Notes: a model not told the origin generated them from the sequence alone. Positions 1 to 64,000 are shown, counted from the first letter of the stretch. The stretch: DNA of 64,000 nt from Candidatus Nanoarchaeia archaeon (GCA_035289925.1 DATDVR010000005.1:112916-176915); one strand, 5' to 3'. Made by a program: numbers and translations.

Positions 1-356
1 TTATATAATAAGCTAACATTTAAATTAAGATTGTTAGAAGGCCATTTTTCTCTAATGATAATCCACAAACCATCTTTTTTGTTAATATATCTTAACCTTA
101 TAGTATTATTTGAATTGAATGATTTATTGATTTTTAATTTTCCATTGTCCTTAATCTTACCAATTAATCTATAACGTCTTATCTTAGTTATTGTATTTTT
201 GTTTCTAATATAAGTAGAATATTCTTGAAACTTAAAATTACTTGGGATAGGTAAGTAGGAGGGGTACTTAATCAAAGGGATAGTATCCATTACATTGAGA
301 TTAAAGAAATTCTTTAGGAATTTTTGCAAATTTAATCTATTTTTATATATCTTCAT
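1..356 (-). CDS. hypothetical protein, partial (runs off window start); Lys/Asn-rich
   Basis: Manual translation of the minus strand gives an open frame from Met (354-356, alternative 288-290) to position 1 with no stop. It is absent from the ORF track because it has no in-window stop. Confidence 0.3.
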   Translation of the reverse strand, partial: MKIYKNRLNLQKFLKNFFNLNVMDTIPLIKYPSYLPIPSNFKFQEYSTYIRNKNTITKIRRYRLIGKIKDNGKLKINKSFNSNNTIRLRYINKKDGLWIIIREKWPSNNLNLNVSLLY

Positions 357-585
357 CTTTTTCTTCAAAGTTTTCTTTCATTTCTGCCATATTCATAAAA
401 ACAATGAACATTTGTGCAGCACCTAAAGAATAAAGATCACGAGCAACTTCTCTTTTCTTCATCTCCCTTGTATTTGGCTTAACTTGACTCCAAATATAAT
501 CAAAAGTTGAGTCTGCAAACCCTTCAACAAAATTCTCTAGGAATTCATTGAACTCGTTTCCATTGCAATTTTCACAATCACACAT
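343..585 (-). CDS. small Cys-rich hypothetical protein
   Basis: 80-aa ORF with N-terminal MCDCENCNG motif; no recognisable family. Confidence 0.4.
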   Translation of the reverse strand: MCDCENCNGNEFNEFLENFVEGFADSTFDYIWSQVKPNTREMKKREVARDLYSLGAAQMFIVFMNMAEMKENFEEKDEDI

Positions 586-774
586 TTCAAATCACCTCAA
601 AAACTAAAAAAGTAACTTTTATTTATAAACATTCACAGGGCGGTTGTCGCATGTCCATAATAATCTCCGAAATCACCGAAAAATTTACGGAAAAATCGAA
701 AGAATTTTAATGAAATTTTAATATTTTCAAGATAGTTCATAAAGTTAATAAAATCGTTTTAATCATAGCGCTTA

Positions 775-1500
775 ATGAATATTTTTTTAATAAAAAATAT
801 TGAACTGAAAATTGAAAGAAGGTTTATTAAAAAGATAGAAGGTTTAGAAGGAGGTAGAGCTTTGTACTTACCTACAGATCCATCAGAAAAACCGCAGTTG
901 TACAAATTTTCTAGACATGATTATTCCCATACCGTATCTGAAATTAGGGTTAATGATATTGCTATATTAAAAGGGCTAGAAGATTTGTTAAAAGGAGAAA
1001 AGAAATTAAAACAAAAAGAGGGAAAACCTAGGAAGCCCGTATCTTATTCTTATTTTTACACAACTGAAGAGGGATTGTTCCCTTTAAATGAAGAGACTAT
1101 GTTTAAAGATATAAATGAAATAGATGAAGTTGATAGGGCTCTGACTTATGCATTGTTAAGAAATGATGCGTCTGTAGTCTCTGCAAGTAAAGCTAAGGAG
1201 ATAATTTCTAAGCATAGGTTATGTTATAGGATATTGGAGTATTTTGGCAAAAAATATAATTTAAATGAAAGGGTAAATGTTATTGCAAGGCGGTGTTCTG
1301 GCATTACCACACCAGACGCCCAAAAAGAACCATTGGGATTTGGCATATTTTGTATAGTAAATCAACAGTTGTATAATAAATGTCCTTACATGGGCAAGCT
1401 TGTTCATGAAATTGAATTTAAAGGCAATGAAGAACTAGAAACTATTCTTCTTAATATGAGAAAAAATTATCTTGAATTCTTTATAGACAAAAGACAATGA
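775..1500 (+). CDS. hypothetical protein
   Basis: 241-aa ORF with a promoter-like AT-rich upstream region; no family recognised. Confidence 0.5.
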   Translation: MNIFLIKNIELKIERRFIKKIEGLEGGRALYLPTDPSEKPQLYKFSRHDYSHTVSEIRVNDIAILKGLEDLLKGEKKLKQKEGKPRKPVSYSYFYTTEEGLFPLNEETMFKDINEIDEVDRALTYALLRNDASVVSASKAKEIISKHRLCYRILEYFGKKYNLNERVNVIARRCSGITTPDAQKEPLGFGIFCIVNQQLYNKCPYMGKLVHEIEFKGNEELETILLNMRKNYLEFFIDKRQ

Positions 1501-1505
1501 GCTTA

Positions 1506-1790
1506 TTATGGACATCTTAGCTCTTTCTTTATATTTTCAAAGTAAGAACGTGAATAAAATTTTAAGCCCCATTCTGGAGTAGTTGGTGTAACTTTCTTTG
1601 ACAGCCACTTCTCAGCTTCCTCTTTTGATACTATCTCATACAAGCTACCAAATTGTCTTCTTTGTATTGCTAAAACACCAGCTTCGCAGTTATTTTCTCT
1701 CTCGTAGCTTCTAATATCTAATAAAAATTCTTCTAACTCTTTTAAAGTTTTAATATTTTCAGGATTCTTAACTATTGTCTGTATTGGCAT
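1506..1790 (-). CDS. hypothetical protein
   Basis: 94-aa ORF, tandem with 1831..2688. Confidence 0.4.
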   Translation of the reverse strand: MPIQTIVKNPENIKTLKELEEFLLDIRSYERENNCEAGVLAIQRRQFGSLYEIVSKEEAEKWLSKKVTPTTPEWGLKFYSRSYFENIKKELRCP

Positions 1791-1830
1791 GTTCCTTATT
1801 AAGTGAATTGAATATTTAAACTTAATGGAT

Positions 1831-2688
1831 TTAAGCTTTATCTACAGTTAATAAAAATGGCTTATTTACAAGGCAGGGTTCTTCAACAAATCCTAGGTTG
1901 AATAAATCATTATAATATTTAATAGATCTTAAGACTTTCAACTTCTCATTTATAATAAAACTTATTTCATTGCTATTTTCTGTTAAACATACTCTGATTG
2001 CTTTTCCAAAATTTGGCAATTTATCCTTACACATGAGGGCTTTTTCACCGATAATCAAAACTGGCACTTCATAAGCATCTGACCAGTGCATTCTCTTTTT
2101 CTTTTCTTCTTCAGTCTCTTTTATTTTAATTCCTTTACTATCATAAAGGCTTACTCCTGATTTTCTAAGAAATAAATATACTAATTCCAATAATTCAACT
2201 TCTGTATGGAAAGGGAGATCCAACTCCCATCCAATATCTTCTCCTATTAAGCTACCAAGCATTCCTTCAAATTTTTTATACTCAATTAAGGGTTTATTAT
2301 ATCTTCTTAAATTAACATATCTACCAGTTCTCATATTTCTTATTCTTAAAAATGGTAAGATAATTCCGTTATCGTCCCTTGTTCTATATTTTAGGTCCCA
2401 TAAATATGTTGCTCCTTTTTCTCTTATACTCTCTAGAATTATTTTCTTAGAATAACCTTTACTTACCATATCTATCACCATTGCTTCTTTATATGCTTCT
2501 GTGCTATGAATATTTGAGAATGTAATTACTCTATCTGATAAAGTTGGCTTAGTATAAAAGTTATAACCTGAAATAACTGGAGTTTGCAATCCGCTACTAT
2601 CTTTGAAAGTAACTAAGTCGTCTAAACAAGTCAATATTTTTTTTCTCTTTTCTTTTGATATCCCTTCTAAATCATTAATAGTTATCAT
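1831..2688 (-). CDS. hypothetical protein
   Basis: 285-aa ORF; no family recognised. Confidence 0.5.
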   Translation of the reverse strand: MITINDLEGISKEKRKKILTCLDDLVTFKDSSGLQTPVISGYNFYTKPTLSDRVITFSNIHSTEAYKEAMVIDMVSKGYSKKIILESIREKGATYLWDLKYRTRDDNGIILPFLRIRNMRTGRYVNLRRYNKPLIEYKKFEGMLGSLIGEDIGWELDLPFHTEVELLELVYLFLRKSGVSLYDSKGIKIKETEEEKKKRMHWSDAYEVPVLIIGEKALMCKDKLPNFGKAIRVCLTENSNEISFIINEKLKVLRSIKYYNDLFNLGFVEEPCLVNKPFLLTVDKA

Positions 2689-2886
2689 AAGTAATATAGA
2701 ATATAATAGATATATAAATCTTATGAAATGTAGTCACTACATAGTTACTAAATTACGTAAATCTTCCAATATTTCTGAAAATCTTTCGGATTCTAAATGC
2801 TAAGCCTTATAAATGGGTAAATAACATAAATTCCAAGCAAGGGTAACCTTGTGAATAGATTATCGAATAGAAGGTAGGAAATAAGA

Positions 2887-3051
2887 ATGGGATTTAACAA
2901 CAGAAGAAATTTCAGCCAAGGTCCTAGAGAGATGCATAAAGTAACATGCTCTGACTGTGGACAAGAAACTGAAGTTCCTTTCAAGCCTGCTGAAGGAAGA
3001 CCTGTATATTGCAGGGATTGCTATCAGAAGCACAGACCACCAAGAAACTAA
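2887..3051 (+). CDS. small zinc-ribbon protein (CxxC-x19-CxxC), 54 aa; not in ORF track
   Basis: Manual translation: MGFNNRRNFSQGPREMHKVTCSDCGQETEVPFKPAEGRPVYCRDCYQKHRPPRN. Two CxxC pairs; higher GC than the flanking DNA. The opposite-strand ORFs 2793..2984 and 2860..3054 look spurious. Confidence 0.5.
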   Translation: MGFNNRRNFSQGPREMHKVTCSDCGQETEVPFKPAEGRPVYCRDCYQKHRPPRN

Positions 3052-3092
3052 CAATAATACTTAGTGGGAATTTCTAAAACAATTTTTCTTTT

Positions 3093-3551
3093 TTATATCT
3101 CTTTTTGCCATACATAAACTCTCAATACTTTAGGAGAGTTAGCTAGCGGATCTTTTACCAAGAAAATTGAATTTGCATAAACACTCTTGTCAAAAGGAAC
3201 GTCTTCTCCTATGCATGTAGCGACTTGGTTGCAGACCTCGCATGCAAAGTCGTAGTTGAAAGGAAGCTCTTTTCTTATAAATAGATTAATATCACAACTA
3301 GGGTTTGTTTCTGAAATTGCCTGGCAGTTTGTTCCAGCTTGATCCTGAAGATTGTAGTTAAAAATGCAGTCTCTGAAAGTTGAGTTGTACAATATTTCAT
3401 TCAATATGAACTGCTGAGATGATTGAACATTTTCTGGGATTCTATTTTCAACCTCGGCACGCTTTGGCAAAATAAAAAATATAAAGCTAAATATCAGGAT
3501 TATAGCCACAACTGCTTCCAATGTCCTTATGAAACCTTTTTTATTTACCAT
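3093..3551 (-). CDS. pilin-like protein (type IV pilin-like N-terminus KKGFIRTLEAVVAIILIF)
   Basis: N-terminal basic residues, Gly, then a hydrophobic helix with Glu near +5/+6: class III/type IV prepilin-like. Last gene of the pilus locus. Confidence 0.55.
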   Translation of the reverse strand: MVNKKGFIRTLEAVVAIILIFSFIFFILPKRAEVENRIPENVQSSQQFILNEILYNSTFRDCIFNYNLQDQAGTNCQAISETNPSCDINLFIRKELPFNYDFACEVCNQVATCIGEDVPFDKSVYANSIFLVKDPLANSPKVLRVYVWQKEI

Positions 3552-4348
3552 ACTCTTATGTAGATTGTAATTGGAATCCTATTGCTCTCTTTGTCCAAAA
3601 GCCAGTATTTAATCTCTCGAACAAAGACGTTTGTCTCCTGAAAAGGATCGTTGCCAACAACCTTTTCTTCTGGTTGTCCTGAAAGCTTATGATAAATTGC
3701 AAACTCCTTATTTTCTGGATAATCCCAATCATTTTTTAAATTTTCATAATCCAAACTCTTTAATTCTTCAAGCCAAGTCGGATTTATCCCCTTAATATCT
3801 TCAGTGGCGCCAAGAGCATAATCACATATTGCTGTCGAGCCGCCCATATTAAGCTGCTCTTCATTTCCATCCTTTGCCTTAAAACATCCAAAAGTGAATT
3901 CGGGACTTTCAGGATTCTTGTTTGTCTGGTGAAAAGTCAATTCGTATGGAACTGAACCTGTTGAACATACTGCTCCAGAAGTTTCAGAAGGAACGCACTT
4001 TATCTTGAATGGGTTTAGTCCTAAAACTTGAAAGTTATTTGTTGCTGGATTCTGTTGATAGGAATTGAAAATCCAATCTGGATTTCCCAAAGTATTTTTT
4101 AATTCAACTTTTATGTAAGGCCCTGCGTCAGCTTCCAAATATTCGCCCAATGAAGAGACAAATAAAGGCACTTTCTTAACCGTCCAGATGACTTCATTCT
4201 TGAAATTAATGTCAACTATATCTAGCAATACTTTTTCCTTGTAGATTGGCTTGATGCCTGGCTTGAAAACTAAAAATAAAGCAAGCAAAGAAATCAAGAA
4301 GATTCCCATGCTGATTGCCCAGTCTACATGGATGTTGCCTTTTTTCAT
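3545..4348 (-). CDS. membrane-anchored pilus-associated protein (pilin-like N-terminal TM)
   Basis: Single N-terminal TM after MKKGNIHVDW, then an extracellular Cys-containing domain; overlaps neighbouring genes, so likely an operon. Confidence 0.5.
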   Translation of the reverse strand: MKKGNIHVDWAISMGIFLISLLALFLVFKPGIKPIYKEKVLLDIVDINFKNEVIWTVKKVPLFVSSLGEYLEADAGPYIKVELKNTLGNPDWIFNSYQQNPATNNFQVLGLNPFKIKCVPSETSGAVCSTGSVPYELTFHQTNKNPESPEFTFGCFKAKDGNEEQLNMGGSTAICDYALGATEDIKGINPTWLEELKSLDYENLKNDWDYPENKEFAIYHKLSGQPEEKVVGNDPFQETNVFVREIKYWLLDKESNRIPITIYIRVW

Positions 4349-5172
4349 ATTCCACCTTTTGCCGTGGTGACTATTAAAGCTGCAGAGGTCATCAATATCA
4401 GAGAATGAATCAAACCTTGCTTCAATGTTCCCTCAGAGAATTTTCCTATCATTATTCCTGCGAAAAATCCCTGAATTAAAATCAAAGCAAAAAATATCTT
4501 GTCAAAATCCAAGCCAGAATCCTTTATTGTTATGCCACCAACTCCAGAATCAATTGATGTTGACAATCCTGTAAGCTTTGGGAAAAGCCACAATTGTAAA
4601 ATCAGCATGATGCCAATAAAAACAAAAAATACAATGTAACCCTGGACTATCTGAGAGAAGACAGACGCTTTTCTTTCCAATTTTAATTTTTTAACATTGA
4701 AGACAGAATCCACAATAGAATCTAGAACGTCTCTTATGTCGCCGCCAGACCTTTCAGCCTCGTTCACGATTGAAACTGCCCTTATTATGATATTGTTTTC
4801 AGTGTCGTTTGCAAAAGTAACCAATGCTTTCCTTACAGGGATGCCTAGTTCTATCTGGCCTGACAATTTTCTTACAAAAGGAGTCAATGCGCCATAATCT
4901 TTATTAGAAACGTGAAGGATTGAACGCGGTATAGAGATTCCTGACTTTATGCTTTCAACCAAGTTCCTCGTGAATTCCAGGAAATAAAATTCTATCTCTT
5001 TCTGCCTTTTGCTTTCGCTTAAAAAATCAATCCACGGAAGAGTCCAGCCTATTGTGATGCACAATATAATCCCAGCTGCAAACCATCTTGATCCATAAAA
5101 CAAATAAAAATTTGCTGCTAAAAGGACTATTGCAAGGAAAATTCCAATGAGATAAACTGGCTTGAATTTCAT
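4345..5172 (-). CDS. T2SS-F domain membrane protein (FlaJ/TadC-like, second half of a split platform)
   Basis: Polytopic membrane protein with a GspF/T2SSF-like cytoplasmic domain (…IRAVSIVNEAERSGGDIRDVLDSI…). Confidence 0.7.
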   Translation of the reverse strand: MKFKPVYLIGIFLAIVLLAANFYLFYGSRWFAAGIILCITIGWTLPWIDFLSESKRQKEIEFYFLEFTRNLVESIKSGISIPRSILHVSNKDYGALTPFVRKLSGQIELGIPVRKALVTFANDTENNIIIRAVSIVNEAERSGGDIRDVLDSIVDSVFNVKKLKLERKASVFSQIVQGYIVFFVFIGIMLILQLWLFPKLTGLSTSIDSGVGGITIKDSGLDFDKIFFALILIQGFFAGIMIGKFSEGTLKQGLIHSLILMTSAALIVTTAKGGI

Positions 5173-5173
5173 T

Positions 5174-6619
5174 TTAGACCTCGGGCTGTATTATGTTTAG
5201 GAACAATATGAACATGACATTCAAGACTGGCAAAACAATGTAAGCTCCAATTGTAGAGATTGTTGCAACTGATAATCCTGAAATCTGACCGCCTAGCAAG
5301 TTTATTATTGCTAGTGTAACTATAAACAGCAAAGGAGCTGCTATTAATACTCCAGTGTAGATGTCTGAATATGTTGACAAGCTTTCAACATATTTTTTTC
5401 TTTCAAGCTTGTAGTTGTTCATTGCATCTTCTGCCTTTCCCTTAAGGTAGCCTGCTAAATTTCCTCCAGACTCTATAGTTGAAGTGATTCCATTCAGCAA
5501 GTCCTTGAAAGGCTTTGAAGGCGTTGTTAATGAAACTGCTCTCAATGCCGAGCTCAAATCATATCCAAACAAGTTTACATAATTTAATATTTTATTGACT
5601 TCCCTTTCCATGCCTTTGTATTCGCCAGTAGTCAAGATGAGATGGAACATAGAAACTGGATTTGCTCCAGAACCAGCAACTGCTGCCATATGGATTATCA
5701 CAAATGGCAGGTCATTCTTTATTGCACGAGCTCTTGAATTTATTAGCAAGAAAGGATAGACATAAAAAACAAGCAAAGTCAAGAAACCAAGTATCATTGA
5801 AAGCAATACTGAAATCATAACAGAATTAATTAAATTGCTTTTACTCATTGACAAAACAAAAGTATTTGCCAGAGTCAAGAAAAATACCAACATTGAAGTG
5901 AAAAGCATCATGCTGACATAAGTCTTTGAAAGAATTTTTATATCAGCCTGGACCAAAGCATATTTTAGATTGCCAAAGATTTTTCCAGGGTTCTTTGTCA
6001 ACGACATGGTAATGCTTTCAAAAAATGTGTTGCATAATTTCCCATAAAAGCTAGACTCATATATAGAGAATTCTTTTTCTTCTATGTTTTCAATCTTCTG
6101 CCCTTTCCTGAATTTTTTGAGATAATATTCACCTATGCCAAGCTGATTCAAGTAAGCTTTTTTTGTTTTTTCATCTATTGAAACCAATTCCATAGACTTT
6201 CTTGATATAGATACTGCAGGAGGAGCTGGCCTTTGAGAAATCTCAATCTTTTCTTCTTTTTTAATTGGAAAAATAGAGGGTGATTTCAATGATTTTTTTG
6301 GCTGAGTTATTTGAGCAGTTATTTTTGAAGGCTCAGAAACTGGAGTGGCAGCAGTCACCATATGCGGCTTAGGACCGCCAACAAAGAGAGCTATTTCCTG
6401 ATTGTAATAATCCAAGTAAGACAGCAACTGCAAAATATAAAGATTGTAAGAATCTATCAGCTCACGCCTTGTCTTTCCTTTCAAAATATTGTTAATTGCA
6501 GCAGGATTATCTTTATTAGCTTCCAAATCTTCTCTAACTTTCTTCTTGTAAGACTTATAAGAACTAATTTCGTGAGTAAGTTCCAGCATCCTTGAAGTCA
6601 ATTCTTTAAGCTTTTCCAT
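5174..6619 (-). CDS. FlaJ/TadC-like pilus platform membrane protein
   Basis: About 220-aa cytoplasmic N-domain, then multiple TMs and a T2SSF-like segment (…LSSALRAVSLTTPSKPFKDLLNGITSTIESGGNLAGYL…). Confidence 0.7.
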   Translation of the reverse strand: MEKLKELTSRMLELTHEISSYKSYKKKVREDLEANKDNPAAINNILKGKTRRELIDSYNLYILQLLSYLDYYNQEIALFVGGPKPHMVTAATPVSEPSKITAQITQPKKSLKSPSIFPIKKEEKIEISQRPAPPAVSISRKSMELVSIDEKTKKAYLNQLGIGEYYLKKFRKGQKIENIEEKEFSIYESSFYGKLCNTFFESITMSLTKNPGKIFGNLKYALVQADIKILSKTYVSMMLFTSMLVFFLTLANTFVLSMSKSNLINSVMISVLLSMILGFLTLLVFYVYPFLLINSRARAIKNDLPFVIIHMAAVAGSGANPVSMFHLILTTGEYKGMEREVNKILNYVNLFGYDLSSALRAVSLTTPSKPFKDLLNGITSTIESGGNLAGYLKGKAEDAMNNYKLERKKYVESLSTYSDIYTGVLIAAPLLFIVTLAIINLLGGQISGLSVATISTIGAYIVLPVLNVMFILFLNIIQPEV

Positions 6620-6803
6620 TTTCCTTGTGAATCTTAAAAATTTCTTCCTTGATCAATTTTTTAATGTTAGAAACAAGCTTCAGAATGTAAGTGCGTTTTT
6701 CCTCAACTTCCTTTTCTTTCCCAACCTGGACAAGAAGCTCGCTATAAGAATCAACGATTTCCTGAATACTCCTTATATTTTGCTCTATTGCTTCAACAGC
6801 CAT
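6606..6803 (-). CDS. small coiled-coil protein in the pilus operon
   Basis: 65-aa ORF tightly packed between the ATPase and platform genes with start/stop overlaps. Confidence 0.4.
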   Translation of the reverse strand: MAVEAIEQNIRSIQEIVDSYSELLVQVGKEKEVEEKRTYILKLVSNIKKLIKEEIFKIHKENGKA

Positions 6804-6804
6804 T

Positions 6805-9800
6805 TTAGATGTTTATGTTAAACTCTTTCATAACTAATTTTGGAGTCTTGTAGTAAGCATGTATGATGTCCTGAGCTTCCTTAAATCCAAAAATGCCGTG
6901 CCTATACATGCTCATCAACAACTGTGATCTTATCCTGAATTCTCTCTCCAGATATTCTTTTGACAAACCGCGATTTCTCATTATCTTTTCAAAAACCTTG
7001 CTTTCAATCTTGAAAAAGAATGTGTCAGTCCTTGGCTCCCAGATAAATGGAGTATTTTTTACTGCATCTCCTAAACTGCGTCCTAAACCTACAATCTCTG
7101 CAACTTCCCTAACCCTTCTTACTTCCTGATTCTTAACTTTTGCCTGAGTCATTATGCAGACTGCATCCAAGACTTCAATCAACGAAGGAGAAAGATTAAT
7201 TGGCTGAGTTTCCAGCCTTTTTATCATTGTTTCTACATCTTCTGCATGCATAGTAGACATTGTAGGATGGCCTGATGCTGCACCTTGGAACAAAACATAG
7301 GCTTCTTTGCCTCTTATTTCTCCTACAATAACATAATCAGGACGCTGCCTAAAAGATTCTTTCAACAAAGCAAACAAATCTATTTCAGATTCTGACTCGC
7401 CTATTCCTATAGATTCACGGGAAACAGAAGGAAGCCAGTTCTCATGCAGCAATTGCAGCTCTCTTGTGTCTTCTATTGAAACCACTCTTGCTTGAGGCGG
7501 GATAAAAAATGCTATTGAGTTTAACAAAGATGTTTTACCAGAACCTGTGCCTCCAATCACCATTATATTTGCTTCATGCTCTATCAAAATCCACAAATAG
7601 GCAAGCAATTCTGGAGAAGCTGTATTGAACTGCATCAATTTTATTGGGCTGAAAGGCTCCTTTGTAAATTTTCTTATGGTGAAAGTTGGTCCTCTTGATG
7701 AAATTTCTTGAGTGTAGGTTGCGTTGACTCTTGAATTATGACAACAAATGCCCCCAGTTCCACCTATAAAATTCTCATGGTCTTTAACTGAAAAGTCGTA
7801 GACAAATTCTTTTGTAGGTTTTACTTTATTTATCTTTACAATTCTGGCAAATCCTAAATCTGAATCAATTAATTTATTTACTATTTCCATTTCTTTTAAT
7901 AATTCTTCGCCATTTTCTGTCAGGCGCTTATCTTTAATAAATCCTCTTTTTTCCCATTCTTTAATAAACTTTTTATCAGAAATCTTACTTAAGTTTAAAA
8001 ACTTATTATATCTTTCTTCATTAATAATTTTATATAATCTATCTCTATTTAATCGTTTATTCCTTAATCTATGATGTGTCTTAGTTAATGGGTTAAATAA
8101 CTCAATTGGTATCATAGATGGGTAAGGATTTTTCACGTCCCTTACAAAGAAATTTGTATAAAATTCCCTAGATTTAATTTTTCTCTCATCAATTACTACT
8201 TCTCTTTCTCTATCATAAAAAGCAACTACATTCTTATTAAAAATTGATAAATAGCTGATTTCGTTTTGCAAATCTTTACTACTTGTGCTGCCATAGTCCC
8301 CTAGACTCCAGTATTTTAAAAATTCTGTTTGTAAATCCTTGCTTACATTAAATATTAATTCAGGAATTCTCTTTTTCTTTGCTCCTTTACTTAGTTTTAA
8401 AACTTGGGAAAGAGCAACCCAAAGTGCGTAACTATTAATATTAACCTTTATTCCATTTTCTCCATCTTTTTCAATTTTGCTGATATCCAAATCAAAGCAT
8501 AACTTTGCACTTTTTGAAATAGCTTCAATCAAATCGTCTTCTTTTTTATTTAAGGCAAACTGGGTTCCATAAGTAGAATTATAATCATACAGCCATCCTT
8601 CTGCAATATACAACCCCAAGAACCTCATCAATTCCTTATTTACTCCCAAAATTGGTTTGATTCCAATTGCAGATGTTGGTCTAATAGTGCACTTTTCTAA
8701 TTGCTCTCTAGTAAGCAAGTTATGCAATGATAATGGCAGAATATTCTTATTTTTGTGTTCATAAAATGCTTGATTTGCCTTTTTATAATTATTTTTCAAA
8801 TATGAATAAATTTCATTCTTTCTACTAGCATAAATTTCAATAGGCACATTATCCAATATTAATTGTTTTGAATGTTCTGTCTTTGAAATTTCTTCAGCCA
8901 GATTAATTTCCTTTATAGAATCATTTTCTGGCATAGCGATTGGAATTATTGCATAATCCCCTACTTTTAAATTGTCAGTCCTAACTGCCTTAACCCCTTC
9001 TTTACCCAAAGCAAATAAGCTATGGCAACCTGTTAGTTTTATTTTTCTTCCAAATTCAAGTTCTAATTCAAATAAATCTTCATTTATTTTGTGCCTATAA
9101 ACATAATCTACTTTTTTCCAATTTATTTTAAAAGTTTTTTGGTCAAATGCCGGAACTTCAATATTTGGAACTAGCACTGGTTTTGTTATTTCTTTTCCTT
9201 CATAAAATTTATCTATAAATTCCCCAATCTTTCCAGTCTTAACTATTCCATTTTCTTTATAAATTGTAGGCTCTTCATAATCAATGCTACCATCTGGCAA
9301 AGCTGCATCCAGCAAAGGCTTTGCATAAGAAATGTATTTGCCTGATTTTTGAGCCAATTTCTCCACAAAGCTAACCAATTTTTTTTCATCATCGAAAATT
9401 ATGTTTGTTCTGATGTTCCTGTATCTTCTATGAACAATGTAAATTGGAGCGTTAACTCCGTTGCACTCAATATCTTCAATAAAATAATCCTTCATCAACG
9501 GCTCTATCTCGTTCAAGCCTACAAAGTCGCGGTAAACATAGTACATTATCTTCAAGAAAGTTTCCTGGCTCATCTTTATGCCTAGTTCATTTAAAATAAC
9601 CTTGATGTTCTTGTCAAGATATTCAATTACTGCATCAGCTGTCTTGACTGAAATGAAACTTATGTTTATTAATTCCTGGATGCCGTCTTCAACCAATTTT
9701 AGCTGAGTTTTTTCCTGTTCAGACAAGATAGGCTCTTCAATATCGTAGAACAATTCATTAGTTTCATGGTTCCAGTAGATATGAGCGTTAACATAAGGAG

Positions 9801-9924
9801 CAATCAGTGGGTATCTTATGTCCAAAGTTGTAGGATCAACAGACTCTGGAAGGCTTGGAACCTCAGAAGATAGAATCTTGAAGCTAGCATCCTGCTTCAC
9901 TTCAGATTCTTTTTTTCCAAACAT
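6805..9924 (-). CDS. FlaI/TadA/VirB11-family secretion ATPase with an in-frame intein
   Basis: Exteins (212 + 309 aa) carry FlaI hallmarks: IEDIECNG…PIYIVHRRY, LPDG|SRVNATY, Walker A GGTGSGKTS, DTRELQ, GEIRG. A 518-aa insertion lies exactly inside the conserved LPDGSR motif. Confidence 0.85.
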   Translation of the reverse strand: MFGKKESEVKQDASFKILSSEVPSLPESVDPTTLDIRYPLIAPYVNAHIYWNHETNELFYDIEEPILSEQEKTQLKLVEDGIQELINISFISVKTADAVIEYLDKNIKVILNELGIKMSQETFLKIMYYVYRDFVGLNEIEPLMKDYFIEDIECNGVNAPIYIVHRRYRNIRTNIIFDDEKKLVSFVEKLAQKSGKYISYAKPLLDAALPDGSIDYEEPTIYKENGIVKTGKIGEFIDKFYEGKEITKPVLVPNIEVPAFDQKTFKINWKKVDYVYRHKINEDLFELELEFGRKIKLTGCHSLFALGKEGVKAVRTDNLKVGDYAIIPIAMPENDSIKEINLAEEISKTEHSKQLILDNVPIEIYASRKNEIYSYLKNNYKKANQAFYEHKNKNILPLSLHNLLTREQLEKCTIRPTSAIGIKPILGVNKELMRFLGLYIAEGWLYDYNSTYGTQFALNKKEDDLIEAISKSAKLCFDLDISKIEKDGENGIKVNINSYALWVALSQVLKLSKGAKKKRIPELIFNVSKDLQTEFLKYWSLGDYGSTSSKDLQNEISYLSIFNKNVVAFYDREREVVIDERKIKSREFYTNFFVRDVKNPYPSMIPIELFNPLTKTHHRLRNKRLNRDRLYKIINEERYNKFLNLSKISDKKFIKEWEKRGFIKDKRLTENGEELLKEMEIVNKLIDSDLGFARIVKINKVKPTKEFVYDFSVKDHENFIGGTGGICCHNSRVNATYTQEISSRGPTFTIRKFTKEPFSPIKLMQFNTASPELLAYLWILIEHEANIMVIGGTGSGKTSLLNSIAFFIPPQARVVSIEDTRELQLLHENWLPSVSRESIGIGESESEIDLFALLKESFRQRPDYVIVGEIRGKEAYVLFQGAASGHPTMSTMHAEDVETMIKRLETQPINLSPSLIEVLDAVCIMTQAKVKNQEVRRVREVAEIVGLGRSLGDAVKNTPFIWEPRTDTFFFKIESKVFEKIMRNRGLSKEYLEREFRIRSQLLMSMYRHGIFGFKEAQDIIHAYYKTPKLVMKEFNINI
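7735..9288 (-). other. Intein (518 aa) with LAGLIDADG homing endonuclease inside the FlaI-like ATPase
   Basis: Begins with Ser after LPDG (SIDYEEPT…IGEFID, block A-like). Has block B TGCHSLFAL and LAGLIDADG LGLYIAEGW. Ends …GICCHN immediately before the extein Ser (SRVNATY). Confidence 0.7.
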
Positions 9925-10003
9925 TTTGAGATACTCCTAAGTAGTTACTTAAAACCTGCTAAGTGCTAATATAAACTGTTGTTTTAACTTTTAAGTGGAA
10001 AGT

Positions 10004-10537
10004 TTAAGTTATTTTTAATTCTATCATATGAGTGCCATCTGTTGTAATTTCTGAGTATTTCACCAAAATATTGTATTCACCTAAATATGGATTTGAATGA
10101 TCTGAAATTATGCTGAACTTCAAATTACTGTAAGCAACTCCCAGGTTAATATTGTATTCGTCTCTGATATTTGTCTCGTCTTGCCAGATATCTAAAGTTC
10201 CTTCTTTTTTTACAATCCTGTTTGAAGATGAAGAAGGCTCAACTATCAATGCTGTAGTTTTCATGCTCCAGTTCACTGAATTTTCATTTATGTATAAATC
10301 TCCTCTTTGAATGTTGAATGGAGACAACTCTCTTTGAGAACCAAGACCTTCAGATATTACAGTCCTGATGCTTTCATCAAAGACGTACATCAACTCTTTA
10401 GTTTGAGCAAAAGTGTTTCTATCTTTTATTTTGTTTATTAATGGAATTCCTGCTGCCAATATTAAAGTCATTGCGACAATACCAATGGCTGTATAAAGAA
10501 CAGCAGATATCCAGATCTCACCTTTTTTCATTTTCAT
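10004..10537 (-). CDS. pilin-like protein (N-terminal MKMKKGEIWISAVLYTAIGIVAMTLIL)
   Basis: Class III signal-peptide-like N-terminus; part of the pilin gene array. Confidence 0.55.
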   Translation of the reverse strand: MKMKKGEIWISAVLYTAIGIVAMTLILAAGIPLINKIKDRNTFAQTKELMYVFDESIRTVISEGLGSQRELSPFNIQRGDLYINENSVNWSMKTTALIVEPSSSSNRIVKKEGTLDIWQDETNIRDEYNINLGVAYSNLKFSIISDHSNPYLGEYNILVKYSEITTDGTHMIELKIT

Positions 10538-11010
10538 TCAATTGGAAATTCTTCTTCAAAAACTTCGCAGGCATATTTCTTTGATTTTATTGCCTGGCTG
10601 CAGATTATCTTTTCTCCAGAACCTGACAATATTGTGGCTATTGCATCTACTTCAGTGCCTGAAGACAAGCCCTGCTCAATCAAGTCAAAGTTTTTCACTC
10701 CAAATGCCTGGATTCCATCTGAAAAGCTTACTGGAATAATTTCTTCTCCAGAATGAACTCTCAAAGTCAAGTTTACAATGTCGATCTCGCCGTTATTTTC
10801 TACTGTTATCTTCTCATTTATGCAGTCAACTTTTGAAATCTCAAAATTTAATTTATTTGTACATAACAAGGCAGACTCTGTAGTCTTTCCGACATTTTCC
10901 TGAGCTTCCTGGACAAAACTTATGCCCCAGTTGAAGACTACAACTGCCAAAGCTACTGTAAAACCTATCAATAAAATTGATGCTATCAATGGAGATATAC
11001 CCTTTTTCAT
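10534..11010 (-). CDS. archaeal type IV pilin (class III signal peptide, KGISPLIASILLIGFTVALAVV)
   Basis: Textbook archaeal prepilin motif K-G-(I/V)-S-P-(L/V)-I-A; stop/start overlap with neighbours. Confidence 0.75.
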   Translation of the reverse strand: MKKGISPLIASILLIGFTVALAVVVFNWGISFVQEAQENVGKTTESALLCTNKLNFEISKVDCINEKITVENNGEIDIVNLTLRVHSGEEIIPVSFSDGIQAFGVKNFDLIEQGLSSGTEVDAIATILSGSGEKIICSQAIKSKKYACEVFEEEFPIE

Positions 11011-11493
11011 TTATTCCACCTCATACGAAACTTTTTTACTTGAACATGGCTCATAGATGCCAGGACCTATAAATACTTTTGGAATGACATCAACAACTTC
11101 TGGAGTGCCGACTTCAAACACATTAAATTCTACAGTAAAAGTCTTGACTTCTGAAGCTGATAAAGGTTCTAAAACTTCCAAACTATTCTGACCCTTGCTG
11201 CCACGAACTACAAACACAAAACCATCAACATCATTCTTTAAATTTTCAACATCAACATCCAATGAAGAACCTGATAAAGAAACGCCCTTGATTGTGACTG
11301 CGATATCTGTCAAACAGTCAAGCTTTGATGAAGAAATTGCACCCTGCTTCTGCTTCAATTCTGTGACATAAGTCCTGTTCCATAATGTTACTGTTGCAAC
11401 AACAGCTATAGTGAATCCAATTAGCAAAACAGTTGCTATCAATGGGGAGACACCTCTTTTCAACATATCACCTTCACGCTCCTTGAACTGCAT
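11011..11493 (-). CDS. archaeal type IV pilin (class III signal peptide, RGVSPLIATVLLIGFTIAVV)
   Basis: Motif RGVSPLIATVLLIGFT. The true start is probably the internal Met (MLKRGVSP) at about 11466, which removes the overlap with the upstream gene. Confidence 0.75.
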   Translation of the reverse strand: MQFKEREGDMLKRGVSPLIATVLLIGFTIAVVATVTLWNRTYVTELKQKQGAISSSKLDCLTDIAVTIKGVSLSGSSLDVDVENLKNDVDGFVFVVRGSKGQNSLEVLEPLSASEVKTFTVEFNVFEVGTPEVVDVIPKVFIGPGIYEPCSSKKVSYEVE

Positions 11494-11885
11494 GTAGAGT
11501 TCCTTGAAATAGGAATGAACTCAATTTCATCACCCGGTATAGTGTCTAAAATGCTATTTAACACTTTCGTTTGCCCAGGTATTATTGACTCGTCCCAGAT
11601 ATTTCTGTTTCCATTTACAATCATCTCGTCATTTATCCTTATTATAAAATCGTCTATTGTAAAACTTCCCTTGTTTGAAATTTTTGGATTGGAGCAGTCA
11701 TTTGTCAAGTTAACATTAAAAGAGATATCATTGCAAAGCATGTCCTCATTTATAGGATCTACAATGTCCTTCACGTCTTTTTCTACAGTGCTTTTAATCC
11801 AGATGGAAACTATTGTTGCCAAGGCTATCGTCATGCCAACTAATAATATCCAGGATATTATTTCTGATGCTGCCCTCTTATTCAT
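11460..11885 (-). CDS. pilin-like protein
   Basis: N-terminal hydrophobic helix after MNKRAASEI…; in the pilin array. Confidence 0.5.
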   Translation of the reverse strand: MNKRAASEIISWILLVGMTIALATIVSIWIKSTVEKDVKDIVDPINEDMLCNDISFNVNLTNDCSNPKISNKGSFTIDDFIIRINDEMIVNGNRNIWDESIIPGQTKVLNSILDTIPGDEIEFIPISRNSTCSSRSVKVIC

Positions 11886-12543
11886 TTTGCTCCTCTAAAT
11901 TAATAGGAAGTGCTTCTTTAAAGTTTCCTTTTGTATAGACTTTTCTCTGGTTGCCTTTTTCTTCCCTGCCTACAATAACTACATCTGGCTTGCCCTTGTT
12001 TATCTCAACTTCATATTGGACATCGCCTAGCCTTATATTTATGTTGTAATTGTTAGAGTCTGTTATTCCAATCTGCTTTGTGCATGCAACCAATGAACCT
12101 ACTTTTATCCCTGAAACAGACCATTCACCGCCTGCAACTCTAAATCCAGCTAAAATATTTCTTGAACAACCAACTAAATTTTCCTCTATATTTTGGTCTT
12201 CCTTGATAATTTTTACATCTTGGTCTAGATAATTGCCAACGTATAACTTGCTTTTGTAGTCAAACAAATATAATAATCCAAACTTGGGGTTTTTTGTCTT
12301 TGAGTATGAAGTGAAGAATGAAGTGAAATCCTCGAAATACTGCCTGATATCTGAATCTGTGAATGATTGAGACAACAAATAATTGACGAACTTAGCAGAT
12401 TCTACATCATAATTCTGAGACAATTCTTCAAAATCATCATCTAAGATTGTTCTTTTTACAACATTCGTGTCTGTGTAAAGCAAATAGATAACAAAGGCTA
12501 GAATAATGACTGTCAAAAGATATACCTGCCCTCTTTTTTGCAT
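11878..12543 (-). CDS. pilin-like protein (MQKRGQVYLLTVIILAFVIYLL)
   Basis: KRGQ followed by a hydrophobic helix; first gene of the pilin array. Confidence 0.55.
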   Translation of the reverse strand: MQKRGQVYLLTVIILAFVIYLLYTDTNVVKRTILDDDFEELSQNYDVESAKFVNYLLSQSFTDSDIRQYFEDFTSFFTSYSKTKNPKFGLLYLFDYKSKLYVGNYLDQDVKIIKEDQNIEENLVGCSRNILAGFRVAGGEWSVSGIKVGSLVACTKQIGITDSNNYNINIRLGDVQYEVEINKGKPDVVIVGREEKGNQRKVYTKGNFKEALPINLEEQNE

Positions 12544-12606
12544 AGAATAAAGCTATTTGTGAAATTTAAATAGGTTACTGTTAAGAAAAAAAGCGATGTT
12601 GAAGCA

Positions 12607-12831
12607 ATGCTGGATACAATAAATCTTGACATAAATAAATTGTATGGCAGGATTCCTAAAGAAGAAGAAAGCATCTATGTAGACGATGAACGTTTTTTAG
12701 TTGTCCCAATATTTTTAAAGATGGCGCAAAAGAATAAGGAAGAAGTTTTTGTTGTAGGTTCTTATGATTACCAGGATAAGTTTTTTAAAGTTGACTACAT
12801 CCAGATGCAGAAGATAGGGATTTACTTCTAA
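12607..12831 (+). CDS. hypothetical small protein
   Basis: 74-aa ORF; no family recognised. Confidence 0.3.
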   Translation: MLDTINLDINKLYGRIPKEEESIYVDDERFLVVPIFLKMAQKNKEEVFVVGSYDYQDKFFKVDYIQMQKIGIYF

Positions 12832-12871
12832 TTTACCATAATTTTATAAAGCTAGTTTCTTTATTATTATA

Positions 12872-13156
12872 ATGGCAGTAAGATACAAACAGCTTTGCTT
12901 TAAATGCAAGAAGAAATATGTAGAAGCTACCTGGAAAGACAGATATATTCTATGTTATGACTGCCAGAAAGCTGAGCTAAGCATTGAAATCAAGAATCCA
13001 AAGATGAAAAAGCTTTTTGACATCCCAGAATCATTTTATGAAAAAAATTCATTCTTAAGAAGCATCAAAGTTAACTACTTGAAGTTTGGAAATTTAACAG
13101 ACAAACAAATTGAATATTTCAAGAAGACAGTTGATAAATTAAAGAAAGAAAAATAA
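12872..13156 (+). CDS. small zinc-ribbon protein (CxxC…CxxC)
   Basis: MAVRYKQLCFKCKKKY…CYDCQKAE. Confidence 0.5.
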   Translation: MAVRYKQLCFKCKKKYVEATWKDRYILCYDCQKAELSIEIKNPKMKKLFDIPESFYEKNSFLRSIKVNYLKFGNLTDKQIEYFKKTVDKLKKEK

Positions 13157-13229
13157 GCCCAGGATGTGATTTGCACACACGATCTCCTGATTACCAATCA
13201 GGTGCTTTAACTAACTAAGCCACCTGGGC
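13156..13229 (-). tRNA. tRNA-Thr (anticodon GGU)
   Basis: Hand-folded: acceptor GCCCAGG/CCTGGGC, D-stem GCTT/AAGC, anticodon stem CCTGA/TCAGG with loop TTGGTAA, T-stem GTGTG/CACAT. The T-loop is TGCAAAT, with an unusual G55. Confidence 0.8.
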
Positions 13230-13284
13230 AATAGAGATGCCAACAAAAAGAGGTTTTATATAGTTTTCTTTTGTATTAAAAATA

Positions 13285-14001
13285 ATGAAACTCGAAGACT
13301 GTATTAGCCCTATGGATTTTCGCTATAGAAGATTTGATAGGGAACTAGATGAGGTGGCAAGAAAATACAGAAGTTTAGACGAGCTTTCAAAGATTAAAAA
13401 AATTATGCCAGAATTATTATTGCCAAGACTAGCATCTTTAGAAGATAATTTGTTAAATATTGCAGTAGAAAATAAAGGGAAAAAAGTGCCAAAAAGAATT
13501 GATGGAAGACATGCTGGAAAAACAACAGTGGACAATATTTTTGGAATTTATGCAGAGAGATTAAATTATAGGATTCATAAGTTGAAAATAATTCCTTTAG
13601 ATTTAAAAGAATTAGAAGAGAGCAAAAGAAATGACAGGCTTGCTGATATTGTTTATGCAGGATTATCCACTCTTGGTGTTGAAGCAAATATTGCAGATGA
13701 TATTAGGCAGCTGCACAGAAGCGAGATAGAAGAAGTAGGCTGGAAAGATTATGGCAAAGAAAGAATTGGATCTTCTACAATGCCACATAAACAAAATCCA
13801 GTTGAATATGAAAACATTGTTGGTTTTTACAAAGCAACTATACCAATGATGACAACTGCGCTTTTTGCATTAATAACAGAGCATCAAGGAGATTCTAGAA
13901 ACGATGATTTAGCTGGCCATGTATTTGAAATGCTAAGCAGAATATGTTACACTACGTTTAGTCTAGATAAAGCATTAAAAAATTTAGAAGTCAAAGTTTA
14001 A
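13285..14001 (+). CDS. truncated class I lyase (adenylosuccinate lyase-like), possible pseudogene
   Basis: Carries the fumarate-lyase signature GSSTMPHKQNP(VEYEN) and a PurB-like N-terminus ISPMDFRY, but is only 238 aa against about 450. It ends 2 bp before a convergent gene. Confidence 0.5.
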   Translation: MKLEDCISPMDFRYRRFDRELDEVARKYRSLDELSKIKKIMPELLLPRLASLEDNLLNIAVENKGKKVPKRIDGRHAGKTTVDNIFGIYAERLNYRIHKLKIIPLDLKELEESKRNDRLADIVYAGLSTLGVEANIADDIRQLHRSEIEEVGWKDYGKERIGSSTMPHKQNPVEYENIVGFYKATIPMMTTALFALITEHQGDSRNDDLAGHVFEMLSRICYTTFSLDKALKNLEVKV

Positions 14002-14003
14002 TT

Positions 14004-14555
14004 TTACTTTTTACTCTTCTTAATTCCAATGTAAACTAATAATACCAATTCTATGAACAATACAACTACCCTCATAACCTTTGATAAATCTCCAAAGACT
14101 CTTGCTGTGCCATAAATCAAAGTTAATATACCTCCAAACATAAAACCAGAAGCAATTGCATCTAATTTAATATACATTAAGCCAGCTAAGATTGCTATGA
14201 TTCCAATAACTGCTGTAATAAAGAAAATATTTCTTGAATAAATCTTGTTTTCAGCATCATATTTGACCTGGCAGGTTTCACAGTAAGGATTAATCTGGCA
14301 ACCGTTCTCATCCACATCATATGCAACATATCCAATGTCTTGAGTACAGCTAGTGTAAATAGGATCTTTATAATTTAATTTTTGACATAAGCTTTCATTG
14401 TAAACTTGATATGGCTTTTCAGGATAAGGATAATTTCTTGACTTGCAGAAATCGTTGTAATCTGGACCAGAATAGAAAGCGTCAATTGCAAATCCAATGA
14501 ACAATGCAAACAAAACTGCAATGCCTATTGTCAATGAAACTTTCTTAATTTCCAT
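14004..14555 (-). CDS. membrane protein with Cys-rich extracytoplasmic domain
   Basis: N-terminal TM, eight or more Cys, two C-terminal TMs. Confidence 0.5.
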   Translation of the reverse strand: MEIKKVSLTIGIAVLFALFIGFAIDAFYSGPDYNDFCKSRNYPYPEKPYQVYNESLCQKLNYKDPIYTSCTQDIGYVAYDVDENGCQINPYCETCQVKYDAENKIYSRNIFFITAVIGIIAILAGLMYIKLDAIASGFMFGGILTLIYGTARVFGDLSKVMRVVVLFIELVLLVYIGIKKSKK

Positions 14556-14597
14556 ATCTGTAAAATGTTCTAATCATTAATAAAGGTTTCTAGTATA

Positions 14598-14825
14598 TTA
14601 TTGAGGTAGCGCTACCCCAAATTTGGATGGGATTTCTAAACTTTTCAAGTTAGCCTTCTTTGAAAAGCTATGTATCGCAAGCCCTAGAACATCTCCAGTC
14701 TTTTTATCAACCCTCTCAAAGATGCCTTTACCGAGATTCCTAAATACCCCTTTTTTAGTATCGCCTATAGATATCTCTAGAAAATCTGCTTCCTTGTCAT
14801 AATATATCTTTAGTTTTCCTTTCAT
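14598..14825 (-). CDS. DUF2283-family small protein (putative antitoxin partner)
   Basis: …KIYYDKEADFLEISIG…GDVLGLAIHSFS matches the DUF2283 pattern; 4-nt overlap with the upstream DUF4258 gene. Confidence 0.55.
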   Translation of the reverse strand: MKGKLKIYYDKEADFLEISIGDTKKGVFRNLGKGIFERVDKKTGDVLGLAIHSFSKKANLKSLEIPSKFGVALPQ

Positions 14826-15124
14826 CTTATTTTGTCTGTATAAAAACTTGTTATTATAAAACCTTTGCCGTTTAAATATTTTACTGAAATAAACAGATAT
14901 TGTTTCATATCTTTGTAGTATCTAAAATAAAGCCCAACATTTTTATCTTCATCGTATCCGATTATTTTATGAGGTCTTTCTAAAGTTTCTTTGATAAATT
15001 CTAATTTCCCTTGCATTATTGGATGTTTCATTATATGCTTGAATCTTTCACTTGTCAAATAAATTTTTCTTCTTGTAATATCTATTGTTTCAAATATGAT
15101 ATTCATGAGATAATAAGATTTCAA
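14822..15124 (-). CDS. DUF4258-family small protein (putative toxin partner)
   Basis: …LTSERFKHIMKHPI…GFIITSFYTD resembles DUF4258; a canonical two-gene overlapping cassette. Confidence 0.55.
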   Translation of the reverse strand: MKSYYLMNIIFETIDITRRKIYLTSERFKHIMKHPIMQGKLEFIKETLERPHKIIGYDEDKNVGLYFRYYKDMKQYLFISVKYLNGKGFIITSFYTDKIR

Positions 15125-15259
15125 AGTTTAATATGATTTACTCAAGAAAATTTGAAAAGCTTGCATTGCCATTAAAATTATTTTAATTAAATTGCAAGAT
15201 TTATTAATAAATCAAATTTTTGCGGAATTTCTATAATAAAGTTGAATTAAGAAAAAAAG

Positions 15260-15367
15260 TGTCGGGGACAGGATTTGAACCTGCGTAGGCACTAAGCCAC
15301 AGGATCTTAAGTCCTGCGCATTTAGTCCTTCTTTATATGAAGTTTGACCGAGCTCTGCCACCCCGAC
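15260..15367 (-). tRNA. tRNA-Leu (anticodon UAA) with ~21-nt insertion in the D-loop (putative non-canonical intron)
   Basis: Acceptor GTCGGGG/CCCCGAC, anticodon arm CAGGA-CTTAAGA-TCCTG, long variable arm TGGCTTAGTGCCTAC, T-arm GCAGG-TTCAAAT-CCTGT. The region between the D-stem halves (GCA…TGC) is about 35 nt where about 13 is normal. Confidence 0.6.
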
Positions 15368-15409
15368 ATTGAACTAAAGCAAGAAAAACTTTATTTATAA
15401 AACTAGTGG

Positions 15410-15721
15410 TTACCTGCTTCTTTTTGATTGATATTCTCTCTTTAAAACCAACAAGCCCCAGATGTACAATCCAGAAATTATAATCAAAAGAATGCCTTCA
15501 ATCTTCTTGAAGACCATGTCTGTAAAAAAACCATAGTCTATGCCTATTTCAATCATTCTTCTAGTAAAAACCAAAGCAAAGGCCCATGTAAATGCCAGCC
15601 ACGATACAGCCCTTGGAGTTTTTCTTACAAAAAGATAAATCTGAAAAGATAGGAAAGCTGCAATAAATGAAAGTATGCTATGAACTAAAACAGTAACCAA
15701 TGAGCCTAATTCTTCAGCCAT
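15410..15721 (-). CDS. small integral membrane protein
   Basis: 103 aa with three predicted TM helices. Confidence 0.5.
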   Translation of the reverse strand: MAEELGSLVTVLVHSILSFIAAFLSFQIYLFVRKTPRAVSWLAFTWAFALVFTRRMIEIGIDYGFFTDMVFKKIEGILLIIISGLYIWGLLVLKREYQSKRSR

Positions 15722-15771
15722 AGAGTTTTAAGCTTATTTTTAGCTTATATATTTTGTTATTCATCAAAGAG

Positions 15772-16089
15772 TTATTTCAACTTCTTAGCCAGTTCTTTTA
15801 CTTTTGACTTTGGAAGTTTGAGGAAGTGATCCATGCAGTAGCCAAATGATTCTGAGTGGTTTTCACATTGGTAGCCCATTTCTGTAACGAACTTGCATCT
15901 TCCAGGGATGAACCTGCAATTTTCGCAATAGCCAAATCTAGAAATTTTAGTGCCATCTGGCAAGTAGAATTTCTTGCATTTTTTGCATAGCAATCTAAAC
16001 TTGGGTTTTGCCTTAATCATAGTACATAGTCTGGAATACCCTTTATATACTGTTCGAAAACCCTTAAATTCAGAAGTTTTATAAAGCAA
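15772..16089 (-). CDS. Cys-rich zinc-finger protein
   Basis: Multiple CxxC pairs (CKKCKK, CENC, …) in 105 aa. Confidence 0.5.
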   Translation of the reverse strand: MLYKTSEFKGFRTVYKGYSRLCTMIKAKPKFRLLCKKCKKFYLPDGTKISRFGYCENCRFIPGRCKFVTEMGYQCENHSESFGYCMDHFLKLPKSKVKELAKKLK

Positions 16090-16107
16090 ATTTTAAGGTT
16101 TAAACTT

Positions 16108-16605
16108 ATGATAATAAGTGTATTTGGCGGAAGCTTTGGAGCTAGTGAAGAAGATATTCAATTAGCTTATGAATTAGGTAAGAGAATTGGATTGAAAGGG
16201 CATACTCTGAAAAACGGAGGATACAATGGAACTATGGAAGCTTCTGCAAAAGGATGCAGGGAACAAGGCGGAAAAGTAATTGGAATTTGCGTTGAAGATG
16301 ATCCATGGGCAACTCCAAACAGATATTCTACTCATGTTATACATATGCCCTTTGAAGAAAGAGTTAGGGAATTAATGAAATATGATAGAGCAATTATCTT
16401 GCCAGGGCAAGTAGGAACTTTAGAAGAATTATTTATGGCATGGACAAATGCAATAGTTGATAAAAAAGACCCTATTTATTTTGTTGGAGATAAAAGCATC
16501 AAGCTTGTAGATTTTTTAATTAAAGAAGGCTGGGTAAGAAAAGACCAAGAACCAACTTTGAAAACTGTCAAAAATTTAGATGAAATTGATTTTTTAAAAC
16601 TATAA
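16108..16605 (+). CDS. LOG-family (TIGR00730) Rossmann-fold nucleotide-binding protein
   Basis: Motif LPGQVGTLEELFMAW (PGGxGTxxE-like) and GxGxxG-like N-terminus. Confidence 0.6.
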   Translation: MIISVFGGSFGASEEDIQLAYELGKRIGLKGHTLKNGGYNGTMEASAKGCREQGGKVIGICVEDDPWATPNRYSTHVIHMPFEERVRELMKYDRAIILPGQVGTLEELFMAWTNAIVDKKDPIYFVGDKSIKLVDFLIKEGWVRKDQEPTLKTVKNLDEIDFLKL

Positions 16606-16725
16606 ATTCAAAAGACTTATAAATTGAGAAAAAACAACAATAAAATGCAAGATTCAATAAGAAGTCACAGTTAATGTAAAGTTTTTTTCTAGTTATATTT
16701 ATCAAAATTCAATCGGAGGTTTAAA

Positions 16726-17736
16726 ATGAAAAATAGTCCTAAAGATATCGGAAAGAAAAACGTACTAAGAGATTCGGAGAATCTGGATCCTAAAGGTTTG
16801 AAAGAAGTTCATGGATACGACTTCAATAATGGGGTAAATTATGATAAAATGTTTGAAGCTTACGCATCAACAGGATTTCAAGCAACCCACTTAAATGAAG
16901 CCATTCAATTGATTAAAAAAATGAGAGAGGAAAAATGCACTATCTTTTTAGGATACACTTCAAGCATGATTTCATCTGGCTTAAGAGATGTTTTCAGATA
17001 TTTAGTTGAACATAAATTTGTTGATGTTGTTGTAACAACTGCAGGTGGAATTGAAGAAGACATAATTAAATGCATAAAACCATTTTTACTTGGAAAGTTT
17101 TCAATGTCTGGTGAATATCTAAGAGAGAAAGGTATCAACAGGGCTGGAAATGTCTTGATTCCTAATTCCAGATACTGCGCTTTTGAAGATTTTTTTGTTC
17201 CAATTTTAAAAGAGATTGTTGAAGAACAGAAGAAGACTGGAAAAGTTTATGCAACAAATGACTTAATATGGAAACTGGGAGATAAAATAAACAATAAAGA
17301 GTCAATCTATTACTGGGCAAACAAAAACAAGATACCTGTTTTCTGTCCTGCAATAACTGATGGTTCTATTGGGGACATGATGTACTTCTTTTCCTATGAC
17401 AATCCAGAATTAAAAATTGATTCTGTTGCCGACATAAGAAAATTAAACGACATTGCAATAACTGCCAAGAAAACTGGACTGATTATATTAGGTTCTGGTG
17501 TAGTTAAGCACCACATCTTGAATGCAAACATGATGAGGAATGGAGCAGATTATACAGTTTATGTGAATACTGCTGAAGAATATGACGGAAGCGATGCTGG
17601 GGCTAGACCAGATGAAGCTGTTTCATGGGGGAAGATACTTCCAGATGCTAGAGCTGTAAAAGTACATGCAGATGCAACTTTAGTATTTCCTATAATAGTT
17701 GCTGAAACTTTTGCTAAGGAAAAAAGCCTAGGGTAG
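16726..17736 (+). CDS. dys: deoxyhypusine synthase
   Basis: DHS blocks [66 protein letters not shown]. Confidence 0.9.
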
Positions 17737-17810
17737 GAATTGCACCTACGACCTCAGGTTAATTCGCAAATGATACGAAACCCGTGCTCCACTAATTAAG
17801 CTACCTAGGC
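17725..17810 (-). tRNA. tRNA-Thr (anticodon CGU) with 13-nt canonical intron (37/38)
   Basis: Acceptor GCCTAGG/CCTAGGC, D-stem GCTT/GAGC, anticodon stem CGGGT/ACCTG. Loop TTCGTA then intron TCATTTGCGAATT (17761..17773); TTCG pairs with intron CGAA, flanked by 3-nt bulges (a BHB-like fold). T-loop TGCAATT with G55, as in the other Thr tRNA. Confidence 0.65.
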
Positions 17811-17980
17811 AAACTACTTCGTCTTTTGCTGAAGCTCTTCTAGCTTATATTTTTTCTGACAAGAATTACAGACTGGCTTTTTATTTATATAAGTGCCTTT
17901 AAATTTGTCTAAAAACAACTCTTCAATTTTTTCTGAACAAATGTGGCATTTCATTAAATAAGACAAAAAAAAGACATTTA

Positions 17981-18910
17981 TTAATGTTTAGGTATTGAGG
18001 TCTTAAAAGCGTAATAAGGTTGGGATTCATAGTAGGGATTGCCCAAGGCATTAATTTCTATATCTTTTAAAGATTTCTTAAAAAACTTTATTTTTATTCC
18101 TTTATTTGTATTTTTTGCTCTTAATTTTGGCAAATTTTTTCTTATTAGACTTGGATTAAAGAATACACTGTTTGCAGTAGGTTTTGGGATAAAAAGATTG
18201 GGATAAGCAATAATCAACAGCAAATTTTTACTATTAAAATCAAAAAAATTAGTAAAATTATCTAATCCTGAAGCCCTCAACAAGCCATCTTTAGATTCCT
18301 TCATTAAATCTTCTAAGCAGGCATGCTCTTCTTTGGAGTGTCTTAAATGAAACAATCCGCGAGCAATCAAAGGCAGATTATATTTTGACAGATAAGAACT
18401 AACAAATTCTTCGAGCTTAATTTTTTGAAGTCCAGAATTAAGTTCGTCCAACTTATCATCAAAATATGGAGTATCAGCTCCAAAATAAAAATCTAACTTC
18501 TTTCTACTTTCCTTGAAATCAAACTCGTAGAAGCCACCATCGCTTTTCTCTCTTGATGGATTATATTTTATTTTTATTCCAATTCTCTTTAGATAAACAA
18601 CATATCTTTCAATTCTCTTCCTTATAGCTTCATATTTTGATTGGCTACCAACTTCATAAGCCTCTAAAGGAGAAATAGCATCTTCTGAACTAAAGTGGTC
18701 ATCAAGAGCCTTAAAATAATCAGTGCCTTTAAGCCTAGAATCATATAATATTTGGATAAAATCCCTTAAGTCCCAAAATTTAGGGTTAATGTCTCTATTG
18801 TCATAAACATATTTTTCTTCTACATTATCAAAGACTAATATCAAGTTACCCCGCACATTATTTAACTGCACAAACATATATAAACCTTTCCTGCAAAAAT
18901 TTATACTCAT
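17981..18910 (-). CDS. hypothetical protein
   Basis: 309-aa ORF; no family recognised. Confidence 0.5.
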   Translation of the reverse strand: MSINFCRKGLYMFVQLNNVRGNLILVFDNVEEKYVYDNRDINPKFWDLRDFIQILYDSRLKGTDYFKALDDHFSSEDAISPLEAYEVGSQSKYEAIRKRIERYVVYLKRIGIKIKYNPSREKSDGGFYEFDFKESRKKLDFYFGADTPYFDDKLDELNSGLQKIKLEEFVSSYLSKYNLPLIARGLFHLRHSKEEHACLEDLMKESKDGLLRASGLDNFTNFFDFNSKNLLLIIAYPNLFIPKPTANSVFFNPSLIRKNLPKLRAKNTNKGIKIKFFKKSLKDIEINALGNPYYESQPYYAFKTSIPKH

Positions 18911-19765
18911 ATGGTTACGAAAAAAGTGAATATTGGAGGGCAGGCTTTGATTGAAGGCGTTTTAATAAGAAGCCCAAACTACATTTCTGTTGCTGTAAGG
19001 AAGAAAAACAAGAAGATAAAAAGCAAGATAAAATACGAGCCAGCTTTGTATGTCAAATACAAGAAATTAATTTTCTTACGGGGAATCTTTGCTTTATGGG
19101 AAAACTTGAAACTAGGCATTAAAGAGACATTTTACTCAACAGAAGAAAGCACAGACGAGAAGATAAGCAACAATGAAATAATCTTGACATTTTTAGTTAC
19201 AATACCGTTTGCACTTCTTTTATTTGTAGGTGTTCCATTATTTTTAACTAAATTGATTACAAAAACTTCAGGATACTTTGACATTATAGATGGTATATTC
19301 AGAATTGCAATATTTTTAGGCTATATCTGGATAATTTCAAAAATGAAAGACATTAGAAGAGTTTTTCAGTATCATGGTGCAGAGCATATGGCTATTGCAT
19401 GCTATGAGAATGGGAAAGAACTGACTATCAAAAATATCAGGAAGTTTCCTAAAGAACATGAGAGATGCGGAACTGCATTCTTGTTCATAGTGCTGTTAAT
19501 TTCAATATTCTTTTTCAGCTTCATCAAAAGCCCAGTTTTATGGGAGAAGTTTGTCTTAAGGATTTTATTGATACCTATAATTGCAGGAGTTTCTTATGAA
19601 ATATTAAAATTAAGCTCAAAATACAAGAATTTTTTCCTTTCAAGATGGTTCATCAAGCCAGGATTATGGCTGCAATACATAACAACTAGAAAGCCTTCCA
19701 ATGAGATGATAGAAGTTGCAAAGACTGCTGTTGAAAATGCAGTGAAAAAAGAAAAAGCCTTATAA
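18911..19765 (+). CDS. DUF1385-family membrane-associated metal-dependent protein
   Basis: Signatures IGGQALIEGVLIRS and YHGAEHMAI plus C-terminal TM helices. Confidence 0.7.
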   Translation: MVTKKVNIGGQALIEGVLIRSPNYISVAVRKKNKKIKSKIKYEPALYVKYKKLIFLRGIFALWENLKLGIKETFYSTEESTDEKISNNEIILTFLVTIPFALLLFVGVPLFLTKLITKTSGYFDIIDGIFRIAIFLGYIWIISKMKDIRRVFQYHGAEHMAIACYENGKELTIKNIRKFPKEHERCGTAFLFIVLLISIFFFSFIKSPVLWEKFVLRILLIPIIAGVSYEILKLSSKYKNFFLSRWFIKPGLWLQYITTRKPSNEMIEVAKTAVENAVKKEKAL

Positions 19766-19787
19766 TAGCTAATTTATTCTAAAGATT

Positions 19788-21557
19788 ATGCCAAAATCTA
19801 AGATAGCAGTTATTGTAGAAAAGGAAAAATGCTTCCCAAACAGATGCGGACATGAATGCATAAAGTATGATCCTATCAATAGAAGTGGTGGAGAAGGATT
19901 CCATATAGGAAGCGCTGGCAAATCAGAGATAGATGAAGCCATAGTAAATGAGATGCATAAGATATGCGCCAACAAATGCCCTTTTCAAGCGATTCACATT
20001 GTAAAATTACCGGATAAGCTAGATGAAGAACCAATCCATAGATATGGTAAAAATTCTTTTGAGCTTTTTAGATTACCAATAATTAAAGAAGACAATATTG
20101 TAGGCATAATAGGAAGAAATGGAATTGGCAAATCAACAGCTTTAAACATTTTATCAGGAAACTTGATGCCAAACTTGGGAAGACTAACAAAAAAACCTGA
20201 CGAGCGGGAAATAATTGACAAGTATTCAAAATCATACCTAGGCGAATATTTCAAGAAGTTATTTGCTAAAAAAATTAAAGTATCTTACAAGCCGCAGAGA
20301 ATTGAATTATTACCAGATTTCTACAAAGGAACTGTAAAACAATTAATAAAAAAAGTTGATGAGAAAGGAATTGGGGATGAACTTCTAAAAGAACTGCAAT
20401 TAGACGAGCAAAAAGAAATTTCAAAACTATCAGGTGGAGAACTGCAAAAGGCTGCAATAATTGCATGCTTGGCAAGAAAATCAGATGTGATGTTTATAGA
20501 CGAGCCAGCTTCATTTTTGGACATAACTTCTAGAATTAAAGTTGCAAAATTAATAAAAGAGCATTCAAAAGGAAGCTCTGTCATGGTTGTTGAGCATGAC
20601 CTTGCTACATTAGATTATATTTCAGATGAAATTCAGGTTTTATATGGAGAGCCAGCATGCTACGGAGTTTTATCAGGTTCTAAGGGAGTAAGCAGGGGCA
20701 TCAACGAATATCTTGATGGATACTTACCAGATGACAATGTAAGATTTAGAGATTACAAAATTACTTTTGCAAAGAACTTAGTGATATTTCAAAAACCAGA
20801 GCCTTGGTTTTCCTATCCAAGCTTTACAAAAACTTTTCCTGGATTTAAATTGAAAGTGAATGATGGAATTTTGAACAAAGGACAAGTATTAACAATAATG
20901 GGAGCGAACGGTTTGGGAAAAACAACTTTCATGAAGATACTTGCAGGATTAGAAAAAGCAGATGATGAAGAAATTGAAAATGCATCTATATCTTACAAAC
21001 CACAATATATCAAAGCTGAAGATGCAACAGTAGAAGAATTTTTGAAAGAGAAAGCTAAAAAAATCTACAATTCTGGATGGTACAAATCAAACATACTTGA
21101 AAAATTAAATATAAAAGTGCTTCTAGAAAACAATTTAAAATATTTATCTGGTGGAGAATTGCAGAAAGTTTACATTGCAAGCTGTCTAAGCGAAGATGCA
21201 AAAATATTAGCTTTAGATGAACCTTCTGCATTCATAGATGTTGAGGACAGGTTGAAAGTGGCCGAAGTAATAAGAGAATTTACACAGAAAAAAGAAGTTG
21301 CTACAACTGTAATTGACCATGACGTGCAGTTTGTAGACTATTTAGGAGATGCAATGCTTGTATTTGAAGGAGTTCCTGGAAAAGAGGGTCATGTTTTTGG
21401 GCCATTATCTAAAGAAGAAGGAATGAACAGGGTTTTGAAAATGCTTAACATAACTTATAGATTAGATAAAGAGACTAAAAGGCCAAGAATCAACAAGCCT
21501 GATTCTCAATTAGACAAATTGCAAAGAAGCAAGGGAAAATATTATTCTTTGGTATAA
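19788..21557 (+). CDS. abcE1: ABCE1 / RNase L inhibitor-like ribosome-recycling ATPase
   Basis: N-terminal Fe-S domain (CFPNRCGHEC…CANKCPF) followed by two ABC cassettes, each with Walker A (GRNGIGKST, GANGLGKTT) and signature LSGGELQ. Confidence 0.9.
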   Translation: MPKSKIAVIVEKEKCFPNRCGHECIKYDPINRSGGEGFHIGSAGKSEIDEAIVNEMHKICANKCPFQAIHIVKLPDKLDEEPIHRYGKNSFELFRLPIIKEDNIVGIIGRNGIGKSTALNILSGNLMPNLGRLTKKPDEREIIDKYSKSYLGEYFKKLFAKKIKVSYKPQRIELLPDFYKGTVKQLIKKVDEKGIGDELLKELQLDEQKEISKLSGGELQKAAIIACLARKSDVMFIDEPASFLDITSRIKVAKLIKEHSKGSSVMVVEHDLATLDYISDEIQVLYGEPACYGVLSGSKGVSRGINEYLDGYLPDDNVRFRDYKITFAKNLVIFQKPEPWFSYPSFTKTFPGFKLKVNDGILNKGQVLTIMGANGLGKTTFMKILAGLEKADDEEIENASISYKPQYIKAEDATVEEFLKEKAKKIYNSGWYKSNILEKLNIKVLLENNLKYLSGGELQKVYIASCLSEDAKILALDEPSAFIDVEDRLKVAEVIREFTQKKEVATTVIDHDVQFVDYLGDAMLVFEGVPGKEGHVFGPLSKEEGMNRVLKMLNITYRLDKETKRPRINKPDSQLDKLQRSKGKYYSLV

Positions 21558-21614
21558 TATTTCTAAATATTAGTTTGAAGTTCAATAATGTTTATATATC
21601 AATTGAGCTTAAAG

Positions 21615-21663
21615 GCACTAGATGTTGTGTAATAAAGAGGTGAAGACCACAACCTGTTGTGGT
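21615..21663 (+). promoter_or_regulatory. two tandem NrdR-box-like palindromes upstream of nrdR-nrdJ
   Basis: gCACTAgATgTTGTGt (21615..21630) matches the NrdR-box consensus acaCwAtATaTwGtgt at about 13/16. ACCACAACctgTTGTGGT (21646..21663) is an 8-bp inverted repeat. Their centres are about 32 bp apart, as is typical for tandem NrdR boxes. Confidence 0.4.
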
Positions 21664-21671
21664 GTTATAAG

Positions 21672-22124
21672 ATGAAATGTCCTTCTTGTTCTAGTCTGCA
21701 AAGTAAAGTTGTTGATAAAAGAAACGGTGAAAGCTCTATAAGAAGAAGGAGAGAATGCCTAAACTGCAATGAAAGATTTACAACTCATGAGAAATACGAG
21801 GCTCAAGATATGATAGTCGTAAAGAAAGATGGTAGGAAAGAGCCTTTCAGCAAGGAAAAAGTGACTAACGGAATTCTAAAAGCTTTTGAAAAAAAGCCAA
21901 TAAATTTGAGCGTTGTCGAAAGGATAGTTGAAAACATAGATTCTAAGCTAAGAAAAATGGGAAGCAATGAGATAAAAAGCAGCTTGATTGGGGAATTAGT
22001 TGCAGAAAAGCTTAGAGAATTCGACAAGATAGCTTACATCAGATTCGCTTCAGTATACAAAGGTTTCAAAGACATTACACTAATGGAGCAAGAAATAAGA
22101 AAAATAAACAAGGGAGAGATATAA
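21672..22124 (+). CDS. nrdR: transcriptional repressor NrdR (zinc ribbon + ATP-cone)
   Basis: MKCPSCSS…ECLNCNERFTTHE zinc ribbon followed by ATP-cone (VVKKDGRKEPFSKEKV…). The start is taken at the internal ATG of ORF 21657..22124. Ends 2 nt before nrdJ. Confidence 0.85.
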   Translation: MKCPSCSSLQSKVVDKRNGESSIRRRRECLNCNERFTTHEKYEAQDMIVVKKDGRKEPFSKEKVTNGILKAFEKKPINLSVVERIVENIDSKLRKMGSNEIKSSLIGELVAEKLREFDKIAYIRFASVYKGFKDITLMEQEIRKINKGEI

Positions 22125-22125
22125 A

Positions 22126-24702
22126 ATGATGGCAAAACAAGTTATGGAAATGGGACAAGTAAAGAAAAGGGACGGAAGTCTAGTTGAATTCAACAAAGAA
22201 AAAATTGAAAATGCAATATTTTCAGCAGCAAAATCTGTTGGAGGAAAAGACAAAAAAATAGCAACAAATCTAGCCAATCTAGTAATTGAAGAATTAAAAA
22301 AGAATTTTGGCAATAATGTTCCTACAGTTGAAGACGTGCAAGATGCAGTTGAAAAAGTTTTAATTGAGGAAGGACACGCCAAAACTGCAAAGCATTACAT
22401 CCTTTACAGGCAGAAAAGAAATGAAGTTAGAAGAGAGAAAGCAGTAGTATTAGAAAAAGATGGCTTGGATGAAGTTGACAAAAGATTTGACGTTAATGCA
22501 TTGAGAGTTTTAAAAGCAAGATACTTGAGAAAGTCTGAAGATGGAAAATTGATAGAGACTCCTAAACAATTGTGGACAAGGGTATGCGTTCATGGAGCTT
22601 TACCAGAATTGATATATGACACAAGAATATTTGACATGAACAAAAAGCAGAAGTCGCACAAAGCAGAAGATTTTAATCCAAAAGAGCATGAAGATAATGT
22701 TTCAATTGGCAAATACAAGCTAAACCAGCATCATCTTCAAGCATTAAAGCGGATGTATGACAGGGCTGACCAAAGCTGGAATGCAATGAAAGTTTCTTGG
22801 ACTGAATTTTTTGGAATGCTCAAGAAAGGAGAGCTTAACAATCATGAAAAGACAATAAATAATTTTTATAAAATAATGACTGAAAAGCAGTTTGTGCCAA
22901 ACACGCCCGCAATTGCAAACTTTGGGGCTGTATTAGGGATGGGAAGCGCATGCTTTGTGATGGATGTAGAAGACTCAATTGAAGGCATAATGCAGACTTT
23001 GAAAGATGCATCAATTGTTTTCAAATCTGGAGGAGGCATTGGCTATAACTTCTCGAAATTAAGAAATGAAGGTGATTTTGTCACGACAACATGCGGAGTA
23101 GCATCAGGTCCAATAATATTCATGACATTATTTGACAAGATGACTGATGTAATAAAGCAAGGCGGAATCAGAAGAGGGGCAAATATGGGGATATTAAACA
23201 GCAACCACCCTGATATTGAAAAATTCATAACAGCAAAAGCTGGAAACAAAGCTTTGAAGAATTTCAACATCTCAGTTTTGATAATGCCTGACTTCTGGGA
23301 ACATTATGAAAAAGGAACTCCTTATCCTTTAAGAAACCCAAGGACTGGAGAAGTTGTAAGGACTATAGATCCAAAGCAATTGTTTGACAGCATTGTCTAC
23401 CAAGCATGGGAATCTGCAGAGCCTGGTGTAATTTTCTACGACAAAGTAAACGAGACAAACCCTTTCTTTGAAAGCCTAGGTCCAATAGTAACAACAAATC
23501 CTTGCGGAGAAGTCCTACTTTATCCAAATGAAAGCTGCAACTTAGGAAGCGTAAACCTATGGAGCTTTGCAAAGCAGAACGAGGATGGAGAAACATACTT
23601 TGACTGGGAAGGATTGAAAGAAACAGTATATTCTGGATGCAGGTTTTTAGACAACATAATCGATGTAAACAAGTTCCCATTGAAAGCAATTGAAGACATG
23701 ACCTTGGCAACAAGAAAAATTGGATTTGGGGTGATGGGATTGGGAGATGTAATGTACGAGCTAAAAATTGCATACAACTCTGATGAAGGAAGGAAGTTCA
23801 TGGAAAAAATAATGCAGTTCATAAACTACCACTCTAAATTAATTTCTATAGAACTTGCAAAAGAAAAAGGACCATTGCCATACTATGGCAAAAGCTTCTA
23901 TCCAAAAGGAAGAATGCCATTTACTGGCTTCAACGACAAGAAGTCATGGGACTTTGACTGGGATGAAATTGTAAGGCAAGTCAAGAAGCACGGAATTAGA
24001 AATGGGTACACCACAATAATAGCCCCAACAGGAAGCATCTCAATGATTGCGGGAACATCTTCTGGAATTGAACCTGTTTACAGTCTGATATTTGAGAAGA
24101 ACGTAAAGGTAGGAAGCTTCTATTATGTAGATCCAGTCTTTGAAAGAGTAATGAAAGAAGAAGGACTGTATGATGAAAAACTTATGAATGATGTCTGCGA
24201 AAACAGGGGAAGTATTCAAAACATTCCTTATATTCCAGACAGATTGAAGAAAATCTTTATAACAGCAATGGATACTATACCTGAAGACCATATCTATGCG
24301 TTGGCAACATTCCAGAAATGGGTTGACTCAAGCATATCAAAGACGAATAACTTTCCAGCAAATGCAACTGTCGAGTACATGAAAGAAAGCTATTTACTAG
24401 CTTACAAGCTTGGGTGCAAAGACGTAACCGTGTTCAGAGACTCTTCAATACAAGATCAGGTATTGGTTGCTCCTAAAAAAGCAGACGGAAGCAAAGGAAA
24501 AGAAGAAAAAAGACTTGGAGAAACTGCACAAATTAATGCAATAAAAACAAGTTTAGTAGAACCAGCTGATCTATCTGGGGCAATATCAAGAGTAGCAGGA
24601 AAATATGAAGGATTGACTTCTTGCCCTGAGTGTGGAACAAAAACAGCTGTAATTGAAGGTTGTGTCACATGCAAGAGCTGCGGCTGGGGACTCTGCAAGT
24701 AG
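22126..24702 (+). CDS. nrdJ: class II (adenosylcobalamin-dependent) ribonucleotide reductase with N-terminal ATP-cone and C-terminal zinc ribbon
   Basis: ATP-cone VKKRDGSLVEFNKEKI; catalytic blocks NPCGEVLL, ESCNLGS; C-terminal CPECG…CVTCKSCG. Confidence 0.9.
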   Translation: MMAKQVMEMGQVKKRDGSLVEFNKEKIENAIFSAAKSVGGKDKKIATNLANLVIEELKKNFGNNVPTVEDVQDAVEKVLIEEGHAKTAKHYILYRQKRNEVRREKAVVLEKDGLDEVDKRFDVNALRVLKARYLRKSEDGKLIETPKQLWTRVCVHGALPELIYDTRIFDMNKKQKSHKAEDFNPKEHEDNVSIGKYKLNQHHLQALKRMYDRADQSWNAMKVSWTEFFGMLKKGELNNHEKTINNFYKIMTEKQFVPNTPAIANFGAVLGMGSACFVMDVEDSIEGIMQTLKDASIVFKSGGGIGYNFSKLRNEGDFVTTTCGVASGPIIFMTLFDKMTDVIKQGGIRRGANMGILNSNHPDIEKFITAKAGNKALKNFNISVLIMPDFWEHYEKGTPYPLRNPRTGEVVRTIDPKQLFDSIVYQAWESAEPGVIFYDKVNETNPFFESLGPIVTTNPCGEVLLYPNESCNLGSVNLWSFAKQNEDGETYFDWEGLKETVYSGCRFLDNIIDVNKFPLKAIEDMTLATRKIGFGVMGLGDVMYELKIAYNSDEGRKFMEKIMQFINYHSKLISIELAKEKGPLPYYGKSFYPKGRMPFTGFNDKKSWDFDWDEIVRQVKKHGIRNGYTTIIAPTGSISMIAGTSSGIEPVYSLIFEKNVKVGSFYYVDPVFERVMKEEGLYDEKLMNDVCENRGSIQNIPYIPDRLKKIFITAMDTIPEDHIYALATFQKWVDSSISKTNNFPANATVEYMKESYLLAYKLGCKDVTVFRDSSIQDQVLVAPKKADGSKGKEEKRLGETAQINAIKTSLVEPADLSGAISRVAGKYEGLTSCPECGTKTAVIEGCVTCKSCGWGLCK

Positions 24703-24740
24703 CCAAAACATTTTTATTTTTCATTTTTATTAGGGGAAGA

Positions 24741-25334
24741 ATGAACATAGGATTAGTGCAAGTTTATACTGGCGACGGAAAAGGAAAGACAACTACTTCA
24801 TTAGGCACTGCTTTAAGGGCAGTTGGATATAATATGTCAGTTTACATGATTCAATTTCTTAAATCTGGAGATACTGGAGAACTTTTTTCAATAAGGAAAT
24901 ATTTGCCCAACATGAAGATAATACAGTTTGGCATGGAAGCTTTGAAAGAAAAACAGATGAAAATTTATGAACATGTAAAAGAAAAAGTCAACGACAAGGA
25001 GCCAAGCGAAGATGAAATCTATAGGTTCTTGCCTGATGAGCAGGAAAGAGAAGCTTGCAGAAGAGGATTGGAGCATGCAAAGACAATAATAAGCTCTGGA
25101 AGATATGACATAGTCATCATGGATGAAATTAACTGCGTATTGCAGAAGAAATTGATTGACATCAATGAAGTCTTGGAATTAATAAAAAACAAGCCAGAGA
25201 AGACAGAATTGATTCTGACAGGAAGAGGAGCTCCTAAAGAATTGATTGATGTTGCTGATCTGGTAACTGAAATGAAAAGAGTAAGGCATCCTTTTGACAA
25301 AGGAATTTTAGCAAGAAAAGGAATAGAATATTAG
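24741..25334 (+). CDS. cobA: cob(I)alamin/corrinoid adenosyltransferase (CobA/BtuR type)
   Basis: GLVQVYTGDGKGKTTTSLGTALRAVGYNMSVYMIQFLKSG is the CobA P-loop signature. The start is moved to the internal ATG at 24741 of ORF 24660..25334. Confidence 0.8.
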   Translation: MNIGLVQVYTGDGKGKTTTSLGTALRAVGYNMSVYMIQFLKSGDTGELFSIRKYLPNMKIIQFGMEALKEKQMKIYEHVKEKVNDKEPSEDEIYRFLPDEQEREACRRGLEHAKTIISSGRYDIVIMDEINCVLQKKLIDINEVLELIKNKPEKTELILTGRGAPKELIDVADLVTEMKRVRHPFDKGILARKGIEY

Positions 25335-25642
25335 ATTTTATCCAATATCCATGTTTTTATAGAATCTTCAGATCTTTTTCCCATCAATCTGTCAACTTCT
25401 TGACCTTTCTGTATCAAAAGCATCTGCGGGACTCCAAGAATTCCAAATTCTGAAGAAATTTTTGGGCATTTTTCAACATCAACCTCAACAAACTTGACCT
25501 TTGAATTGAAAACCTTTGAAATCTTCTCCAAAACAGGAGCAAGTTCCTTGCATGGCTGGCATGTCTGAGAAAAAAACTTTGCCAGAACCATGTCATTTTT
25601 GTTAACTAAACTTCTAAATTCAGTCTCTGTAACCTCTTTCAT
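25331..25642 (-). CDS. trx: thioredoxin
   Basis: CQPC active site in a thioredoxin-fold context (…FSQTCQPCKELAPVLEK…). Confidence 0.8.
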   Translation of the reverse strand: MKEVTETEFRSLVNKNDMVLAKFFSQTCQPCKELAPVLEKISKVFNSKVKFVEVDVEKCPKISSEFGILGVPQMLLIQKGQEVDRLMGKRSEDSIKTWILDKI

Positions 25643-25757
25643 CTAAATTCCTCCTTTATTACTGTAATTTTTTCTGAGCCCAACAATTTTTCAAGTAAAT
25701 TTTGTTTATAAACAATGTTGTGACAGAATATATACTAGAAAAAATATTAATTAGGTA

Positions 25758-26984
25758 TTATATTTTATATGATTTGAAATATTTTGCCAATTTTGGTCCT
25801 CTTTGCAGATTATATCTTTGATTTTTAATTTCATCTACCTTATCTTCAGGAACTTCCCCATAAATGTAGCTAGGGATTTCTGCCATAAGATCAAATACTA
25901 CCCTCCCAATTGATTCTCTGTGCTTAAAGGTCCTTGGCTCTTGTGCCAATAATTCAAAAGTAACTTGTGATCCCTTGCTAAGTTCTTCTAATTCAACCAA
26001 TTTATTGTCTGCCTTTCTCCTAAAATAAGCAGTTCCAAAACCAGGATCACAAAAACCTGCATAATGACTTCGATATTCTCCGTAAGAAGGATCACTTACT
26101 GCAACTGTGCAAGACAAATAAGGGTGCACTTTTATACATTCAAAGCTTGAAAGAATATAAAAGTAACCTTTTTCTATGGATATCTTACCCTTCTTAGATG
26201 CAAATATTGGGGTCCAAAATTCGTTCCAGTCTAATCTCTCTTCTTCTGGTTTTCTACCATTATACATTTCAATTTTGCCCTTAACTTTCTTCTTAGATCT
26301 CCAAGCAACTATGTTGTTTTCATCACCATACTTACAATCTATACTTAATACAATCCCCGCCCTGTTAGTCCCAAACTTGTCAATTTTTATTTTATTATTT
26401 TCAACAGGTATCCCATCAGGGTAATATAATAATGGATTTCCATAATGGACTGTCCTTAGTGCAGTTTCTGTTAAATCTGTATCACCTCTAAAAAACTTTA
26501 ACTGATTTAATGAATCCCCCATCTTGATAGATCCAGTAAATATTTTAGGGGAAATTAGTAAATATAAATCTCCATTATAACCTTCAGGAACAACATCGTA
26601 TCTTGGTTCATTTTCTTCTGTCAATAATCTAACGTGTTTTCCTGACCTGCCAGTTGTACTCTTTGGATTTGAATAAGCTTCAATTTCCTGTGACAAGGCT
26701 AAACTTTCTTTTAATTTCGCAAGCCAGTGAAAGTTTAAATTTGATAAATCAATTCTCTCTTCTAAATTAATTTTATCCCTGCTGTTTCTGATCAGCTCCT
26801 CAACAGAATCTTTAGAGACTCTCTTACCAATTAAATATAAATCTCTATCTAAGTAAAGGTCTAAGCTTGCTGGCTGAATCTTACTGTCGCTTACCCCATT
26901 TGGATCATTAATTATCCCCTGACTAATAAGTCTGCTAATCTCTTGACATGGAAGAACCCCTTGTGTAAGCATTTTCAACCCCAA
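25758..26984 (-). CDS. dCTP deaminase-like protein, long form (DCD/dUTPase-fold family)
   Basis: N-terminus MLTQGVLPCQEI…IQPASLDLYL resembles the dCTP deaminase/dUTPase family, with a roughly 250-aa extension. Sits in a nucleotide-metabolism cluster. Confidence 0.45.
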   Translation of the reverse strand: MGLKMLTQGVLPCQEISRLISQGIINDPNGVSDSKIQPASLDLYLDRDLYLIGKRVSKDSVEELIRNSRDKINLEERIDLSNLNFHWLAKLKESLALSQEIEAYSNPKSTTGRSGKHVRLLTEENEPRYDVVPEGYNGDLYLLISPKIFTGSIKMGDSLNQLKFFRGDTDLTETALRTVHYGNPLLYYPDGIPVENNKIKIDKFGTNRAGIVLSIDCKYGDENNIVAWRSKKKVKGKIEMYNGRKPEEERLDWNEFWTPIFASKKGKISIEKGYFYILSSFECIKVHPYLSCTVAVSDPSYGEYRSHYAGFCDPGFGTAYFRRKADNKLVELEELSKGSQVTFELLAQEPRTFKHRESIGRVVFDLMAEIPSYIYGEVPEDKVDEIKNQRYNLQRGPKLAKYFKSYKI

Positions 26985-27031
26985 AAATGTTTAGACTTCA
27001 AAGTGATATATAAATTCTCCTATACTGCAAC

Positions 27032-28702
27032 TTACATTTCTTCCAAAGATTCAATGCCCAATAGTCCCAAACCGGTGACTAAGATATTTTTTACAGCTTT
27101 GATTAATAAAATTCTAGAATTTCTTAAAGATTCTTCCTGATTGAGAATTTGCGTTGACTGGTAATAAGAATTAAATAATTTAGACAATTCTAATAATAAT
27201 CTTGCAATCAAGTATGGCTTTAATTTTTCTCCTGATTCTTTAACAACAGAAGGAAAATCTGAAATCAATTTTGCAATCTGGAATTCTTCCTGTGTTTTTA
27301 ACAAGCTTAAGTCTGCTTTCTTGATGTCTTTGCCTAATTTTTTCAAAATAGAATTTATTCTTGCTATAGTATATTGAACATAGGGACCAGTTTCTCCTTC
27401 AAATGAAATAGACTCTTCAGGATTAAAATGAATGTCTGAAACTGTATCGGATTTCAGAAGATAAAACTTCAAAGCAGCCATACCTATAATCTTAGAACGT
27501 TCTTCAATTTCTTTTTTAGGTAATTTTTGATATCTTTTTGTTATTTCCTTTTTTGCTAAAGACTCAATCTCTGATAAGATGTCATCAGCATCAACAACAG
27601 TTCCTTCTCTTGACTTCATTTTTCCTGAAGGAAGGTAAACCAATCCATAATGAATAGGATAACAGCTCTTTGCAAAAGGTAATTTCATCAACTCAAATAT
27701 TTTTAAAAGTACCTTAAAATGATGGATTTGTTCTGAACCTACAACATAAACAGACTTGTCCATTTTGAAGTCCTTGTATTTTTGCATTGCAAGATATAAA
27801 TCCTGAGTTATGTAAATTGAAGTACCATCTGCCCTTATAAGAACTTTTTTTCCTAGATTGTAAGGCTCTAAATCAATAATAGTTGAACCATCATCATCAA
27901 CTTTAAACAAACCTTTCTTGACATATTCTTGTATAATGTTCTTTGCCTTGTCATAAAAATCAGACTCGTTGTAAACCTTGTCAAATTCCAAATTAAATTT
28001 CTTGTAGGTTTCCTTGAAGCCATTCAAAGCCCATGAGTTCATCTTTTTCCACAAAGCAACTGTAGATTTATCACCAGATTCCCACAATCTTAACATTTCC
28101 TGCGCTTTGTCTTCAAGAGACTTGTCTTTTTCAGCCCACTTGCTGAATAAAACATAAAAATCACCTACAAAGTGATCTGACTTCTTATTAGGTTTTTTAT
28201 TTTTTCCAAAAAGCTTGTAGGCAAGCATTGATTTGCAGATGTGAATTCCTCTATCGTTGTTCAAGTTTACTTTTACTACTTTGTTGCCTAAAAATTCTAA
28301 TATTCTTGAGATTGAAATTCCTAAAGCAATATTTCTTGCATGACCCAAATGCAATGGCTTGTTTGTGTTTGGAGATGGAAATTCAACAAGAATCTTTTTT
28401 CCCTGCTTCTCTTTTCCAAAATCCTTTTCCAACGACTTTGGGATTATGGTTTCTATAAATGAAGATTTCTTCAGGAAAAAATTAATGTAAGGGCCTTTAA
28501 CTTCTACTTTTTCTATGAAATTTGCAGAAAACTTCTTGCTTAACTGCTTGGCAATTTCTACAGGATTAGTCTTAAGCTCTTTAGCCAATGAAAAACATGG
28601 CAAAGCAAAGTCTCCAAGCTCTTGCGAAGGAGGTATTTCTAAGTTAAAATCAGACTTTACCTCTTTTTTTATAAGCTTAATCAACTGCTCTTTAAAGTCC
28701 AT
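27032..28702 (-). CDS. argS: arginyl-tRNA synthetase
   Basis: Class I HIGH-type PLHLGHARN, ArgRS core, GKMKSREG, DALR-like C-terminus. Confidence 0.9.
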   Translation of the reverse strand: MDFKEQLIKLIKKEVKSDFNLEIPPSQELGDFALPCFSLAKELKTNPVEIAKQLSKKFSANFIEKVEVKGPYINFFLKKSSFIETIIPKSLEKDFGKEKQGKKILVEFPSPNTNKPLHLGHARNIALGISISRILEFLGNKVVKVNLNNDRGIHICKSMLAYKLFGKNKKPNKKSDHFVGDFYVLFSKWAEKDKSLEDKAQEMLRLWESGDKSTVALWKKMNSWALNGFKETYKKFNLEFDKVYNESDFYDKAKNIIQEYVKKGLFKVDDDGSTIIDLEPYNLGKKVLIRADGTSIYITQDLYLAMQKYKDFKMDKSVYVVGSEQIHHFKVLLKIFELMKLPFAKSCYPIHYGLVYLPSGKMKSREGTVVDADDILSEIESLAKKEITKRYQKLPKKEIEERSKIIGMAALKFYLLKSDTVSDIHFNPEESISFEGETGPYVQYTIARINSILKKLGKDIKKADLSLLKTQEEFQIAKLISDFPSVVKESGEKLKPYLIARLLLELSKLFNSYYQSTQILNQEESLRNSRILLIKAVKNILVTGLGLLGIESLEEM

Positions 28703-28750
28703 AGATTAGAAAGCGCAGAAGGAATATTTAAAGGTTATTAAAAAGAAAAA

Positions 28751-29593
28751 TTAAGCCTTCAGAACTTTATCTGCCGGCTCCATACCCTTCCAAGCATGAT
28801 TGAACAATTCTTCCATTGCTGTTGCGAAGTATGGGGTTGTAATCCAGACTCCTACGTCATAAGTAGGATGGACTTCGTCATCATTCAAAACCATGAACAT
28901 CAATTCACGGCCGTCTACAATGCAGAATCTTGCGTTTATTCCTTTAACATGGCGTACTTCAGCAACTTTTGAAATGTCATTCACTGCAGTGGCTGATTCT
29001 TTTGTCAATGGAGCTGCAATTCTTATCTTGACGCCTTTCTTCTTCAATCTTTCCAATTCTGACTTTAAAGCCTCTACTTTTCTTAGAATGCCTTTTGAAG
29101 TTGTCATTATGGTTACTGATTTTGTTGCTCCCTTAACCAAAGTTTCTAAGTGAGTGTACAAATTGTGTCTTCCTCTAATTGCACCTGCCAAATCTGATGG
29201 CTCAACAAACTCAATCCCTTGCTTGTGAAGTGTGTTCAATTCGTTAAGAACATCTGCTCCCTTCAATTCATCAAGCTTCTTTACTTTTTCATTTGCTTCT
29301 CTTCCAACCAATTTTTTGACACGCTCAACAACTTCTCTTGGCTCAACTGCCAAATATTTTATTGGCTTGCCTAACTTCATTACTACAAAACCTTTTTTCT
29401 CTAAAGATTCAAGAACATCATAAGCCCTTGATCTTGGAACATTACCAATGTCTGATAACTCACCTGCTGTAGAAACACCTCGAGAAAGCAATGCAGTCCA
29501 AATTCTAACCTCATAAAGATTAAGGTCAAAAGATTGTCTAAGCTTTGCTAAAAAATCTTCCTTCACTATCATCCAAAACCCTCCTAGGATCAA
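28751..29593 (-). CDS. TrmB-family transcriptional regulator
   Basis: N-terminal wHTH (LYEVRIWTALLSRGVSTAGELSDIGNVPRSRAYDVLESLEKKGFV) plus a TrmB-like C-domain; likely start at the internal Met (MIVKEDF). Confidence 0.7.
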   Translation of the reverse strand: MILGGFWMIVKEDFLAKLRQSFDLNLYEVRIWTALLSRGVSTAGELSDIGNVPRSRAYDVLESLEKKGFVVMKLGKPIKYLAVEPREVVERVKKLVGREANEKVKKLDELKGADVLNELNTLHKQGIEFVEPSDLAGAIRGRHNLYTHLETLVKGATKSVTIMTTSKGILRKVEALKSELERLKKKGVKIRIAAPLTKESATAVNDISKVAEVRHVKGINARFCIVDGRELMFMVLNDDEVHPTYDVGVWITTPYFATAMEELFNHAWKGMEPADKVLKA

Positions 29594-29724
29594 CCTCTTT
29601 TTTATTAAAAATCACCACTAATGAATATCAGTAGCGATTTCCTACTTTAATTAAATATAAACTATAAGATAGTATCAATTGCCCATATATAAAGATTATT
29701 ATTCTATATTGAGCATATTACTCC

Positions 29725-30838
29725 TCAAGGATAGCTAATATTCAGAAGCTTAAGATATTTGTTTAATTCAGCGGTTGAGATTTCACCTGGAAAGTAATCA
29801 TTAAGCAGTTTTATTACTTTCTTTCTTAGACTAAAGGTGTTTGCATTTTGAGCATAACCGTTCCAGCCGCAGAAAGAACTGTATATCTTATCATAAGTAA
29901 TTCTTCTAGAATCGTAAAGCTCCTTGTATTTTTCAATTCTTTTAGACAATTTCCTCTTATTTATCTTTCTTAGAAGCTTGTGGTAATAAAAAATCCTAAA
30001 ACCTAAAAAATTAATGCCTTTATTCAAATTTATTATTTTAGATTTACTAGGATGCAGTTCCAATTTCAAGTTTTCTTTTAAAAAATCATCAATCGCCCCC
30101 CCCCCTTATTTTTAAAGTTTCTTTAGAAGAATCTAAAATGATAAAATCATCAACATACCTAATATAATATTCTGCTTTTAAATTATGTTTTACGAATTGG
30201 TCTAGTTCATTAAGATAAATATTAGCAAAAAATTGTGATGTCAAATTACCTAATGGCATTCCTATTCCTTTTACTTTAGAATTGAAATTATTTAAGATCT
30301 TGCTTATAAGCCAAATAACTTTTTCATCTTTAATCTTGTTCTTTAAAACATTCAATAAAACTTCATGTGAAACTTCGTCAAAATAATGCTTAATATCAGC
30401 TTTAAAAACATAGCATTTTTTCCTGTTATTTTTACTTACTTTTCTCTTGAAATAATCAAATCTATTCAAGGCCTTTAAGTTTCCTTTGCCTTTTTGATTG
30501 GCGTAGGAATCATGAATGAAAGATTTACTTAAGATAGGTTCTAAAATATTGCACAAAGCGTGATGAACTATTCTGTCTCTAAAATCTGATTTAGAAATTT
30601 TTCTGGTTTTTGGATCTCTTAATATAAATGTTCTTAAAGGTAAAGGATTGTAAGTGTGAAACAATAATTCTAATCTTAGTTCTTCCAAATTTTTATCCAA
30701 ATCCTTTTCAAATTCCAATACATAAAGCTTTTTAGATTTTCTTTTCTTAGCTCTCTTATAAGCCATCAAAAGATTAGTGTAGCTGCAAATCTGCTTCCAC
30801 AAGTTATTGTAAGTCTTCATTGTTAAAAGCCATAGCAT
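29725..30838 (-). CDS. DGR reverse transcriptase, split by a frameshift in a C10/G10 homopolymer (ORFs 30089..30838 + 29725..30069)
   Basis: RT domains 1-7: …RDRIVHHAL…, FKADIKHYFDEV, DGR-diagnostic motif 4 LGNLTSQ (SQ rather than SP), YVDD box YIRYVDDFII, thumb …GINFLGFRIF…. The two ORFs abut at the run of 10 C (30096..30105). Confidence 0.85.
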
Positions 30839-30846
30839 TTGTTAGG

Positions 30847-30932
30847 TTATTCCAACATAACGCCCATTGTTGTTGAAGTTGTTGTCGCCATTAAGACCGT
30901 TGTTGTCATCGTTACCAACATAAGACAAGCGC
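30847..30932 (-). repeat. DGR template repeat (TR)
   Basis: 86-bp repeat 9 bp upstream of the RT start. Its minus-strand sense is AAC-codon-rich (…GNDDNNGLNGDNNFNNNGRY…). It aligns with VR 31273..31358 with 17 mismatches, all at TR adenines. Confidence 0.9.
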
Positions 30933-31135
30933 AAGCAAAATAGCTCTCTTACCTTCTATATCACTGTTGCTTCACATTTTCGACTAGTTACTAAGTGTTG
31001 CAACTGAATTTTATGGCTACTCTATGCCCTAGTAAAAGAGCGTGTAGCCTAACAATTCTTAACTTCATAACAATAAGTTACTCATTAGTTAAGCTATGCT
31101 AAGGCAAAATAACGATAGAATCTAATCTTATAAAA

Positions 31136-31972
31136 TTATTGGTAAAGCTTTATTATTGTCTTTTCAAAATCTTCTCTTGTTGAATCTGCAACGAAAGGTT
31201 TTGAAACTCTTAAAATCTCTTCTAAAGTTGGTGTCTTTATTTCCTGTGGAGATTTTTGCGCGCCGACTGCACGTACCCCAACAAAACGCCCATTGCCGCT
31301 GAAGTAGTTGACGCCATCAAGACCGCCGAAGTCAACGCCACCAACATAAGACAAGCGCCCTAAATTCTTTTGTTTTATATCTTTAGCTTCATTAAACCTA
31401 TGCCAGCTTCCTAGTGTATTAACTCTATAAGTTTCCGTTGCTTTCTTGAAATAAGCTGAAGCCCTTTCAACGCTGCCAGATTTTGCTAAAACTATGTCAT
31501 TTTTTATCCATTCTTCTTGTGTAAGCCTTTCTGACTTTGCTTTTTGCGCATTGCTTAAAGGCATTATAACTGCATAATTTCTTGGAAGCTTTGAATCTCC
31601 ATTTTTTCTTAAATCTTTTATAGAAACTACTGCCCTTTCATCTGATTCTTCAAGAACGGCTTTAAGCTCGTCATCTGTGACTTCAACAAAACCATAATCT
31701 AGTTGGTTTTTTCTTTTTGCCCTTATTGTATCTGGAGTGAATACCTTTGTTCCATGCTCGATTACTGCAAGCTTACTTCCTTTTGAAGCATATTCGGCTC
31801 CATTTGGAATATACCAAGTATTGAATGGCAGTTCATTATTAATTCTTGCCTGAAGTATCTCTGGAGAAGTAAATATTGTCTTAAGCTCTCTTTGAGCTGT
31901 TTCTAAAGCAACAGCTAAAACTGAATTATAAACTGGCAATAGTTCTCTTTTCTCTAGAGTTGAGTTTAGCAT
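31136..31972 (-). CDS. DGR target (variable) protein with C-terminal FGE/C-type-lectin-like fold
   Basis: C-terminal RVNTLGSW…(VR: LSYVGGVDFGGLDGVNYFSGNGRFVGVRAV) resembles FGE-sulfatase/CLec-fold DGR targets (RVxRGGSW…GFRxV). The VR sits at aa about 199-227 of 278. Confidence 0.85.
   Translation of the reverse strand: MLNSTLEKRELLPVYNSVLAVALETAQRELKTIFTSPEILQARINNELPFNTWYIPNGAEYASKGSKLAVIEHGTKVFTPDTIRAKRKNQLDYGFVEVTDDELKAVLEESDERAVVSIKDLRKNGDSKLPRNYAVIMPLSNAQKAKSERLTQEEWIKNDIVLAKSGSVERASAYFKKATETYRVNTLGSWHRFNEAKDIKQKNLGRLSYVGGVDFGGLDGVNYFSGNGRFVGVRAVGAQKSPQEIKTPTLEEILRVSKPFVADSTREDFEKTIIKLYQ
31273..31358 (-). repeat. DGR variable repeat (VR) inside the target gene
   Basis: 86 bp, 69/86 identical to the TR; all 17 differences are plus-strand T in the TR (an A in the coding sense) against C, A or G in the VR. 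Confidence 0.9.
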
Positions 31973-32150
31973 AATAAAATAAACATTTTACTAGTATATA
32001 AAGCTTGTGATTTTGTAGTTACTATTAAGTAATATAAAATAATTTCAATTTAGACGTAAGATTTTCTGAAAATTGCAGTAAAAATTAATAAAGACTAAAA
32101 TATTATTAAAAATAGTAAAATATATAAACTATAGTTCATTACTATAGACT

Positions 32151-32366
32151 ATGGTTACTACAATTCAAATAGGGGAAAGGACAATGGAACAACTTAAAAC
32201 AATTAAAAAGACTCAAGGACTTAAATCATATGAAGAGGTAATACAGGAACTTTTGCTTAAATCAAGGACTAAAAAATCTTTTTTTGGATTTATGGGTAAA
32301 TCAGGAAATCTACCAAAAATGCTTAAAGAACTACAGGAAGAAAGGAGAGCAAGTGACAGATTTTAA
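32151..32366 (+). CDS. VapB-like antitoxin
   Basis: 71-aa protein immediately upstream of, and overlapping, a PIN-domain gene. Confidence 0.5.
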   Translation: MVTTIQIGERTMEQLKTIKKTQGLKSYEEVIQELLLKSRTKKSFFGFMGKSGNLPKMLKELQEERRASDRF

Positions 32367-32718
32367 TTTTATTGACAGTTCTATTTGGTTAGCCTACTTA
32401 GAAGGTGAAGAAAATGTAGTTCCTTATATAGACAATGCTACAGGAGTTGCCACTTCAGTTATAACATTATTTGAAGTAGCTAAAAAATATAAAAAGTTAA
32501 ACTATCCAATTCAAAAAATAAAAGCTTGCATTTCTTTAATTAAGGAAAGGAGTGTCTTATTCAATGTAGATGAAGATGTAGCGACTAATGCGATCAATTT
32601 TTCTAATTCCTTAGCTATGGCAGATGCTTTAATCTATGCAACTTCTCAACTAAATAAGTTTAAATTAATCACAAAAGACAACGATTTTAGAGGCATGAAT
32701 AATGTTTTGGTAATTTAG
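32353..32718 (+). CDS. VapC-like PIN-domain toxin
   Basis: PIN residues FIDSSIW…LEGE…ADALIYATS…LITKDNDF. Probable GTG start at 32353 within ORF 32284..32718. Confidence 0.65.
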   Translation: MTDFNFIDSSIWLAYLEGEENVVPYIDNATGVATSVITLFEVAKKYKKLNYPIQKIKACISLIKERSVLFNVDEDVATNAINFSNSLAMADALIYATSQLNKFKLITKDNDFRGMNNVLVI

Positions 32719-34434
32719 TTACTTCTTGCCACGCTGCGAGTTATATATTTTTTCAATAAGATTAATGTCGCTTATATCATCTAAAGAACGATCAAAACGC
32801 ACCCTTAAAAATCTTGGGAAGCGCATGGCATAACCCGAGGAATATGAAGGACTTTTCTGGATTTCTTCAAATGCAACTTCAACAACCAATGAAGGATGCA
32901 ATGTAACTTCCTTGCTTTTCTCTGAGATAATTAAAGGCTTAAGCTCTTTTGTTATCTGCTCGAATGTGACTTCATTTTCTCCTTTCTCTTTTACTCCTGT
33001 GCTTACCTTACCAACTTCAACTAGATTTCCATCAGAATCTTTGCAGGCTACAGTATAAGATGAAAGCCATTTTGCTCTTTTGCCTTCACCCCATTCTGCT
33101 TTGACTATTACTAAATCCAAAGTTTCCAAAACTTCTTTTAATTTTGCCATGAAGCCAACATATCTTCCTGGCTTGTAAGAAGCTGTGATAGACTTGAACA
33201 TAATACCCTCGTGGCCTGCTTTCAAAGCGCTCTTGTAAAAAGTTTCAACCTCTTTTGCAGAATCTGTAATCAAGTTTTTAGCCAAGACTATTTTCTTGTC
33301 AATCGGCTTTACAATTTTTTCCAAGATTTTTCTTCTTTCTAATAATTGTTCATTGAACAAACTTTTACCATTCAAAAATAATACATCAAAAACATTAACC
33401 TCAACAGGGAATTTTTTACCCATTTCTTCAATGTCGTATTTTCTTCTAATTCTCTGAGAAATACTCTGGAATGGCAAGTATTTGCCTGTTTTTTTATCAT
33501 AGCCAACAACTTCTGAATCTAATATTACTGAATCTGCCTTTACTTGGGATTTTATTATTGGAACCAATTCTGGAAACTGCTTTGTGACATCTTCCATTCT
33601 TCTTGTTAATAATTTAATCTCATTACCTTTCTTGTGAATCTGCATCCTGAAGCCATCGTACTTGAATTCTATTTCTGCTGGCTTTCCAACAATTTCGAAT
33701 CCTTCTTCTATGTTTTTAGCTAGAATAGCAAGCATCAAGTTTATTGGCTTGCCTGGCTCTAGTTTGACTTCATGTAATTTTTTTTGCTTTGCTAGTTTGG
33801 CAACTAAGCCGTAATCTGTCAATAAATCATAAGCATTTTCTACTTCTTCAACTGAAATGTCAAAAGCTTTTGAGATTGAATCTCGAACAATTCCAGCTGC
33901 AATTCCAATCCTTAACTCTTCCAGTACCGTTCCAATGATAAATTTGGCTTCATCTGGAGAAGCATTTGAAAGCAATTCTGAAACTAACTGAACTTTTCTG
34001 TTAACTGTGCCTTCTCCTTCCAAAGTTGAAAGCTTCCTGATATTGTTGAAGACTTTTGAGACTGTAATCTCCTGCGAGAACAATGTAGATTGCTTTTTCT
34101 TTGTAATCAAGATTGAAGCTACTTTTCCCAAGTCTCCTTCCTTGTTGAATAATTTTTCAATCTCGTTTATCGAAGAACCTGTAACAGATGAAATGGCCTT
34201 CATTACTAATCTTGATGAGAACCCTATCTTGCTATCATCCCATAAAGGAAAGACCTTGCCTTGAACTAGATAAACAATTTTCTCTAAATCTTCGTCTGCA
34301 GACTTCAATAAAGAAGCCAAAATATCTGTTTTTTCCAGCCTCTTTGTAGTCTTTCCCAGGCTCTTATAGAAATTGACTAAAATTGAATATTGCATGGAAA
34401 TGTTTAAATAATTGGCTAATTTAAATCTTTTCAT
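32719..34434 (-). CDS. lig: ATP-dependent DNA ligase
   Basis: Adenylation motif KYDGFRMQIH, EGIMFK, OB-fold C-terminus. Confidence 0.9.
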   Translation of the reverse strand: MKRFKLANYLNISMQYSILVNFYKSLGKTTKRLEKTDILASLLKSADEDLEKIVYLVQGKVFPLWDDSKIGFSSRLVMKAISSVTGSSINEIEKLFNKEGDLGKVASILITKKKQSTLFSQEITVSKVFNNIRKLSTLEGEGTVNRKVQLVSELLSNASPDEAKFIIGTVLEELRIGIAAGIVRDSISKAFDISVEEVENAYDLLTDYGLVAKLAKQKKLHEVKLEPGKPINLMLAILAKNIEEGFEIVGKPAEIEFKYDGFRMQIHKKGNEIKLLTRRMEDVTKQFPELVPIIKSQVKADSVILDSEVVGYDKKTGKYLPFQSISQRIRRKYDIEEMGKKFPVEVNVFDVLFLNGKSLFNEQLLERRKILEKIVKPIDKKIVLAKNLITDSAKEVETFYKSALKAGHEGIMFKSITASYKPGRYVGFMAKLKEVLETLDLVIVKAEWGEGKRAKWLSSYTVACKDSDGNLVEVGKVSTGVKEKGENEVTFEQITKELKPLIISEKSKEVTLHPSLVVEVAFEEIQKSPSYSSGYAMRFPRFLRVRFDRSLDDISDINLIEKIYNSQRGKK

Positions 34435-35020
34435 GGATATTGAAAAAGTTATTAGTTCTAGAGCAAGTTGCAGAAACTACAAGGACAAAAAAGTCACATT
34501 AGATTTGATATATAAGATGCTGAATGCAGCTACAAAAGCTCCTTCTGCCGGTGATTTACAGAACTGGAGGTTTGTTGTAGTAAGAGACAAGAACAAGATA
34601 AGTGAGATAGCTAAAGTCTGCTTAAGCCAGAAATGGATTTCCAAGGCACCTTGCTTGATTGTAATCTGCAACGACAAGGAAAGAGTCATGAAGATGTTCC
34701 CTAAAAAAGGAGAAATTTATTCTATCCAAAGCTGCGCTGTTGCAGCAAGCCATATAACATTGATGGCTGAAGAACTTGGATTGGGAAGCTGCTGGATTGG
34801 AGCTTTTGACGAAAATGCTGTAAAAAATATCCTAAATATTGATGAAGCTGGAGTTGAGATAATCTTGACAGTAGGATATCCTGAAGAAAAAGAGAAGAAA
34901 CCTGCTCAATGTGATGTGACAAATATAACTTATTTTGATGAATGGGGCAAAAGAGAAAGTAACGACAAACTAGATCTGAAAGGCAAGCTAAAAGAAATTC
35001 TAAGAAAAATAAAGAAATAA
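34412..35020 (+). CDS. nitroreductase-family protein
   Basis: …SCRNY…KAPSAGDLQNWRFVVV… nitroreductase fold motifs. Confidence 0.75.
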   Translation: MANLNLFMDIEKVISSRASCRNYKDKKVTLDLIYKMLNAATKAPSAGDLQNWRFVVVRDKNKISEIAKVCLSQKWISKAPCLIVICNDKERVMKMFPKKGEIYSIQSCAVAASHITLMAEELGLGSCWIGAFDENAVKNILNIDEAGVEIILTVGYPEEKEKKPAQCDVTNITYFDEWGKRESNDKLDLKGKLKEILRKIKK

Positions 35021-35079
35021 AACCCTGGATGAGCTCCCTGGTATTTCCTCGCTAAATATTATTTAAAAAAAAGAAAAAG

Positions 35080-35100
35080 GCTGATGCGTGGCGCATCAGC
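35080..35100. terminator. GC-rich hairpin between convergent genes (stem 9 bp GCTGATGCG/CGCATCAGC, loop TGG)
   Basis: Perfect 9-bp inverted repeat in an A/T-rich spacer between the nitroreductase (+) and ftsZ (-) 3' ends. Confidence 0.45.
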
Positions 35101-35150
35101 AAAAAGTTATAAAGGGCAAAAAAAAGTCTTAGGGGGTTTCTTGTTGCCCT

Positions 35151-36251
35151 TTAATATGATCTTTGCTTGATTGGAGCACTGACCATGTCAATGCCCAATT
35201 CCTCACTTACCTGCATTGCTCTTGCAGATGCCTTTTTGTGGTCTACCTTACCCAAGATGTATGGTGAGTTGACTCCGGTAATAATTGTCATTACTCTAAG
35301 AGTTCCTGCCATGCTATCTTCAATTCTTGCTCCCCAGATGACATTTGCGTCTGGATCCAAGCTTTCGGTAATTAATTCTCCAGCTTTGCTTACTTCATCC
35401 AAAGTCAAGTCTGGACCACCAGTTATGTGAATCAAAGCACCTGTTGCTCCTTCATAGCTTACGTCAAGCAATGGGTTAGTTAAAGCTCTTCTTGTTGCTT
35501 CTTCAACTCTGCTTTCAGTGTTAGATTCTCCAATACCTATGACTGAGACTCCACCGTCAGACATGATGGCTCTAACATCTGCATAGTCTAAGTTTACTAA
35601 TGATGGTGTTGAGATTGTCTCTACTATTCCCTTAATCATTGTCGAGATTAACTCATTTGCTACTGCAAATGCCTGCTGTACTGGCAAGTTGCCTGCAATG
35701 CTGACTAATCTATTGTTATCAATGACAATTGCAGTGTCGCAGACTTCTCTTAGCTGCTGTAGTCCAAATTCTGCCTTGTCAACTCTGGCCCTTTCAATGT
35801 CGAATGGCATTGTTACTGTGCCTATAACTATTGCGCCATTTTCCTTTGCAACCTGTGCAACTACTGGTGCTGAACCTGTTCCTGTTCCTCCACCTTCACC
35901 TGCACATATGAATACCATATCTGCGTCTTTTAAATAACTCTTAAGATCGTGTAAGTTTTCCTTTGCAGCTTCCAATCCTTTATTTGGGAAACCTCCGCAT
36001 CCTAAACCTCTTGTCAATTCTCTTCCTATCAATAGCTTCTTGTCTGCTGAACTTATGTCCAAGTGCTGCTTGTCTGTGTTCAAAGCTATTATCTCTGCTC
36101 CCTTGATTCCTTTCTTGTGTAGCCAGCTTACCATATTTGAACCGGCTCCTCCGCAACCAACAACTTTAATGTTAGCTGTTCCTACTTTCAAATCGTTTGT
36201 AGGATTGTTTGCAGCTGACTGCAATGCGCTTTGTACTAGTCCTTCCATCAT
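35151..36251 (-). CDS. ftsZ: cell division protein FtsZ
   Basis: Tubulin signature [19 protein letters not shown]7 loop. Confidence 0.95.
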
Positions 36252-36727
36252 TTTTTATCCCCCATCTTTTTTTGTTTTTTTGTGTTGTATATACTCCACT
36301 ACAACAATATTTATATTGTAGTTTGGATTATTACCTTTTTAGAAATCAACTTGAAGTTTAATGATAAATGATTTAAACTTTTAAGAAACAAACTATCTCG
36401 AACGAAACGCCAAATTTCAATGTTCGAAACGCTTAATATTTACGCTTTGATTTTAACGCCAATTAAAACCGAAGCTCCGAACTTCTGAGTTATAATTTTA
36501 TTACCTTATATTAAGTAGTATATAAACCTTTTTTACCTGCGAAATATATGTTACAATAAATAAGTGACGTTTAAAACATCTTAAAAGAGCTTCTAGATGC
36601 AGTTTATTGATACTTTTATTTTACAAATAAAAAACAGTGAAATTCATGGAAATGACTGATTTTTGTCATATTTTGATGACAGAAAATTAGCAAAACTTTT
36701 TATATTGTTGAACATAATTATTAGGTT

Positions 36728-38029
36728 ATGAAAGAAGAATTTTCAGCTGAAAATGTTGAAATAAAAACCAAAGACAAGGAATTTATCGGGATATTGTTGC
36801 CTTCATCTAAGAAAGATACAGTTTTTTTGAAGCTTGATTCTGGATATAACATAGGGATTGAGAAGAAGAACATCAAGAGCATGAAAAGGATAAAGAAGGT
36901 TGAAAGCGAGAAGAAAGTGCTAGGCAAGCTAGAAGTTAACAAAAACTTACCTACTATTGCCATATTACATACTGGAGGTACTGTAGCTTCTGAAGTTGAT
37001 TACAAGACTGGTGCTGTAAGTCCAAGATTTACTCCTGAGGAGATTATAGCAAAGTTTCCAGAGCTAAAGAATATGGCCAACATAAGATCCAAGCTAATTG
37101 CAAACATGTTCTCTGAAGACATAAGGTTTAGCCATTACAACAAGATAGCCAAGGAAATTGAAAATGAAGTTAAAGCAGGTGTTGAAGGGATAATAATAAG
37201 CCATGGAACTGACACGTTACATTATACTGCAGCTGCACTAAGCTTCATGCTTCAAGATCTAGGAATTCCAGTTATATTGGTGGGAGCTCAAAGAAGCTCT
37301 GACAGAGGAAGTTCAGATGCTTTCCTGAATCTTGTAAGTGCCGCCTTATTCATCACTAAATCAGACTTTGCTGGTGTTGGAATATGCATGCATTCTTCAA
37401 TGGATGACAATAATTGTGTAATACTGCCAGGATTGAAATCTAGAAAGATGCACTCTTCAAGAAGGGATGCATTCAAAGCAATAAACTCAAATCCAATTGC
37501 AAGAGTAAACTACAAAAAAGACTTAATTGAGTTCTTGACACATGACCATAAAAAATCTAGCAAGGACTTGAAGCTAAAAGTTAGATTATTCAATGAAAAA
37601 CTTAAAATTGGAATAGTAAAGGCACATCCAAACATGTATGCTTCTGAACTAAAATCTTATTCAAGCTTCAATGGATTAATACTAGAAGGAACTGGATTGG
37701 GACATCTGCCAGTAAACAAACTAGACAAAGAAACTACAGAACATGATAAAATATTGAAAGAAATTTCTAAATTAGCAAAGAAAATGCCTGTTGTAATGGC
37801 TACGCAGACTATTTTTGGAAGAGTCAACATGAATGTCTATTCAACTGGAAGAAAATTATTAGAAGCGGGGGTTTTAGGGAATTATTCAGACATGACAACA
37901 GAAACTGCCTTCATAAAGCTAGCTTACTTATTATCTAACTACAAGAAAGATGAAATTAAAAGATTGATGAATGAGAACTTGCATGGAGAAATCTCAAAAA
38001 GGATAATAGGCGAGGAAGAATTTCTATGA
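36728..38029 (+). CDS. gatD: Glu-tRNA(Gln) amidotransferase subunit D
   Basis: About 90-aa N-domain plus asparaginase-like domain (AILHTGGTVAS, ISHGTDTLHYTAAA, PVILVGAQRS). Confidence 0.85.
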   Translation: MKEEFSAENVEIKTKDKEFIGILLPSSKKDTVFLKLDSGYNIGIEKKNIKSMKRIKKVESEKKVLGKLEVNKNLPTIAILHTGGTVASEVDYKTGAVSPRFTPEEIIAKFPELKNMANIRSKLIANMFSEDIRFSHYNKIAKEIENEVKAGVEGIIISHGTDTLHYTAAALSFMLQDLGIPVILVGAQRSSDRGSSDAFLNLVSAALFITKSDFAGVGICMHSSMDDNNCVILPGLKSRKMHSSRRDAFKAINSNPIARVNYKKDLIEFLTHDHKKSSKDLKLKVRLFNEKLKIGIVKAHPNMYASELKSYSSFNGLILEGTGLGHLPVNKLDKETTEHDKILKEISKLAKKMPVVMATQTIFGRVNMNVYSTGRKLLEAGVLGNYSDMTTETAFIKLAYLLSNYKKDEIKRLMNENLHGEISKRIIGEEEFL

Positions 38030-38287
38030 AAAACATAATGTTTATATACTAGTAAATCCTTATATATCTTGGTGATTACATATTCAAATAATTTACAGCA
38101 AGCATGCTTTAGAGAAGATGGATGGATATGGACTTGAAGTAGAAGAAGTAGACAAGATAATTCAAAGCGGAATGAAATGGAAAGAAGAAAATACAGAAAA
38201 ATGGCATGCCCAAATGGCAGGCATAGAAGGTGTTTTTATAAAAGAAAAGGATTTAATATTTATAATAACTGTGTATAAGGAGGGAAA

Positions 38288-38617
38288 ATGAAATGTATAA
38301 TGTGTAACAAGGGAGAATTAAAAGAAAAGAGTATAGATTACAAAGAGTTTGGAGTTTCATTAGGAAATTTCAAGGGAAATATTTGCAACAACTGCAACGA
38401 AATCTTCTTTGACAGCAAAACTGCAAAATTAATACAGGCAAAGTCAAAAGAATTAGGATTGTTTGGACTGACAAGGAAAACTAAGGTAGCGCAAGTTGGA
38501 AATAGCTTAGCAATAAGGATACCTAAAGAGATTGCTGATTTTGTTAAGCTGAAGAAAGAGGAAGAAGTAAAAATAGTGCCAAAAAACAAGCATGAAATAA
38601 CCATTGAATTCGCGTGA
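38288..38617 (+). CDS. YgiT-type zinc-finger + SpoVT/AbrB-type DNA-binding domain protein
   Basis: MKCIMCNKGEL…CNNCNE zinc finger, then an AbrB-like swapped hairpin (KVAQVGNSLAIRIPKEIADFVKLKKEEEVKIV). Confidence 0.55.
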   Translation: MKCIMCNKGELKEKSIDYKEFGVSLGNFKGNICNNCNEIFFDSKTAKLIQAKSKELGLFGLTRKTKVAQVGNSLAIRIPKEIADFVKLKKEEEVKIVPKNKHEITIEFA

Positions 38618-38624
38618 GATTAGA

Positions 38625-40043
38625 ATGAACTATAATGAACTTGGATTCAAATGCGGATTGGAATGCCATCAGCAGTTAGAAGGAAGAAAATTATTCTGTC
38701 ATTGTCCTACTTTAGTAAATGACGATAGTAAACCTGATTTAGTAATCAAAAGAAAATTAAGAACTACTGCAGGTGAAATGGGTAAGATAGATGAAACTGC
38801 TAAGTTTGAAATGAAAAGAGATAGAAGATTCATTTATGAAGCTTGTTCTACTTCTAGTTGTTTGATTGAGCTGGATGAAGAACCTCCATTAGAGGTAAAT
38901 AAAGAAGCTTTAGAAACTGCATTACAAGTTGCTTTATTGACGAATTCTAAGATTGTTGATGAAATACAATTTATGAGAAAAACTGTTATAGATGGAAGCA
39001 ATGTTTCGGGATTTCAGAGGACAGCGTTAATTGCAGTTGATGGAGAGATTAAAACTTCTAAAGGAATAGTAAAAATACCAACAATTTGCTTGGAAGAAGA
39101 AAGTGCAAAAAAGATAACTGAGAATGAGAATGAAGTTTATTACAGATTAGATAGATTAGGAGTGCCATTAATTGAAATTGCTACTGATGCAAGCTTAAAA
39201 GATTCAGAACACGCTAAAGAAGCTGCAGCAATAATTGGGATGATATTAAGGAGTACTGGAAAGGCGAGGCGTGGTTTAGGCAGCATACGTCAAGATGTTA
39301 ATATAAGCATAAAAGGACATCCAAGAGTTGAGCTCAAAGGATTTCAAGATTTAAGAAGCATTCCTATAACTGTTGAGAATGAAGTTAAAAGACAATTAGA
39401 AAATTTAAAGAAGAAAGAATTGAAAAGTGAAGTAAGAAAAGTAAATCCTGATTTTACCTCTACATTTTTAAGACCTATGCCTGGCGCATCACGTATGTAT
39501 GTAGAAACTGATACCAAAACTATAAAGATTACAAAAGAAATAACTTCTAAAATCAAGATTCCTGAATTATTGACTGAAAAAGCAATCAAACTAGAGAAAA
39601 AGTATAAATTGAATCCTGATTTGGCAAGGGAGGTTATTGAAGTTCCTTACTTTGAAGAATTTGCTTCTAAGTTTAGAATTGAACCAAACTACATTGCGCA
39701 AGTTTTAGTTGAGATTCCTAAAGAATTAAAGTCAAGATTCAATGTTGAAAGCTACAATTTGAAACAGACAGACTTTTACTTTGTTTTGAATGCATTGAGT
39801 GAAGGTAAAATTTCTAAAAGCGCTGTTCTAGATATATTAAAAGAACTGGCACAGGGAAAGAAGGTTGTATTGAATAATTACAAGGTTGTAGATGACAAGC
39901 AGTTAGAGAACCATATCAAGGAAATATTAAAGAAAAATCCTGGAGCTCCTTTCAATGCTTTGATGGGAGAGGTAATGAAGCAGCTCAAAGGAAAAGTTGA
40001 TGGAAAGAAAGCATCTGAATTGATAAAGAAATTATTGAAATAA
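38625..40043 (+). CDS. gatE: Glu-tRNA(Gln) amidotransferase subunit E (short, GatB-length form)
   Basis: N-terminus …LGFKCGLECHQQLEGRKLFCHCPT is the GatE/GatB signature; adjacent to gatD. About 472 aa against typical GatE of about 620. Alternative start at 38604. Confidence 0.7.
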   Translation: MNYNELGFKCGLECHQQLEGRKLFCHCPTLVNDDSKPDLVIKRKLRTTAGEMGKIDETAKFEMKRDRRFIYEACSTSSCLIELDEEPPLEVNKEALETALQVALLTNSKIVDEIQFMRKTVIDGSNVSGFQRTALIAVDGEIKTSKGIVKIPTICLEEESAKKITENENEVYYRLDRLGVPLIEIATDASLKDSEHAKEAAAIIGMILRSTGKARRGLGSIRQDVNISIKGHPRVELKGFQDLRSIPITVENEVKRQLENLKKKELKSEVRKVNPDFTSTFLRPMPGASRMYVETDTKTIKITKEITSKIKIPELLTEKAIKLEKKYKLNPDLAREVIEVPYFEEFASKFRIEPNYIAQVLVEIPKELKSRFNVESYNLKQTDFYFVLNALSEGKISKSAVLDILKELAQGKKVVLNNYKVVDDKQLENHIKEILKKNPGAPFNALMGEVMKQLKGKVDGKKASELIKKLLK

Positions 40044-40078
40044 TAAAGTTTATATAAGGAATTAAAGGAACTAACACT

Positions 40079-41830
40079 ATGATTAGAACTCATAATTGTG
40101 GCGAGCTAACAGGAAAACATATTGGAAAACCAGTAGTTTTACAAGGATGGGTTCATAAAAAAAGAGATCATGGTGGGCTTATATTTGTAGATATTAGGGA
40201 CAGGTATGGAATTACGCAGGTAGTATTTGAACCTAAAGACCAAAAAATATTCAAGCAAGCTCATTCGCTAGGCAGAGAATGGGTAATTGAAATTGATGGA
40301 AAAGTAAGGAAAAGACCAAAAGGAACAGAAAATAAAGAAAGACTAACGGGGGAAATTGAAGTAGAAGCAAGCAAATTAAAAATATTAAGCAAATCCGAAG
40401 TCCCTCCAATAGAAATTGATGATAATTTACAGACCTCTGAAGATGTAAGACTAAAATACAGGTATCTTGATCTAAGAAGACCAGTGATGCAGAAAAACTT
40501 AATTTTAAGAAATGAGATAATAAAGATAACAAGAGAATTTTTTCATAATAATGGCTTTCTAGAAATTGAAACTCCAATCCTTGTAAAGTCAACGCCTGAG
40601 GGAGCAAGAGATTACTTAGTTCCTTCAAGAGTCCATCCTGGAAAATTTTACGCCTTGCCACAATCACCGCAGATGTATAAACAATTATGCATGATAGCGG
40701 GATTGGACAAATATTTTCAGATAGCAAGATGTTTCAGAGATGAAGACTTAAGGGCAGATAGACAGCCAGAATTCACACAACTAGATGTAGAAATGAGCTT
40801 TGTTGATAAAGAAGATGTTTTTGATGTAGTAGAAAGATGGTTGAAAGAACTTTTCAAAAAAGTAATGAAAAAAGACATAAAAATTCCATTCAATAGAATT
40901 TCTCATAAAGAATGCATGGAAAAATATGGATGCGACAAACCAGACTTAAGATTTGGGTTAGAATTGCATAATGTAAGTAAAATAGTTTCAAAGTCTCAAT
41001 TTAAAGTATTCAATCAAGAATTGGTTGTAGCCTTGCCAGTTGCAAAAGATTTTACAAGAAATGAAATAGAAGAACTCACAGAATTTTCTATGCAGCTTGG
41101 AGCCAAGGGATTGACATGGATAAAGTACAAAGATGGCAAAATAGAGTCATCAATTGCTAAATATCTTTCAGAAAAAGAAAAGACCGAACTTATAAAAGAG
41201 CTAAAGCTGAAAGATGGTTATACTGTATTTTTTGTAGGAGATAGGAAAAAAGTTGTTTATGATGTTTTGTCTAAATTGAGAGTTGAGATTGGAAAAAGAT
41301 TAAACTTAATAAAGAAAGATCAGTTTGAATTTTCTTGGGTTTTAGATTTTCCATTATTTGCTTGGAGTGAGGAAGATAATGGATTCACTCCAGAACATCA
41401 TCCATTCACAGGTATACATGATGATGATGTTCATCTTCTTGATGACAAGAAAAGATTAGGGGAAATCAGATCTAAATCTTACGACTTGGTACTTAATGGT
41501 ACTGAATTATGCTCAGGTTCTATAAGGATACATGATAGCGAAGTCCAAAAGAAAATATTTGACTTGATAGGAATAAGCGAGGAAGATGCAAAGAAAAGAT
41601 TTGGATTCTTTGTTGAAGCCTTAAAATATGGAACGCCACCACATGGTGGAATAGCCCCTGGAATAGACAGACTTGTTATGCTTTTAGCTCGTCAAGAGTC
41701 TATAAGAGATGTAATTGCATTTCCAAAAAACAAATTTGCTGAAGCTACAATGGAAGATTCTCCTTCAGATGTGCCTGACAAGCAACTAAAAGAGTTAAAT
41801 ATAAAGTTAGATTTGCAAAAAAAGAATTAA
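40079..41830 (+). CDS. aspS: aspartyl-tRNA synthetase, bacterial-type (with GAD insertion domain)
   Basis: OB-fold N-terminus (LQGWVHKKRDHGGLIFVDIRDRYG), motif 2 FRDEDLRADRQPEFTQLD, GAD domain, motif 3 GGIAPGIDRLVML; 583 aa. Confidence 0.9.
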   Translation: MIRTHNCGELTGKHIGKPVVLQGWVHKKRDHGGLIFVDIRDRYGITQVVFEPKDQKIFKQAHSLGREWVIEIDGKVRKRPKGTENKERLTGEIEVEASKLKILSKSEVPPIEIDDNLQTSEDVRLKYRYLDLRRPVMQKNLILRNEIIKITREFFHNNGFLEIETPILVKSTPEGARDYLVPSRVHPGKFYALPQSPQMYKQLCMIAGLDKYFQIARCFRDEDLRADRQPEFTQLDVEMSFVDKEDVFDVVERWLKELFKKVMKKDIKIPFNRISHKECMEKYGCDKPDLRFGLELHNVSKIVSKSQFKVFNQELVVALPVAKDFTRNEIEELTEFSMQLGAKGLTWIKYKDGKIESSIAKYLSEKEKTELIKELKLKDGYTVFFVGDRKKVVYDVLSKLRVEIGKRLNLIKKDQFEFSWVLDFPLFAWSEEDNGFTPEHHPFTGIHDDDVHLLDDKKRLGEIRSKSYDLVLNGTELCSGSIRIHDSEVQKKIFDLIGISEEDAKKRFGFFVEALKYGTPPHGGIAPGIDRLVMLLARQESIRDVIAFPKNKFAEATMEDSPSDVPDKQLKELNIKLDLQKKN

Positions 41831-41878
41831 CTTTTCATAAGCTTTATATATAAGTAACCACTTCTCAAAGGTATCAAA

Positions 41879-42811
41879 ATGGAAAGAACACTAATTGACC
41901 AACTGCATGAGAAAAATGGTAATGAAGTTCAATTATACGGTTCTGTTTCAAAGGTTAGAGATTTAGGCAAAGTCGCTTTCTTGGTTTTTAGAGACAGAAA
42001 AGGAGTTACTCAAGTAGTTATTGACAAAAATAAGATACGAAAAACTCCCGTTGTAGGAAGCTTCTTGAAACTTGAAGGCATTGTCAACCATGATTCAAAA
42101 TCCTCCCATACCTGTTGTGATCACTGGGTCCCAAAGAACATTTCATGATAAAGACTCAGATGCAAAAAATAACTTCTTAGATGCACTCACCGTTGCTGCA
42201 AGATGGAGATTACCTGGATTTTATATTGTTTTTAAAGAAAGAATTATTCAAGGAGAATACGCAAGCAAGGCTTCAACAACTTCACTTGACGCTTTTAGAA
42301 GTGTGAATCACCAGGATGCAGGATATATTAATCAACATAAGCAATATATCCATTATACAAACATTAAAAGAACAACAAACCCTAATACCAAATTTGTTCT
42401 TCAAACAAAAATCGACAATGCAGTCAAAGTTGAACACCTTGTACCTGGATACGAACTAAATGGCTTGACAATATTATTGAAGACGAGAACATTCATGGGG
42501 TCGTAATTGAATGTTTTGGGCTTGGGGGTATACCTAGCAGGGTTGATGAAATTGCCAAAAGAGGATTAATGGAAGTGATTTTAAGAAATAGTGGAGATAA
42601 AAAGAAAGAAAAGCCTATTGTTGTAAGAACTCAATGTCCTGAAGGATTGACGGATCTTGGAGAATATGAAGTTGGAAATTGGGCCAAAATTGAAGGGCTT
42701 ATATCTGTAGATGATATGACTTTAGAGAAAGCTACTTTTAGACTGAAATGGTTGCTTGGGCAAGGTTATGATACTAGTACAATAAGGAGAAAGTGGAATC
42801 CTAGGTATTAA
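41879..42811 (+). pseudogene. degraded gatD/asparaginase paralogue: OB-fold fragment + two asparaginase-domain fragments in shifted frames
   Basis: ORF 41879 (OB-fold like the AspRS/AsnRS N-terminus), ORF 42072 (PVVITGSQR…DSDA…LDAF, aligns to the GatD middle) and ORF 42569 (aligns to the GatD C-terminus) lie in frames 2/0/2. The catalytic TGGT N-terminus is missing. Confidence 0.55.
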
Positions 42812-42854
42812 TAGCAACATTTAAAAATATAAACGCGTGTTCTAAAATATCTTT

Positions 42855-43088
42855 TTGGTGATTATTGTGGATGAGAAACAGATAGAAAAGCAAGCAAAGG
42901 AAATAATGGACAATTTCTTCTCAGTACTTTCTAAAGTCAAAGAAATTGAAAAAGAAGAGAAAGGAGAAGAAGCAATAAGGGATGCAAAGATTGAAAAATC
43001 AAATGAAGAATTTAGGAGCCTTTTTTTTAACATAGCAGTTAAAAAAGATGGAGACTTCTTTATTGCAGAAAAAGCAAAATGGAAATAA
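42855..43088 (+). CDS. gatC: putative GatC subunit
   Basis: 77-aa acidic protein overlapping the gatA start; C-terminus …KDGDFFIAEKA resembles the GatC …EDGYFRVPK. Weak similarity; the call rests mainly on position. Confidence 0.5.
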   Translation: MVIIVDEKQIEKQAKEIMDNFFSVLSKVKEIEKEEKGEEAIRDAKIEKSNEEFRSLFFNIAVKKDGDFFIAEKAKWK

Positions 43089-44434
43089 TAGAAAAAATAA
43101 ATAAACTAAAGGAAGGAACCCTTACCCCTGTAGAGAATATAAGACAATTTATTGATAAAATAAAAAAAGAAGATAAAAAAATAAACTCATTTTTACATAT
43201 AAATGAAAATGTATTAAAGGAAGCAGAGCAAATTCAGAAAAATAATTTTAAAGGTCCACTGTATGGGTTGGCAATTGCCGTCAAATCCAATATAAATGTC
43301 AAGGGATTGAAAACTAACTGCGCTTCTAAGACATTGAACGGATATATCTCAACATATGATGCTGATGTAATAAAAAAAATAAGACAAGCTGGTGGGATAA
43401 TAATAGGAATGACAAATTGCGACGAATTTGCTTCAGGTTCTTCAGGAGAGAATTCTGCATTCGGTCCAACACAAAATCCAGCAGCATATGGAAAAATACC
43501 TGGAGGTTCATCATCTGGAAGTGCTGCGGCGGTTGCAGCAGGATTCTGTGATTTAAGCATTGGATCAGATACTGGAGGAAGTGTAAGAAACCCAGCTTCA
43601 CATTGCGGGATTATTGGGGTAAAGCCTAGTTATGGTCTAGTTTCAAGATATGGATTAATAGACTTAAGTATGAGCCTTGACCAGATAGGTCCTTTTTCAA
43701 AAGAAGTTTATGGTTCAGCTTTGCTCTTAGATGTAATAAAGGGAAAAAGTGACTATGACGCTACAACAATTGAATCAAAAGATTCACATTCAAAAAAAAT
43801 TAATGATGCCAAAAAATTAACTATTGGTGTAAGCAGCGACCTGATTAAGTTGTGTAAAGACAAAGATATAATAAAGATATTTGAAAACAAAATAAAAATA
43901 TTAAAAAAAATGGGTTTTAAAATAAAAGAAGTAAAATTAGAACACACAAACTTGGCAGTCCAAGCTTATTATATATTGGTATACGTTGAATTTTTCTCAG
44001 GAACAAGAAAGTTTGATGGAAGAAAATACGGGTTAAAGATTGAAGAAAGCTGTGGAGAAGAAGTTCTCAGAAGAATTGTTGGAGGAAAAGTAATAACAAA
44101 AGCAGAATATAAAGGAGCTTATTACAAAAAAGCTTTAGCAACTAAAGAACTCATAAGAAAAGATTTTATGAAAGCATTCAATGAAGTTGATGTAATCTTG
44201 TGTCCCACAGTTCCAAAATTGCCCCATAAGATAGGTGAGAAAATAGGAATTGAGGAGATGTATGCTTATGATGCCCTCACTATCCCCGCAAATCTAGCAG
44301 GTATATGCGCTGGGTCAATAAAAGCAGGAGAAATTGATAAAATCCCTATTGGGATACAAGTTCTTGCTGCACCATTTGATGAAATAAAAATGTTTAAAAT
44401 AATGAAGGTACTTGAAGATGAAAATAGGGCTTGA
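43079..44434 (+). CDS. gatA: Asp-tRNA(Asn)/Glu-tRNA(Gln) amidotransferase subunit A
   Basis: Amidase signature GGSSGGSAAAVAAGF…GSDTGGSVRNPAS. Confidence 0.9.
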   Translation: MEIIEKINKLKEGTLTPVENIRQFIDKIKKEDKKINSFLHINENVLKEAEQIQKNNFKGPLYGLAIAVKSNINVKGLKTNCASKTLNGYISTYDADVIKKIRQAGGIIIGMTNCDEFASGSSGENSAFGPTQNPAAYGKIPGGSSSGSAAAVAAGFCDLSIGSDTGGSVRNPASHCGIIGVKPSYGLVSRYGLIDLSMSLDQIGPFSKEVYGSALLLDVIKGKSDYDATTIESKDSHSKKINDAKKLTIGVSSDLIKLCKDKDIIKIFENKIKILKKMGFKIKEVKLEHTNLAVQAYYILVYVEFFSGTRKFDGRKYGLKIEESCGEEVLRRIVGGKVITKAEYKGAYYKKALATKELIRKDFMKAFNEVDVILCPTVPKLPHKIGEKIGIEEMYAYDALTIPANLAGICAGSIKAGEIDKIPIGIQVLAAPFDEIKMFKIMKVLEDENRA

Positions 44435-45788
44435 GATCCACACTTATCTAAATATGGAGAAAAGCAAGGCAAAACTTTTTTGCAACTGTCCAGCAGAAAA
44501 CATAGAATCAACACCAAACACAAATATCTGCCCTATTTGTACAGGAATGCCGGGATCAAAACCCATGCTCCCAAATAGAGAGGCTTTGGAAAAAGTCATA
44601 GCAATAGCTTCTATGCTAAAATGTAAGATAAATAAAAGTTTAATAATACAAAGAAAGCATTATTCATGGCCAGACTTACCTAACGGATATCAAAAAACTA
44701 TGTCTGGTCCAAGCGTATTGCCTGTAGGAATAAATGGTGAACTAAAAGGCATAAAAATTTGGGGTGTTCATCTTGAAGAAGATCCTGCAAAATGGGATCC
44801 TGAGACAGGAAGGGTAAACTACAATAGGTCTGGACTTCCTTTAGCCGAAATTGTTACAGCTCCGGATTTGAAATCTGCTGAAGAAGCAAAAGAATGGTTG
44901 AGAAGCTTAGTTGTATTGCTAAGCTACATAAAAGCCACTTCTAGAAATGTTTCTATTAAAGCTGATGTAAATATAAATGTTGAAGGACATCCAAGAGTTG
45001 AAGTAAAAAACATAAATTCATTTAAGAACATTTGTTTAGCAATTGATTATGAAGTAAAAAGACAAAACAATTCAGTAAAAAATAAAGAAGAATTGATACA
45101 GGAAACAAGAGGTTTTGATGAAGATAAAAATATTACTTTTCACATGAGATACAAAGAAAGTGCAGAAGACTATAGATTTATACCAGAGCCAGACTTGCCA
45201 ATAATTTTCTTAAAAGACAAAACAATAAAAGACATTCAAGACAAGTTACCAAAGACGCCAGAGGAAAAAATAGCTAAATACAAACAAAAATACAAGCTTA
45301 CCAACGTTCAATCAACAACTTTAGCTTCTGAGCTTATATTAGCAGACATATTTGATGAAGTAATAAAAAAAGTAAACCCTTCATTAGCTGCAAACTGGAT
45401 TACTATGGACTTATTAAAACTATTTAAAGAGCAAGAGCCAGAACAATTTGATATTGATGTTCGGGAATTCACAAAAATATTAGAGTTGCTTGACAAAAAA
45501 AAGATAACTGATAAAGTTACTAAAGACATGGTAAGGAAATTACTTTGGAAAAAAATAAGTGTTAAAGATTATCAAAAGAAATTTGGCATTGAAAAAGTTA
45601 GTGATGCAAAAGTTCTTGAACCTTTATGCATCGATGTAATAAAAGCAAATCCAAAGGCTGTTGAAGACTACAAAAAGGGTAAAAAAGAGGCTTTCAATAG
45701 TTTGATGGGGCAAGTTATGGAAAAAACAAAAGGCAAAGCATCTTATGAAGAAGTGATAAAAATAATTAACAAATTACTTAAAAAATGA
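44412..45788 (+). CDS. gatB: Asp-tRNA(Asn)/Glu-tRNA(Gln) amidotransferase subunit B
   Basis: N-terminus KIGLEIHTYLN…KLFCNCP, tail domain …NSLMGQVMEKTKGKA. Confidence 0.9.
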   Translation: MKMKIGLEIHTYLNMEKSKAKLFCNCPAENIESTPNTNICPICTGMPGSKPMLPNREALEKVIAIASMLKCKINKSLIIQRKHYSWPDLPNGYQKTMSGPSVLPVGINGELKGIKIWGVHLEEDPAKWDPETGRVNYNRSGLPLAEIVTAPDLKSAEEAKEWLRSLVVLLSYIKATSRNVSIKADVNINVEGHPRVEVKNINSFKNICLAIDYEVKRQNNSVKNKEELIQETRGFDEDKNITFHMRYKESAEDYRFIPEPDLPIIFLKDKTIKDIQDKLPKTPEEKIAKYKQKYKLTNVQSTTLASELILADIFDEVIKKVNPSLAANWITMDLLKLFKEQEPEQFDIDVREFTKILELLDKKKITDKVTKDMVRKLLWKKISVKDYQKKFGIEKVSDAKVLEPLCIDVIKANPKAVEDYKKGKKEAFNSLMGQVMEKTKGKASYEEVIKIINKLLKK

Positions 45789-46246
45789 ACGTAGTTGAAT
45801 CTATTAAAAGACTTCTTGAAAAAAATAACATTAATTACAAGTATTTTAAGCATGAACCAACTCCAACTTCAGAAATAGCTGCTAAAGTAAGGGGTGTTGA
45901 TTTAGCTAGTGGAGCAAAAGCAATGGTATTAAGATACAATGGAAATTTCTGCATGTGCGTTCTAAGAGCAACTGAAAAAATTGACTTCAAAAAAATGAAG
46001 AAAATATTAGATACTGGAAGCATAAGCTTTGCAACTGCGGAAGAAGTGAAAAAGGTAACTAACTGCATTCCAGGAGGTGTTCCTCCTTTTGGGAATCTAT
46101 TTAAAATTCCAGTTTATGCTGAAAAACAATTATTTAACAACGAGATAATAAACTTCAATGCTGGAACTCAAACTCAATCTATACAAATGAAGGCTGCAGA
46201 CTGGAAAAATGTAGTTAATCCAGTAGTTAAAGAGTTTGCGCAGTAA
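45785..46246 (+). CDS. YbaK/ProX-type aminoacyl-tRNA deacylase
   Basis: …GAKAMVLRY…CIPGGVPPFG… matches the YbaK/ProX editing-domain pattern. Confidence 0.7.
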   Translation: MNVVESIKRLLEKNNINYKYFKHEPTPTSEIAAKVRGVDLASGAKAMVLRYNGNFCMCVLRATEKIDFKKMKKILDTGSISFATAEEVKKVTNCIPGGVPPFGNLFKIPVYAEKQLFNNEIINFNAGTQTQSIQMKAADWKNVVNPVVKEFAQ

Positions 46247-46317
46247 GATTTACTCCTTAACTGACATAAATTTTAAACCAAAATCTTTATTAAGCACTTC
46301 TTGTTTTTAATCAGATT

Positions 46318-47145
46318 ATGGAAATTGATGACTTTTTGCAGGAGAAGAAAGCTCACGAGGCTAAAGAGAGATTAGAGGAAGCCAAAAGGAAACTAAGAGA
46401 AGAAAAAGAAAGGCTCAAGGAAGAGCAAAGAAAACTTAAGGAGGGCAATAAGTCAGCAAATAATTCTGAAGATAAACCAGCAAAAGAGCCTGGCGAATAT
46501 GCATTGAAGCCATGGATGCTATGGGATTTAATGATTCTTGCACTAGTTGCAATATTTTTTGTAATAGCTATGCTGTATCCTAAGGGTGCTGCAGGAGTAT
46601 CGAGAGAAGACACTTTGAAGATAATTGACGAAAAGACAGCAAAAATTGATGAACTTACCAAAACAGTTGACACTTTAAAAGAAGACGTAAGAAAATTAGG
46701 AGCAACTCCGATTGATGCAACAAGCGGGCAAGAATTGGACAAAGAGGTAAGAGATGCTTTGATAACAAGCGCAGACACTCCTAAAGGACTATCAGACTTC
46801 ACAATAAAAATTGAAGACAGTGCAGGAAATGAAGCAACTGGCGGCACTATAGAAGCAAACGGCACTGAAATAAAATACAAGGTAATTGTACAGAATCTTG
46901 AAACAAAAGACTTGAAATGCAAGGTAAACAAAATCATTGACAATGGAAGTCCTTCTGAAATAGGCTATTTCCATGTAGACAAAGTGGCAAAGGAAACCTT
47001 GACACAGGATTATACTAAGAAAGGAACTAGCCAGCTGAAATATAGTGCAAAATGCGCGTATGCAAAGCTTGAAGTTGAAAAATGGGTTGAAACTAGCGAC
47101 TATTCAAAAGAGCTTGATGCAACGCTAGAATTAATATTGCATTAA
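46318..47145 (+). CDS. membrane protein with N-terminal coiled coil and extracellular domain
   Basis: Charged coiled coil, one TM (LMILALVAIFFVIAML), C-terminal domain. Confidence 0.5.
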   Translation: MEIDDFLQEKKAHEAKERLEEAKRKLREEKERLKEEQRKLKEGNKSANNSEDKPAKEPGEYALKPWMLWDLMILALVAIFFVIAMLYPKGAAGVSREDTLKIIDEKTAKIDELTKTVDTLKEDVRKLGATPIDATSGQELDKEVRDALITSADTPKGLSDFTIKIEDSAGNEATGGTIEANGTEIKYKVIVQNLETKDLKCKVNKIIDNGSPSEIGYFHVDKVAKETLTQDYTKKGTSQLKYSAKCAYAKLEVEKWVETSDYSKELDATLELILH

Positions 47146-47342
47146 CCAGAATCGTCAGAAAACTTTTCTTTGATTTTTTCAGGCAGAGACAATGCTCCGT
47201 CAATTATGGTGTTGCCAGCCTTCTTGCTGACATCTAAAACTGACTTGCCTGTCGTGTCCAAGGCTATCTTAGCCTGATCTGGATAGAAATACAATGCAAA
47301 TAAAAGAAATAATAAAACCAAAATTATTATGGTTTTAATCAT
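47142..47342 (-). CDS. small secreted/membrane protein
   Basis: 66-aa ORF with N-terminal hydrophobic segment; ATGA overlap with the upstream small gene. Confidence 0.4.
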   Translation of the reverse strand: MIKTIIILVLLFLLFALYFYPDQAKIALDTTGKSVLDVSKKAGNTIIDGALSLPEKIKEKFSDDSG

Positions 47343-47485
47343 TTTTTGCCTAATATTCTAAAAACTGTTGTACCGCATTTGCCGCAAACACCTTTCATAG
47401 CCTTCATTCCATTCTTCATAGTAACTTCCTTACCATTCTGAATTTGAACTGATGTTCTGCACTTCATGCATCTTCCTTCAGCCAT
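47339..47485 (-). CDS. small zinc-ribbon protein (48 aa), not in ORF track
   Basis: Manual translation MAEGRCMKCRTSVQIQNGKEVTMKNGMKAMKGVCGKCGTTVFRILGKK with two CxxC pairs; stop overlaps the start of the next gene (ATGA). Confidence 0.45.
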   Translation of the reverse strand: MAEGRCMKCRTSVQIQNGKEVTMKNGMKAMKGVCGKCGTTVFRILGKK

Positions 47486-47547
47486 TATTTCACATCCTTT
47501 TGGTTAATCATAGATAAAATTAAGTTAAATACTATAAAGGGGGATAT

Positions 47548-48747
47548 TTAAAGCTTCTGCTTAATCAGGATTTGAGTGTAATTGCCGTTAAAATAAGCCT
47601 TGACAGCCTTCTTGACGTCATTTAAGGTTACTTTCCTTATGTTTTTTATGTATTCCGGGCTTGACTTCCCAACCATAGAGAAGAAGGCATTATTGTCTGC
47701 CTTTTCCTTGTTATCCTCATTTTTTATAAGAAAATTGCCTTCAACATAGTCTTTTGCTTCTTGAAGCTCTTTTTGAGTCAGATTTTTAAGCTTGAACTGG
47801 TCTAAAACTATCTTCTTGCATTCTTCCAAGTTTTTAGCATCAGTATTCAAGTGAATAGCAAAGAAACCAAAGTCCAAGTTGGCTTCATAGACAGCTCCGA
47901 CAGAGTAAGCCAAGCCTCTTTTTATTCTTATTTCATCAAACAACCTTGAAGATTGGCCTCTGCCAAGAATTCCTTCAATGACTTCAAATGTGTAAGCGTC
48001 TTTTTTTGTGAAAGGAGATGCTTTGTATCCTATTAGCAAGTATGAATGCTCAGTTTTCTTATCAACAACAATTTTTTTTACTGATTTCTGCAATGATTCT
48101 TCGACAAACTTGTAAGGTTCTAGCTTAGAGCTTCTAAAAGAAGAGAAATATTTAGAAACCAAAGCTTTTACATTTGGGACTTCGCCAACTACTGAAAGGG
48201 TGGTGTTGTTTGCCAGGTAATGTTTTCTATAATAATTTATTATTTTTTGCCTTGTCAAAGACTGAACTGACTTTATGCTTCCATATACAGGATATTTTGC
48301 CTTGTTTTTCTCGAACAGATTTTGCTGTAATAATATCCACTGCAAATGCCTAGGCTCATCATGAAGCATCTTTATCTCGCTTACAATGACTTCACGCTCT
48401 TTTTCAATTGCCTTTGCATTAAACAATGGATTAATCAGTATATCAGAAATAACCTTGAATGCTTTTTCTACATGATTTTTTGGAACTAAAGTATAATAAA
48501 AAGTTCTTTCATTTGAAGTTGCTGCGTTTATTTCGCCACCAACTTTCTCAATCTCATTTGCCAAGGCTCTTGTCGTAAAATGCTTCGTGCCTTCAAAAAG
48601 TATATGCTCTAGAAAATGCGAAACTCCTTTCTCGTTGCTAGATTCGTTGTTGCTTCCAACTTTTACCAAAGCGTTTAAGCAGACAGAATTGCTCTTCTTC
48701 TTGTCGTATAAAACTGTTAATCCATTCTTAAGCTTGAAGACTTGCAT
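47548..48747 (-). CDS. M16-family zinc metallopeptidase (insulinase/pitrilysin-like)
   Basis: Inverted zinc motif HFLEHILFEGT (HxxEH), M16 N-domain. Confidence 0.85.
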   Translation of the reverse strand: MQVFKLKNGLTVLYDKKKSNSVCLNALVKVGSNNESSNEKGVSHFLEHILFEGTKHFTTRALANEIEKVGGEINAATSNERTFYYTLVPKNHVEKAFKVISDILINPLFNAKAIEKEREVIVSEIKMLHDEPRHLQWILLQQNLFEKNKAKYPVYGSIKSVQSLTRQKIINYYRKHYLANNTTLSVVGEVPNVKALVSKYFSSFRSSKLEPYKFVEESLQKSVKKIVVDKKTEHSYLLIGYKASPFTKKDAYTFEVIEGILGRGQSSRLFDEIRIKRGLAYSVGAVYEANLDFGFFAIHLNTDAKNLEECKKIVLDQFKLKNLTQKELQEAKDYVEGNFLIKNEDNKEKADNNAFFSMVGKSSPEYIKNIRKVTLNDVKKAVKAYFNGNYTQILIKQKL

Positions 48748-48792
48748 TTTCAGAAAGAGAATAACTATGTATTTAATTCTTTTGATAGGGAA

Positions 48793-50274
48793 CTACCAAG
48801 TTCTTAGAAATCTTGTTAATAATCTTATTCCGAAACCTGTTGCACCCTTGCTTAGTATTCCATCTTCCTTCTCAGCGTAAACGGGACCTGCTATGTCCAA
48901 ATGCGCCCAGCTCGTGCCCTTTTCTACAAATTCCTTCAGGAAAGCTGCGCCTGTCAATGAACCTGCTTTGCCTTCCCAGCCTCCAAGATTTTTAACATCT
49001 GCAAAATCAGACTTGACCATCTCAGAATGCTCTTCGTACAATGGAAGCTGCCAGACTTTTTCTCCTGTTTCTTCTCCGGCCTTGAAAATTTTTCTTATCA
49101 AGCCTTCGTCAGTGCCCATTATTCCTGCGATTGTGTCACCCAAAGCAACAATACATGCCCCTGTCAATGTTGCCAAGTCAATGATAGCTCTAGGCTTGTA
49201 CTTGTTTGCGTAGCTCAAAGCGTCTGCTAAAATAACTCTGCCTTCAGCATCTGTGTGCCAGATTTCTATAGACTTGCCGTTCATTGCTTTCACAATGTCG
49301 CCTGGCTTGTAAGCATTATTTCCAGGCATGTTTTCAGTCAAGGCTGCAATTCCAACAATCTTTATCGGCAATTTCAACAATGCTGCAATCCTAATCAAAC
49401 CTATGACAGCTGCAGCGCCTGCCATGTCTTCCTTCATGTCCTTCATTCCGTTTGCAGGCTTTATCCCTAGACCGCCAGAATCAAAAGTAATACCTTTGCC
49501 GACAAGAATAATTGTATCTTTAGCTGATCTTGGAGAATGTTCCATCACCAAAAATGCTGGCTCGTTGACTGAACCAGCATTCACTGCTAATAAAGCGTTC
49601 ATGCCCATCTCTTTTATCTCTTTCTTGTAAAAAATCTTGCAGTTGACATTTATTTTTTTGCAGATATCTCTAGCTTTTGAGGCAATGTAAGTTGGAATCT
49701 TTATTGAAGCTGGGGTGTTTACCAAATCTCTTGCAATCACGACAGATTCTGAAATTATTTTTCCATTTTCTAGACCTTTATTGAAGCTGTTGATGTTTTT
49801 TCCGTAGTAAAGCAAAGTTACTGACTGAATTTCATGATTTTTGTCTTTTTCATTTGTCTTGTATTCATTGAATTTGTAGTTGCTTAGGTGTAAGATTTCT
49901 GATAATAGTTCGCCAAGCTCTTCATCCTTAAAGGATAAATTGTCTAAAGCCAAAGAAAATGACTTTAATTTCAAAGATTTGGCATATCTTACGGCATTTC
50001 CCAATGCTTTCCTAAATTTCTCATTATTAAATTCTGATTCTTTTCCTAATCCTACTAAAATGACTTTCTTTATCTTGTCTGTGAAGAAAAAATGGTAGCA
50101 TTTTGAAAGCTCTGCCTTGAATTCTTCTGACTTTATTATCTTATTAACGAGATTTTCAGACTTGTCATTTGCATGAGAGAAACATTTCCCAGAGTTGCTG
50201 TCTGAAAAAACAGGCAAAATTAAAGCTTCATCCTTAATGTCTTCAATTCTTAATGACTTTACTGACACTTCCAT
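48793..50274 (-). CDS. pepA: leucyl aminopeptidase (M17 family)
   Basis: NTDAEGR-type block HTDAEGRVILADAL and VGKGITFDSGG. Confidence 0.9.
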   Translation of the reverse strand: MEVSVKSLRIEDIKDEALILPVFSDSNSGKCFSHANDKSENLVNKIIKSEEFKAELSKCYHFFFTDKIKKVILVGLGKESEFNNEKFRKALGNAVRYAKSLKLKSFSLALDNLSFKDEELGELLSEILHLSNYKFNEYKTNEKDKNHEIQSVTLLYYGKNINSFNKGLENGKIISESVVIARDLVNTPASIKIPTYIASKARDICKKINVNCKIFYKKEIKEMGMNALLAVNAGSVNEPAFLVMEHSPRSAKDTIILVGKGITFDSGGLGIKPANGMKDMKEDMAGAAAVIGLIRIAALLKLPIKIVGIAALTENMPGNNAYKPGDIVKAMNGKSIEIWHTDAEGRVILADALSYANKYKPRAIIDLATLTGACIVALGDTIAGIMGTDEGLIRKIFKAGEETGEKVWQLPLYEEHSEMVKSDFADVKNLGGWEGKAGSLTGAAFLKEFVEKGTSWAHLDIAGPVYAEKEDGILSKGATGFGIRLLTRFLRTW

Positions 50275-50426
50275 ATAAATGCTAGAAACTGGATTCTATA
50301 TAAAAGTTGTGTTGCCATTTAACAGGAAAAATGCATAAAATGCTATAGGAAAGGCTGGAAAGCTGTTTTACTGCATTTTCAGACTTTTCAGATAATTATA
50401 TAAGGTAAAATCAAGCCTGTTTTAAT

Positions 50427-50539
50427 GGGCCTGTAATTTAACCAGGATCAGAATGCGAGGCTTCGGTTTGGCCTTTGGCTAGATTTAATGCCTATCTTGG
50501 AGAAACCTTGATATCCAGGTTCAAATCCTGGCAGGCTCA
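50427..50539 (+). tRNA. tRNA-Arg (anticodon UCG) with ~38-nt intron at 37/38
   Basis: Acceptor GGGCCTG/CAGGCTC (one G·U), D-stem ATTT/GAAT, anticodon stem CGAGG/CCTTG, loop CTTCGG, T-arm CCAGG-TTCAAAT-CCTGG. Exon CTTC pairs with intron GGAG next to 3-nt bulges (BHB-like); intron about 50467..50504. Confidence 0.55.
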
Positions 50540-50592
50540 TTCTAATAAAATTTACAATAAAGTATATAAACAAATAAGCTAATTTTTTTAGC

Positions 50593-52023
50593 ATGCCAAA
50601 AGAGGAGCAGAAAGGTATCACAGTAAAGAAAGAAGCAGACATGGCAGATTGGTATAGCCAAGTTGTGATTAAAGCTGAGCTTGCGGATTATTCCAGCATA
50701 AGAGGATGTCTAGTAATACGGCCTTATGGCTATGCAATCTGGGAAAAAATAATGGAATATTTCAATGAGAGACTTAAGAAATTAGGTGTCAAAAATGCTT
50801 ATTTTCCTTTGTTCATTCCAGAATCATTTTTTGAAAAAGAAAAAACACATGCAAAAGGATTTTTTCCTGAAGTTGCGTGGGTTGAGAGGAAAGACAAGAA
50901 TGAAGAAAGACTGGCAATAAGACCGACTTCTGAAACTATAATGTATGATTCCTACTCAAGATGGATAAGAAGCTGGAGAGATTTGCCTTTAAAGATAAAC
51001 CAGTGGTGCAACATTGTGAGATTTGAAGTAAAAGATGTGAAGCCTTTCTTAAGAAGCAGGGAATTTTTATGGCAGGAAGGGCATAACGTATTTGAAGACG
51101 AGAAAGGAGCGAGCAAAGATGCGTTGACAATGATAAGTGAATACAAAAAACTAGCTGAAGAATTACTAGCAGTTCCTGTTCTAACTGGAAAGAAGACAGA
51201 GCATGAAAAGTTTCCAGGAGCTTACTTCACAACAACAATAGAAGGATTTATGCCTGATGGAAAGGCATTACAGATGGGAACAAGCCATAATCTAGGTCAA
51301 GGATTTTCAAAAGCATTCAACATAGAATTTTTAGGCAAAGATGGGAATAAGCACAGGCCATGGCAGACTTCATGGGGATTTTCAACTAGATTGATTGGAG
51401 CTTTGGTGATGATGCATGGAGATGACAAAGGATTAATATTGCCTCCTAAAGTAGCGCCAATACAAATTGTTATCGTGCCAATATTGCCAAAAGAAGGAAA
51501 GGAAAAAGTCTTGGAGAAAGCTGAAGAACTAAAGAAAAAACTAAGCAGCAAATACAAAGTTCACATGGATTCAAGAGAAGAATACAGCCCAGGATGGAAG
51601 TTCAACGAATGGGAGATGAAAGGAGTTCCTTTAAGAATTGAAATAGGGCCAAAAGACATTGCAAATAAAAGCGTTGTAATAGCGAGAAGAGACAATGGAA
51701 ACAAGAAAAATATTAAAGTCAAAGACATTGAAACTAAAGTTGGAAAAGACTTAGAGGACATTCAAAAATCGCTTTATAAAAAGGCTGACAAATTTATGAA
51801 GAGTAATGTTACTGATGCAAAGAACTGGGATGATTTTCAGAAAGCAATCGATAAAAAAATGATGGTTAAATCTTTATTTTGCGGCAAAGTAAATTGCGAG
51901 GATAAGATAAAAGAAAAAACCAATGGCGTGACAGCAAGGGTCATTGAAAGTGAGGCAAAAGGAAAATGCGTTCACTGTAATGATGATGCTAATCTAAAAG
52001 TTTATTTTGCCAAATCATATTAA
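50593..52023 (+). CDS. proS: prolyl-tRNA synthetase (archaeal/eukaryal type)
   Basis: Class II motifs; archaeal-type length (476 aa) with C-terminal zinc-binding region (…CVHCNDDA…). Confidence 0.9.
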   Translation: MPKEEQKGITVKKEADMADWYSQVVIKAELADYSSIRGCLVIRPYGYAIWEKIMEYFNERLKKLGVKNAYFPLFIPESFFEKEKTHAKGFFPEVAWVERKDKNEERLAIRPTSETIMYDSYSRWIRSWRDLPLKINQWCNIVRFEVKDVKPFLRSREFLWQEGHNVFEDEKGASKDALTMISEYKKLAEELLAVPVLTGKKTEHEKFPGAYFTTTIEGFMPDGKALQMGTSHNLGQGFSKAFNIEFLGKDGNKHRPWQTSWGFSTRLIGALVMMHGDDKGLILPPKVAPIQIVIVPILPKEGKEKVLEKAEELKKKLSSKYKVHMDSREEYSPGWKFNEWEMKGVPLRIEIGPKDIANKSVVIARRDNGNKKNIKVKDIETKVGKDLEDIQKSLYKKADKFMKSNVTDAKNWDDFQKAIDKKMMVKSLFCGKVNCEDKIKEKTNGVTARVIESEAKGKCVHCNDDANLKVYFAKSY

Positions 52024-53970
52024 CCCTAAAGAAGCTAGAATATTAATATACCACGGGACATTGTTGACTTTAATAAAAATCTTGTCTTCATGTTCATATT
52101 TTTTGCCTTCTTCGTCTTTGTAAGTTATTTTAACTGGGATTCCTCTTAATATTTTGTGTGAAGGAATTTTGAGCATAACCTCTCCTTTAGAAGTCAGCTG
52201 GTCAAAATATAAATGGCCAACCCCAAAGTCCAAATCAACATCATATATTTCAGTATTTGTATTTATTATGAAGCTTACTTTTTGCAACCTATTGTATTCA
52301 ACAGCTTCAGGATTTACGTCTGAAAAAAATATATTTGGTATCATCAAAACCTTAATAGGCAGGTACTTGTATTCTATTGAATCCTTTGTCTCTGCTGAAA
52401 TCAATAATCTTCCCGACTCATGCGCATCTATTTTAATAGTTATGTCCTTCACTTCATCTTTATTCAAAGAATAAGAACTGCAATGATCGCTTACGCAAAA
52501 ATTAATGTCATAAATATCCTGGCTGGCTTTCAATTTGCAATTAACATCAGCAGTTTCATTTTCATAATAAAAGGGCTTGTTAAGTTCACAATCAAAATTC
52601 AAGCATGATGCTTGACCATCGCCAGTGCAAATAAAATTATTTTTATCTTCCTTGCTCAATAAATTACTAATTTGTGCTTCTGCATCGCTTTTAGCAATAA
52701 ATTTTGAAGCAGCATCATAAGTTATTTTAGAGAAAGCCTTGTTTCCATAGACATCAGAGATTTCAATGTCTGAAGTGTAGCTATAATCAGCTCTTAAGCC
52801 ATCCTGAATCTTCAAAGTCCAGTAAATAATCTTGGTTTCTTTAGGCTTCAGAAGAATTTCACGAACATTTTTTTCAACCAAGCCAGGCGCTTTGGTCACT
52901 GCAACCTGCGTTGAAACATATAAATCCTTTTTGTTTGTCACTACAACTGCTAAAGGAACGTAGCTGCCAAACTTAACTTTATCTTCCAACGTATAAGTGC
53001 TAATTTCAACTGGGCTTGCGATTGGAATGCCAACCTCTTCAACCTTAGTTTCTATGTTTATTTTGCTTATGTCAATTTTAATTCCTTCTGCAGACCAAGA
53101 ATAGAAAACTGCAGGGGTTCCTGAATCAACATCGTCCTTCAGCCTTACATGATCTGGAGAAAGCCAACCGTATTGACCAAGAGTAACGTCGAAAGGCACC
53201 CAACCATAATCTGGGAAATAGACTTCTGCCCAGCCGTGGTTTGAAAATTTGTAATCAATATTTGAATATATCACTCCAGAAACGAATCTTGCTGGAATTC
53301 CTAAGCTTCTTATAAATGAAATGAATAAATTTGTTATTTCATCGCAAACACCATATCTATTCTTAAGAACCCAAGAGCTTTTCTGGTCGACTTCTGCTGT
53401 CAAGGTGTTCAAGCTGTATTCAATATTATTTTTTGTCCAGTCAGCAATCTTGAAAACAATCTCATACAAATCCTCATCAAGACTAATAGGCCCAATTATC
53501 TCTCTTGCTTTAGCTTCTATTTCTCCATTTATGTCTATGAATTCAGTGGCTTTTGTATACTCAAAAAATTCACCAGGTATCTTCCTAACTGGAAAAATGG
53601 ACTTGCTCTTTATTTCAAAGAAATTATTCGAAACTCTAACTTTTGAGGTCAATGAATAACGAAGTTCTTTACTAGTAGGCTCTGTCCATGTAAAAGCTAT
53701 AGAATCGGTGTCTTTTTTTGCAATTGCTTCTGGAACTGAGTCAAAAGTTGTCTTCATTACTGTCTGCCTGAAAGTGTTAATTGGGAAATAATTCAAATCT
53801 GCCTTGATAAAACTTATCTCGCTTGAAGATGAAGTAGGAGAAGCATATATTTCAGCACTTATCTTAACTTCAATATCGAGGAAACTTGCTGAATTGTAAT
53901 TTTCTACAGCTGCATTAACAGGAAATGCTAAAAGCAATGCTAAAAGTAAAACATATTTTATTGATATCAC
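52015..53970 (-). CDS. large secreted transglutaminase-like domain protein
   Basis: Signal peptide, then a transglutaminase-like core (YGVCDEITNLFISFIRSLGIPARFVSG…HGWAEVYF…GWVPFDVT: Cys-His-Asp). Confidence 0.7.
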   Translation of the reverse strand: MISIKYVLLLALLLAFPVNAAVENYNSASFLDIEVKISAEIYASPTSSSSEISFIKADLNYFPINTFRQTVMKTTFDSVPEAIAKKDTDSIAFTWTEPTSKELRYSLTSKVRVSNNFFEIKSKSIFPVRKIPGEFFEYTKATEFIDINGEIEAKAREIIGPISLDEDLYEIVFKIADWTKNNIEYSLNTLTAEVDQKSSWVLKNRYGVCDEITNLFISFIRSLGIPARFVSGVIYSNIDYKFSNHGWAEVYFPDYGWVPFDVTLGQYGWLSPDHVRLKDDVDSGTPAVFYSWSAEGIKIDISKINIETKVEEVGIPIASPVEISTYTLEDKVKFGSYVPLAVVVTNKKDLYVSTQVAVTKAPGLVEKNVREILLKPKETKIIYWTLKIQDGLRADYSYTSDIEISDVYGNKAFSKITYDAASKFIAKSDAEAQISNLLSKEDKNNFICTGDGQASCLNFDCELNKPFYYENETADVNCKLKASQDIYDINFCVSDHCSSYSLNKDEVKDITIKIDAHESGRLLISAETKDSIEYKYLPIKVLMIPNIFFSDVNPEAVEYNRLQKVSFIINTNTEIYDVDLDFGVGHLYFDQLTSKGEVMLKIPSHKILRGIPVKITYKDEEGKKYEHEDKIFIKVNNVPWYINILASLGLI

Positions 53971-54025
53971 CTCTACAATTAAGGAATAAAGAAAATTTAT
54001 ATACTTATCTTTTTTAGATTAAATC

Positions 54026-54652
54026 ATGTATATATTAGCAGAAAAAGAAGCAGAAGAATTTCTTGAAAGGCATGGGTTTCCTGTAAGCAAAAGGCTAGTA
54101 ACAAGAGATGTAAAAGAGACTTTGAAATACTGCCATAAAATTGGATTTCCTGTTGCGCTCAAGATTGTAAGCCCTAGCATAATACATAAGTCAGATGTTG
54201 GCGGAGTTTTCCTTGACTTGAGGAACGATAAAGAGGTTGTTGACGCTTTTAATAATATAAAAAAGATAAAAGGCTATGAAGCTGTGATGGTGGAGAAATA
54301 CACCAGTGGAAAATTCTTGCTTTTAGGACTGAAGAAAGATGCTGCATTCGGGCATGCAATCGCAGTTGGCTGGGGTGGTATTTATACAGAAGTTTTGAAG
54401 GACATAAGCTTCAGAATCTGCCCAATCGATAATAAGGAAGCTGAAAAAATGCTGGAAGAGCTTAAATTTTTCAAAGTATTAAAAGGAGTAAGAGGAGAAA
54501 AACCTGTCAATTTCAGAAATATCATTGATGTTATTGTAAAACTATCTAAACTGCCACTAAAATACAAGGCCATAACAGAGCTTGATATAAATCCAATGAT
54601 TGCAGACGAAAAAAACGTAAGGATTGTCGATGCACGGATTGTCTTTAACTAG
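54026..54652 (+). CDS. ATP-grasp domain protein, ADP-forming acetyl-CoA synthetase beta-like
   Basis: …EAEEFLERHGFPVSK…GFPVALKIVSPSIIHKSDVGGV… matches the ATP-grasp_5 (acetate--CoA ligase ADP-forming) pattern. Confidence 0.6.
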   Translation: MYILAEKEAEEFLERHGFPVSKRLVTRDVKETLKYCHKIGFPVALKIVSPSIIHKSDVGGVFLDLRNDKEVVDAFNNIKKIKGYEAVMVEKYTSGKFLLLGLKKDAAFGHAIAVGWGGIYTEVLKDISFRICPIDNKEAEKMLEELKFFKVLKGVRGEKPVNFRNIIDVIVKLSKLPLKYKAITELDINPMIADEKNVRIVDARIVFN

Positions 54653-55563
54653 ACGTAAATTGCCATCTTATGAGCAAAATGGCTTGAATTCTTGATCAAC
54701 TCTTCTCTGTTGGCTGCCTTTTTTATATTATAAGGAGCCATTATGGTTTTTGTGTCAAAAGCAATTGTTTTATCATGAATGTTATTATAAAAATTCAAAT
54801 TAGTCCTTCTCAAATTTTCTTTTATATTTTCAGGAACATAAAAAGTTTCACTGAGCAAAAAACTGTAAAGACCCAATGACAAAAAGAAATGATCAGAATC
54901 CTGACTAAATATTGAAACTGGAGTCAAGCCAGAAATCAATGAAGTGAATGCAGCTGCAACAGTCTCTTCATCAGCCCTTGATTTTGCCCTTACACTTTTA
55001 TCCTTTCTTCCATGATGTTCTTTAAATTTTTCCTTCCTAAACTTTAAATTATCGTCAAGGTAAGTGATAAATGAAAATAGAGTATCTGTAAGATTCTTAT
55101 TCTGCGAGTGATAAATATTTTTTGCTATAAAATTTGAATAAAAGTTTTTATGCTCTTCTACAAAATCTTTCAATGCTTCAATATTATCATCATTATCTTG
55201 AATTTTTTCTTCACTATATTTTGACCATTTCCTTCCTTCAACACCTTTTGTAGAAAGCAGCTTTAGCCTTTCGTCCAAAAGTTTGCATCTTTCTTCAAAT
55301 TCTTCAACAACTTTTGGCACTACCCTTAATTTTACTTCTTCATCCTGCATAACAATATTTTCGAGAGATTTTAAAAAAGAAATTTCCCTTTTCACCCATT
55401 CAGTATCCAATTGGCTAATTGACCTAATTGCGATTATATGCCTAACTAAACAGAGTCCTTCTTCATTTTGAAGATTAAAAGCACTTGAATCAAGAAAAGA
55501 AACATGACTCTTCTCTAAAAGCTCTGTTGCCTTACCGTTAATTTCTCCCAATAAATATTTCAT
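54649..55563 (-). CDS. hypothetical protein
   Basis: 304-aa ORF; no family recognised. Confidence 0.5.
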   Translation of the reverse strand: MKYLLGEINGKATELLEKSHVSFLDSSAFNLQNEEGLCLVRHIIAIRSISQLDTEWVKREISFLKSLENIVMQDEEVKLRVVPKVVEEFEERCKLLDERLKLLSTKGVEGRKWSKYSEEKIQDNDDNIEALKDFVEEHKNFYSNFIAKNIYHSQNKNLTDTLFSFITYLDDNLKFRKEKFKEHHGRKDKSVRAKSRADEETVAAAFTSLISGLTPVSIFSQDSDHFFLSLGLYSFLLSETFYVPENIKENLRRTNLNFYNNIHDKTIAFDTKTIMAPYNIKKAANREELIKNSSHFAHKMAIYV

Positions 55564-55615
55564 TTTTACTACAAAACTATCCTTTTCTTAAGTTTTTAAA
55601 ACTTTCTAAAAAAAA

Positions 55616-56647
55616 TTAATTTACTGCTTTTTTGAATAATTCAATGAATTTATCAAAGTCTTCTTTTTTTACTGAGGCACCGCATGCATAATCATGACCA
55701 CCGCCATGCCCTGGGATTTCCTTCAGAGCCTTAGCAAGAATAGGAGCTACTTTTACGCCTTTGCCACGAATGCTCATCCTGACATCGCCATTAGCTTCTC
55801 TTGCAATTATGAAGACTTTGGCATTTATTCTGTAAGCTAGCTCAGTGCTTAACTGGCCTGTAAAGCTTGTGTCGAAAGTTTCGTAATTAAACATATAAAT
55901 ATTTTTATCTGGCTTAACTGACAAGGCTTTATGCAATAAAACTTCATAGCCTTTGTTTATTTTAACAAACCTATTCCAAAGAAATTTGCCTTCTTTAGAT
56001 TCCTGCCTCAAAATTTCGTAAGGATTTTTCAATTTTCTTAATATTGAAATGCATTTTCTTACTTCTGAAGTCTTTCCTTTCAGGCATGAAGCAAAAACCT
56101 TAATTAAAGTTCCAATAGGTTTTGTGAACAAAGCTTCTGGTGGTTCTTTGGCATTGTCAATCAATTCTGGATATTCATAATCCTTCATGAAATCCTTGTC
56201 TGGAATGAAAAAATCAGCCACAATTCCTGTTGCAGCAAGCCATGAATCTTCCTTGTTGTTTGCTATCTGATAAGACCAATAGCTTGTGCATCTTGTGTCA
56301 TTTTCATCGTAAATTCTAGGGTTGACATACTTGATTCCCTTTACATCTAAAACAGGATGATGGTCTACTATTATAAAAGGAACCTTGACTTGATCTATCA
56401 AAGTCTGATTGATAGTTGGCTTGTCCAAAGTCAGGACCAAATCAGCATGATATTCATCAATTTTTCTCAAGTAAAACTCGTCAGAATGCTCGTTTCTTGG
56501 AACCATAATCCCATGGCCTTTTTTGTATTTCCTAAACAAAAGCAGAAAGCTAGTCAAGCCATCAGGGTCATCATCAAAGAAAAACAATGGATTTTCTGAC
56601 TTTTCTAGCTTGTCTCTAACCTCTTGAATAAGCTTATCGGGTATCAT
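55616..56647 (-). CDS. DHH/DHHA1 phosphoesterase (NrnA/RecJ-like)
   Basis: DHH motifs (FFFDDDPDGLTS, IIVDHHP) and DHHA1 GGGH (GHGGGHDYACGAS). Confidence 0.75.
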   Translation of the reverse strand: MIPDKLIQEVRDKLEKSENPLFFFDDDPDGLTSFLLLFRKYKKGHGIMVPRNEHSDEFYLRKIDEYHADLVLTLDKPTINQTLIDQVKVPFIIVDHHPVLDVKGIKYVNPRIYDENDTRCTSYWSYQIANNKEDSWLAATGIVADFFIPDKDFMKDYEYPELIDNAKEPPEALFTKPIGTLIKVFASCLKGKTSEVRKCISILRKLKNPYEILRQESKEGKFLWNRFVKINKGYEVLLHKALSVKPDKNIYMFNYETFDTSFTGQLSTELAYRINAKVFIIAREANGDVRMSIRGKGVKVAPILAKALKEIPGHGGGHDYACGASVKKEDFDKFIELFKKAVN

Positions 56648-56973
56648 TTAGCTACTAATTTAAGAAGATTTTATAAACTTAATGAATTTCTAAATTTTAT
56701 GGTCTATAATATTCCTTTATGGCAGGAAATAAGCATTTACATCTATGTTTTATTTGCCATAGCCTGCTTTGCATTGCTAAGCAAAATAAAGATATTTGGT
56801 ATGAATCTAATAAACTTGAAGTATAGAATATTAATCTCAATATTCTCTCCGTTGATACTGGTTTTATTAATTGCTTTACTTCCTTTAATAATAATTGCGG
56901 CAATATTTGGATTGACATTCTTGAAAAAGGCTAATAAAGCTTTTAAAATAGAGATAAAAAGATTTTAAAAAAA

Positions 56974-57591
56974 TTACTTAGGCAAAGGCAAGTCTTCCTT
57001 GTTCCTGTTTACGTTCCTTCTCAATCTTCTGAACTTGTTTGCAGTCTTTGAAGGACGCATATGCTCAAAACCTTTTCCTTTTCCAGCCAAACCACGAGTC
57101 TGCCTTGCTGCTCTTGTCAATCCTCTATAAGATCTTCTGAAGTTTGCTTTGTCTGCAAGCCATTCATAACCTGCATACTTTGAAACCAATTCTCTGTCTG
57201 CTAAAATGACTTCATACCAGTAATATTTACCGTCTTGTGCAACATAATATGAATTTAGAACTTCGCAATTGTAATAATGCTTGTTTGCTCTCTGCTCTGC
57301 TATTGACTGATAATTCTTATGGACAATCAACATACGCCTCATCTGCCTTGGCTTTCTACCTGAGCTGAATTTCTGCCTTTGTCTTCCACCTCTTAATAAT
57401 TTAACACGAACAACAAAAAGTCCTTTTTTTGCCTTGTAGCCTAATGCCCTTGCCCTGTCTAATCTTGTAGGGTGTTCTAATTTAGTAAGTGCACCTTCTC
57501 TTCTCCAGACCTGCATCCTTTCTTTCCAAACGTCTTCTACCTGCTCAGAAGGCTTTAGCCATTGGTTTTTTAAAGCTTGATAGAGTCCCAT
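56974..57591 (-). CDS. rpl15e: ribosomal protein L15e
   Basis: MGLYQ…RLDRARALGYKAKKG…; very basic, arginine-rich; an eL15 family match. Confidence 0.9.
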   Translation of the reverse strand: MGLYQALKNQWLKPSEQVEDVWKERMQVWRREGALTKLEHPTRLDRARALGYKAKKGLFVVRVKLLRGGRQRQKFSSGRKPRQMRRMLIVHKNYQSIAEQRANKHYYNCEVLNSYYVAQDGKYYWYEVILADRELVSKYAGYEWLADKANFRRSYRGLTRAARQTRGLAGKGKGFEHMRPSKTANKFRRLRRNVNRNKEDLPLPK

Positions 57592-57861
57592 TTTAATCCT
57601 AAATTTGACTGCGAAATAGTGTTTTTAAAGGTTTTGATTTAGTGGGTGTTGTTGAAAATGTCTAGAAAAGCTACATCTCTTTACAATAGAAGGTTCGTAT
57701 AAATAGTCGCTCACTAGTAAATTGAAGAATATTATAGCTTGAATGTTACAACTAAACTGAGATTTTCAACAGAGCCGATTTAGTGAAATTGTCTACTGCA
57801 GTATATAAATGCTTTTAAATAGTAACTATTTGAAAATGGTATCAATAGGGGGTTTTACAAT

Positions 57862-58056
57862 ATGAAACATGTTTTTGAAATTTTAATAGGATTATTGCTT
57901 ATAACTATAGTCGCTTATGTTGGAATTTCTATACCAAGGATATTATTGGCGGCAATAAGGTTTGCAGAAGGAGCATTAATGTGGGGATTTTTGCTCGTAG
58001 GAATAGGATTATTATTGCTAGGTTTAAGTGACTTAAAAGAAGCATTGGCAAAGTAA
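57862..58056 (+). CDS. small two-TM membrane protein
   Basis: 64 aa, two hydrophobic helices. Confidence 0.35.
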   Translation: MKHVFEILIGLLLITIVAYVGISIPRILLAAIRFAEGALMWGFLLVGIGLLLLGLSDLKEALAK

Positions 58057-58057
58057 A

Positions 58058-58351
58058 ATGATAGGCGTACTAGAAGACATGAATCTGGATTTGTTTTTAA
58101 CAGATGATGAAATAATTCTGCTTGGTAGAAGAAGACTTGAATGGGATATTGTACAAATAGTAAATGGAAAAAGATGTCCCAGAGAAATTGGAATTGAATT
58201 AAAAGAATTTGCCAATAAAGATGTTTATACAACTCAGGATAGATTATTAGTATTCTGCGTTCCAACTACTAATTATAATCAACTAAATGAGGATAGAAAA
58301 ACCGTTGTAGAATATAAAGATGGGAATAAATTAAATTTAAATAGGAGATAA
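58058..58351 (+). CDS. hypothetical protein
   Basis: 97-aa ORF immediately upstream of ndk-like gene. Confidence 0.4.
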   Translation: MIGVLEDMNLDLFLTDDEIILLGRRRLEWDIVQIVNGKRCPREIGIELKEFANKDVYTTQDRLLVFCVPTTNYNQLNEDRKTVVEYKDGNKLNLNRR

Positions 58352-58352
58352 A

Positions 58353-58787
58353 ATGGAAAGCACATTGGTGATGATAAAGCCAGACCATTATGAATTTGCA
58401 GATGAGATTATTTTGCAATTAGATTTTAATGCAATAAGAAGCAAGATTGGAAGAGTTGATAGCATTCCAAGAGAAGTAATACAAGAACATTATTTGCCCC
58501 ATAAAGGAAAATCTTTCTATGATTATATGACAGAGTACTTTGTTGGCAAACCTACAGTTGTTGCTGTCTATATTGGAAACGATATTGTGGATAGAATGAG
58601 AAGAATGATAGGTGTTACAGACCCTTCAAAAGCTGGAGAAGAGACAATAAGAGGAAAATACAGCAATGACTCTTTGGAATTGGCAACTTTTGAAAGAAGG
58701 CCAGTAAAAAATGTCATACACGCCTCAGAATCTTTGGAAGAAGCCCTAAGAGAAATAAAAGTCTGGGAAAAATTCTTGAATCAGTAA
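58353..58787 (+). CDS. ndk: nucleoside diphosphate kinase-like protein (divergent)
   Basis: TLVMIKPD…TIRGKYS…NVIHASES…EIKVWE aligns with the NDK blocks (TFIMIKPDG / TIRGDF / NIIHGSDS / EIGLWF). Confidence 0.65.
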   Translation: MESTLVMIKPDHYEFADEIILQLDFNAIRSKIGRVDSIPREVIQEHYLPHKGKSFYDYMTEYFVGKPTVVAVYIGNDIVDRMRRMIGVTDPSKAGEETIRGKYSNDSLELATFERRPVKNVIHASESLEEALREIKVWEKFLNQ

Positions 58788-58818
58788 ATTTATAAGCAAT
58801 TAAAATAAAACTTCTAAC

Positions 58819-59382
58819 ATGCTAATAAGCCCGACAGAAATTGCACACATGATTATTGTAACTTTAGCCCTAGGCTTTATTTTTATGAGCTATTTGAAAA
58901 AGCCAAGAACAGAACTTGATGTTTTAGGATACACAAGATATGGCTTTGACTGGAACGACTTCAAATTAGCAGCCTTGATAACAGCCCCTGGAATAATTTT
59001 ACATGAACTGGCGCATAAATTCGTTGCAATGGGTTTTGGTTTAATAGCTACGTTCAAAGTATGGTGGTTTGGATTATTTTTAGGGGTATTTTTAAAAATT
59101 ATTAACAGCCCTTTCATTTTATTTGCTCCAGGATTTGTAGAGACTTCATCAAGGACAGCATTGCAAAGCTTCTTGATATCTTTTGCAGGACCTTTCATGA
59201 ATCTATTATTGTTTGGGATTGCTTGGTACTGCCTAGAATATGTAAAATTGAGCAAAAAGTGGGCCATAACACTGTATTTGACAAAGCAGATTAACTTATT
59301 TTTGTTTATATTCAATATGCTTCCAATACCGCCTTTAGATGGATACAAAGTATTTTCAAACTTGTTCAGCCTTATCTTCTAG
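58819..59382 (+). CDS. M50-like (site-2 protease family) intramembrane metalloprotease, short form
   Basis: HExxH within a TM helix (ILHELAHKFVAMGFG) and several TMs. Confidence 0.6.
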   Translation: MLISPTEIAHMIIVTLALGFIFMSYLKKPRTELDVLGYTRYGFDWNDFKLAALITAPGIILHELAHKFVAMGFGLIATFKVWWFGLFLGVFLKIINSPFILFAPGFVETSSRTALQSFLISFAGPFMNLLLFGIAWYCLEYVKLSKKWAITLYLTKQINLFLFIFNMLPIPPLDGYKVFSNLFSLIF

Positions 59383-60076
59383 ACTTTTTCTTCTTTTTAA
59401 AGAACCTTTTGAAGAAACCTTTTTGCTTTGGTTTTGACTTTGCTTTGACTTTTTGCTTTTTCTTTGGTTTATATTTCTTAGCAACCTTCCTAACCTTGAC
59501 TTTCTTTTCTTTTTTCTTTGGTTTAGCCTTTTTCTTTGGCATTTCTTCTTCAACGTCCATATCCACGAATTGATACTGCTGAACTTCCTGATCTAATTTA
59601 AGAATTTCACTCTGAAGCTGGGCCATTTTGGCCTGATTGTCTTCCTGCTTCAAGACTTCTCCGCACTCAGGACACTTAAATTGAAGCTCCATAGCATTCT
59701 CGAAAGCGGCACGCATGTCCTTATTTGGGCAAACAAAGTAGGCAGAGTCTTTTTCCTTGTCTACTCTTGACCTTAATGATACTAGTTTCTCTGACTTGTG
59801 CTTCAATAAAAGAATTCTAGCTTTTGCATGGTCAAATGTCCAAAAGTAAATGTACCAGCCTTTTGATTTGTCTTTTTTTCTTGTGAAAGTGACTAGATTG
59901 TAGTCCTGCAACCTGTAAAGAATATTTCTTACCTGGTTTACAGTTATCTTTAGCTTGTCTGCTATCTTGAATTCTGAAACATTGTCTTTCTTAAGAATTA
60001 TTTCGACTAATGGGGCAGCATCAGGACCTACTACCTCTCTAATTAGATCTTTAACAACTTGGTCAGGAAGCTTCAT
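59372..60076 (-). CDS. tfe: transcription factor E (TFIIE-alpha homologue) with Lys-rich tail
   Basis: N-terminal winged helix (…ADKLKITVNQVRNILYRLQDYNLV…) and zinc ribbon (FVCPN…CPECGEVL), then a basic tail. Confidence 0.8.
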   Translation of the reverse strand: MKLPDQVVKDLIREVVGPDAAPLVEIILKKDNVSEFKIADKLKITVNQVRNILYRLQDYNLVTFTRKKDKSKGWYIYFWTFDHAKARILLLKHKSEKLVSLRSRVDKEKDSAYFVCPNKDMRAAFENAMELQFKCPECGEVLKQEDNQAKMAQLQSEILKLDQEVQQYQFVDMDVEEEMPKKKAKPKKKEKKVKVRKVAKKYKPKKKQKVKAKSKPKQKGFFKRFFKKKKKSRR

Positions 60077-60172
60077 TTTTCAAGAATATGAAGTAGAGTA
60101 TTTTTAAACCTTTCTATGGAAAAGGCTTTGTGTATAAAGTGCTGAAATAGGGTGACTTTTTACACAGACTAA

Positions 60173-60532
60173 TCAATAACAGATTACTAATGCTGGATTT
60201 TGACTACATAAAGATATTTTAATTAAGTCATAAGCTATTTGATATTTCTTCAATCCCAAGAAGTCTATAGCTGATTGTTCTAAAAGATATGAAGCTATTT
60301 GTTTTTGTAAACTATTCCTTTCAGCCAAAAGGGTAGTTCTTTCAGCTTCTAATTTTAAATAACCAGTTCTTAAATCCATGTAGGATTGATTTAGCTTTGT
60401 ATATTCAACTTTTATATTTTGTAACTCATTTATTGTAGGTTGAAATTTACTAAGTCCATAATTGTATCCAATCAATCCCCCTACTATAATCATCACAACC
60501 GTAAATACAAAAGATTCATTCATTAAAATCAC
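60173..60532 (-). CDS. small membrane/coiled-coil protein
   Basis: N-terminal TM then coiled coil; 119 aa. Confidence 0.4.
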   Translation of the reverse strand: MILMNESFVFTVVMIIVGGLIGYNYGLSKFQPTINELQNIKVEYTKLNQSYMDLRTGYLKLEAERTTLLAERNSLQKQIASYLLEQSAIDFLGLKKYQIAYDLIKISLCSQNPALVICY

Positions 60533-60543
60533 CTCTTATTATT

Positions 60544-60924
60544 TTATAACTTCACTTCTCTGAACTCTGGCAGATTAGGAACTTCCTTAGAACTTGGCTG
60601 TGGGAAGTTAATCAATAAAGCGTCTTTTATTCCTAAGACTTCAATATATTTTCTCACTTGAGTCTCTTCCTTCAAGCTTAAAGTAGAGGATATTGCTTTA
60701 AGTTCAATTAATATTTTTCCTTTAGAATCATTCACTATTATGTCTGGTCTTCCTATCCCTACATTATATTTTTTGTAAAAGACAGGAACTATTTTTTGAG
60801 ATTCATAGGCTATTTTTTCAAGCCTTAAAGCAACCTCAAAAGCTTTCTGATATATTGCTTCTTCATGTCCACTTCCTAATTCATTAAAAATATCTTTTGC
60901 TATTTCTTTTAGTTTTGGTATCAT
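60544..60924 (-). CDS. GxxExxY-family protein (PD-(D/E)xK-like, R-M-associated)
   Basis: GSGHEEAIYQKAFEVAL…PDIIV…IELKA matches the GxxExxY family pattern; sits next to the R-M enzyme. Confidence 0.65.
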   Translation of the reverse strand: MIPKLKEIAKDIFNELGSGHEEAIYQKAFEVALRLEKIAYESQKIVPVFYKKYNVGIGRPDIIVNDSKGKILIELKAISSTLSLKEETQVRKYIEVLGIKDALLINFPQPSSKEVPNLPEFREVKL

Positions 60925-60952
60925 TTTGTTTGCTCCCTTGAGTTTTTTAAAT

Positions 60953-63355
60953 TTAATCCGTTATGCTCTTGACAAATTGTTCTGCATCTCTTGTAAGCTT
61001 ATTTATCTGTAAACTAAGTTTTACTTTTTTTATCTCAATCTTATTACATTCATTAATTATCCTCAATCTTGTTTTAGGGTCTGGGAATGGGATTTCAACA
61101 TCTCCTATAGTATCCGAGTTCAAGGTATAACCTTTCGTAGCTCTCTGTGCAAAAGGCACATAGTCGATAGTTGGCAAAATGTAATAAAGATATTTTAACA
61201 AAGCCTTGTCTTTTTTATTCAAAGGAACAAGATGGGATATTGCTTCGTTAGTATAAAGTTCTGTTCCAGCAAATGCAACTTTTCCAATAGTTAGCTTAAA
61301 ACTGAATAATAGACTTCCAGCTTGGAACTTTTTAACAGAAGAGTTTTCTATTCCTTCTTCAGTAATTTTTTCATCAGTATTCAAAATAAGCTTTCGATTC
61401 ATATCACTTATTTTTACCCAAAGATTATCGCCATCCCAATATGCTGGATTATTTCTTGCAGGAGTTCCACCGATACTAGGATATTCACATATTTGGCTTA
61501 GTAATTTAACTGGAACTTTATGTATTGCTTTCTTTTTATAACTGTTCATGGTCAATTTGTAATTATTATTCTTGATTTCATCAAAAGTCACGCTGAATGA
61601 ATTTTTGGAGTCCATTCTATCATTGCATAATTCTCTCAATAGAGGCAAATCGTTATCCTTTATAGAAGGTCTTCCTTTTCTACTCTGAGTTTTTTTAAAT
61701 CCGTCATTTATAACATCAAAAAACCAGACCTTCTTAGTTTGACTTCCTTTTTCAAATATGAGTATACTTGTTGGTTGTCCAGTATATGGCTTGAAGACGA
61801 AGGGGTCTAATTGGATAATTGCTTTTACATTACAAGTAGTTAAAAGAATTTTTCTTAAATCAACATATTCCTTGCTTTTGTCAAATAATAATCCATCGGG
61901 CACAACAACTCCCGCTCTACCCCCTGCAATCCCATCTTTTGGATTTTTAAGAGCATCAATAACATGTTTAAGAAATACAGGATTTGCATTTTTATTTTTA
62001 AAACCATACAGATGAGAATATTTTGTGCTTTGAGAAAATGGAAAATTTGTCATTACAACATCAAATTTATCTTTGATTGGATGTTCAAGTGAATCTACTT
62101 GATTGATATTTGTATGTCCATCTCCTATTATTATCATATTCATTTTAGCTATTTTTGCAGTGCCAGTTATTTCCCTACCCCATACAGTATCTTCTTCTAA
62201 AGTCTGCATATTTTCTTTAGTTTGCTTACATTTCTTTTTTATATGCCTAAAAGCTTCAATAAGGAAGCCTCCAGTTCCACAGCAGGGGTCATATACCTTT
62301 TCTTTGAACAGGGGGTCAATAAGTGCAGTTATTAATTTAACAATGTGCCTTGGTGTAAAATATTCACCTAAATCATTCCCAACACTTACGGAGTCTTTTA
62401 GAAAATACTCAAAAGCATCTCCTTTAATATCGGAATCTGCATTGATTAACTGTAATTGGGATAATTTATCAACAATTTTCTTTATATTATTAGGGTTTTT
62501 AATTTTTAACTCTGATTGAAAAACATCCCCACTATGATTATATTTATTTACAAGTCTTGGTAAAATTGTATCATTAATGTAATCTAAAATACCTTGTCCA
62601 TCTTTATTTTTAAAAGCATCCCAACAATATCTTTTTTCTAATCTTCTTGGTTCTCCACTATTTTCTCTATCATCTTCAATTTCACTAATTAATTTAAGGA
62701 AAAGTATATTGGAAAATTCAGTAAACCTTTCTATTCCTTCCCTCATGCCTTCTTCTCTTAGTAAGTTATTTGCTTCAGAAAATACTTTTATCAATTCTCT
62801 TTTTGTATAAGTTACCTTTTCTGGAGAAAATATTTCTGCCCCTTCCTTTTCAAATCTCAATAATGTTTTTTCATTAATTAAGTCTGTAATAAGGGAGCCA
62901 TCAATTTTAAGATTATACCCTGTTCTTATATCTCTCGCTTCAACGATGGCACCATCAACAGCAAATATTATTTTAATTCCTAAACAGATTGCATAATCTT
63001 TTGCCTGTTTTAATGCTTTTTCTAAACTTTGCCCTTGCCTTTTAGCTTCTATAATTGCTAATGGTTTAAATTCATCAGAAGTGTAAAGGACATAATCTGG
63101 AAATTTTCCTTTAGGAAATTTTTGTTTTATTTTTTTCCTCTCTTCTTCTGTTCTTGGTCTCTCTGTAAAAACATTACACTCTTTTCCAAATTCGTCAGTT
63201 TTCCAACCTAGGTTATTTAAAATTAAATCTATTTTCTTTCTGGTTGCACTCTCTAAAGGAGAAGTAAACTCTTTTTGCATAGAAATACCATGATTTATAC
63301 CTTTAAGAATTTTTCGTTCTTTTTTTACCACCAATGAATGAAAGGTTCTTTTCAT
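60953..63355 (-). CDS. single-chain Type IIG-like restriction-modification enzyme (HsdR_N-type nuclease + N6-adenine methyltransferase + TRD)
   Basis: N-terminal PD-(D/E)xK (PDYVLY…IIEAKRQG); methylase motif I DPCCGTGGFL and motif IV MTNFPFS; C-terminal HsdS-like target-recognition region. Confidence 0.7.
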   Translation of the reverse strand: MKRTFHSLVVKKERKILKGINHGISMQKEFTSPLESATRKKIDLILNNLGWKTDEFGKECNVFTERPRTEEERKKIKQKFPKGKFPDYVLYTSDEFKPLAIIEAKRQGQSLEKALKQAKDYAICLGIKIIFAVDGAIVEARDIRTGYNLKIDGSLITDLINEKTLLRFEKEGAEIFSPEKVTYTKRELIKVFSEANNLLREEGMREGIERFTEFSNILFLKLISEIEDDRENSGEPRRLEKRYCWDAFKNKDGQGILDYINDTILPRLVNKYNHSGDVFQSELKIKNPNNIKKIVDKLSQLQLINADSDIKGDAFEYFLKDSVSVGNDLGEYFTPRHIVKLITALIDPLFKEKVYDPCCGTGGFLIEAFRHIKKKCKQTKENMQTLEEDTVWGREITGTAKIAKMNMIIIGDGHTNINQVDSLEHPIKDKFDVVMTNFPFSQSTKYSHLYGFKNKNANPVFLKHVIDALKNPKDGIAGGRAGVVVPDGLLFDKSKEYVDLRKILLTTCNVKAIIQLDPFVFKPYTGQPTSILIFEKGSQTKKVWFFDVINDGFKKTQSRKGRPSIKDNDLPLLRELCNDRMDSKNSFSVTFDEIKNNNYKLTMNSYKKKAIHKVPVKLLSQICEYPSIGGTPARNNPAYWDGDNLWVKISDMNRKLILNTDEKITEEGIENSSVKKFQAGSLLFSFKLTIGKVAFAGTELYTNEAISHLVPLNKKDKALLKYLYYILPTIDYVPFAQRATKGYTLNSDTIGDVEIPFPDPKTRLRIINECNKIEIKKVKLSLQINKLTRDAEQFVKSITD

Positions 63356-64000
63356 TCTTTAACCTCTTTTTTGGCAGTAAATTCTCCTTTTATTCCTAGC
63401 TCATGGATTTCTTGTATAACCACACAAATATTGTGGCAAAGAACTTTAGCCAAAACTTCATTAATTTGGGCTGTTTCATCCTTGCTTCTTATTCCATCAC
63501 CGAACTTTGATTTAATCATATGAAAGCAAGTCTCTACATTAGAACGCTTGTGGTAATGTTGCATGAACTCTTCTTGTTTATAAATAAAATAATGAAACAT
63601 CTTTTTCCACATAAAAGAACCAGAGGCGTGTGTTTTAATTGTGACTGATTTTCTAAATGGAATAAAAGGAACTGCACCAACATCTTCAATTAAATTCATG
63701 TTGTTTCTAGAACTGTAAGCCTTGTCAGCACTTACTTCTTTTATGTTAAAATTCTTAGCTGTAGTATTAAGAAGTTCTGGCAAATATTTTGTGTCATGGC
63801 TGTAATCACTTCCTATCATTACATCAGTTATAATATTTGTCTTCACTCCACAAAATATGTGTGCTTTAATCCATTTACGCTTTACAGTATCTTTTTGATA
63901 TCTCGTGCTAAACCATCTTGCAAATCTTGAAGTAGAAAATCCAGAGCCATCAATAGCAAAGTCAGTTTCAACTGATTTCAAAGCCAGACTGCTTAGTTGA
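63352..64000 (-). mobile_element. IS5-family transposase gene, partial (N-terminus beyond window end)
   Basis: DDE region …SADKAYSS…HYHKRSNVETCFHMIKSKFG… is typical of IS5/IS4. The frame stays open upstream of the annotated Met to position 64000. Confidence 0.75.

What the first reader, a model, noticed from the sequence alone, without database searches (positions are those of the whole stretch)
31136..31972. DGR target protein has an FGE/C-type-lectin-like C-terminus with the VR in the ligand-binding position
The C-terminal 80 aa (…RVNTLGSWHRF…[VR]…NGRFVGVRAV) resemble the RVxRGGSW…GFRxV end of formylglycine-generating-enzyme/CLec-fold DGR variable proteins. About 45 aa remain after the VR. 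There is no signal peptide or TM, so the diversified protein is apparently cytoplasmic or secreted by other means, which is unusual for a ligand-binding variable protein.
Basis: partly seen in the sequence, partly recalled or inferred. Interest (0 to 1): 0.6.

Follow-up and report, generated by a model that had tools for sequence, protein, structure and literature searches.

The report
AvpA-type archaeal DGR variable protein
The gene encodes a member of the already described AvpA family of small C-type-lectin-fold proteins that DPANN archaea diversify with a retroelement, so the protein is ordinary for its kind, although the reverse transcriptase beside it is split by a conserved run of ten G's that deserves a closer look.

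Summary
Window 31136-31972 (-) encodes a 278-aa protein with a real DGR variable region: VR 31278-31358 against TR 30852-30932, with 14 of 14 mismatches at template adenines. About 45 residues follow the VR, and there is no signal peptide or TM segment.

The protein is a full-length homologue of AvpA (PDB 5IOO; phmmer E 7e-20). An AlphaFold model (pLDDT 89.6) superposes on 5IOO at TM 0.82. AvpA is a crystallographically defined C-type-lectin fold, but of its own subclass, not the FGE/Mtd/TvpA subclass. No family member matches Pfam FGE-sulfatase, hhalign against Mtd gives 0.7% probability, and Foldseek finds no FGE-type hit. The fold spans residues ~10-234, not only the C-terminus.

The internal VR, the 45-aa tail and the missing signal peptide are family-wide traits, published in 2016. 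This is a new member of a known kind.

Three side findings:
- Rfam RT-16 RNA is the promoter-proximal leader directly 5' of the TR in this class of DGR.
- The RT is split by a G10 run that is also present, also out of frame, in a second DGR of the same genome, with dN/dS about 0.1 on both sides.
- The usual post-VR hairpin is missing.

The parts
31136..31972 (-). Target gene: 278-aa AvpA-like C-type-lectin-fold DGR variable protein. Identical to GenBank HLD15351.1, annotated 'hypothetical protein', from a Candidatus Nanoarchaeia MAG.
   Evidence: ORF. phmmer to 5IOO_A E 6.9e-20 over residues 9-277. AF2 pLDDT 89.6. Foldseek to 5IOO_A E 2.9e-13, TM 0.82. Exact match P0380.
31278..31358 (-). Variable region (VR), residues 205-232. 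The variable codons are at 212-216, 219, 221-223 and 225-227.
   Evidence: 81-nt repeat with the TR; 14 of 14 mismatches at TR adenines, P 4.5e-10. The same columns are hypervariable across 120 homologues.
31271..31280 (-). IMH-type 3' boundary of the VR (TGGGGTACGT). The TR carries TGGAATAACC at the matching place.
   Evidence: The TGGGGT / TGGAAT pair is described for nanoarchaeal DGRs in PMC4372165.
31139..31270 (-). Post-VR C-terminal tail (residues 235-278), predicted as two helices. It lacks the GC-rich GRA-loop hairpin found here in related loci.
   Evidence: AF2 helices 250-260 and 263-277. The tail alone matches only the AvpA tail, E 1e-5. Hairpin scan negative here, positive in 11 of 13 related loci.
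31128..31134 (-). TATA-like box (TTATAAG) about 30 nt upstream of the RT-16 5' end. Inferred promoter of the RT-16-TR-RT transcript.
   Evidence: A TATA-like box lies at -28 to -31 in 11 of the 14 related loci scanned, L001 (the copy of this locus) among them. Inference; there is no transcript data.
30935..31103 (-). RT-16 structured RNA (Rfam RF03019). It fills the spacer between the target stop codon and the TR.
   Evidence: cmscan 90.7 bits against a gathering score of 50, full-length model match. The same position occurs in 13 of the 14 other loci with a match.
30852..30932 (-). Template region (TR). It encodes RLSYVG-NDDNNGLNGDNNFNNN-GRYVG: 9 AAY, 3 GAY and 2 TAT codons.
   Evidence: It also templates the VR of a remote paralogue (10 of 10 changes at A).
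30089..30838 (-). Reverse transcriptase, upstream reading frame. The MKTY start is at 30820. Contains LGNLTSQ and YVDD. Ends in ...KIRGGGD*.
   Evidence: Pfam RVT_1 E 1.2e-18. Homologues are 55-65% identical.
30096..30105 (-). G10 run (C10 on the + strand) that breaks the RT reading frame. G6, G9 or G12 would be in frame.
   Evidence: It is the only G/C run of 6 or more in the 64-kb window.
29725..30096 (-). Reverse transcriptase, downstream part, in the +1 frame (AIDDFLKENLKLELHP...). Collinear with intact homologues.
   Evidence: dN/dS is 0.098 against the paralogous cassette.

Best explanation
The gene encodes an AvpA-type variable protein of a diversity-generating retroelement in a DPANN (Nanoarchaeia) archaeon. 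[quoted passage not shown]

A 27-residue loop segment lies between strand beta4' and the conserved RFVGV strand (beta5). It carries 12-13 adenine-templated codons interleaved with fixed scaffold residues (G211, L218, G220, F224, G228) and sits over an invariant aromatic residue (Y209, equivalent to AvpA F185). This segment makes a surface binding site that the retroelement can rewrite into about 10^12-10^13 variants.

Rewriting is inferred from the anatomy and from established DGR biology, as follows:
- A promoter just after the target stop codon drives one RNA made of the RT-16 structured leader, the 81-nt TR and the RT mRNA.
- The RT copies the TR with random misincorporation at adenines.
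- The cDNA replaces the VR. Direction is set by TGGGGT (VR) against TGGAAT (TR).
- The same TR has also written the VR of a remote paralogue elsewhere in the genome.

The two-helix tail and the lack of any export signal are family traits. I infer, with low confidence, that the tail tethers the soluble binding domain to a partner.

Current activity is probably low or switched off. The RT needs a one-base slip at a G10 run to be made full length, the post-VR hairpin is missing, and the VR consensus is identical in every assembly examined.
For: Shown directly:
- Full-length sequence homology to AvpA 5IOO (E 6.9e-20).
- A confident AF2 model (pLDDT 89.6, pTM 0.80) whose only significant PDB match is 5IOO_A (E 2.9e-13, TM 0.82 normalised to AvpA).
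- Secondary-structure order matching the published AvpA topology (against PMC5006420).
- TR/VR with 14 of 14 adenine-specific changes.
- A second VR in a paralogue, with 10 of 10 different adenine changes from the same TR.
- IMH/IMH* motifs as published for nanoarchaeal DGRs.
- The RT carries the DGR-type LGNLTSQ motif and YVDD.
- Family alignment of 120 members: the VR columns have 2.7-3.1 bits of entropy and are dominated by D/N/G/Y/S, while the scaffold columns are more than 85% conserved.
- RT-16 at 90.7 bits, abutting the TR here and in 13 other loci, with a TATA-like box at about -30 in 11 of 14 loci scanned.
- No TM-like segment in 0 of 120 members, and a median tail of 45 aa.

Relevant to the activity state:
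- G10 frameshift.
- No hairpin.
- Identical VR in all contigs and cluster members.
Against: - Identity to AvpA is only 24-35%.
- One of the three published family motifs (HPxxxPFxG) is not conserved here (NDIVLAKSG).
- Solvent exposure of the variable residues could not be computed, because model coordinates are not returned. It rests on alignment to the crystal structure.
- No ligand, localisation or expression data exist.
- The RT frameshift, missing hairpin and invariant VR mean the element may no longer diversify at all.
- No Avd-like ORF lies in the cassette.
Confidence: 0.88

Rival explanations
1. One reading: the C-terminal ~130 residues form an FGE-sulfatase-type C-type-lectin domain like those of Mtd and TvpA, attached to an unrelated N-terminal part.
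For: There is a loose motif resemblance: LGSWH against RGGSW, and GRFVGVR against GFRxV (read from the sequence). AvpA, Mtd and TvpA all belong to the broad CLec fold (PMC5006420).
Against: - No family member (0 of 120) hits Pfam FGE-sulfatase or Lectin_C at E<=1.
- hhalign of the family profile against Mtd gives 0.7% probability.
- Foldseek against the PDB and BFVD returns no FGE, Mtd or TvpA match.
- The homology and the structural match to AvpA run from residue 9, so the N-terminal part belongs to the same fold.
Confidence: 0.04
2. A frozen relic. The protein is an AvpA-type scaffold whose DGR is no longer functional, so the VR is now an ordinary fixed sequence and the protein has one specificity.
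For: - The RT is frameshifted at G10 in all 6 contigs of this lineage.
- No intact version above 90% identity was found among 5.8 billion proteins.
- The cruciform/hairpin present in 11 of 13 related loci is missing.
- The VR is identical across 5 assemblies and all cluster members, while other parts of the gene vary.
Against: - Both halves of the RT are under strong purifying selection relative to the paralogous cassette: omega 0.075 upstream and 0.098 downstream, at dS about 0.9-1.0.
- The TR is intact and keeps all its adenines.
- RT-16 scores well above threshold.
- The two VRs written from this TR differ at adenine sites, so the element worked after the target duplicated.
- Consensus contigs cannot reveal minority VR variants.
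Confidence: 0.3
3. The TR/VR repeat is a chance or ordinary duplication and the gene is not a DGR target.
For: None beyond the small size of the repeat (81 nt).
Against: - 14 of 14 mismatches fall at adenines, P 4.5e-10.
- An RT with the DGR motif is adjacent.
- The same architecture, with adenine-only mismatches, occurs in at least 8 other loci.
Confidence: 0.01

Closest known systems
AvpA (PDB 5IOO), the archaeal DGR variable protein of Nanoarchaeota SCGC AAA011-G17, and the 'AvpA-like' proteins of groundwater DPANN (Handa et al. 2016, PMC5006420)
   Same: - Full-length homology, and the same predicted fold and secondary-structure order.
- A 27-residue internal VR with 12-13 adenine-templated codons, mostly AAY.
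- An invariant aromatic residue at the base of the site.
- The RFxGV beta5 strand is encoded by the non-variable 3' end of the VR.
- A 45-46-residue tail after the VR.
- No signal peptide.
- The same cassette order and the same IMH motifs.
   Different: - Only 24-35% identical.
- The HPxxxPFxG motif of insert 4 is lost, and GxxVVVYAH is weakened to GSKLAVIEH.
- Insert 4 is about 13 residues longer.
- The linker after beta5 is about 7 residues shorter and has lost the hairpin-coding SAEG segment.
Mtd (Bordetella phage BPP-1) and TvpA (Treponema denticola), the FGE-subclass CLec DGR variable proteins
   Same: A general C-type-lectin scaffold presents adenine-templated residues as a binding surface. 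An invariant aromatic residue lies under the site. The last strand is encoded by the IMH.
   Different: - No detectable sequence or profile similarity and no Foldseek match.
- In Mtd and TvpA the VR is about twice as long and lies at the very C-terminus.
- They have other inserts.
- Mtd is a phage tail-fibre tip; TvpA is, from my own recollection, a lipoprotein. Both have a clear extracellular location.
Nanoarchaeal DGR cassettes (Paul et al. 2015, PMC4372165)
   Same: Target-TR-RT order. IMH TGGGGT against IMH* TGGAAT. The VR is internal to the target gene.
   Different: Those cassettes have a GRA-loop hairpin inside the target gene, and this locus has none. Neither an RT frameshift nor RT-16 is mentioned in the papers I could read.
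RT-16 RNA motif (Rfam RF03019; Weinberg et al. 2017, PMC5737381)
   Same: Full-length match above the gathering score.
   Different: The paper lists RT-1 to RT-19 only as 'near RT genes' and ties only RT-10 to a DGR, where it lies between TR and RT in BPP-1. Here RT-16 lies 5' of the TR, starts about 30 nt after a TATA-like box and ends 0-20 nt before the TR.
Homopolymeric-tract contingency loci (poly-G phase variation in Neisseria, Campylobacter and others) and transcriptional-slippage recoding. Both are cited from general knowledge as analogues for the RT G10 run.
   Same: A long homopolymer inside a coding region, one slip away from the productive frame, with both flanks kept under selection.
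   Different: - Not described for a DGR RT or, as far as I could find, for DPANN archaea.
- No tract-length polymorphism was seen at the consensus level in 12 contigs.

Membership tests
Diversity-generating retroelement (DGR) | TR/VR near-repeat whose differences are confined to template adenines | tested here: met
   14 of 14 mismatches at TR adenines, P 4.5e-10. A second VR shows 10 of 10.
Diversity-generating retroelement (DGR) | Adjacent RT of the DGR clade, with the motif-4 [I/L]GxxxSQ signature | tested here: met
   Pfam RVT_1 E 1.2e-18. LGNLTSQ and YVDD are present. That the signature is diagnostic is from established DGR literature, recalled.
Diversity-generating retroelement (DGR) | Uninterrupted RT reading frame | tested here: not met
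   The G10 run shifts the frame; G6, G9 or G12 would be in frame. Both halves are under purifying selection.
Diversity-generating retroelement (DGR) | IMH at the VR 3' end and a differing IMH* at the TR 3' end | tested here: met
   TGGGGTACGT against TGGAATAACC; conserved in 13 related loci and published.
Diversity-generating retroelement (DGR) | Hairpin/cruciform shortly downstream of the VR | tested here: not met
   No stem of 4 bp or more with a 3-5 nt loop in the 150 nt after the IMH. 11 of 13 related loci have GCGCC-GRA-GGCGC. The DNA fold z-score is -1.2.
Diversity-generating retroelement (DGR) | Avd accessory protein gene | tested here: not met
   No unassigned ORF of 50 aa or more lies on the cassette strand between or beside the target and RT. 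The spacer is filled by RT-16 and the TR. Avd is not universal in archaeal DGRs.
AvpA-like CLec-fold variable proteins | Full-length sequence homology to AvpA | tested here: met
   phmmer E 6.9e-20, query 9-277 against chain 6-254 of 255.
AvpA-like CLec-fold variable proteins | Structure superposable on 5IOO | tested here: met
   The AF2 model (pLDDT 89.6) against 5IOO_A: Foldseek E 2.9e-13, TM 0.82, rmsd 3.3 A. The next hit has E 0.76.
AvpA-like CLec-fold variable proteins | Conserved motifs GxxVVVYAH, HPxxxPFxG and RFxGV | tested here: inconclusive
   RFVGV is present. GSKLAVIEH is a partial match. HPxxxPFxG is replaced by NDIVLAKSG.
AvpA-like CLec-fold variable proteins | Internal ~27-residue VR over an invariant aromatic residue, followed by a ~46-residue tail | tested here: met
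   VR at 205-232. Y209 aligns to F185. The tail is 45 aa and homologous to the AvpA tail.
AvpA-like CLec-fold variable proteins | Variable residues solvent-exposed and forming one face | not testable with these tools
   Model coordinates are not returned. This is inferred from the alignment of the VR, which has one single-residue gap, to the exposed AvpA VR, and from the loop state and lower pLDDT of residues 208-227.
FGE-subclass CLec domain (Pfam FGE-sulfatase; Mtd, TvpA) | Match to the FGE-sulfatase profile or to Mtd | tested here: not met
   0 of 120 family members at E<=1. hhalign against Mtd gives 0.7% probability.
FGE-subclass CLec domain (Pfam FGE-sulfatase; Mtd, TvpA) | Structural similarity to FGE, Mtd or TvpA above that to generic CLec folds | tested here: not met
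FGE-subclass CLec domain (Pfam FGE-sulfatase; Mtd, TvpA) | VR at the extreme C-terminus | tested here: not met
   45 residues follow the VR.
RT-16 RNA (RF03019) | Covariance-model score at or above Rfam's gathering threshold | tested here: met
   90.7 bits against 50, model positions 1-158 of 158.

The most novel reading that the evidence does not exclude
Synthesis of the DGR reverse transcriptase is gated by a conserved sense-strand poly-G tract. In this genome both DGR cassettes carry exactly G10, each one slip from the productive frame: the window needs G9 and the paralogue needs G11. dN/dS is about 0.1 on both sides of the tract.

Across the clade, G runs of 6-12, often followed by CGA(ACG), recur at the same RT loop. 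Some are in frame and some are not. Runs of G8 or longer are confined to RT genes: 8 distinct cases in about 96 kb, against 0 in about 485 kb of flanks.

Full-length RT would then arise only through transcriptional or translational slippage, or through heritable tract-length switching. That would make the tract a built-in throttle or on/off switch on targeted hypermutation.

Together with RT-16 as the promoter-proximal leader of the TR RNA, in a cassette without Avd, this would define a distinct archaeal way of running and controlling a DGR.
Probability: 0.4. Interest if true: 0.7.

Novelty: new member of a known kind. Interest (0 to 1): 0.35.

Why it matters
For the protein itself, little changes. 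It adds one divergent member to a family of about 730 clusters at 50% identity, whose fold and odd layout were solved and described in 2016. It also corrects an FGE-type label that would have misfiled it.

The locus is still useful for three reasons:
- It gives the orphan Rfam motif RT-16 a concrete place, as the leader of the TR-RT transcript in AvpA-type DGRs.
- It shows one TR serving an adjacent target and a remote one in a tiny DPANN genome.
- It exposes a recurrent, selected poly-G interruption of the RT. This could explain how a cell keeps a hypermutator in check, a question on which I found nothing in the DGR papers available to me.

Tried and rejected
- **Negative structure, family and profile searches.** Foldseek against BFVD found nothing. 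Pfam and NCBIfam give no family for the target. hhalign of the family against Mtd found nothing.
- **Post-VR hairpin.** A DNA fold of the post-VR region is not better than shuffles (z -1.2). An explicit stem-loop scan found none.
- **L002/P0002 reassigned.** I first read L002/P0002 (80% identical) as a diverged strain allele. I rejected this because it is a paralogue in the same MAG, in a housekeeping neighbourhood without an RT.
- **First frameshift model dropped.** I first assumed both G10 frameshifts needed the same +1 correction, which would fit a directional programmed ribosomal frameshift. I rejected this because the paralogue needs the opposite shift.
- **Assembly artefact unlikely.** An assembly artefact as the cause of G10 is unlikely: 12 contigs from ENA, JGI and Logan assemblies agree.
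- **Long-dead pseudogene rejected.** This is ruled out by dN/dS of about 0.1 downstream of the tract.
- **Possible second VR rejected.** The 16-nt cluster of differences at 31504-31572 between the window and L001 was checked as a possible second VR. The changes are not adenine-specific and there is no matching template.
- **Papers not held.** Paul et al. 2017 (PMC5436926) and the supplements of Weinberg 2017 were not held.

Full report
**1. The observation.**

The ORF at window 31136-31972 on the minus strand is 278 aa. An in-frame stop lies six codons upstream of its ATG, so it cannot be longer.

An 81-nt direct repeat links 31358..31278, inside the gene, to 30932..30852, in the spacer before a reverse-transcriptase gene. 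All 14 mismatches lie at adenines of the spacer copy. If mismatches fell at random among the 81 positions the probability would be 4.5e-10. This is a genuine DGR TR/VR pair.

The VR spans residues 205-232, and 45 residues follow the RFVGV strand. The most hydrophobic 19-residue window averages only 0.63 on the Kyte-Doolittle scale, and the N-terminus is polar.

**2. What the protein is.**

Pfam and NCBIfam give nothing. A phmmer search of PDB sequences, however, gives a single strong, end-to-end hit to AvpA, 5IOO: E 6.9e-20, query 9-277 against chain 6-254 of 255.

AvpA is the DGR variable protein of a nanoarchaeal single-cell genome. Its 2.5 A crystal structure (Handa et al. 2016, PMC5006420) showed the following:
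- It has a C-type-lectin fold spanning residues 8-209.
- The paper also describes a 27-residue VR that is internal, a 46-residue tail that was disordered in the crystal, 12 variable residues forming the putative binding surface over an invariant F185, and three family motifs.

I built a 120-sequence alignment of homologues and predicted the structure. Mean pLDDT is 89.6 and pTM is 0.80. The element order is beta1, two helices, beta2, beta3, a helical insert, beta4, a large insert, beta4', a coil across 208-227, a strand at 228-234, then two tail helices. This matches the published AvpA topology.

Foldseek against 350,542 PDB chains returns one significant match, 5IOO_A (E 2.9e-13, TM 0.82 normalised to AvpA). 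The next hit has E 0.76.

**3. Testing the FGE label.**

- None of the 120 family members matches Pfam FGE-sulfatase or Lectin_C, even at E<=1.
- A profile comparison of the family with Mtd, taken from the BPP-1 genome record, gives 0.7% probability.
- No FGE, Mtd or TvpA structure appears in Foldseek against the PDB or against viral models.

It reflects the generic end of a CLec variable domain, not FGE membership. The fold also occupies nearly the whole protein, not just the last 80-130 residues.

**4. The variable site.**

The TR, read in frame, encodes RLSYVG-N-D-D-N-N-G-L-N-G-D-N-N-F-N-N-N-G-R-Y-V-G. That is nine AAY codons, three GAY codons and two TAT codons. By the standard counting for adenine mutagenesis this gives about 2.5e12 to 3.9e13 protein variants, the same order as AvpA's 10^13.

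Across the 120 homologues, the columns at residues 212-216, 219, 221-223 and 225-227 have 2.7-3.1 bits of entropy and are dominated by D, N, G, Y and S. G211, L218, G220, L/F224, G228, R229, F230, G232 and V233 are each conserved in 79-98% of sequences. The design is therefore family-wide.

The VR aligns to the AvpA VR with a single one-residue gap, and Y209 falls on F185. I could not compute solvent accessibility because coordinates are not returned. Exposure of the variable residues is inferred from the crystal structure of the homologue, from their coil state and from their lower pLDDT.

**5. The traits called unusual.**

No member of the family (0 of 120) has a TM-like segment, and the median tail after the RFxGV strand is 45 residues. 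The tail alone detects only the AvpA tail (E 1e-5).

A global survey found that most cellular DGR targets do have an N-terminal TM or signal peptide (Roux et al. 2021, PMC8144416). The family is therefore atypical among DGR targets, but this locus is typical of the family. Localisation remains unknown. The AvpA authors suggest a role in symbiotic contact. That is a hypothesis, not a result.

**6. The family and the organism.**

- A full HMMER scan of 1.84 billion cluster representatives finds 730 clusters at E<=1e-3 and 250 at E<=1e-30. Nearly all are 220-300 aa.
- 31 loci in GTDB species genomes are labelled Woesearchaeota, Pacearchaeota, Nanoarchaeota or Nanoarchaeia, apart from four MAGs labelled Methanosarcinales and one labelled only 'archaeon'.
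- The window protein is identical to GenBank HLD15351.1, a 'hypothetical protein' of a Candidatus Nanoarchaeia MAG.
- The window's neighbours fit a DPANN archaeon: arginyl-tRNA synthetase, a TrmB regulator, ATP-dependent DNA ligase, FtsZ and a VapBC pair.

**7. The cassette.**

Rfam's RT-16 model (RF03019) matches 30935-31103 (-) at 90.7 bits against a gathering score of 50. This is exactly the spacer between the target stop codon and the TR.

RT-16 matched in 15 loci: 14 of the 31 GTDB loci, plus L001, a near-identical contig.
- In 14 of the 15 it lies on the same strand just after the AvpA-like gene.
- In the 13 of them with a detected TR, the TR starts within about 20 nt of the RT-16 3' end.
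- Where the RT is on the contig, it starts a few tens of nt after the TR.
- Loci without RT-16 have neither TR nor RT, with one exception, L032, which has a TR.
- A TATA-like box sits 28-31 nt upstream of the RT-16 5' end in 11 of 14 of these loci, including this one.

I therefore infer that RT-16, TR and RT are one transcript, with RT-16 as its leader. The paper that defined RT-16 (Weinberg et al. 2017, PMC5737381) says only that RT-1 to RT-19 lie near RT genes, and links only RT-10 to a DGR.

The VR ends in TGGGGTACGT and the TR in TGGAATAACC, here and in 13 related loci. This is as published for nanoarchaeal DGRs (PMC4372165).

The GC-rich GRA-loop hairpin that follows the IMH in 11 of 13 related loci is absent here. 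Only its 3' arm, GGCGC, remains. No Avd-like ORF is present.

**8. A second target and a second cassette.**

A protein 80% identical to the target (P0002, P0383, P0384) is encoded in the same MAG. It lies between replication and translation genes, with no RT or TR nearby. Its VR differs from the window's TR at 10 positions, all adenines, and mostly at different positions from the window VR. One TR has therefore written two VRs.

The contig that carries this paralogue also carries a second DGR, about 25 kb away.
- Its RT is 86% identical to the window's.
- Its target is only 33% identical overall.
- From the IMH onward (tail, promoter, RT-16, TR) the two cassettes are about 85-89% identical.

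This points to a shared 3' module joined to different scaffolds.

**9. The reverse transcriptase.**

The RT is split into 249-aa and 114-aa ORFs by a run of ten G's at 30096-30105.
- With G9 it reads through as a 364-aa protein, collinear with intact homologues.
- The tract is the only G/C run of 6 or more in the 64-kb window (runs of 4 or more: 87; 5 or more: 14; 6 or more: 1).
- GGG is the rarest glycine codon, at 10% of glycine codons.
- The same G10 is present in six contigs of this lineage, from different assemblies (ENA, Logan). It is also present in six contigs of the second cassette.
- In the second cassette it is also out of frame, but in the opposite sense: G8 or G11 would be in frame.

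Between the two cassettes, dS is about 0.87-1.03. dN/dS is 0.075 upstream of the tract and 0.098 downstream in the shifted frame. The downstream part is therefore not decaying.

No intact version above 90% identity exists among 5.8 billion proteins. The truncated products are recorded on 9 and 11 contigs.

Other RTs of the clade carry sense-strand G runs at a loop just before the GMPLGNLTSQ motif.
- Out of frame: G7 in L015 and G9 in L020.
- In frame: G6-G12 in eight distinct metagenome loci. That set was ranked by match score, which favours intact genes.
- Runs of G8 or longer number 8 distinct cases in about 96 kb of RT sequence, against none in about 485 kb of flanks.
- The run is often followed by CGA or CGAACG whatever the frame, which points to a nucleotide-level feature.

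Three readings remain open: heritable phase switching caught in the OFF state, low-level expression by transcriptional or translational slippage, and recent independent inactivation.

The VR consensus is identical in all contigs and cluster members of each lineage. This fits low or absent current activity, although consensus sequences cannot show minority variants.

I found no mention of such tracts in the DGR papers I could read.

**10. Verdict.**

The finding is real but ordinary. It is a divergent member of the published AvpA family, and every supposedly unusual trait is a family trait. The FGE label is wrong in detail.

The interest lies next door. RT-16 can now be placed as the TR leader. 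The RT carries a conserved, selected poly-G interruption that may control the element. Both are computational inferences that need read-level or experimental tests.

Noticed in passing
window 30096-30105 (G10 on the minus strand), within the RT gene 29725-30838: The RT reading frame is broken by a G10 run, and G9 would restore a 364-aa RT. The same G10 is present in 6 contigs of this lineage. It is also present in 6 contigs of a paralogous cassette (RT 86% identical), where it is out of frame in the opposite direction. dN/dS is about 0.1 on both sides of the tract. It is the only G/C run of 6 or more in the 64-kb window.
   Followed up: partly
Loci L015 6622, L020 6558, L035 2790, L036 1450/1843, L053 3069, L059 3034, L065 1035, L080 3041, L083 887, L100 3048: Sense-strand G runs of 6-12, often followed by CGA(ACG), recur in RT genes of this clade. 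Most lie in the loop just before GMPLGNLTSQ. Two are out of frame and eight are in frame. Runs of G8 or longer occur only inside RT genes in about 580 kb examined. The origin of the G-run plus CGAACG motif is unexplained.
   Followed up: partly
window 30935-31103 (-); L001, L005, L007, L009, L012, L013, L015, L016, L020-L022, L024, L025, L029: Rfam RT-16 RNA sits between the AvpA-like gene and the TR in every DGR-linked locus examined and ends 0-20 nt before the TR. A TATA-like box lies about 30 nt upstream of its 5' end. This suggests it is the leader of the TR-RT transcript, a role not given in the paper that defined it.
   Followed up: partly
window 31136-31285 (-): The GC-rich GRA-loop hairpin (GCGCC-GRA-GGCGC) that follows the IMH in 11 of 13 related loci, and that is published for nanoarchaeal DGRs, is missing here and in the paralogous cassette. 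Only the 3' arm GGCGC remains, and the protein linker is about 7 residues shorter than in AvpA.
   Followed up: yes
L002 368-1183; L126-L128 6001-6816 (not in the window): A paralogue 80% identical to the target lies elsewhere in the same MAG, among MCM, RPA-like and eIF genes, with no RT or TR nearby. Its VR differs from the window's TR only at 10 adenines, so it is a remote second target of the same TR.
   Followed up: yes
L114-L119 (gene at 2903-3703 and RT at 4001-5094 in L117): A second DGR in the same genome shares the 3' module (IMH, tail, promoter, RT-16, TR, RT; about 85-89% nt identity) with the window cassette. Its target scaffold is only 33% identical, which suggests modular exchange with a breakpoint at the VR.
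   Followed up: partly
window 31504-31572 (target residues 134-156); also residues 1-60 in L122: Between otherwise identical contigs, the target gene shows tight clusters of substitutions: 16 in 69 nt in L001, and 20 near the 5' end in L122. The changes are not adenine-specific. The L122 patch matches the remote paralogue (P0002/P0384), and the L001 patch partly does. This looks like mosaic recombination or assembly chimerism between paralogues, in insert 4, the insert that supports the VR in AvpA.
   Followed up: partly
window 32151-32718 (+): A VapB-like antitoxin and a PIN-domain VapC toxin pair lies immediately upstream of the target gene on the opposite strand. It is conserved in all contigs of this lineage but not next to the paralogous cassette.
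   Followed up: no
L032 5104-5613: An AvpA-like locus has a clean TR/VR pair (7 of 7 adenine changes), but shows no RT-16 match at the gathering score and no RT hit within the fetched flank.
   Followed up: no
window 50427-50539 (+): A tRNA match spans 113 nt, which suggests an intron-containing archaeal tRNA gene.
   Followed up: no
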